Origin: Candidatus Woesearchaeota archaeon
Lineage (GTDB): Archaea > Nanobdellota > Nanobdellia > SCGC-AAA011-G17 > JAGVZF01
Direction: 5' to 3'
DNA length: 15,425 nucleotides
NCBI GenBank assembly: GCA_964549185.1
Contig: CAZJUI010000004.1
Span: 54,637-70,061 of the forward strand
The notes beneath the pieces are model-generated. The model had not been told where the DNA came from. It saw nothing but the letters and a program-made list of their open reading frames with translations, and searched no databases. Positions 1 through 15,425 of the stretch are shown here, one piece after another. Each line of letters starts with the position of its first letter. The first letter of the stretch is position 1. A program made the translations under genes and the position numbers.

Positions 1-87
1 ATTCGGTTGAATAAAATGAGTTATTTAATATATAAATTAATAAAAGGTTAGTTATTGTATAGTTATTAAAATTATGTATAAGAAAAA

Positions 88-708
88 CTAACGAATATCA
101 TCTAATCTTTCTGCTCTTCTCACTAAATGCTTATATGCTGATACTGGCTCGTTATAGAGGTTTTTTGTTCCGTTTAATATTGCTAAACCTATATTTGTAG
201 TTAAAAAATCCCCAAGTATATTCCCCCTCATACCAACAATTTGAGTAAAGAAAAAACCATTTATACCAAATAAAAAAGCAAATAAATAGCGTTCTTTTCT
301 TCTCTTAAAATCTGTGTTGATTCTTGTACTTGTCAATGAATATATTTCTGAATTATCCAATGGATGACTCAAATAACCAAGGTCTTTTTTTCTTACTTTT
401 AACTCTATTATTAATGCTCTATTTATGGATAAAAAAGATCCTTTCGGTATTCTTGTAAGTTCTTTTTCAATTTCAGATAGTTCCTCATTTTCCCTTTCTG
501 TAGCGATATTTGCTGGGTAATTTAGAGTTCCAATTAATTTATTGCTAAGTTCATCATGATTTGGATTTATTGCTGGACCATTTTTTAGTGTGTCAAAAAA
601 AAGCTTCCAATATTTTGGCTGGATTGTTTTTAAAAAACTCTTAGTACAATTTACATTTAAATAGAATGGAAATAGTTCTTCTAATTGTCTTGTGTAAGTG
701 TTTACCAT
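88..708 (-). CDS. hypothetical protein, 206 aa, with hydrophobic C-terminal segments
   Basis: Long ORF with its ATG at 708. A minus-strand BRE/TATA-like AAAACTTTATAAA lies at 742-730, and the TATA starts 29 nt before the ATG. I recognise no family motif. YLFAFLFGINGFFFTQIVGM and NIGLAILNG look membrane-associated. Confidence 0.6.
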   Translation of the reverse strand: MVNTYTRQLEELFPFYLNVNCTKSFLKTIQPKYWKLFFDTLKNGPAINPNHDELSNKLIGTLNYPANIATERENEELSEIEKELTRIPKGSFLSINRALIIELKVRKKDLGYLSHPLDNSEIYSLTSTRINTDFKRRKERYLFAFLFGINGFFFTQIVGMRGNILGDFLTTNIGLAILNGTKNLYNEPVSAYKHLVRRAERLDDIR

Positions 709-729
709 GATAATTTTACCACTAAGTAG

Positions 730-742
730 TTTATAAAGTTTT
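730..742 (-). promoter_or_regulatory. BRE/TATA promoter of ORF 88..708
   Basis: Minus strand reads AAAACTTTATAAA. The first T of TTTATAAA is at 737, exactly 29 nt upstream of the ATG at 708. Confidence 0.6.
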
Positions 743-755
743 CTGTGGATAAAAC

Positions 756-768
756 AAAGGTTTAAATA
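756..768 (+). promoter_or_regulatory. BRE/TATA promoter of small ORF 790..957
   Basis: AAAGGTTTAAATA. TTTAAATA starts at 761, exactly 29 nt before the ATG at 790. The same element and spacing occur at 3825-3838 and 7421-7433. Confidence 0.55.
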
Positions 769-789
769 ATTTTAGATTAGTATAAGCCT

Positions 790-957
790 ATGATAGAATT
801 ACTTAATAATAAAAATGTATTACTTGGCATTATACTAGCTATAATTCTATATTTTGTTTTATTTGGTAAAAATAAGAAAAATATTAAGTTTGAGAAAGAA
901 TATAATGAAATTTTAAGTTCTGAGAAATATAAAGTAAAAGGGCAGTATGAGAAGTAA
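790..957 (+). CDS. small membrane protein, 55 aa (not in the supplied ORF track)
   Basis: My translation is MIELLNNKNVLLGIILAIILYFVLFGKNKKNIKFEKEYNEILSSEKYKVKGQYEK, one clear TM helix followed by a charged tail. A consensus promoter sits at the fixed -29 spacing. The TAA at 955-957 abuts the stop of the convergent gene. The competing antisense ORF 777..998 has no promoter and overlaps the neighbouring gene. Confidence 0.45.
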   Translation: MIELLNNKNVLLGIILAIILYFVLFGKNKKNIKFEKEYNEILSSEKYKVKGQYEK

Positions 958-1320
958 TTATTTGTAAAGTTTTGGTTCACCAAATATGAAAGTTCCATCT
1001 CTTCTTCTAATTATCTCTTGATAAACTTTATTTTCTTCCTGATCCATATAGATAAAAACAGCTTCATATTTTCCATTTCCATCTAAATCAACATTCTTTG
1101 ATAAAGGCAAACTACTTTTAAATGTCCATGTTACATTAGATTTAAATCCACAATAAATTGCTTGAGGTTCAAGGTTTCTTTTAATATTTCTTGCATGTAG
1201 AATATTATAAGTTAAAAATCCTAAACTACTCAATACCACAACACCATATAATATATTCAAAAGACTATCTACCCCATTAAATCTTAAACCAAGTACACGA
1301 CGTTCTAGAGTTTTTACCAT
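958..1320 (-). CDS. membrane-anchored hypothetical protein, 120 aa, with a DxDGNG (FG-GAP/Ca-binding-like) motif
   Basis: N-terminal TM segment GVVVLSSLGFLTYNIL followed by a small beta-looking domain containing VDLDGNGKYEAVF. A promoter is present at the -29 spacing. Confidence 0.6.
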   Translation of the reverse strand: MVKTLERRVLGLRFNGVDSLLNILYGVVVLSSLGFLTYNILHARNIKRNLEPQAIYCGFKSNVTWTFKSSLPLSKNVDLDGNGKYEAVFIYMDQEENKVYQEIIRRRDGTFIFGEPKLYK

Positions 1321-1341
1321 ATAAATTTAATAATAAAGAAA

Positions 1342-1353
1342 CATTTAAACCTA
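1342..1353 (-). promoter_or_regulatory. BRE/TATA promoter of ORF 958..1320
   Basis: Minus strand reads TAGGTTTAAATG. The TATA starts at 1349, 29 nt upstream of the ATG at 1320. Confidence 0.55.
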
Positions 1354-1367
1354 CTTATTTAGAATAG

Positions 1368-1380
1368 CAAAGCTTATAAA
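1368..1380 (+). promoter_or_regulatory. BRE/TATA promoter of the thermosome operon (leadered transcript)
   Basis: CAAAGCTTATAAA lies about 80 nt upstream of the ATG at 1453. This implies a 5' UTR of roughly 50 nt, unlike most genes here. Confidence 0.45.
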
Positions 1381-1438
1381 CAACCATTTTACAATATTTT
1401 TGTTGATATTTCTAAAGTAAGGTGTTCAATGTATTGAT

Positions 1439-1444
1439 AAGGAG
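1439..1444 (+). promoter_or_regulatory. Shine-Dalgarno site of the thermosome gene
   Basis: AAGGAG with an 8-nt spacer to the ATG at 1453. Confidence 0.6.
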
Positions 1445-1452
1445 AAATAAAA

Positions 1453-3096
1453 ATGGCACAAAACCAACAACCAATTTTCATCTTAAGCGAAGGTAGTCAA
1501 AGAACTACTGGAAAAGATGCACAAAGAAATAATATAATGGCAGCTAGACTAGTTGCTGAAACTGTTAGGACAACTCTTGGACCAAAAGGAATGGACAAGA
1601 TGTTAGTGGATAGCTTAGGAGATGTTGTTGTTACAAATGATGGTGTTACAATTTTAGAAGAAATGCAGATTGAACATCCAGCTGCTAAGATGATAGTAGA
1701 AGTAGCTAAAACTCAAGAAGATGAAGTAGGAGATGGAACTACAACTGCAGTTGTAATTGCAGGAGAATTATTAAAAAATGCTGAAAATTTACTTGATCAA
1801 AATGTTCATCCAACTATAATTGCAAGAGGTTATAGGCAAGCTGCAGATGAAGCAATAAAAATATTAAATAAAATTGCGGAAAATGTCAATGAAAATGATA
1901 TTGAATTACTAAAAAATATTGCAATAACAGCGATGACTGGAAAGGGAGCGGAAGCTAACAAAGAAAGATTATCTGACATTTGCGTTAAAGCAATTAAGCA
2001 AGTTATGGAAAAAAACAATAATGAATTAGTAATTGATATGAACAGTATAAAATTAGAAAAGAAAATGGGCGGCGGAACAGAAGATAGCGAGTTAGTTCAA
2101 GGAATTTTAATTGATAAAGAAAGAGTTCATTCTGGAATGCCAAAAACAATAAAAAATGCAAAAATATTATTATTAGATTCTGCATTAGAAATTAAAAATA
2201 CAGAGACAGATGCAAAAATACAAATAAATGATCCAATGCAGTTACAAGCTTTTGTTGATCAAGAAGAAAAAATGTTAAAAAATATGGTGGATAAGGTAAT
2301 AAAAACAGGAGCAAATGTTGTAATATGCCAAAAGGGAATAGATGATATTGCCCAACATTATCTAGCTAAGCAAGGAATTTATGCTGTAAGAAGAGTGAAG
2401 AAAGAAGACATGGATAATTTGGCAAGAGCAACTGGGGCTGCTTTAATAACTAATTTGAATGATGTAAGTGGCTTAGATTTAGGAAATGCTGGAATTGTTG
2501 AAGAGCAAAGAATCGGAGATGAATCAATGACTTATGTCAGAGAATGCAAAAATCCAAAAGCTGTCACAATATTATTGAGGGGTGGAACAAAACATGTTAT
2601 TGATGAAATTGAAAGAGCAATGAAAGATGCTCTAGGAGATATCTCAGCTGCGCTAAAAGTTGGGAGAGTGGTTGCTGGTGGTGGAGCTCCTGAAGTTGAA
2701 GTTGCAAGAGGATTAAAACAATTTGCAAATAAATTAACAGGAAGAGAACAACTAGCTGTAAATGCATTTGCAGATGCTTTTGAAGTTATACCAAAGACAT
2801 TAGCTGAAAATGCAGGACTTGATCCAATTGATATGTTAACACAATTGAAAATGGAACATGACAAGGGAATGAAATGGGCTGGATTAGATGTTTTTTCAGG
2901 AAAAGTTGTTGATAATTGGAAACTTGGAGTTGTTGAACCATTAAAGATTAAAACTCAAGCAACAAAATCAGCAAGTGAAGTTACTGAATTAATATTAAGA
3001 ATTGATGATGTAATTGCAGCAGGTAATTTATCTGGAAGTCATGGTGGAATGCCTCCTGGAATGGGCGGAATGCCTGGAATGGGTGGGATGGAGTAA
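1453..3096 (+). CDS. ths: thermosome subunit (group II chaperonin, Cpn60/TCP-1 family)
   Basis: 547 aa. Hallmark motifs are [24 protein letters not shown] (nucleotide binding) and VAGGGAPE, plus a C-terminal GGM-type tail [17 protein letters not shown]. Confidence 0.97.
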
Positions 3097-3097
3097 A

Positions 3098-3427
3098 ATG
3101 GAAAAACAAACTGTTGGGTTGGATGATTTATTGAAAACTAATTTCGAAGATGGAACTTTAGTAGAATATAAAAATGGATTTGGGTTTTCAGTTGAATGGG
3201 GTCGAGCTCATATCAGAAAAATGAAAATAGACGGTAAAAAACTTGAAATAGAAACAGATGGTGAAGCTCACTTGTATTTATCAGATATAAATCATATTCA
3301 TAGAGTTATAAGAGAGGGAGAGGTATTCTATTTGGATATTCCAATATTGTTTGGTTATGCTTTAGCTCCTAAGGGAGTAGAAATACCTAAGAAACCATCT
3401 TACGAGGGATTTATAAGAAGAAATTAA
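3098..3427 (+). CDS. hypothetical 109-aa protein translationally coupled to the thermosome gene
   Basis: The track ORF 3014..3427 overlaps the thermosome 3' end in another frame. The in-frame ATG at 3098 lies 1 nt after the thermosome TAA and is preceded by GGAG at 3090-3093. The product starts MEKQTVGLDDLLKTNFEDG. No recognisable family. Confidence 0.6.
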   Translation: MEKQTVGLDDLLKTNFEDGTLVEYKNGFGFSVEWGRAHIRKMKIDGKKLEIETDGEAHLYLSDINHIHRVIREGEVFYLDIPILFGYALAPKGVEIPKKPSYEGFIRRN

Positions 3428-3454
3428 AAAATAATACTTAAAATTCAAAGCTTG

Positions 3455-3461
3455 TTTTTTT
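3455..3461 (+). terminator. oligo-T tract (T7) after the thermosome operon
   Basis: GCTTGTTTTTTTA lies 28 nt after the stop at 3427. Archaeal terminators are typically oligo-T runs. Confidence 0.4.
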
Positions 3462-3463
3462 AT

Positions 3464-3757
3464 TCATATTACCCTATTTTTTTCGAGAAACTGTTTTATC
3501 TCACTTACCTTTCTCGGATTTAAAGAAATATGATTAGAAGAATCTTTTCCTGTTCTTTTTATTAGAATAATAACCCATTCATTTCTTATTAATTCTTTTA
3601 TTGTTTTTTCTACTTCTTTCCTTCCTTTATGTGTACTGCGATAATGCTCTGGAATTCCCTTAATTACAAAATTAAGAGGAGTGTGTTTTCCTCCCCAGAG
3701 ATTACCGCGAACCAATTTTTGAAGAATAAGTTTTTTCAAAATATTTATGTCTTCCAT
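3464..3757 (-). CDS. small basic protein, 97 aa, possible winged-helix DNA-binding fold
   Basis: The ORF starts MEDINILKKLILQKL. The segment EVEKTIKELIRNEWVIILIKRTGKDSSNHISLNP resembles a recognition helix plus beta-wing. It is divergent from the wHTH regulator gene. The functional call is weak. Confidence 0.5.
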   Translation of the reverse strand: MEDINILKKLILQKLVRGNLWGGKHTPLNFVIKGIPEHYRSTHKGRKEVEKTIKELIRNEWVIILIKRTGKDSSNHISLNPRKVSEIKQFLEKNRVI

Positions 3758-3802
3758 ATATAAATATAAAACAATAAAGTTAATAATAGTTTCTTTAACT
3801 TT

Positions 3803-3820
3803 TTATACATTGATGTATAA
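3803..3820. promoter_or_regulatory. perfect 8-2-8 palindrome, candidate operator
   Basis: TTATACAT-TG-ATGTATAA lies 5 nt upstream of the BRE/TATA of the regulator gene at 3860, within the divergent intergenic region. Confidence 0.45.
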
Positions 3821-3824
3821 TAAC

Positions 3825-3838
3825 GAAAGGTTTAAATA
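3825..3838 (+). promoter_or_regulatory. BRE/TATA promoter of the wHTH regulator gene
   Basis: GAAAGGTTTAAATA. TTTAAATA starts at 3831, exactly 29 nt before the ATG at 3860. Confidence 0.6.
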
Positions 3839-3859
3839 TTTACTTGTTTTATTAAAATT

Positions 3860-4189
3860 ATGAAAGAAGATTCAATATTTTTAGATCATGTTGGAGATAA
3901 TCCAAGAATGAGAATATTACAATACTTGATAGAAGGCAGAGATTTTGATTACACATTAACAGATATGCTCAATGCTAAAGTAAGTTGGGGTACTTTAAAT
4001 AGCATAGTACCAAAACTTCTAGAACTTGGATTATTGATAAAAACAAGAAAAATTGGAAGAGCAACTCTTTATAAGATTAATAAAAATAACATTGCTGTAA
4101 AGAAATTAATTGAATTGTATGATAATTTAATTCTACAGAAATTAGAAAACTTAGATAAAAATATGAAAAAGAAAGAAATTATAGCTTAA
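3860..4189 (+). CDS. winged helix-turn-helix transcriptional regulator (ArsR/TrmB-like), 109 aa
   Basis: NPRMRILQYLIEG...YTLTDMLNAKVSWGTLNSIVPKLLELGLLIKTRKIGRATLYKIN is a typical HTH plus wing (GRxxLYxIN) pattern. It is followed by a C-terminal coiled-coil-like tail. Confidence 0.75.
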   Translation: MKEDSIFLDHVGDNPRMRILQYLIEGRDFDYTLTDMLNAKVSWGTLNSIVPKLLELGLLIKTRKIGRATLYKINKNNIAVKKLIELYDNLILQKLENLDKNMKKKEIIA

Positions 4190-4254
4190 TTAGTTAAAAA
4201 AATTAAAGATATTACACACCATTATAGTCCGAAAAATTTTATTTAATACCCAAC

Positions 4255-4323
4255 TTTTTTTCTAATTCTAACAAAGCTTTTTTATCTGCTTCATGAAGTT
4301 TTTTGTTTGTAGTTTTCCTTTTT
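4255..4323 (+). terminator. cluster of oligo-T tracts downstream of the regulator gene
   Basis: T7 at 4255-4261, T6 at 4278-4283, T6 at 4299-4304, T4 at 4313-4316 and T5 at 4319-4323 on the plus strand. This is compatible with archaeal multi-T termination. It competes with a 40-aa minus-strand ORF call (see findings). Confidence 0.35.
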
Positions 4324-4490
4324 GAAGAACCTCTAAGTTTTGTAAGATTTATAGTTTTCATGATATTATTAATTATTTATTAAGTAACATTTAAGCTTTT
4401 CTAATTCTTATAATAAAAGATTTGATAATATCTTAATTTTATCTTTAAGAATATATTTTCCTCTATCTATTGTGTAACTCTAGAGTTAAA

Positions 4491-4507
4491 CAACCTTATT
4501 TTTAAAC
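4491..4507 (+). promoter_or_regulatory. BRE/TATA promoter of the NHL-hydrolase gene
   Basis: CAACCTTATTTTTAAAC. The T/A box starts at 4500-4501, 28-29 nt before the ATG at 4529. Confidence 0.5.
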
Positions 4508-4528
4508 TTTTATTTTATTATATAAGAT

Positions 4529-6619
4529 ATGAGTGGTGACAAGCTAAAAAGAGAAATCAATCTTTATGGAAGTATTTTATTATCCTTAGCTATGCTTGGA
4601 TGTGGTGGAAAGAAAGCTACAATTCCAGAAGTTAGAGATGAAAAAACAGTTACTATTGGAGTTAATGGCGGAAATATAGAATTAAATGGAATGAAATTAG
4701 ATTTTAGAAGAAATTGTTTTAGTGAAGATACAGAAGTAATAGTAAGAAAAGTTAATCCGAACATTAATGCTGAATATCAAGACGCTAGATCATTAGAAAT
4801 AAAATTAGAAAATACTGCTAAAGATACAATATTTGTAAGTTCTGATAAGGATGGCATAGGAACATATGAAAGAGATGGAATAAAACATATTACTAAAGTA
4901 GAAAATTTAAAATTTGGAATACCACCAAGAAACCAAATTACAGGATTAGAAGATATAACAACAGCTTCTATAATAAACGGAAAGAAAAATGAATATAAAT
5001 TAATTTTTAATAGATATGATGGAAATTCTAAAAAACCAATTGTTGTTTTTATTCATGGATTGAATAGTAATTCTAGAACCTTTGATTTTTTAAGAGAGGG
5101 AATACCAAGTGATTATGATGTTGTGAGTGTAGAATATGATTTTGAAGAAAGCACAGAAATAAGTGTTGAGAAAATAAAAAGTTTTTTAGCTACTCTTTCA
5201 ACAGATAGAGAAATTTATGAAATAGATCATAGCAAAGGATGTGAAGTTGGATTGGATGTGGCAATAAATGATAAAAGAATAAAGAAAATAGTACAGCTAG
5301 GACCACCAAATAGGGGATTTATTACAAAAGAGGAAAGTTTAAACAAAAGTTTAGAAGCATTAGTTAATTCTGAGATGTTAGAAAATTTACTTAATATAGG
5401 AGCTTTTGGGATTGTTATTCCGACTAAATTGATTAACCAAGGAACTAAAGATATGATCGTTAATAGTCCTTATATGAAACATTTAAACCAGGCTCATGAT
5501 TTAACTAATGTTGATTTATTAATTATAGGTGGAGAATACAATTCAGGAAATCTTGATTCAATATTAGAAAGACCCCATGATGGATTATTATCTTGGATAA
5601 CCTCTAATTTTAATCTATTTCCAGGTAATGTTTTACATCCGAGATTTTTAAACATATTTACAGATTTACAGAATTCAAGCCATGGGTCTATGGTAAGAGA
5701 ACAGCAAACTTTAGATAAGATACTGGAATTTTTAGAAAAAGAGAATTCAGGTATTATAACACCAAAATATGCTTTACAGTGGGGGGGCAATGGAAATGCT
5801 AATGGACAGTTTAAAAAACCATATGGAATCGAAGTCGATGATATGGGAAATGTTTATGTTACAGATTCTGAAACTAATAGAATTCAAAAATTTACAAGTG
5901 ATGGAAAGTTTATCAGCAAATTTTCTTTGAGCAGCCAATTTCTTTCAAAAATGCCTGTTGGAATAGAGATAGATAATAACAATAATATTTATGTTATAGA
6001 CAAAATTGGAGACCGTGTAAATAAGTTTGATAAGGATGGCAAACAAATTGGTGGATGGGGTTCTCATGGTTTAGCGGGAGGTTATTTTTTTGATCCTTGG
6101 GGAATAGCAGTTAATGAAAATGATGAGGCATATGTAGCAGATGCTTTAAACAACAGAATTCAAAAATTTACAAGTGATGGAAAGTTTATCACACAATGGG
6201 GGGCAAAAGGACCATTTAATCAAGGGGGAAGTGGCGATGGGGAATTAATATCCCCAAGTGGGATTGCTTTTGATGATATGGGAAATGTTTATGCTGTAGA
6301 TAATAATAGTAGAGTACAGGTATTTGACAGCAATGGAAAATTTTTAAGAAAGTTTGCATCTACTGGCAGTGGAGATGGACAGTTATTTAGACCGTTGGGA
6401 ATTGCTATAGATGTTAATGGGAAGATTTATGTAGTTGATACAGGAAATAATCGTATAGAAATTTTCAATAATGATGGAAGCTTTATTACTAAGTTCGGAT
6501 ATTATGGATCAGATAATGGACAATTCGCCAGTCCGGCAGATATTGCTTTAGATAGAGATGGGAAGATTTATGTATTGGATACGAATAATTACCGTGTTCA
6601 GAAATTTGAATATAAATAA
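4529..6619 (+). CDS. predicted lipoprotein: alpha/beta-hydrolase (lipase/esterase-like) domain fused to a six-blade NHL-repeat beta-propeller
   Basis: 696 aa. Signal/lipobox SILLSLAMLGC. Hydrolase features are VVFIHGLNSNS (HG oxyanion motif), DHSKG at 5225-5239 (nucleophile elbow with Asp in place of the first Gly), then PHDGLLS and SSHGSM as possible acid and His. Six NHL repeats of the type G-x-F-x-P-x-GIA-x-D-x-x-G-x-IYV-x-D-x-x-N-x-RIQ-x-F lie from about 5771 to the end. Confidence 0.85.
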   Translation: MSGDKLKREINLYGSILLSLAMLGCGGKKATIPEVRDEKTVTIGVNGGNIELNGMKLDFRRNCFSEDTEVIVRKVNPNINAEYQDARSLEIKLENTAKDTIFVSSDKDGIGTYERDGIKHITKVENLKFGIPPRNQITGLEDITTASIINGKKNEYKLIFNRYDGNSKKPIVVFIHGLNSNSRTFDFLREGIPSDYDVVSVEYDFEESTEISVEKIKSFLATLSTDREIYEIDHSKGCEVGLDVAINDKRIKKIVQLGPPNRGFITKEESLNKSLEALVNSEMLENLLNIGAFGIVIPTKLINQGTKDMIVNSPYMKHLNQAHDLTNVDLLIIGGEYNSGNLDSILERPHDGLLSWITSNFNLFPGNVLHPRFLNIFTDLQNSSHGSMVREQQTLDKILEFLEKENSGIITPKYALQWGGNGNANGQFKKPYGIEVDDMGNVYVTDSETNRIQKFTSDGKFISKFSLSSQFLSKMPVGIEIDNNNNIYVIDKIGDRVNKFDKDGKQIGGWGSHGLAGGYFFDPWGIAVNENDEAYVADALNNRIQKFTSDGKFITQWGAKGPFNQGGSGDGELISPSGIAFDDMGNVYAVDNNSRVQVFDSNGKFLRKFASTGSGDGQLFRPLGIAIDVNGKIYVVDTGNNRIEIFNNDGSFITKFGYYGSDNGQFASPADIALDRDGKIYVLDTNNYRVQKFEYK
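5879..5915 (+). repeat. 37-nt exact intragenic repeat, copy 1 (NHL blade 1)
   Basis: AGAATTCAAAAATTTACAAGTGATGGAAAGTTTATCA is identical to 6155-6191. It encodes RIQKFTSDGKFI. Confidence 0.9.
6155..6191 (+). repeat. 37-nt exact intragenic repeat, copy 2 (NHL blade 3)
   Basis: Identical to 5879-5915. A second exact 22-nt pair, GATGATATGGGAAATGTTTATG, lies at 5837-5858 and 6272-6293. Confidence 0.9.
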
Positions 6620-6620
6620 T

Positions 6621-6635
6621 GAAAATCTTTATAAA
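6621..6635 (+). promoter_or_regulatory. BRE/TATA promoter of ORF 6657..7409
   Basis: GAAAATCTTTATAAA. TTTATAAA starts at 6628, exactly 29 nt before the ATG at 6657. Confidence 0.6.
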
Positions 6636-6656
6636 TCTAAAACTTAACTAATAATC

Positions 6657-7409
6657 ATGCTTAAAACTAAAATAGATAAGAATGATGTTATTGATATAAT
6701 AAATAAAATAGATTCTTTGATTAATGATGGAAAATATGAGGATGCTGTTAAACTTTTTGCTGAATTGGATTTATCATTTGAAAAATTAAATGAAAGTGAT
6801 AAAAATGAATTAAGTAAAGCTTTTGAGGATGGAAAAAATTTATTATTGGTTTATTATAAAATATTTGAAGGAGAAAGTTTAATGAAATTTGGAGATATAA
6901 AAAGAATAAAAGATGTTGTTCACGATTTAGATTACATGAAAGGAGAATATAGAGAATTATTGATGGAAAAACAAAAATTGTTAGATTACTTAGAACAGAG
7001 CAGAAAATCATTTTTAGAATTTTATGATTATGCTAACTCAAGAAGAAAATTTTATGTTAAAATGATAGAATTACAAAGTTTAATTGCGGAAAACAAAATA
7101 GGAGAAGCTAAAAGATTATATAGGAAATTAATAAGAGATTATAATGTTATTATAAATTATCTTGATTATCATAAGAGAAAAGAAATTTATAATGAGCTAA
7201 TGGAAATTTATAGAGATATAACTACAAAGAATTATAAAACTGATGTTTATAAAACTGTTTTAAAACCTATTAAAATAGAAAGAAAAGAGATAAAGAAAGA
7301 AAAAATTGAGAAGATTAAACCAATATATTATGATCCTTACAGGGAAGTTAGAGATTTGATAAAAAATAATGATTTAGAAAATGCGAATAAACTATTAAAA
7401 AATCTTTAA
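6657..7409 (+). CDS. all-helical K/E-rich hypothetical protein, 250 aa, with TPR-like hairpin motifs
   Basis: Long ORF with a consensus promoter. It has recurrent motifs GKYEDAVKLFAEL, ENKIGEAKRLYRKL and NNDLENANKLLKNL. No enzymatic motif. Confidence 0.65.
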   Translation: MLKTKIDKNDVIDIINKIDSLINDGKYEDAVKLFAELDLSFEKLNESDKNELSKAFEDGKNLLLVYYKIFEGESLMKFGDIKRIKDVVHDLDYMKGEYRELLMEKQKLLDYLEQSRKSFLEFYDYANSRRKFYVKMIELQSLIAENKIGEAKRLYRKLIRDYNVIINYLDYHKRKEIYNELMEIYRDITTKNYKTDVYKTVLKPIKIERKEIKKEKIEKIKPIYYDPYREVRDLIKNNDLENANKLLKNL

Positions 7410-7420
7410 ATTTGAATTCA

Positions 7421-7433
7421 AAAGGTTTAAAAG
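7421..7433 (+). promoter_or_regulatory. BRE/TATA promoter of ftsY
   Basis: AAAGGTTTAAAAG. The TATA starts at 7426, exactly 29 nt before the ATG at 7455. This supports 7455, not the TTG at 7443, as the start. Confidence 0.6.
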
Positions 7434-7454
7434 GACTTTTTCTTGCTAAAATTT

Positions 7455-8693
7455 ATGTTTAAATTTTTAAAAGATAAGTTAAAAGGAGCTATAGAGAAAT
7501 TTACTAAAAAAGTAGAAGAAGAAGTTCCTGAGAAAGAAGTAGAGATAGTTAAAGAGGAAATTAAAGAACAGGCTAAAGAAAAACCTAAGAAAGAGGAGAA
7601 GGTTAAAGTAAAAAAAGTTAAAGAGAAAAAGCCTAAAGAAGAAAAAATAGAAGAAAAAAAAGAAGAGAAAGAAGAACCAATCATTGAAGTTAAAGAAGAG
7701 ATTAAACCAACAACTGAAACAAAAGAAGAAAAAAAGAGCTTCTTTGATATCTTTAAGAAAAAGAAAGAGGAAGTTAAAGAAGAATCTAAATTAGAAGAAA
7801 AAAAAGAAGAGAAGAAAGGATTTTTTGAACAGGTTAAAGAAAAGATAACAACTAAAGTTATTAATGAAAAACAATTTGATGAGATGTTTTGGGATTTAGA
7901 GATGGCATTATTAGAGAATAATGTTGCTGTTGAGGTTATAGAAAAAATAAAAGAAGATTTAAAGAAAGACATTACAAATAAACCAATAAAGAGAAATGAG
8001 GTTGAGAAAGAGATTACTGAAAGTTTGAAGAAATCAATAGAAGATTTATTTAATGTAAGTCCTATCGATTTGTTAAAAGAAGTTAAAGAGAAAAAAGAAA
8101 AACCTTATATTATTGTATTTGTTGGAATTAACGGCTCGGGAAAAACTACCTCGATATCTAAAATAGCTCATTTTTTACAAAAGAATAATTTAAAAGTTGT
8201 TATGGCTGCTGCTGACACTTTTCGCGCGGCATCAATTGAACAATTAGAAGAACATGGAAAAAAATTAGGAATAAAAGTTATAAAACATGATTATGGAAGT
8301 GATCCTGCTGCTGTTGCTTTTGATGCAATAAAACATGCCAAGGCTAAAAATTTAGATGTTGTTTTGATAGATACAGCCGGAAGATTACATTCAAATACTA
8401 ATTTGGTTGATGAAATGAAGAAGATTGTGAGAGTAACACACCCTGATTTAAAAATATTTGTTGGGGAAAGTATAACTGGAAATGATGCTGTAACTCAATC
8501 AGAAGAATTCAATCAGGCAATTGGAATTGACGGCATTATTTTAACTAAGAGCGATGTAGATGAGAAAGGTGGCGCTATAATCTCTGTTTCTTATGTTACA
8601 CAAAGACCCATACTTTATTTGGGAATTGGGCAAGGTTATGACGACTTAAAAGAGTTTGATAAAGAAGAAATTGTTAAAAGCTTAGGTTTATAA
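7455..8693 (+). CDS. ftsY: signal recognition particle receptor FtsY
   Basis: 412 aa from the ATG at 7455 (MFKFLKDKLKGAIEKF). It has a lysine/glutamate-rich N-terminal A-domain followed by an NG domain. GTPase motifs are G1 GINGSGKTT (8124-8150), DTAGRLH and TKSDVD, and the C-terminus is GIGQGYDDLKEFD. Confidence 0.95.
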   Translation: MFKFLKDKLKGAIEKFTKKVEEEVPEKEVEIVKEEIKEQAKEKPKKEEKVKVKKVKEKKPKEEKIEEKKEEKEEPIIEVKEEIKPTTETKEEKKSFFDIFKKKKEEVKEESKLEEKKEEKKGFFEQVKEKITTKVINEKQFDEMFWDLEMALLENNVAVEVIEKIKEDLKKDITNKPIKRNEVEKEITESLKKSIEDLFNVSPIDLLKEVKEKKEKPYIIVFVGINGSGKTTSISKIAHFLQKNNLKVVMAAADTFRAASIEQLEEHGKKLGIKVIKHDYGSDPAAVAFDAIKHAKAKNLDVVLIDTAGRLHSNTNLVDEMKKIVRVTHPDLKIFVGESITGNDAVTQSEEFNQAIGIDGIILTKSDVDEKGGAIISVSYVTQRPILYLGIGQGYDDLKEFDKEEIVKSLGL

Positions 8694-8694
8694 A

Positions 8695-8712
8695 TAAGCA
8701 ATTTAAGCAATT
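8695..8712 (+). repeat. perfect 9-bp tandem duplication (TAAGCAATT x2) between the ftsY stop and the homing endonuclease gene
   Basis: Read directly: TAAGCAATT at 8695-8703 and again at 8704-8712. Confidence 0.8.
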
Positions 8713-8723
8713 TTATCATAAAC

Positions 8724-8728
8724 GGAGG
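8724..8728 (+). promoter_or_regulatory. Shine-Dalgarno site of the LAGLIDADG gene
   Basis: GGAGG with a 10-nt spacer to the ATG at 8739. This suggests co-transcription with ftsY. A weak T/A box, TTTTATCATAAA, at 8711 could also act as a promoter. Confidence 0.5.
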
Positions 8729-8738
8729 ATATAGTTAA

Positions 8739-9437
8739 ATGAAGGGGGAAAATCAATTTACCGTTAAAGAGCCTAATCTCGAGCCTTCAGAGGAATTATC
8801 TTATTTGCTTGGTGTACTAAAAGGTGATGGATGCATTTATAAAACCACAAATAAAGGTAATAGAGATAAAGCAGATTACCTTATACAATTAGGGGTAAAA
8901 GATTTAGATTTTGCAATAGCCTTCAATGACACTTTAGAGAAAATATTCTTTAGAAAAGCAACTATAATAACTATTAAAAATGGTTCAGGAAAATTATTTA
9001 GAGTAGCCTTAAGAGTAAAATTTTTTTATAAATGGTATAAAAATCAAAAATTCAGTGAGCTATGTAAGATTGTTGAAGAATATCCAAGTGGATTTATAAG
9101 AGGTTTTTTTGATAGCGAAGGATCTATAGGTATTGCTTCTAGACATAAAGAAAACCTTTACCTTTCAATACGTTTTGCTAATTCAAATATCCAGACTTTA
9201 ACTTTTATTAAGAAATTATTAAAGAATAATTTTAATATAGAGTCAACAATAAAGAAAAGAATTGTAAATGCACGCACTATAGATGGACGTTTATGCAATT
9301 TTACTAAACCTGTTTATGTATTAGGATTCTATAGGAAGGCTTATATAGAAACATTTTTTAACGAAATAGGTACTTCAATTAAAAGAAAAAGCATGGAGGC
9401 GATTATGAATGGTAGTGGGACATTGTATGAAATGTAA
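8739..9437 (+). CDS. free-standing double-motif LAGLIDADG homing endonuclease (I-DmoI-like architecture)
   Basis: 232 aa. Motif 1 is LSYLLGVLKGDGCIY (8796-8840) and motif 2 is SGFIRGFFDSEGSIG (9087-9131). This gives a catalytic Asp in motif 1 and Glu in motif 2. As I recall the I-DmoI sequence, it has the same arrangement, including the YLLG..GDG..Y....GNR and VYVL segments. There are no Hint/intein blocks and no flanking exteins. Confidence 0.9.
   Translation: MKGENQFTVKEPNLEPSEELSYLLGVLKGDGCIYKTTNKGNRDKADYLIQLGVKDLDFAIAFNDTLEKIFFRKATIITIKNGSGKLFRVALRVKFFYKWYKNQKFSELCKIVEEYPSGFIRGFFDSEGSIGIASRHKENLYLSIRFANSNIQTLTFIKKLLKNNFNIESTIKKRIVNARTIDGRLCNFTKPVYVLGFYRKAYIETFFNEIGTSIKRKSMEAIMNGSGTLYEM
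9395..9399 (+). promoter_or_regulatory. Shine-Dalgarno site of the zinc-ribbon ORF, embedded in the endonuclease gene
   Basis: GGAGG with a 9-nt spacer to the ATG at 9409. Confidence 0.5.
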
Positions 9438-9555
9438 GGTTCAAAGAGAAATGAAGAATGAAAAAGAAGTTGTTATGAAAAATGGAATGAAAGCTATGTC
9501 CGGTGTTTGTAGCAACTGTGGAACAAAAATGTTCAAAATCATAGGTAAGAAGTAA
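9409..9555 (+). CDS. 48-aa zinc-ribbon protein (CxxC...CxxC; resembles the DUF5679-type small proteins), not in the supplied ORF track
   Basis: My translation is MVVGHCMKCKVQREMKNEKEVVMKNGMKAMSGVCSNCGTKMFKIIGKK. It has two CxxC knuckles (CMKC and CSNC) and the tail CGTKMFKI. A GGAGG SD lies upstream. Its first 29 nt overlap the 3' end of the LAGLIDADG ORF in another frame. Confidence 0.7.
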   Translation: MVVGHCMKCKVQREMKNEKEVVMKNGMKAMSGVCSNCGTKMFKIIGKK

Positions 9556-9571
9556 TTCTTCTATTCTTTTA

Positions 9572-10123
9572 TTATTCATAACCCGGAATTAAGAATCTAG
9601 ATCTTCTTACAAACCAATCTTGTTTTAAAACAGCACTTCTAATCATATCATGATAACTTTCATTATGGAAATATTCTTGACGAAGTAAACCTTCTTGTTT
9701 AAAACCTATATTTTCAGTTATATGTTTCATTTTTGAATTTGTAACATAGAAGATTGCCCAAATTTTATTTAATTGTAAATCATTAAAAGCTATTTCTAAA
9801 ACACGATTAATAGATAAAGTTGCATAACCCTTATTTTGATGTTCTTTTTTTATTATTAATCCAAGTCTACCATTTCTAGCAGGCCAATAAATATTATTAA
9901 TTCCTACTTGACCGATATATTCATGCTTTTCATTTTCTATTGAAAAAACTTTATCTGTTTCTGAAGCTAATAATCTTTCTAAGAATTGTTTTTCTTCTTC
10001 TCTTGTGATATTATGATTAAAACTTGCTAAATTTTTAGTAACTTCAGGATCATTTATCCAGATCATTACATTATCTAAGTCATCTAAAGATAATTGTCTT
10101 AAGTGAATTTTACGTTCTTTCAT
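9572..10123 (-). CDS. GNAT family N-acetyltransferase (RimJ/RimL-like)
   Basis: 183 aa. LRQLSLDDLDNVMIWINDPEV is followed by the acetyl-CoA motif HQNKGYATLSINRVLEIAF, and the C-terminus is GFKQEGLLRQEYFHNESYHDMI, typical of the RimL-like subgroup. Confidence 0.85.
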   Translation of the reverse strand: MKERKIHLRQLSLDDLDNVMIWINDPEVTKNLASFNHNITREEEKQFLERLLASETDKVFSIENEKHEYIGQVGINNIYWPARNGRLGLIIKKEHQNKGYATLSINRVLEIAFNDLQLNKIWAIFYVTNSKMKHITENIGFKQEGLLRQEYFHNESYHDMIRSAVLKQDWFVRRSRFLIPGYE

Positions 10124-10145
10124 AATTTTAAAAGAAAATCATCTA

Positions 10146-10158
10146 TTTATAAATGTTA
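10146..10158 (-). promoter_or_regulatory. BRE/TATA promoter of the GNAT gene
   Basis: Minus strand reads TAACATTTATAAA. The TATA starts at 10153, 30 nt upstream of the ATG at 10123. Confidence 0.55.
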
Positions 10159-10181
10159 CTTTTTAAAAGTGGTTAATATAG

Positions 10182-10196
10182 GAAGGTTTATAAATA
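10182..10196 (+). promoter_or_regulatory. BRE/TATA promoter of the aldehyde dehydrogenase gene
   Basis: GAAGGTTTATAAATA. The TATA starts at 10187, 42 nt before the ATG at 10229. This predicts a short leader of about 12-13 nt without an obvious SD. Confidence 0.5.
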
Positions 10197-10228
10197 GGCT
10201 ATTTGATAATTTTTATTAGAAAATCAAG

Positions 10229-11821
10229 ATGAAAACACCTACATTACAAGAAAGAATAGAAAATATTTTTCCTAAAGAATTACCAGAAAGATTTAATGAT
10301 ATTATTCCATATAAAGATGGAAATACTTATTTAATTGATGGAGAGATAAGAAGAGCTGAAAGAACTTCTCCTGTTTACTCTAGCGTTTGTCTAATGAGAG
10401 ATGGAAAACCTGAAAGAGTGCTTTTAGGAAATTATCCAATGTTAACAGGCGAAGAATCAATGAGTGCTTTAGATGCTGCTGTAAAAGCCTATGATAATGG
10501 AAATGGTGCATGGCCATCTATGACAATCAGAGATAGAATGATTGCTTTAAGTAATTTTGTTGATAGAATGAAATTACAAAGAGAAAATGTTGTTAAACTT
10601 GAAATGCTTGAAATAGGAAAAAATAAAAGAGAAACTGAAGCTGAATTTGATAGAACTGTAAGATATATTGAAGATACAATAGAAGAAATGGGTAATTTAT
10701 CAAAAAGAGAAGATGGAAATGGGACTTTAGCTTACTTAATAAGAACACCAAATGGCGTAGCATTATGTATGGGACCTTCTAATTATCCCTTAAATGAGAC
10801 ATTTACCACATTACTTCCAGCATTAGCAATGGGAAATACAGTAGTTTCTAAAAGCCCTAAAATTGGAATGTTATGTTTAACTCCTTTGTATGAAGCATTT
10901 AGAGAAAGTTTTCCTGAAGGTGCAATAAATTTTATTAATGGAGATGGAAGAGAGATAATAACTCCAATAATGCAATCTGGGAAATTAGATGTTTTTGCTT
11001 TCATAGGATCAAGCGGAGCTTTTGATAAGATATTAGAAAATTATCCAAGAATCAGAAAACTTAAGATAAATGCAGGATTAGAAGCTAAAAATCCTGGAAT
11101 TATTTTAGAAGATGCTAACCTTGAAGATACAGTAAATGAATGTGTTAAGGGAGCATTAACTTATAATGGACAAAGATGTACAGCACTTAAGATATTATAT
11201 ATTCCTATATCAAGAGCAGATGAATTTGTAGAAAGATTAAGTGATAAAGTTTCTAATTTAAGCATTGGAATGCCATGGGAAAATTCAAACATAACCCCAT
11301 TACCAGTAAATGTTGATTATTTTACTAAATTTGTATATGATGCTGTAAGCAAAGGGGCTAAAGTTGTTAATCCAGAAGGCGGAAAGATAAATGGAAGTTT
11401 CTTTTTTCCAGCTGTTTTATATCCTGTAACTCCTGATATGAATATTTATAATCAAGAGCAATTTGGACCTGTTGTTCCAGTTGCTGTTTATGATGATATA
11501 AAAGAAGTAATCGAAGCTATACAAAGATCTAGATATGGACAGCAAGTAAGTATTTTTGGCAATGATTATGAAAATGTAAGAAGAATAACAAATGAACTAA
11601 GAAATCATGTTTCTAGAATTAACTTAAATACACAATGTATGAGGGGTCCAGATAATCTTCCATTTACTGGAAGAAAAGATTCTGCTGTTGGAACATTATC
11701 AATAAGAGATGCTTTAGATTTCTTTTCTCAGCCATTTGTTGTCGGAACTAAATTTGGAATTAGAGATTCTGAGTTGTTAACTGAAACAACTAATTTTTTA
11801 GATAATTGTGATTCAGAGTAA
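10229..11821 (+). CDS. gapN: aldehyde dehydrogenase family protein, GapN-like (non-phosphorylating glyceraldehyde-3-phosphate dehydrogenase type)
   Basis: 530 aa. The catalytic Cys is in YNGQRCTALK (TGT 11177-11179). Other motifs are GPSNYPLN, FIGSSGAF and EQFGPVVP. The GapN-type C-terminal motif is LNTQCMRGPDNLPFTGRKDSAVG, compared with my recollection of S. mutans GapN (NNKTQRGTDNFPFLGAKKSGAG). Substrate specificity is inferred only. Confidence 0.8.
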   Translation: MKTPTLQERIENIFPKELPERFNDIIPYKDGNTYLIDGEIRRAERTSPVYSSVCLMRDGKPERVLLGNYPMLTGEESMSALDAAVKAYDNGNGAWPSMTIRDRMIALSNFVDRMKLQRENVVKLEMLEIGKNKRETEAEFDRTVRYIEDTIEEMGNLSKREDGNGTLAYLIRTPNGVALCMGPSNYPLNETFTTLLPALAMGNTVVSKSPKIGMLCLTPLYEAFRESFPEGAINFINGDGREIITPIMQSGKLDVFAFIGSSGAFDKILENYPRIRKLKINAGLEAKNPGIILEDANLEDTVNECVKGALTYNGQRCTALKILYIPISRADEFVERLSDKVSNLSIGMPWENSNITPLPVNVDYFTKFVYDAVSKGAKVVNPEGGKINGSFFFPAVLYPVTPDMNIYNQEQFGPVVPVAVYDDIKEVIEAIQRSRYGQQVSIFGNDYENVRRITNELRNHVSRINLNTQCMRGPDNLPFTGRKDSAVGTLSIRDALDFFSQPFVVGTKFGIRDSELLTETTNFLDNCDSE

Positions 11822-11825
11822 CAAA

Positions 11826-12188
11826 TTATCTAATTTTTTCTCCAACTTCTATTGGCGTACTACTAAAATCTGGTTTTTTTTCACATTTTGGACAATATGG
11901 AATTGTTTCGTAATAACATCTTCCTGAACCAGACATTGGAAATGGACCATCCCAGATTGGATGCGCAACCTTTGCTGCTAAGACATCTGAATTACAAGAG
12001 TTACATATATTATTGAAACTTTCTTCATCTATTTTTATTATTTTGTATATATGTTGACTTCCCCTTTTTCTCATATATTCTGTACCATCTGAACCTTTAG
12101 CAAATTCTGGAACAAAAGTAAGCCAAGGCTTTTCTTTTAATCCTTTTTCCCATTCTTCATTTACACGAAATTCTAATTTTTCATCCAT
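11826..12188 (-). CDS. cysteine-containing hypothetical protein, 120 aa (putative zinc-binding: CNSC ... C ... CPKC)
   Basis: ORF with a promoter at the -29 spacing. Cys residues are at 62, 65, 91, 99 and 102, and the motif HPIWDGPFPMSGSGRCYYETIPYCPKCE is present. No family recognised. Confidence 0.6.
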   Translation of the reverse strand: MDEKLEFRVNEEWEKGLKEKPWLTFVPEFAKGSDGTEYMRKRGSQHIYKIIKIDEESFNNICNSCNSDVLAAKVAHPIWDGPFPMSGSGRCYYETIPYCPKCEKKPDFSSTPIEVGEKIR

Positions 12189-12209
12189 AGTTATGAATTA
12201 ATTTGCTAA

Positions 12210-12222
12210 TTTATTAACATTT
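12210..12222 (-). promoter_or_regulatory. BRE/TATA promoter of ORF 11826..12188
   Basis: Minus strand reads AAATGTTAATAAA. The TATA starts at 12217, 29 nt upstream of the ATG at 12188. Confidence 0.5.
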
Positions 12223-12286
12223 AGATTTTTTAATTTGCCTTTTTATACTTATATATTTTAATGTATTATATGGCATTTTACTATAT

Positions 12287-12301
12287 AAAAACACTTATAA
12301 A
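12287..12301 (+). promoter_or_regulatory. BRE/TATA promoter of srp54
   Basis: AAAAACACTTATAAA. The box starts at 12294, 30 nt before the ATG at 12324. Confidence 0.55.
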
Positions 12302-12323
12302 TCATAAAATAAGCTAGTTCCTT

Positions 12324-15300
12324 ATGGTAATGGATAAATTAAGCAGCAGTTTGAGAAACACATTAAAGAAGATAGCTGGAACTATGTTTGTTGATGAGAA
12401 ATTAATAGATGAGTTAATAAAAGACATACAAAGAGCACTTTTACAATCTGATGTTAATGTTCAATTGGTGTTTAATTTAAGCAAAGATATTAAGAAAAGG
12501 GCTTTAGAAGAAAAACCAACAAAAGGAATAAGTGCAAAAGAACATTTAATTAAAATTGTTTATGAAGAGTTAGTTAAATTTTTAGGTAAAGAACAAAAAG
12601 GAATTGAAATTAAAGATAAGAAGCCATTTAAGATCATGATGGTTGGACTTTTTGGGTCGGGAAAGTGCGTTCATAAAAATAGTAAAATTCCATTAAGTAA
12701 TGGAGAGATATTAACAGCTGAAAAAATATATGAGAGGTATAGTGATAAAGAGCTTATTATAGAAGACGGCTCAATAATTGACATAGAAAAAGAAGATTTG
12801 ACTGTTCCTTCTTTTAATCCCAAAACCCTAAAAATAGAAGAGAAGAAAGTGACAAAATTATGGAAGTTAAATGGAAAAGATTTACTTCAAGTATATTTAG
12901 ACAATGGCAATGATTTTAGTGTTAGAGTAACACCTGAACATCCTTTCTTTGCTTTAAGAAACAATGTTGTAAAAAGGATCCGAGCTGATGAATTGACAGA
13001 AGATGATGTAATCGCAGTTCCATTCAATTATGAAACTATAGGTAAAGAACAGAACTTATTTAAAGAACTTAAAGAACTAGATTTAGATATAAAGCATAAA
13101 ACTGATATCACCCCAATCAACATTAAAAAAGAGATTCTTCCGAGACTGAAATTTAATAGGAACTATTGCCAACTTACGGCCGATTTTAGATTAGGGATTA
13201 CACCAATATGTTTAGTTGATTCTATTAATACAGAAACAGTTGAAGTAAAAAAGAGATATTGTAAAAAATTTATAAAATTTCCAGTTAATGTTACTCAAGA
13301 CTTAGCTGAATTTATGGGATATGTAATTGGCGATGGGCATTTAGGAAAAGACTACGTTGAAATTACAAATGAAGATCCTGAAATAATACACAGAATTATT
13401 CAACTTTCCGAAAAACTTTTTGGACTAAGAATTTATATAAAAGAAGATAAAAGAACAAAAGCTACAAAACATTTAGTTATAAGCTCAAAGACATTGGTAG
13501 AAATTTTAAACAAGATATTTGAGATTCCAATAGGGAAGAAAGGAAAAAATCTTAGAATCCCAAAACAAATACAAAAGAGCGATAATATGGTCATTAAAGA
13601 ATTCTTAAGGGCTTATTTCGATTGTGATGCTTCCCCTGCAGATAATTCAAGAAATATAGAACTATGTTCTGAAAGTAAGGAGATAATAACTGATGCTAGC
13701 TATCTCTTAAATAGATTTGGAATAATATCTTCGATATCACGAAAAATAATTAATAATATCCCGTATTGGAGATTATATATCTCAGGTCGTTATGCTGAAA
13801 ATTATGCTAAAAAAATTGGCTTTATTGTAAAACACAAGAAAGAAAGAAGTGAGCAATATTCTTTAATAGGGACCATCCAGGGTTGTGGAGATCAAGATAT
13901 GATAGTTTTTGGCAATTCTTTAAAAGTTTTAAGGCAAAATTTAGGGTTTACCATTGGAGAGATACAGGAATATGTAAATAGTTATGGAATTTATGAAAGA
14001 ATAGGTGAAATATCTAGAGAAAGTTTATCAAAATTAATTGCATTATATTATTTGAAGAAAAAGGGAAATGTCCATGTGATTTTAGAACATTTGCAAAGCA
14101 AAAATTCACAATTAAGTAACGCCTTTATTAACGGTTTTAGTTCTTATCTAAAAAAAGAGAATTTTATAGCTGAGAATAATGGGCAATTATTGCTTACACA
14201 AAGGGCACTAGATTATTTAAATATAAGCATTAACAAGCAAGAACTATTAGAGCCATTTAGAAATATAGTGAGATCAGATGTGTGCTGGATTAAAATAAAA
14301 AAAATAGAAAACATTGGTAAAGTTGACTTTGTTTATGATTTAACAGTTGAAGATAATCATAGCTTTATTGCTGATGGAATTATTGTTCACAATACAACGA
14401 CTATAGGAAAACTTGCAAAATATTATTCAAAAAGAAATTATAAGGTAGCTGCTGTTGGATTAGATGTTCATAGACCTGCTGCGCCTGAGCAATTAGAGCA
14501 AGTTTGTAAACAAGTTAATGTGCCTGTTTTTATTGATAAAAAAGAGAAAAGTGCATTAAAAATTTATGAGAAATTTGAGAAAGAATATGGTAAATATGAT
14601 ATTTTAATAATAGATACAGCTGGAAGAGATGCTTTAAGCAAAGATTTAATTGAAGAAATTGAAAGTTTAAATAAGAAGATAAAACCAGATGAAAGATTAT
14701 TAGTTATAAGTGCTGATATTGGACAGGCTGCACAAAAACAAGCTGAGCAATTTCATCAAAGTGTAGATATTACAGGAGTTATTGCAACTAAGATGGATGG
14801 AACAGCTAAAGCTGGAGGGGCATTATCTGCTTGTAGTGTAACTAAAGCTCCTATAAAATTTATTGGTGTAGGTGAAAAAATAGATGATTTAGAAGCTTTT
14901 GATCCTGAAGGTTTTGTTTCAAGATTACTCGGAATGGGAGATTTAAAAGCTTTATTGGAAAAAGCTCAGGAAGCAATGGATGTTGAGACAGCTGAAGATT
15001 TAGGAAAGAAGTTTTTGAAAGGAGATTTTAATTTTCTTGATTTATATGAACAGATGCAAGCTATGAGAAAAATGGGACCATTAAGTAAAATAATGGAACT
15101 TGTTCCAGGAATGGGAAATATGAATATTCCTAAAGAAATGTTGCAAGTTCAGGATGATAAGTTAAAGAAATGGAAATTTATTATGCAGAGCATGACAAAA
15201 GAGGAATTAGAAGAACCAGATGAATTACTAGATAGAAGCAGAATAGACAGAATAGCTAAAGGTTCAGGAACAACAGGTCATGAAGTTAGAGAGTTGTTAA

Positions 15301-15419
15301 AACAATATAGACAAAGCAAGAAGGTTGTTAAGTTAATGAAGGGAATGGATGATGAGAAAGATATGAATAAGTTAATGAAGAAATTCCAGGGAAAAATGCC
15401 TAAGGGTTTTGGGATGTAG
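12324..15419 (+). CDS. srp54: signal recognition particle protein SRP54 precursor, interrupted by an in-frame intein
   Basis: 1031-aa ORF. The N domain starts MVMDKLSSSLRNTLKKIAG..FVDEKLIDELIKDIQRALLQSDVNV. The G1 motif is split as GLFGSGK / TTTIGKLA. After the insert come DTAGRD, TKMDGTAKAGGALS and GVGEKIDDLEAFDP, then the methionine-rich M domain (MQAMRKMGPLSKIMELVPGMGNM). The exteins sum to 455 aa. Confidence 0.95.
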   Translation: MVMDKLSSSLRNTLKKIAGTMFVDEKLIDELIKDIQRALLQSDVNVQLVFNLSKDIKKRALEEKPTKGISAKEHLIKIVYEELVKFLGKEQKGIEIKDKKPFKIMMVGLFGSGKCVHKNSKIPLSNGEILTAEKIYERYSDKELIIEDGSIIDIEKEDLTVPSFNPKTLKIEEKKVTKLWKLNGKDLLQVYLDNGNDFSVRVTPEHPFFALRNNVVKRIRADELTEDDVIAVPFNYETIGKEQNLFKELKELDLDIKHKTDITPINIKKEILPRLKFNRNYCQLTADFRLGITPICLVDSINTETVEVKKRYCKKFIKFPVNVTQDLAEFMGYVIGDGHLGKDYVEITNEDPEIIHRIIQLSEKLFGLRIYIKEDKRTKATKHLVISSKTLVEILNKIFEIPIGKKGKNLRIPKQIQKSDNMVIKEFLRAYFDCDASPADNSRNIELCSESKEIITDASYLLNRFGIISSISRKIINNIPYWRLYISGRYAENYAKKIGFIVKHKKERSEQYSLIGTIQGCGDQDMIVFGNSLKVLRQNLGFTIGEIQEYVNSYGIYERIGEISRESLSKLIALYYLKKKGNVHVILEHLQSKNSQLSNAFINGFSSYLKKENFIAENNGQLLLTQRALDYLNISINKQELLEPFRNIVRSDVCWIKIKKIENIGKVDFVYDLTVEDNHSFIADGIIVHNTTTIGKLAKYYSKRNYKVAAVGLDVHRPAAPEQLEQVCKQVNVPVFIDKKEKSALKIYEKFEKEYGKYDILIIDTAGRDALSKDLIEEIESLNKKIKPDERLLVISADIGQAAQKQAEQFHQSVDITGVIATKMDGTAKAGGALSACSVTKAPIKFIGVGEKIDDLEAFDPEGFVSRLLGMGDLKALLEKAQEAMDVETAEDLGKKFLKGDFNFLDLYEQMQAMRKMGPLSKIMELVPGMGNMNIPKEMLQVQDDKLKKWKFIMQSMTKEELEEPDELLDRSRIDRIAKGSGTTGHEVRELLKQYRQSKKVVKLMKGMDDEKDMNKLMKKFQGKMPKGFGM
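12666..14393 (+). mobile_element. 576-aa class-1 intein with LAGLIDADG homing endonuclease domain, inserted in the SRP54 P-loop
   Basis: Cys1 (TGC 12666-12668; CVHKNSKIPLSNG is block A) and block B VTPEHPFF (TPEH at 12930-12941). LAGLIDADG motifs are LAEFMGYVIGDGHL (13302-13343) and VIKEFLRAYFDCDASP (13590-13637). Block F is DFVYDLTVEDNHSFIADG, and block G IIVHN ends at 14393, followed by Thr +1 (ACA 14394-14396). Confidence 0.93.
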
Positions 15420-15425
15420 AGTATG

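Follow-up and report, generated by a model that had tools for sequence, protein, structure and literature searches.

In archaea, LAGLIDADG enzymes have been described from inteins and rRNA introns. Most documented cases of free-standing homing endonucleases and of intron-less homing involve phage enzymes of the GIY-YIG and HNH types. In the present work, we asked what a LAGLIDADG gene is doing by itself between ftsY and a small zinc-ribbon gene in a Candidatus Woesearchaeota archaeon. The window is the whole stretch of 15,425 nucleotides that was analyzed, and its features are listed in Table 1. The reading that we favor, with a probability of about 0.63 based on sequence comparison and structure prediction, is that the 232-aa ORF is a free-standing I-DmoI-like endonuclease gene from a small lineage with one specific insertion site, the 5' leader of the zinc-ribbon gene DUF5679, and would move by intron-less homing.

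Table 1. Features of the endonuclease locus; positions are those of the window.
Feature	Position	Strand	Basis
ftsY, SRP receptor GTPase	7443..8693	+	TIGR00064, 4.9e-98, above curated cutoff
45-nt spacer, ftsY stop to endonuclease ATG	8694..8738	+	Sequence
LAGLIDADG homing-endonuclease gene, free-standing, monomeric, two-domain, 232 aa, ATG start	8739..9437	+	Pfam LAGLIDADG_3; I-DmoI best sequence and fold match
LAGLIDADG motif 1 (L20-Y34, LSYLLGVLKGDGCIY), catalytic Asp30	8796..8840	+	Aligned to I-DmoI residues 12-26
LAGLIDADG motif 2 (F119-G131, FIRGFFDSEGSIG), catalytic Glu127	9093..9131	+	Aligned to I-DmoI FIKGLYVAEGD
DUF5679 Shine-Dalgarno GGAGG, inside last endonuclease codons; marks right edge of insertion	9395..9399	+	Conserved across occupied and empty alleles
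Candidate homing-site region, Shine-Dalgarno to first ~10 DUF5679 codons	9395..9440	.	Proposed from sequence conservation
C-terminal read-through tail, last 11 codons and stop; ~10 codons beyond relatives	9405..9437	+	Alignment of C-termini
DUF5679 gene, 48 aa, C4 zinc ribbon	9409..9555	+	Pfam PF18930, 9.9e-10, 38.8 bits against cutoff 27
SRP54 P-loop intein with LAGLIDADG_3 domain	~12666-14393		Pfam PF14528

For the identification of the ORF, we used profile searches in combination with a predicted structure. The product matched LAGLIDADG_3 (PF14528) with an E-value of 4e-14 and 53.1 bits against a cutoff of 22.5, which is far above chance level. I-DmoI is the LAGLIDADG homing endonuclease of the 23S rRNA intron of Desulfurococcus mobilis (PDB 1b24, 2vs7), and its two motifs aligned residue for residue with those of the ORF, YLLGVLKGDG (D30) with YLLGLIIGDG and FIRGFFDSEG (E127) with FIKGLYVAEG. 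Both acidic residues were invariant in an alignment of five full-length relatives and were also kept in further members; in the subfamily alignment, G29 and D30 of motif 1 and D125-S126-E127-G128 of motif 2 did not vary. A phmmer search of the PDB with the ORF gave 13 matches, ten of them I-DmoI structures or engineered variants (best 1e-4). The subfamily profile retrieved nine I-DmoI sequences (approximately 6e-8 to 3e-6), then PI-PfuI (9.4e-6) and an I-DmoI/I-CreI chimera. The AlphaFold2 model (pLDDT 78, pTM 0.82) has helices at residues 18-29 and 116-125 with beta hairpins after each, and its top 24 Foldseek matches were all I-DmoI (E from about 2e-8 to 4e-7, target TM 0.61-0.69).

The likeness to I-DmoI thus lies in the monomeric two-domain fold of about 200 aa, the Asp plus Glu pair, and the first rank by sequence profile as well as by predicted structure. 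The differences are that identity is only 20-22%, that the window gene sits outside any intron or rRNA gene, that the N-terminus of its product is extended by about 17 residues, among them a conserved NQFT motif, and that the equivalent of K120 is Ile130, not Lys. A match to a curated profile, a two-motif fold, and one acidic residue per motif, which mark the I-DmoI-type LAGLIDADG endonucleases, were all found. The profile and fold rankings, by which the family placement was made, confirm the ORF as an I-DmoI-like LAGLIDADG nuclease with its predicted catalytic pair intact, grouped with nucleases and not with maturase or WhiA derivatives. The first-pass annotation, made from the letters alone, had called an I-DmoI-like ORF with two motifs and an Asp plus Glu pair, and the call was correct in each part. 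It had also stated that membership in a maturase-like or regulator family would overturn its reading; both types of search gave nucleases.

The same annotation regarded a free-standing copy as atypical. The gene is indeed free-standing, but the word overstated the case, as 1069 metagenome cluster representatives matched the profile with E-values of 1e-10 or lower, and 149 among the top 150 were of free-standing size. This wider set of uncharacterized LAGLIDADG_3 proteins has the same domain organization and catalytic motifs, whereas most of its members are extended at the N-terminus by about 55-65 aa, a segment absent from the window subfamily.

With a start, Shine-Dalgarno sequence, and stop of its own, the ORF lies between two complete genes. 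The layout agrees with what had been read from the sequence: the start follows the ftsY stop by 45 nt behind a GGAGG (8724-8728, 10 nt 5' of the ATG), and the last 29 nt (9409-9437) overlap, in a different frame, the start of the 48-aa zinc-ribbon gene, which the profile search identified as DUF5679. From the comparison with the related loci L008 and L009, the real start of ftsY is probably the ATG at 7455. An AT-rich TTTTATC element occurs at 8711-8717, 22-28 nt 5' of the endonuclease ATG, and we infer from its position that it may be a candidate archaeal TATA box; L001, L007, and L107 have a similar TTTTATT about 22-31 nt ahead of the endonuclease start. The genome background, at about 26% GC, is AT-rich by composition. 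Expression by read-through from ftsY, as first proposed, is not required. The upstream gene in L107 is divergent, so at that locus the endonuclease-DUF5679 pair must be served by a promoter of its own.

The endonuclease and DUF5679 genes form a compact two-gene unit. In eight of nine full-length relatives, 1-15 nt separate the endonuclease stop from the DUF5679 ATG; the end of the endonuclease gene overlaps the DUF5679 start by a few bases in L104 and L106 and by 29 nt in the window. A Shine-Dalgarno variant, ATGGAGG or GAGGTG, precedes the DUF5679 ATG by 7-13 nt in occupied and empty alleles alike. The window protein ends in SMEAIMNGSGTLYEM, versus NMEVE in the relatives, and ATT ATG A replaces the relatives' GAA TAA T, by which the ancestral stop codon is gone. 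This lost stop accounts for the 29-nt overlap and also for the DUF5679 N-terminus, which is unusual in reading MVVGH and not MVEGR. Residues 227-232 of the model have a pLDDT below 50 and are predicted to be disordered. A programmed frameshift or read-through fusion to DUF5679 was rejected because the frame relation varies (L001 in frame, L007 and L003 at +1, the window overlapping), which leaves no conserved recoding signal.

We then considered other types of element. No Rfam family at the gathering thresholds and no tRNA (ARAGORN) was found in the whole window, and the profile search of the ORF gave no Hint, intein (Intein_splicing), HTH, or other regulatory add-on domain. Direct or inverted repeats of note were absent from the flanks as well. 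The gene is thus not of the intein- or intron-encoded type, as had been annotated. From 8400 to 9800, the search for transposon ends or a target-site duplication returned just chance-level repeats of 14-15 nt. The subfamily alignment found no relative among the 2.9 million viral contigs of IMG/VR, and the PHROGs matches were to generic 'endonuclease' families only.

These results bear on a possible origin of the ORF in an integrated virus, a plasmid, or an island of the transposon type, or as a fragment split from the SRP54 intein. A second LAGLIDADG_3 domain does lie 4 kb away, in the intein of SRP54, which is a paralogue of ftsY. The first-pass annotation had suggested comparing the ORF with this intein endonuclease (13302-13860), and the comparison gave no relation beyond the motif (BLASTP, E = 1.7). 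With core-gene flanks whose synteny is conserved in L008 and L009, and with neither viral relatives nor terminal repeats or a target-site duplication found, this origin is close to refuted. Intein-borne endonucleases, such as PI-PfuI (1dq3) and the local one, share PF14528 with the ORF, including a C-terminal IG(T/F)SIKRK-type motif, but the ORF has no Hint or splicing domain.

The clearest regularity was found on the downstream side. In each of the 11 subfamily members examined (41-63% identity), a DUF5679 gene follows the endonuclease gene directly and in the same orientation. They comprise the window, P0002/L102, P0003/L007, P0004/L001, P0005/L103, P0006/L003, P0007/L104, P0009/L106, L038, P0021/L107, and P0023; P0022 and P0024 are left out of the count. 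The L038 contig breaks off within the endonuclease gene. Their flanks vary over at least five contexts (ftsY...GNAT; pilin-like...BFN_dom; ...helicase; ...Peptidase_M23/PemK; SET...; divergent radical-SAM...). The insertion position, 5' of the DUF5679 Shine-Dalgarno sequence and ATG, is therefore constant across different genomic backgrounds, as is characteristic of a homing gene. Of the free-standing homologues that are more remote (29-38% identity), 16 were examined, and none adjoins DUF5679. The anchor and likely target, judged from these contexts, is most likely the DUF5679 gene, either as the carrier of the recognition site or as its neighbor. The first-pass annotation had proposed an intron-less-homing mobile element between ftsY and the zinc ribbon; the layout and the empty alleles described below agree with it, but the anchor is DUF5679 and not ftsY. 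ftsY is the upstream neighbor in the window's lineage only and is outside the element. As ftsY is incidental and DUF5679 constant, the ftsY 3' end, which had been named for cleavage assays, is a poor candidate substrate. The window DUF5679 is 88% identical to that of L008 and 81% to that of L009, both empty, versus 58-65% to the endonuclease-linked copies; by this measure, DUF5679 sequence tracks the host, not the endonuclease. Full-text literature searches returned no description of a DUF5679 function or of an endonuclease-DUF5679 association.

Alleles devoid of the endonuclease, which the first-pass annotation had proposed to look for in related genomes, were found in abundance. From 80 species-representative DUF5679 loci, 79 have no endonuclease gene. 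One empty site, L075, has the same synteny as the window (ftsY, 71 nt, DUF5679), and two others, L010 and L072, have the pilin gene followed by DUF5679 after 76 nt or 27 nt. The ftsY-DUF5679 slot of L008 and L009 is filled by an unrelated ORF of 90-92 aa. The empty alleles compared are from other species, and the closest empty relatives of the window have an ftsY identity of just 64%. Upstream of the 79 empty loci, tblastn at E <= 1 detected no endonuclease remnant; 75 of the 80 loci offered 700 nt or more of sequence on that side. Weak P0013 matches in L083, L085, and L087 were discarded as spurious, as they fall inside an unrelated 198-aa gene. This gene adjoins apparent ribosomal protein L21e and RpoF genes, as read from the translations.

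Within the pilin...BFN_dom context, the BFN_dom protein of the empty locus L012 is 71-73% identical to that of the carriers L103 and L003, whereas L103 and L003 share 48-56% with the carriers L001 and L007. L012 groups with carriers, which implies gain or loss within the clade. Degenerate copies were also found. The endonuclease is frameshifted in three assemblies (L003, L004, and L088), and in L106 the N-terminal domain is deleted and the second domain alone is fused to a SET ORF. Presence/absence polymorphism and decay, both typical of homing genes, are thus seen at this site. A possible recent movement concerns L104 and L106, in which 486 bp covering the second half of the endonuclease and DUF5679 are 99.4% identical and both flanks are unrelated; these are short metagenomic contigs, possibly chimeric. 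TGA recoding in L104 was considered, as an in-frame TGA at the start of this contig aligns with a Gly of P0002; it was set aside, as a single codon is concerned and the L104 DUF5679 is closest to that of the archaeal locus L030 (80%).

Free-standing endonucleases of T-even phages (SegF and other Seg/Mob enzymes) are described as agents of 'intronless homing' and localized marker exclusion (PMC13565253). The present gene resembles them as a stand-alone ORF between genes, beside a conserved gene, with presence/absence polymorphism, no self-splicing element, and a possible co-transfer of a neighboring gene segment, here in L104 and L106. The Seg/Mob enzymes, however, belong to the GIY-YIG or HNH types and act between the genomes of co-infecting phages, whereas here a LAGLIDADG protein is found in DPANN cellular chromosomes, and its gene invariably occupies one position within a 5' leader. 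In homing of the SegF type, the enzyme cuts the genome that lacks it in a conserved gene nearby, and substitutions protect its own allele. Both flanks are conserved in the SegF type; in our set, DUF5679 alone is constant and the upstream side varies, with both sides conserved within the pilin...BFN context.

Selection was estimated for the subfamily, and pairwise dN/dS ranged from 0.15 to 0.35. The window copy gave 0.24-0.35 with every relative, not about 1, although dS is saturated in these comparisons. Between L001 and L007, identity is 63% for the endonuclease, 72% for the pilin, and 67% for BFN; between L103 and L003, it is about 83% for the endonuclease versus 92% for the flanks. The endonuclease of the pilin/BFN clade thus appears to diverge about like its flanks, a pattern to be expected equally from a useful gene passed on vertically for a long time and from repeated homing. 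Given the purifying selection and the apparent vertical persistence in one clade, the gene may have a host-useful role. No foreign base composition was seen: the ORF GC of 26-28% matches its surroundings and gives no sign of a recent arrival in this genome.

This evidence is where a domesticated protein has to be weighed, that is, a LAGLIDADG factor with sequence-specific DNA binding or a regulatory function, or a nuclease serving the host, that works with or controls DUF5679 in a genuine two-gene operon. The unvarying orientation and tight coupling in 11 of 11 members, the DUF5679 Shine-Dalgarno sequence embedded in the endonuclease 3' end, the low dN/dS with divergence following the flanking genes in one clade, and the host-like composition all suit such a protein, and LAGLIDADG folds have been co-opted by hosts before, as in WhiA/DUF199 and yeast HO (PMC3384342). 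Like WhiA and HO, the window gene is a free-standing chromosomal LAGLIDADG fold with a possible host function. Nevertheless, we consider domestication quite improbable: 79 of the 80 DUF5679 loci lack the gene, frameshifted and half-deleted copies occur, both catalytic acids are strictly retained, and WhiA stands far below I-DmoI in the fold ranking (rank 39, E 7e-5 versus 2e-8). The sporadic, not universal, distribution and the lack of the C-terminal HTH of WhiA, or of the intein remnant or zinc-finger array of HO, also separate the window protein from these cases, and a regulator of the WhiA type was accordingly rejected. The first-pass annotation had stated that purifying selection with no empty sites would indicate a resident gene; empty sites exist, though the dN/dS values are low.

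The gene could also be a stranded relic, once mobile and then fixed in the lineage, whose targets are exhausted and which is now drifting to decay, neither homing nor useful to the host. The lost ancestral stop with a tail about ten codons longer, the last six residues of which are predicted to be disordered, the host-like composition, the decayed relatives, and the altered look of the sites in carrying alleles speak for it. The window copy is, however, intact and full-length, it keeps every invariant residue of the subfamily, and its dN/dS is not about 1, saturation of dS notwithstanding. We therefore judge a relic to be unlikely.

The preferred reading, a homing gene in the DUF5679 leader, can be outlined as follows. 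With a complete ORF in the leader, DUF5679 would become the downstream cistron in a two-gene operon with its translation signals intact, and the insertion would thus be nearly neutral with neither a self-splicing intron nor an intein. LAGLIDADG homing endonucleases cleave site-specifically at targets of about 20 bp and leave 4-nt 3' overhangs. The enzyme would break both strands of empty alleles in or next to the conserved DUF5679 start, and repair by recombination with a carrying allele would copy the gene in. Among the pilin-clade empty alleles, identity over the first 30 nt of DUF5679 is 91%, the highest of all 30-nt windows, and ATGGTAGAAGG is the most frequent DUF5679 start among 42 empty archaeal alleles. 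Occupied alleles have fixed synonymous changes at DUF5679 +6 and +12 (five carrying versus four empty alleles, phylogenetically structured). A disrupted upstream half-site, synonymous changes in the first DUF5679 codons, or both, would protect carrying alleles from the enzyme. The lineage would then follow the cycle usual for homing endonucleases, in which invasion gives way to vertical persistence with purifying selection and then to decay and loss; these stages are partly visible in the alleles compared. A broader proposal is that the lineage has found a way to do without intron and intein in cellular genomes: it would park a complete ORF in the DUF5679 leader, carry the DUF5679 Shine-Dalgarno sequence in its last codons so that the host gene is coupled as a second cistron, and spread among DPANN archaea by intron-less homing with co-conversion of DUF5679. 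This we regard as doubtful.

As judged from the loci compared, this LAGLIDADG lineage is tied to one chromosomal site, the DUF5679 leader, in uncultivated DPANN archaea, with empty, occupied, and decayed alleles known. It provides a natural system for asking whether intron-less homing works in cellular chromosomes with the self-splicing element dispensed with, and, if the broader proposal is true, it would be a first case of such homing documented outside phage co-infection. It also gives a short list of candidate target sequences for a compact (~220 aa) I-DmoI-related meganuclease scaffold. Because homing endonucleases tend towards indispensable target sequence, the association points to DUF5679 as a very conserved and unstudied small protein. 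If the broader proposal is true, endonuclease-driven conversion could partly account for the uniformity of DUF5679, which is 64-88% identical across DPANN and several bacterial phyla. Other LAGLIDADG_3 lineages have their own fixed flanks, for example in L089, L097, and L099.

The open reading frame (ORF) under study, hereafter HEG (homing-endonuclease gene), matched LAGLIDADG_3 (PF14528) with E = 4e-14 (53.1 bits, cutoff 22.5). The coordinates and profile matches confirmed every detail of the locus in the first-pass annotation, namely the ORF, ftsY, the 45 nt from the ftsY stop to the HEG ATG, the Shine-Dalgarno element, and the overlap of the final 29 nt of HEG by the zinc-ribbon gene DUF5679 (PF18930) in a different frame. 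The mechanical ftsY ORF begins at TTG 7443; as the relatives begin with MFKFLKEKLKG or MFNFLKDKLKG, ATG 7455 is the likelier start.

Features and gene orders at the HEG locus and related loci (L, genomic loci of relatives; P, endonuclease proteins of relatives)
Locus	Feature	Position	Strand	Description
Window	HEG ORF	8739-9437	+	ATG start, 232 aa
Window	ftsY	7443-8693		upstream of HEG; TIGR00064 4.9e-98, Pfam SRP54 1.6e-73
Window	GGAGG Shine-Dalgarno-type element	8724-8728		10 nt 5' of HEG start
Window	DUF5679 gene	9409-9555		downstream of HEG; 48 aa, four-cysteine zinc ribbon; Pfam DUF5679 9.9e-10, above threshold
Window	SRP54 gene	12324-15419
Window	SRP54 intein	~12666-14393		576 aa, interrupts P-loop (GSGK/C...HN/TTT)
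L008	slot ORF	3609-3887		90-92 aa, no Pfam match, in place of HEG
L009	slot ORF	3608-3880		90-92 aa, no Pfam match, in place of HEG
L012	slot	3326-3934		three small ORFs including a DUF2283 gene, in place of HEG
Window	gene order			ftsY - HEG - DUF5679 - GNAT (reverse)
L001/L002 (P0004), L007 (P0003), L103 (P0005), L003/L004/L088 (P0006), L038	gene order			pilin-like 138 aa - HEG - DUF5679 - BFN_dom
L102 (P0002)	gene order			HEG - DUF5679 - helicase (reverse)
L104 (P0007)	gene order			HEG - DUF5679 - Peptidase_M23 and PemK (reverse)
L106 (P0009)	gene order			SET::half-HEG - DUF5679
L107 (P0021)	gene order			divergent radical-SAM gene - HEG - DUF5679
P0023 contig	gene order			HEG - DUF5679 - 100 aa (reverse)

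In phmmer searches against the PDB, the window protein retrieved mainly I-DmoI structures and their engineered variants (best 1e-4), and its motifs aligned with those of I-DmoI (YLLGVLKGDG with YLLGLIIGDG; FIRGFFDSEG with FIKGLYVAEG). A profile of five members of the subfamily, the close endonuclease relatives of the window ORF, matched I-DmoI at ~6e-8 and, next in rank, PI-PfuI, an intein endonuclease (9.4e-6). The top 24 Foldseek matches of the predicted structure in the PDB were all I-DmoI (E ~2e-8 to 4e-7, target-normalised TM 0.61-0.69), and WhiA and the bI3 maturase, from the regulator and maturase families named in the annotation as another possible affiliation, ranked far below. As modelled, the enzyme belongs structurally with the I-DmoI-type monomeric LAGLIDADG nucleases, as had been proposed. 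The catalytic pair described as intact corresponds to metal-ligand positions D30 and E127, invariant in the subfamily alignment and retained in further members. Residues 227-232 have pLDDT <50.

The SRP54 intein, ~4 kb downstream of HEG, bears its own LAGLIDADG_3 endonuclease domain, which showed no significant similarity to the HEG protein (E = 1.7); judged by this comparison, the two endonucleases are unrelated beyond the motif. The ftsY P-loop (GSGKTT), paralogous to that of SRP54, is uninterrupted. A further reading is that HEG derives from an intein or belongs to another mobile element; the domain search found no intein splicing domain in the ORF, no Rfam families or tRNAs were present within the window, in agreement with the annotated lack of Hint or intron context, and no meaningful repeats flanked the ORF. 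We consider such an origin very improbable.

A word-indexed search of 5.8 billion proteins returned 20 matches with a small close group at 43-51% identity, to which an exhaustive profile search contributed P0021-P0024. Genomic context was taken for 11 close members, and in all of them HEG immediately precedes, and is co-oriented with, a DUF5679 gene of 48-52 aa; identity among lineages inside the subfamily is 40-63%. The upstream pilin-like gene is visible only in L001, L003/L004/L088, and L007, since L002, L103, and L038 end at a contig edge. The 16 more distant homologues examined, which are also free-standing (29-38% identity; L005, L006, L105, and L089-L101), all lack an adjacent DUF5679 gene. 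The mobile-element reading of the first-pass annotation was essentially right, with one important correction: the gene to which HEG is linked is DUF5679 rather than ftsY. We interpret HEG, with a probability of about 0.63, as a site-specific selfish homing-endonuclease gene that enters the DUF5679 leader by intron-less homing.

The DUF5679 alignment was scanned against one genome per GTDB species, and the best 80 of 239 relatives were analysed. These loci belong to DPANN archaea (Nanoarchaeota/Woesearchaeota, Aenigmatarchaeota, Micrarchaeota, and Nanohaloarchaea), Elusimicrobia/Endomicrobia, CPR, and other bacteria, and share 64-88% identity in the 48-aa zinc ribbon, an unusually high level for an uncharacterised protein. 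The first knuckle is missing its second Cys in some copies (CMKEK in L011, L076, and L104). Among these best 80, only L038 carries HEG; in the other 79, no HEG or remnant was detected in the 1.2 kb upstream at E <= 1, with at least 700 nt upstream present in 75 of the 80. Endonuclease-less alleles, sought as a check on mobility, therefore exist, also in the window synteny: L008 and L009 keep the order up250 gene - ftsY - unrelated 90-92-aa ORF - DUF5679 (L008, from Nanoarchaeota, is 64% identical to the window in ftsY and 88% in DUF5679), and L075 has 71 nt between ftsY and DUF5679. Where the pilin-like gene precedes DUF5679 without HEG, the gap is 76 nt (L010) or 27 nt (L072). The slot that separates DUF5679 from its upstream neighbour thus varies in content.

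The window DUF5679 is 88% and 81% identical to its syntenic HEG-less relatives and 58-65% to HEG-linked copies elsewhere, which indicates that what varies in the window lineage is HEG and not the HEG-DUF5679 pair. The BFN_dom of HEG-less L012 is 71-73% identical to those of carriers L103 and L003, whereas these are 48-56% identical to those of carriers L001 and L007; this placement implies at least one loss or two gains inside the pilin/BFN clade. L038 is a 71-kb Nanoarchaeota contig ending inside HEG (1-222), 222 nt before DUF5679, a break that could reflect strain-level presence/absence heterogeneity.

An ATGGAGG or GAGGTG variant occurs at -7 to -13 of the DUF5679 ATG in occupied (with HEG) and empty alleles alike, and in occupied alleles these Shine-Dalgarno bases are the final sense codons of HEG (..AAT ATG GAG GTT GAA TAA T ATG.., ..NMEVE and stop), which places the insertion edge just 5' of the Shine-Dalgarno. 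In eight of nine full-length relatives, the HEG stop precedes the DUF5679 start by 1-15 nt; the two ORFs of L104/L106 share a few bases. The window junction, GCG ATT ATG A ATG, no longer has the ancestral stop codon, and the ORF runs to a TAA inside DUF5679, ~10 codons beyond the end in relatives. This loss accounts for the 29-nt overlap and probably also for the DUF5679 N-terminus MVVGH instead of the usual MVEGR. A TTTTAT(T/C) element at ~-22 to -31 of the HEG start (window, L001, L007, and L107) could be an archaeal TATA box, although such a motif carries little weight in a genome of 26% GC. Because the upstream gene is divergent in L107, its HEG-DUF5679 pair must have its own promoter, and the proposed ftsY read-through is not a general requirement.

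The DUF5679 start varies strikingly little across 42 empty archaeal alleles, synonymous sites included; its commonest form is ATGGTAGAAGG, then mostly AAGATG(C/T)ATGAAATG. Identity over the first 30 nt in the pilin clade is 91% among empty alleles, the top 30-nt interval, versus 76% between empty and occupied alleles, with fixed synonymous differences at +6 (GTA versus GTT/GCT) and +12 (GGA versus GGT/GGC) in a small, phylogenetically structured sample. The pattern fits a predicted, rather than found, recognition site that would run from the Shine-Dalgarno through the start codon into the first DUF5679 codons; in occupied alleles, replacement of the upstream half, the +6/+12 substitutions, or both would confer protection. 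The 5' synonymous conservation could also come from translation initiation.

HEG is frameshift-split in L003/L004/L088 (three assemblies), where frame 0 ends ..YYNILGK and stop, and the remainder is uninterrupted in a different frame ending ..PRKNMEVE and stop; L106 keeps the second HEG domain alone, joined in frame to an ORF with a SET domain. In L104, an in-frame TGA (3-5), two bases from the contig start, breaks the frame where P0002 has Gly; it is either a nonsense mutation or, less probably, an indication of TGA recoding. The frameshift and the half-deletion are signs of the homing-endonuclease life cycle; decayed relatives would also suit a stranded relic, a reading that we judge unlikely. 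HEG dN/dS is 0.15-0.35 in all pairs, and its divergence in the pilin/BFN clade approximates that of the flanking genes, so there HEG has been kept functional and largely vertical. In GC content the window copy does not differ from its surroundings and hence shows no sign of recent arrival. The selection pattern would suit recurrent homing just as well as a role useful to the host, as for a domesticated partner or regulator of DUF5679; given how few DUF5679 loci carry HEG, domestication seems rather improbable. Exactly 486 bp, 99.4% identical and comprising the HEG second half plus DUF5679, are shared by L104 (215-700) and L106 (642-1127), from different samples and unrelated outside this segment on either side. 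Such a pattern would be expected from co-conversion of the adjacent gene and may be a trace of recent movement; even a chimeric assembly, the alternative, would imply the segment in two genomes.

Most documented free-standing homing-endonuclease genes are from bacteriophages, and the nearest mechanistic analogue of HEG is the intron-less homing of SegF and the other Seg/Mob proteins (PMC13565253). HEG differs from these in its enzyme family (LAGLIDADG), in its setting (chromosomes of DPANN cells instead of phages that co-infect), in always occupying a gene leader, where the Shine-Dalgarno of the host gene falls inside the endonuclease ORF, and in that only the downstream gene is constant. Full-text literature searches returned nothing on DUF5679 function and no account of LAGLIDADG genes that are free-standing in DPANN archaea. 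A new principle would follow only if homing with co-conversion of DUF5679 proved to operate in cellular chromosomes; the protein itself may offer a new compact meganuclease scaffold and allows a concrete, cheap biochemical test.

Free-standing LAGLIDADG_3 proteins are not rare, and the annotation overstates how atypical this arrangement is: 2690 cluster representatives were found at E <= 1e-3 and 1069 at <= 1e-10, and 149 of the best 150 have 150-410 aa, mostly with an N-terminal extension absent from the HEG subfamily. Other free-standing lineages may also be locus-specific, as L089/L097/L099 suggest. These form a lineage, 29-37% identical, with its own conserved flanks: the upstream gene in L089 and L099 encodes ~95 aa (DELQYSVP..KRLNY.ERYAVFFRSRR), the L097 contig beginning too near to show it, and the downstream gene in all three has GRKS(A/V)D.G.HLKCHGLRISF.

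Follow-up and report, generated by a model that had tools for sequence, protein, structure and literature searches.

In a DPANN archaeon of the Woesearchaeota/Nanoarchaeia type, srp54 is split within the P-loop of the encoded GTPase, and the locus raises the question of what the interrupting sequence is and whether a normal SRP54 can still be made from it. It was analysed within a window of 15,425 nt, the whole stretch of DNA to which all positions below refer. The insert is very probably a true class-1 intein in which a double-motif LAGLIDADG homing endonuclease is nested, and it would splice and home by the mechanism proposed below.

The split srp54 gene and its intein

The features of the locus are collected in Table 1. 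The frame of the srp54 precursor is unbroken across 3,096 nt, and the gene is apparently present as a single copy. The insertion point lies between the Lys and the Thr of the Walker-A motif (GLFGSGK/TTT, the slash marking the junction here and below), such that the Walker-A Thr is also the +1 nucleophile. The N-extein ends in ...KIMMVGLFGSGK and the C-extein begins with TTTIGKLAKYY, while the intein starts at codon 115 (TGC, Cys, nt 12666–12668) and ends at codon 690 (AAT, Asn, nt 14391–14393), with the Thr encoded from nt 14394. According to the first-pass annotation of this DNA, removal of residues 115–690 (nt 12666–14393) from the 1031-aa product leaves 455 aa, and these coordinates proved to be exact. 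Splicing in silico gives the junction peptide IMMVGLFGSGKTTTIGK (DNA: ...GGACTTTTTGGGTCGGGAAAG/ACAACGACTATAGGAAAA...), in which the P-loop GLFGSGKTTT is regained as predicted; the ftsY gene of the same window (nt 7443–8693) does read GINGSGKTTS at the motif with which it had been compared.

The N, G and M domains of archaeal SRP54 are all present, in order, as Pfam matches above cutoffs in the precursor (SRP54_N, residues 6–83; SRP54 GTPase, residues 691–870, profile positions 15–196; SRP_SPB, residues 902–1001). The spliced extein matches SRP54 of P. furiosus (3dm5) over residues 1–441 (E = 6e-135), and its alignments with this protein and with M. jannaschii SRP54 (3ndb) are colinear and gapless at the P-loop, which bears out the claim of a clean 576-aa insertion. 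The equivalog cutoff for SRP54 was nevertheless missed: against TIGR00959 (ffh; cutoff 473.2) the precursor scored 423 and the spliced product 448, and the score against TIGR01425 (SRP54_euk), 393, was also below its cutoff of 576. Despite this, the ffh/SRP54 models are the best matches by a wide margin. The intein was considered as the whole cause of the missed cutoffs and rejected, as its removal in silico does not bring the score up to the TIGR00959 cutoff; the intein costs only ~25 bits, so part of the shortfall is not intein-derived.

The canonical class-1 elements that had been read from the translation (Cys1, TPEH, two LAGLIDADG motifs, block F, His-Asn and Thr+1) were all found, in that order. 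The TxxH of block B is T89-P-E-H92 (intein residues 89–92, nt 12930–12941). The first LAGLIDADG motif is LAEFMGYVIGDGHL (nt 13302–13343; FMGYVIGDG, acidic residue D223) and the second is IKEFLRAYFDCDAS (nt 13593–13634; LRAYFDCDA, acidic residues D319/D321). Block F, FVYDLTVEDNHSFIA, is followed by ...DGIIVHN/T, that is, a terminal VHN (His575-Asn576) and Thr+1. Searches of the precursor returned Pfam Intein_splicing (E = 7e-30, above the curated cutoff), Pfam LAGLIDADG_3 in two stretches (E = 5e-22; 78.5 bits, cutoff 22.5), TIGR01445 intein_Nterm (E = 3e-11; 44.3 bits, cutoff 24.5) and TIGR01443 intein_Cterm (E = 1e-10; 41.4 bits, cutoff 15.6). These motif and profile matches are far beyond chance. 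In an alignment of 13 homologues, C1, T89, H92, D558, H565, H575 and N576 are invariant, and Cys1 is also invariant across all 57 SRP54/FtsY loci.

Table 1. Features of the srp54 locus and the uninvaded ftsY site (window positions).
Feature	Position	Strand	Details
Uninvaded ftsY Walker-A target	8124..8153	+	GINGSGK/TTS; K/T junction between 8144 and 8145
srp54 precursor ORF	12324..15419	+	1,031 aa plus stop; N-extein, intein, C-extein
N-extein	12324..12665	+	114 aa; SRP54 N domain and first Walker-A/G1 half, ending GLFGSGK
Intein	12666..14393	+	576 aa, 1,728 bp; Cys1 to Asn576; precursor residues 115-690
N-terminal Hint splicing region	12666..13040	+	Blocks A, B; Cys1; TIGR01445 on precursor residues 115-209; beta-rich in model
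Linker / DNA-recognition-like segment, variable	13041..13280	+	Between Hint-N region and endonuclease; lowest pLDDT, 63-67
Double-motif LAGLIDADG endonuclease core	13281..13820	+	D223, D319/D321; conserved K292 at 13527-13550; LAGLIDADG_3
Extra helical module	13830..14270	+	Intein residues 389-535, between endonuclease core and C-terminal splicing region; pLDDT mostly 80-94
C-terminal Hint splicing region	14271..14393	+	Block F 14328-14372 (D558, H565); block G 14373-14393; TIGR01443 on precursor residues 669-691
C-extein	14394..15419	+	341 aa plus stop; +1 Thr (Walker-A Thr), rest of G domain, M domain

An AF2 model of the intein (pLDDT 87.9, pTM 0.84) returned TliVMA, PI-PkoII, PI-PfuI, PhoVMA and PI-SceI as the best PDB matches. 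With Foldseek, mini-inteins superimposed on it with an rmsd of 1.6–2.6 Å over ~125 residues and full inteins reached TM-scores of up to 0.82. The proposed check by Hint and LAGLIDADG profile HMMs gave scores well above cutoffs, and the predicted fold matches endonuclease-bearing inteins; the model supports a Hint fold to which both terminal regions contribute. Nested between blocks B and F, the endonuclease is modelled as a pseudo-dimeric alpha-beta-beta-alpha-beta-beta-alpha fold, with the secondary structure H211-223/E/E/H238-252/E/E/H275-284 in one half and H307-321/E/E/H338-349/E/E/H375-383 in the other, and it has structural matches to I-DmoI and I-Tsp061I (TM 0.64–0.78, normalised to target). 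WhiA (LAGLIDADG + HTH) aligns over ~340 columns in the structure comparison. A Pfam search with the helical module (residues 389–535) and the linker (126–205) gave no match even at E ≤ 10. The linker is partly missing in family members of 531–537 aa (alignment columns ~150–205 are gapped in P0008, P0009 and P0012), and the helical module is possibly an accessory DNA-binding domain.

Occurrence in SRP54, FtsY and other P-loop proteins

The insertion is also clean at the DNA level: L001, a relative that is syntenic and has no intein, can be aligned to the sequence on either side of the 1,728-bp insert. Its empty allele is identical to the spliced junction of the window at 18 of the 30 central target nucleotides and differs at the other 12. 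An independent MAG (L003) has identical junctions, with exteins 95–96% identical (N-extein, 96.5% at the amino acid level) and an intein 90% identical, and because of this match the intein is not an assembly artefact. The same architecture recurs at the same GK/TT junction of SRP54 in at least 54 further species-representative archaeal genomes, so that the objection of an assembly chimera, foreseen in the first-pass annotation, is excluded.

The invaded species representatives, mostly DPANN, are scattered over several archaeal groups. The intein was not found in any of the 120 nearest SRP54 homologues (68–79% identity), all of which are 445–468 aa in length, and the distribution is called sporadic for this reason. 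An endonuclease-less mini-intein of 200 aa (P0043) occupies the same site, and this and the shorter variants of 531–537 aa are expected from the homing cycle. Decay is also seen within the family: Gly replaces the second catalytic Asp in P0010, and L050 has an in-frame stop. We propose that this sporadically distributed lineage has long been present in DPANN archaea. SRP54 and FtsY are used as universal marker genes, and invaded genes, which carry NCBI names that are mostly 'LAGLIDADG family homing endonuclease, partial' and not SRP54, may therefore be missed or mis-scored in such use. The suggestion that this is a new insertion site or allele held in part: no description of an archaeal SRP54/Ffh intein was found in the literature searched, though a survey supplementary table or InBase may list one, and the allele is common in public MAGs and is no one-off. 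The SRP54 intein is an ordinary selfish element in a host protein for which the searched literature gave no description.

This intein lineage is also found in FtsY of other genomes, at the paralogous site. Identity between inteins hosted by FtsY and by SRP54 reaches 62%, against only 32–35% between the hosts, and we propose from these values that the lineage crossed between the paralogous P-loops of the two proteins. The uninvaded ftsY Walker-A of the window is identical to the srp54 homing site at 18 of 30 central nucleotides. More distant relatives lie at the Walker-A lysine of aEF-2, SMC, MCM, RecA and TadA-like ATPases, and the insertion position is shared by all complete relatives, whether in SRP54, FtsY, TadA-like proteins, aEF-2, RecA, SMC or MCM; older crossings between other P-loop NTPases are likewise proposed. 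Neighbour-joining (NJ) trees gave weak internal support for the number and direction of SRP54/FtsY transfers, and as the deep bootstrap values of the larger NJ tree were unusable (rooting mismatch, saturated distances), pairwise identities were used for the transfers.

In the locus survey, srp54 was invaded and ftsY empty in 17 of 17 loci, and the reverse was seen in two mirror-image loci. It is doubtful, on present sampling, that this pattern reflects a true exclusivity in which one lineage shuttles between SRP54 and FtsY via near-identical Walker-A DNA and never holds both genes of a locus. If it does, there may be a fitness ceiling, two slow-maturing essential partners perhaps being too costly; alternatively, DPANN archaea may use splicing to regulate when SRP-dependent membrane targeting takes place. 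Near ftsY lies a free-standing LAGLIDADG ORF (nt 8739–9437), which was considered as a relative or remnant of the intein and rejected, its BLASTP similarity being that of the generic motif only. It has no NCBIfam match and forms a gene of its own, with a DUF5679 zinc-ribbon ORF downstream. RNA genes (SRP RNA, tRNA) were searched for near the locus and none was found.

Selection, proposed mechanism and alternative explanations

In a comparison of the window with L003, dN/dS was 0.12 for the intein; the endonuclease core had a value of 0.18 and the extra module one of 0.07, with 0.03 for the N-extein and 0.05 for the C-extein. All intein domains are under purifying selection. The dS values (0.41 for the intein, 0.54–0.57 for the exteins) are similar, each being a single pairwise estimate, and over the timescale that separates the two genomes the element looks vertically co-inherited rather than recently homed. 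The GC3 of the intein (0.205) and extein (0.204) is almost the same.

From conserved residues and established intein chemistry, the following course of splicing can be proposed. The 118-kDa precursor would be unable to bind GTP because its P-loop is split, and efficient splicing would presumably be required of the intein. An N-S acyl shift at Cys1, helped by Thr89 and His92 of block B, would be followed by attack of the +1 Thr, the obligatory Walker-A Thr, on the thioester to give the branched intermediate. Cyclisation of Asn576, aided by His575 and by Asp558 and His565 of block F, would release the intein, and an O-N shift would then make the Lys114-Thr115 peptide bond of a normal 455-aa SRP54. 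The freed 576-aa intein would act as a site-specific endonuclease, its LAGLIDADG pseudo-dimer using Asp223 and Asp321 to cut intein-less srp54 alleles around the GK/TT codons, and repair from the invaded copy would spread the element. We infer in this way the splicing itself, present-day endonuclease activity and the recognition sequence. Splicing is supported indirectly by the intact residues and by the strong purifying selection on the exteins of what seems to be the sole srp54, and target cleavage, also indirectly, by the dN/dS of the core. The signature of homing is seen in the combination of sporadic presence, a syntenic empty allele and empty sites in the nearest homologues. We know of no established route in DPANN archaea for the allele-to-allele contact that homing needs. 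More speculatively, the intein may supply a new meganuclease specificity or a splicing tool that uses Thr+1, its source being low in GC and presumably mesophilic.

A domesticated or 'stranded' intein would still splice, with an endonuclease that no longer cuts any natural target. It would be passed on only vertically, since an imprecise deletion would damage an essential P-loop and so be lethal. Such a state would account for the similar dS of intein and exteins between the window and L003, for a composition fully ameliorated to that of the host, for the 12 of 30 central target nucleotides that differ in the nearest empty allele, and for the decay in P0010, L050 and the mini-intein P0043. However, the intein of the window retains the two catalytic Asp residues as well as the conserved Lys, the dN/dS values of the core (0.18) and the extra module (0.07) are unexpected for a dead domain, and sporadic distribution together with transfer between paralogues requires that the endonuclease was active recently, if not today. 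Stranding is, on balance, somewhat unlikely. Considerably less probable is co-option of the intein for conditional protein splicing, a post-translational switch by which SRP54 would become active only after a cue such as a change in redox state or temperature, with co-translational membrane targeting controlled in this way. A precursor with a split GTP-binding loop must be inactive and the element has been kept in many lineages, yet the 120 closest SRP54 homologues do without an intein, the distribution resembles that of a selfish element, and no intein cysteine could be singled out as placed for a disulfide trap with Cys1.

It could also be argued that the locus is an assembly chimera, a pseudogene or an insertion of a non-splicing Hint/LAGLIDADG domain, given that the assembly is probably metagenomic and that the spliced SRP54 scores slightly below the TIGR00959 cutoff (448 against 473 bits). 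This is contradicted by the intact frame, by the junctions shared with the independent MAG and the further genomes, by the strong purifying selection on the exteins (dN/dS 0.03–0.05), by splicing residues that are all intact and invariant, and by the three SRP54 Pfam domains above cutoffs and the match to a solved SRP54 structure. An artefact of this kind is exceedingly improbable and can be regarded as effectively refuted. The reading of a splicing class-1 intein with a homing endonuclease is preferred, and its relation to known systems is set out below.

Comparison with known inteins

The best matches to the SRP54 intein, both in endonuclease-core sequence (E = 1e-26, to the TliVMA intein endonuclease) and in structure (TM 0.82, normalised to target), are the TliVMA and PhoVMA inteins (7qss, 7qsu, 7qst; PMC8966425), which are likewise full-length class-1 inteins hosted by an archaeal NTPase and have a double-motif LAGLIDADG endonuclease nested within them. 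They differ in their host (the V-ATPase A subunit), length (360–430 aa) and overall identity (about 20%), and are without the ~145-aa helical module that the SRP54 intein has after its LAGLIDADG core. PI-SceI, PI-PfuI and PI-PkoII (1vde, 1dq3, 2cw7) are also significant structural matches, and Hint-N matches PI-PkoII and PI-PfuI in sequence. They share the combination of Hint, LAGLIDADG endonuclease and accessory DNA-binding regions (putative in the SRP54 intein), but identity is only 10–16%, the host of PI-SceI is VMA1 and those of the other two are archaeal proteins other than SRP54, and their accessory domains show no obvious homology to the helical module.

The P-loop has been described as the commonest intein site (PMC4513877, PMC4760082). 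Like the RadA intein of P. horikoshii and that at site c of bacterial RecA (PMC4513877), the SRP54 intein interrupts the Walker-A loop of a P-loop NTPase host. Conditional splicing has been demonstrated for the RadA intein (PMC4513877). RecA-hosted relatives of the SRP54 intein (P0038, P0039, P0042) are found at GxxSGK/TT. The structures of the Pho RadA intein (2lqm, 4e2t/4e2u) comprise about 170 aa, compared to 576 aa with an endonuclease in SRP54, and RadA and RecA are DNA-repair ATPases whereas SRP54 is a protein-targeting GTPase. Translational GTPases provide host parallels in the Thermococcales aIF5B/IF-2 intein, where PRK14845 (NCBIfam) aligns over the whole SRP54 intein (E = 3e-38; the IF-2 insertion point being deduced from profile coordinates), and in the aEF-2-hosted relatives at the equivalent G1 position, AH[VI]DHGK/TT. 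These hosts belong to other GTPase families and their inteins are only 24–27% identical to that of SRP54.

The alpha subunit of the eukaryotic SRP receptor is a homologue of FtsY. An SRP receptor intein of the fungus Rhizophagus, which Gallot-Lavallee et al. 2023 (PMC10710043) name in a figure legend alone, resembles the present case in having an SRP-family GTPase as host, and differs in being eukaryotic and in residing in the receptor, not in SRP54. Its intragenomic transfer to another GTPase (IF-2P) has been inferred, and intein transfer from paralogue to paralogue and from P-loop to P-loop has been described (PMC10710043). The cases of such crossing documented to date are mainly eukaryotic (PMC10710043), and the lineage found here, if it moved as proposed, would be a clean prokaryotic case of intein transfer from one ancient paralogue to another and, at greater distance, among P-loop NTPases that are unrelated. 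With SRP54, and FtsY in sister genomes, the co-translational targeting machinery joins the archaeal P-loop intein hosts.

The srp54 intein and its junctions

The last gene of the window, srp54, is interrupted by a complete intein in its Walker-A loop, and the srp54 and intein features described in the first-pass annotation were all found at the coordinates claimed for them. The codon directly after the intein is ACA (Thr), and the junction flanks read ...KIMMVGLFGSGK / CVHKNSK...IIVHN / TTTIGKLAKYY (slashes mark intein boundaries). Removal of residues 115-690 in silico leaves 455 aa, in which the P-loop reads GLFGSGKTTT. This product aligns end-to-end, with an ungapped P-loop, to the solved SRP54 proteins of P. 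furiosus (3dm5; E=6e-135) and M. jannaschii (3ndb), as a clean insertion demands.

Features of the window
Feature	Position (nt)	Strand	Remarks
NHL-repeat beta-propeller protein	4529-6619		696 aa; within ~3.5 kb of extra DNA
181-aa ORF	7427-7972	-	antisense to Lys/Glu-rich N-terminal region of ftsY
ftsY	7443-8693		P-loop GINGSGKTTS
Free-standing LAGLIDADG_3 ORF	8739-9437	+	232 aa; E=4e-14; begins 45 bp past the end of ftsY
DUF5679-like zinc-ribbon ORF	9409-9555		48 aa; other frame, overlaps 3' end of ORF 8739-9437
srp54 precursor ORF	12324-15419	+	1,031 aa; last ORF
Intein first codon	12666-12668	+	codon 115, TGC (Cys)
Helical module of intein	13830-14270		~145 aa, intein residues 389-535; between LAGLIDADG core and C-terminal splicing region
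Intein final codon	14391-14393	+	codon 690, AAT (Asn)

All curated Hint and LAGLIDADG models exceeded their cutoffs on the insert: Pfam Intein_splicing (E=7e-30; 104 bits, cutoff 35.8), Pfam LAGLIDADG_3 (E=5e-22, matching in two stretches), TIGR01445 (intein_Nterm, precursor residues 115-209) and TIGR01443 (intein_Cterm, residues 669-691). The remainder of the precursor carries the Pfam SRP54_N, SRP54 GTPase and SRP_SPB domains, the GTPase match resuming at profile position 15 precisely at residue 691.

The closest intein-free SRP54 (P0045, 79% identity) is encoded on L001, a contig syntenic with the window (thermosome, ~250-aa ORF, ftsY, variable spacer, srp54). BLASTN matches on both flanks (L001 9962-10341 to window 12284-12664, and 10362-11364 to 14413-15418) show that, compared with this empty allele, the window carries an insert of exactly 1,728 bp. 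An assembly chimera at 12666 or 14393 is ruled out, as identical junctions recur in an independently assembled Nanoarchaeia MAG (SMAG_U8169, contig L003), whose intein is 90% and exteins 95-96% identical to those of the window. The intein is compositionally at home in its host (GC3 0.205, extein 0.204), and the similar dS values between window and L003 (intein 0.41, extein 0.54-0.57) fit co-inheritance of intein and host gene since these two diverged.

The window also differs from L001 elsewhere. In the window, ~3.5 kb of additional DNA (window 3100-6620, L001 5823-5874) separates the thermosome gene from the ~250-aa ORF that precedes ftsY, and its ftsY-srp54 spacer encodes a GNAT acetyltransferase and an aldehyde dehydrogenase where L001 has other small ORFs. 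The free-standing LAGLIDADG_3 ORF is absent from L001 and has no NCBIfam match. It retains the acidic residues of both motifs (LLGVLKGDG, FIRGFFDSEG) and was rejected as kin of the intein endonuclease, the similarity being limited to the generic motif. The ORF antisense to ftsY is most likely spurious, caused by AT-rich low-complexity sequence.

Predicted activities and selection

Alignment of the intein with 12 homologues (13 sequences) revealed invariant residues in every expected block: Cys1, Thr89 and His92 of block B (TPEH), Gly222-Asp223-Gly224 of the first LAGLIDADG motif, Lys292, Asp319 of the second motif, Asp558 and His565 of block F, and the terminal His575-Asn576. The catalytic position 321 is Asp in 11 of the 13, including the window. 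An AlphaFold2 model built from this alignment was confident (mean pLDDT 87.9, pTM 0.84); in it both termini together form a beta-rich Hint domain, accompanied by two alpha-beta-beta-alpha-beta-beta-alpha halves and a further helical module. The top Foldseek matches in the PDB were endonuclease-bearing archaeal inteins, led by TliVMA (7qss; E=3e-28, target-normalised TM 0.82) and followed by PI-PkoII, PI-PfuI, PhoVMA and then PI-SceI, and the Hint part overlays mini-inteins at 1.6-2.6 A. Profiles, spliced-extein alignment, conserved residues and model bear out every structural detail of the original intein call. The element belongs to the canonical bifunctional inteins, with predicted splicing and cleavage activities.

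Established intein chemistry and the residues found in the window suggest how it would operate. The precursor would be unable to bind GTP because its Walker-A loop is split. A thioester formed at Cys1 would be attacked by the +1 Thr, itself the Walker-A Thr, cyclisation of Asn576 would release the intein, and an O-N shift would restore the Lys114-Thr115 bond. Once free, the intein would use its LAGLIDADG endonuclease against alleles that lack it, at a target centred on the GK/TT codons. Since the +1 residue is Thr or Ser in every relative recovered, the insertion site offers a ready nucleophile; its function in the NTPase presumably constrains this residue, and that would be part of the reason why inteins favour P-loops.

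Nei-Gojobori dN/dS between the window and L003 was 0.03-0.05 for the exteins and 0.12 for the whole intein (N-terminal Hint region 0.15, LAGLIDADG core 0.18, helical module 0.07, C-terminal Hint region 0.05). Every part, endonuclease included, is under purifying selection, which in this single pairwise comparison argues against a decaying endonuclease. The conserved helical module has no Pfam match. WhiA (LAGLIDADG plus HTH) aligns over ~340 columns with the module in place of its HTH domain, and a homologue (P0034) is annotated by JGI as having an XRE-family HTH domain. The VMA inteins, the closest structural matches, lack such a module. It may serve as an accessory DNA-binding domain.

Distribution and exchange between SRP54 and FtsY

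Searches with the intein returned 44 protein clusters, ~35 of them SRP54 or FtsY (32-57% identity) from Nanoarchaeota, Woesearchaeota, Aenigmarchaeota, Micrarchaeota and Thermoplasmatota MAGs. Every match with complete junctions has Cys1, terminal His-Asn and a +1 Thr/Ser, and lies directly after the Walker-A lysine. Scanning GTDB genomes, one for each species, gave 342 confirmed stretches. Of the 80 best, 54 are SRP54-hosted and 3 FtsY-hosted (all at GK/TT), and the rest occupy the equivalent lysine of aEF-2 (AH[VI]DHGK/TT), SMC (GPNGxGK/SN) and MCM (GDPGTGK/S). The spliced extein's 120 nearest homologues (68-79% identity) all measure 445-468 aa and so lack the intein. Its occurrence is therefore sporadic in the lineage to which the window belongs, the pattern expected of a homing element. 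A sub-clade of SRP54-hosted inteins with the P-loop GLYGQGK (L022, L029, L031, L033, L037-L039, L041, L045, L056 and P0026) comes from MAGs labelled Thermoplasmatales/Thermoplasmatota rather than DPANN; if these MAGs are binned correctly, the intein has passed from one archaeal phylum to another.

Same-site variants measure 576-606 aa, or 531-537 aa where most of the linker is missing (L044, L046, L048). There is also a 200-aa mini-intein without LAGLIDADG (P0043), a copy interrupted by an in-frame stop (L050) and an FtsY-hosted copy with Gly for the second catalytic Asp (P0010). The length variants and the L050 copy together look like different stages of a homing cycle, and the shortened or altered forms probably reflect endonuclease decay to different degrees.

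Five of the closest relatives (P0001, P0002, P0004, P0007, P0010) are FtsY-hosted, with GINGxGK/TT, a ~183-aa C-extein and no M domain; the same lineage occupies the FtsY Walker-A site in L019, L020, L042, P0034 and P0035. The five share 47-50% identity with the window intein, and FtsY-hosted inteins reach up to 62% with other SRP54-hosted ones, as close as they are to each other, whereas the SRP54 and FtsY G domains share only 32-35%. The SRP54/FtsY duplication is ancient, older than the last universal common ancestor, and with inteins far closer than their hosts, the intein must have moved between the genes much later. The window's two target sites are identical at 18 of 30 central nucleotides. 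In neighbour-joining trees the window and L003-L008 form a well-supported clade (bootstrap 100), and FtsY-hosted inteins are scattered among SRP54-hosted ones, with weakly supported internal nodes. Of the loci that show both genes, 17 of 17 have the intein in srp54 and none in ftsY; the reverse, an invaded ftsY beside an uninterrupted srp54, occurs in L042 and L020. Double invasion was not seen among the loci examined, which a sampling effect could explain.

Annotation and relation to known inteins

Invaded SRP54 and FtsY proteins are usually named 'LAGLIDADG family homing endonuclease, partial' in NCBI (P0002, P0003, P0019, P0021, P0031). Even when spliced, the window SRP54 scores below equivalog cutoffs (TIGR00959, 448 against 473; TIGR01425, 393 against 576), and the intein costs a further ~25 bits. 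Several proteins with inteins have their own 'exception' models in NCBIfam; no such model was returned for intein-containing SRP54.

No description of an intein in SRP54, Ffh or archaeal FtsY was found in the literature searched, and Novikova et al. 2016 do not mention SRP or the signal recognition particle in their main text. The suggested novelty therefore holds in part: the SRP54 intein is apparently undescribed in print, but it is not rare, being widespread in public DPANN genomes. What is added beyond the intein call is mainly the exchange between SRP54 and FtsY and the wider family of inteins at the Walker-A lysine. The host, SRP54, and the allele are new, but the kind of element is well known: inteins lie in the P-loop more often than anywhere else (PMC4513877, PMC4760082), paralogue-to-paralogue and P-loop-to-P-loop transfer have been described in eukaryotes, and a figure legend mentions an SRP-receptor intein of the fungus Rhizophagus related to an IF-2P intein (PMC10710043).
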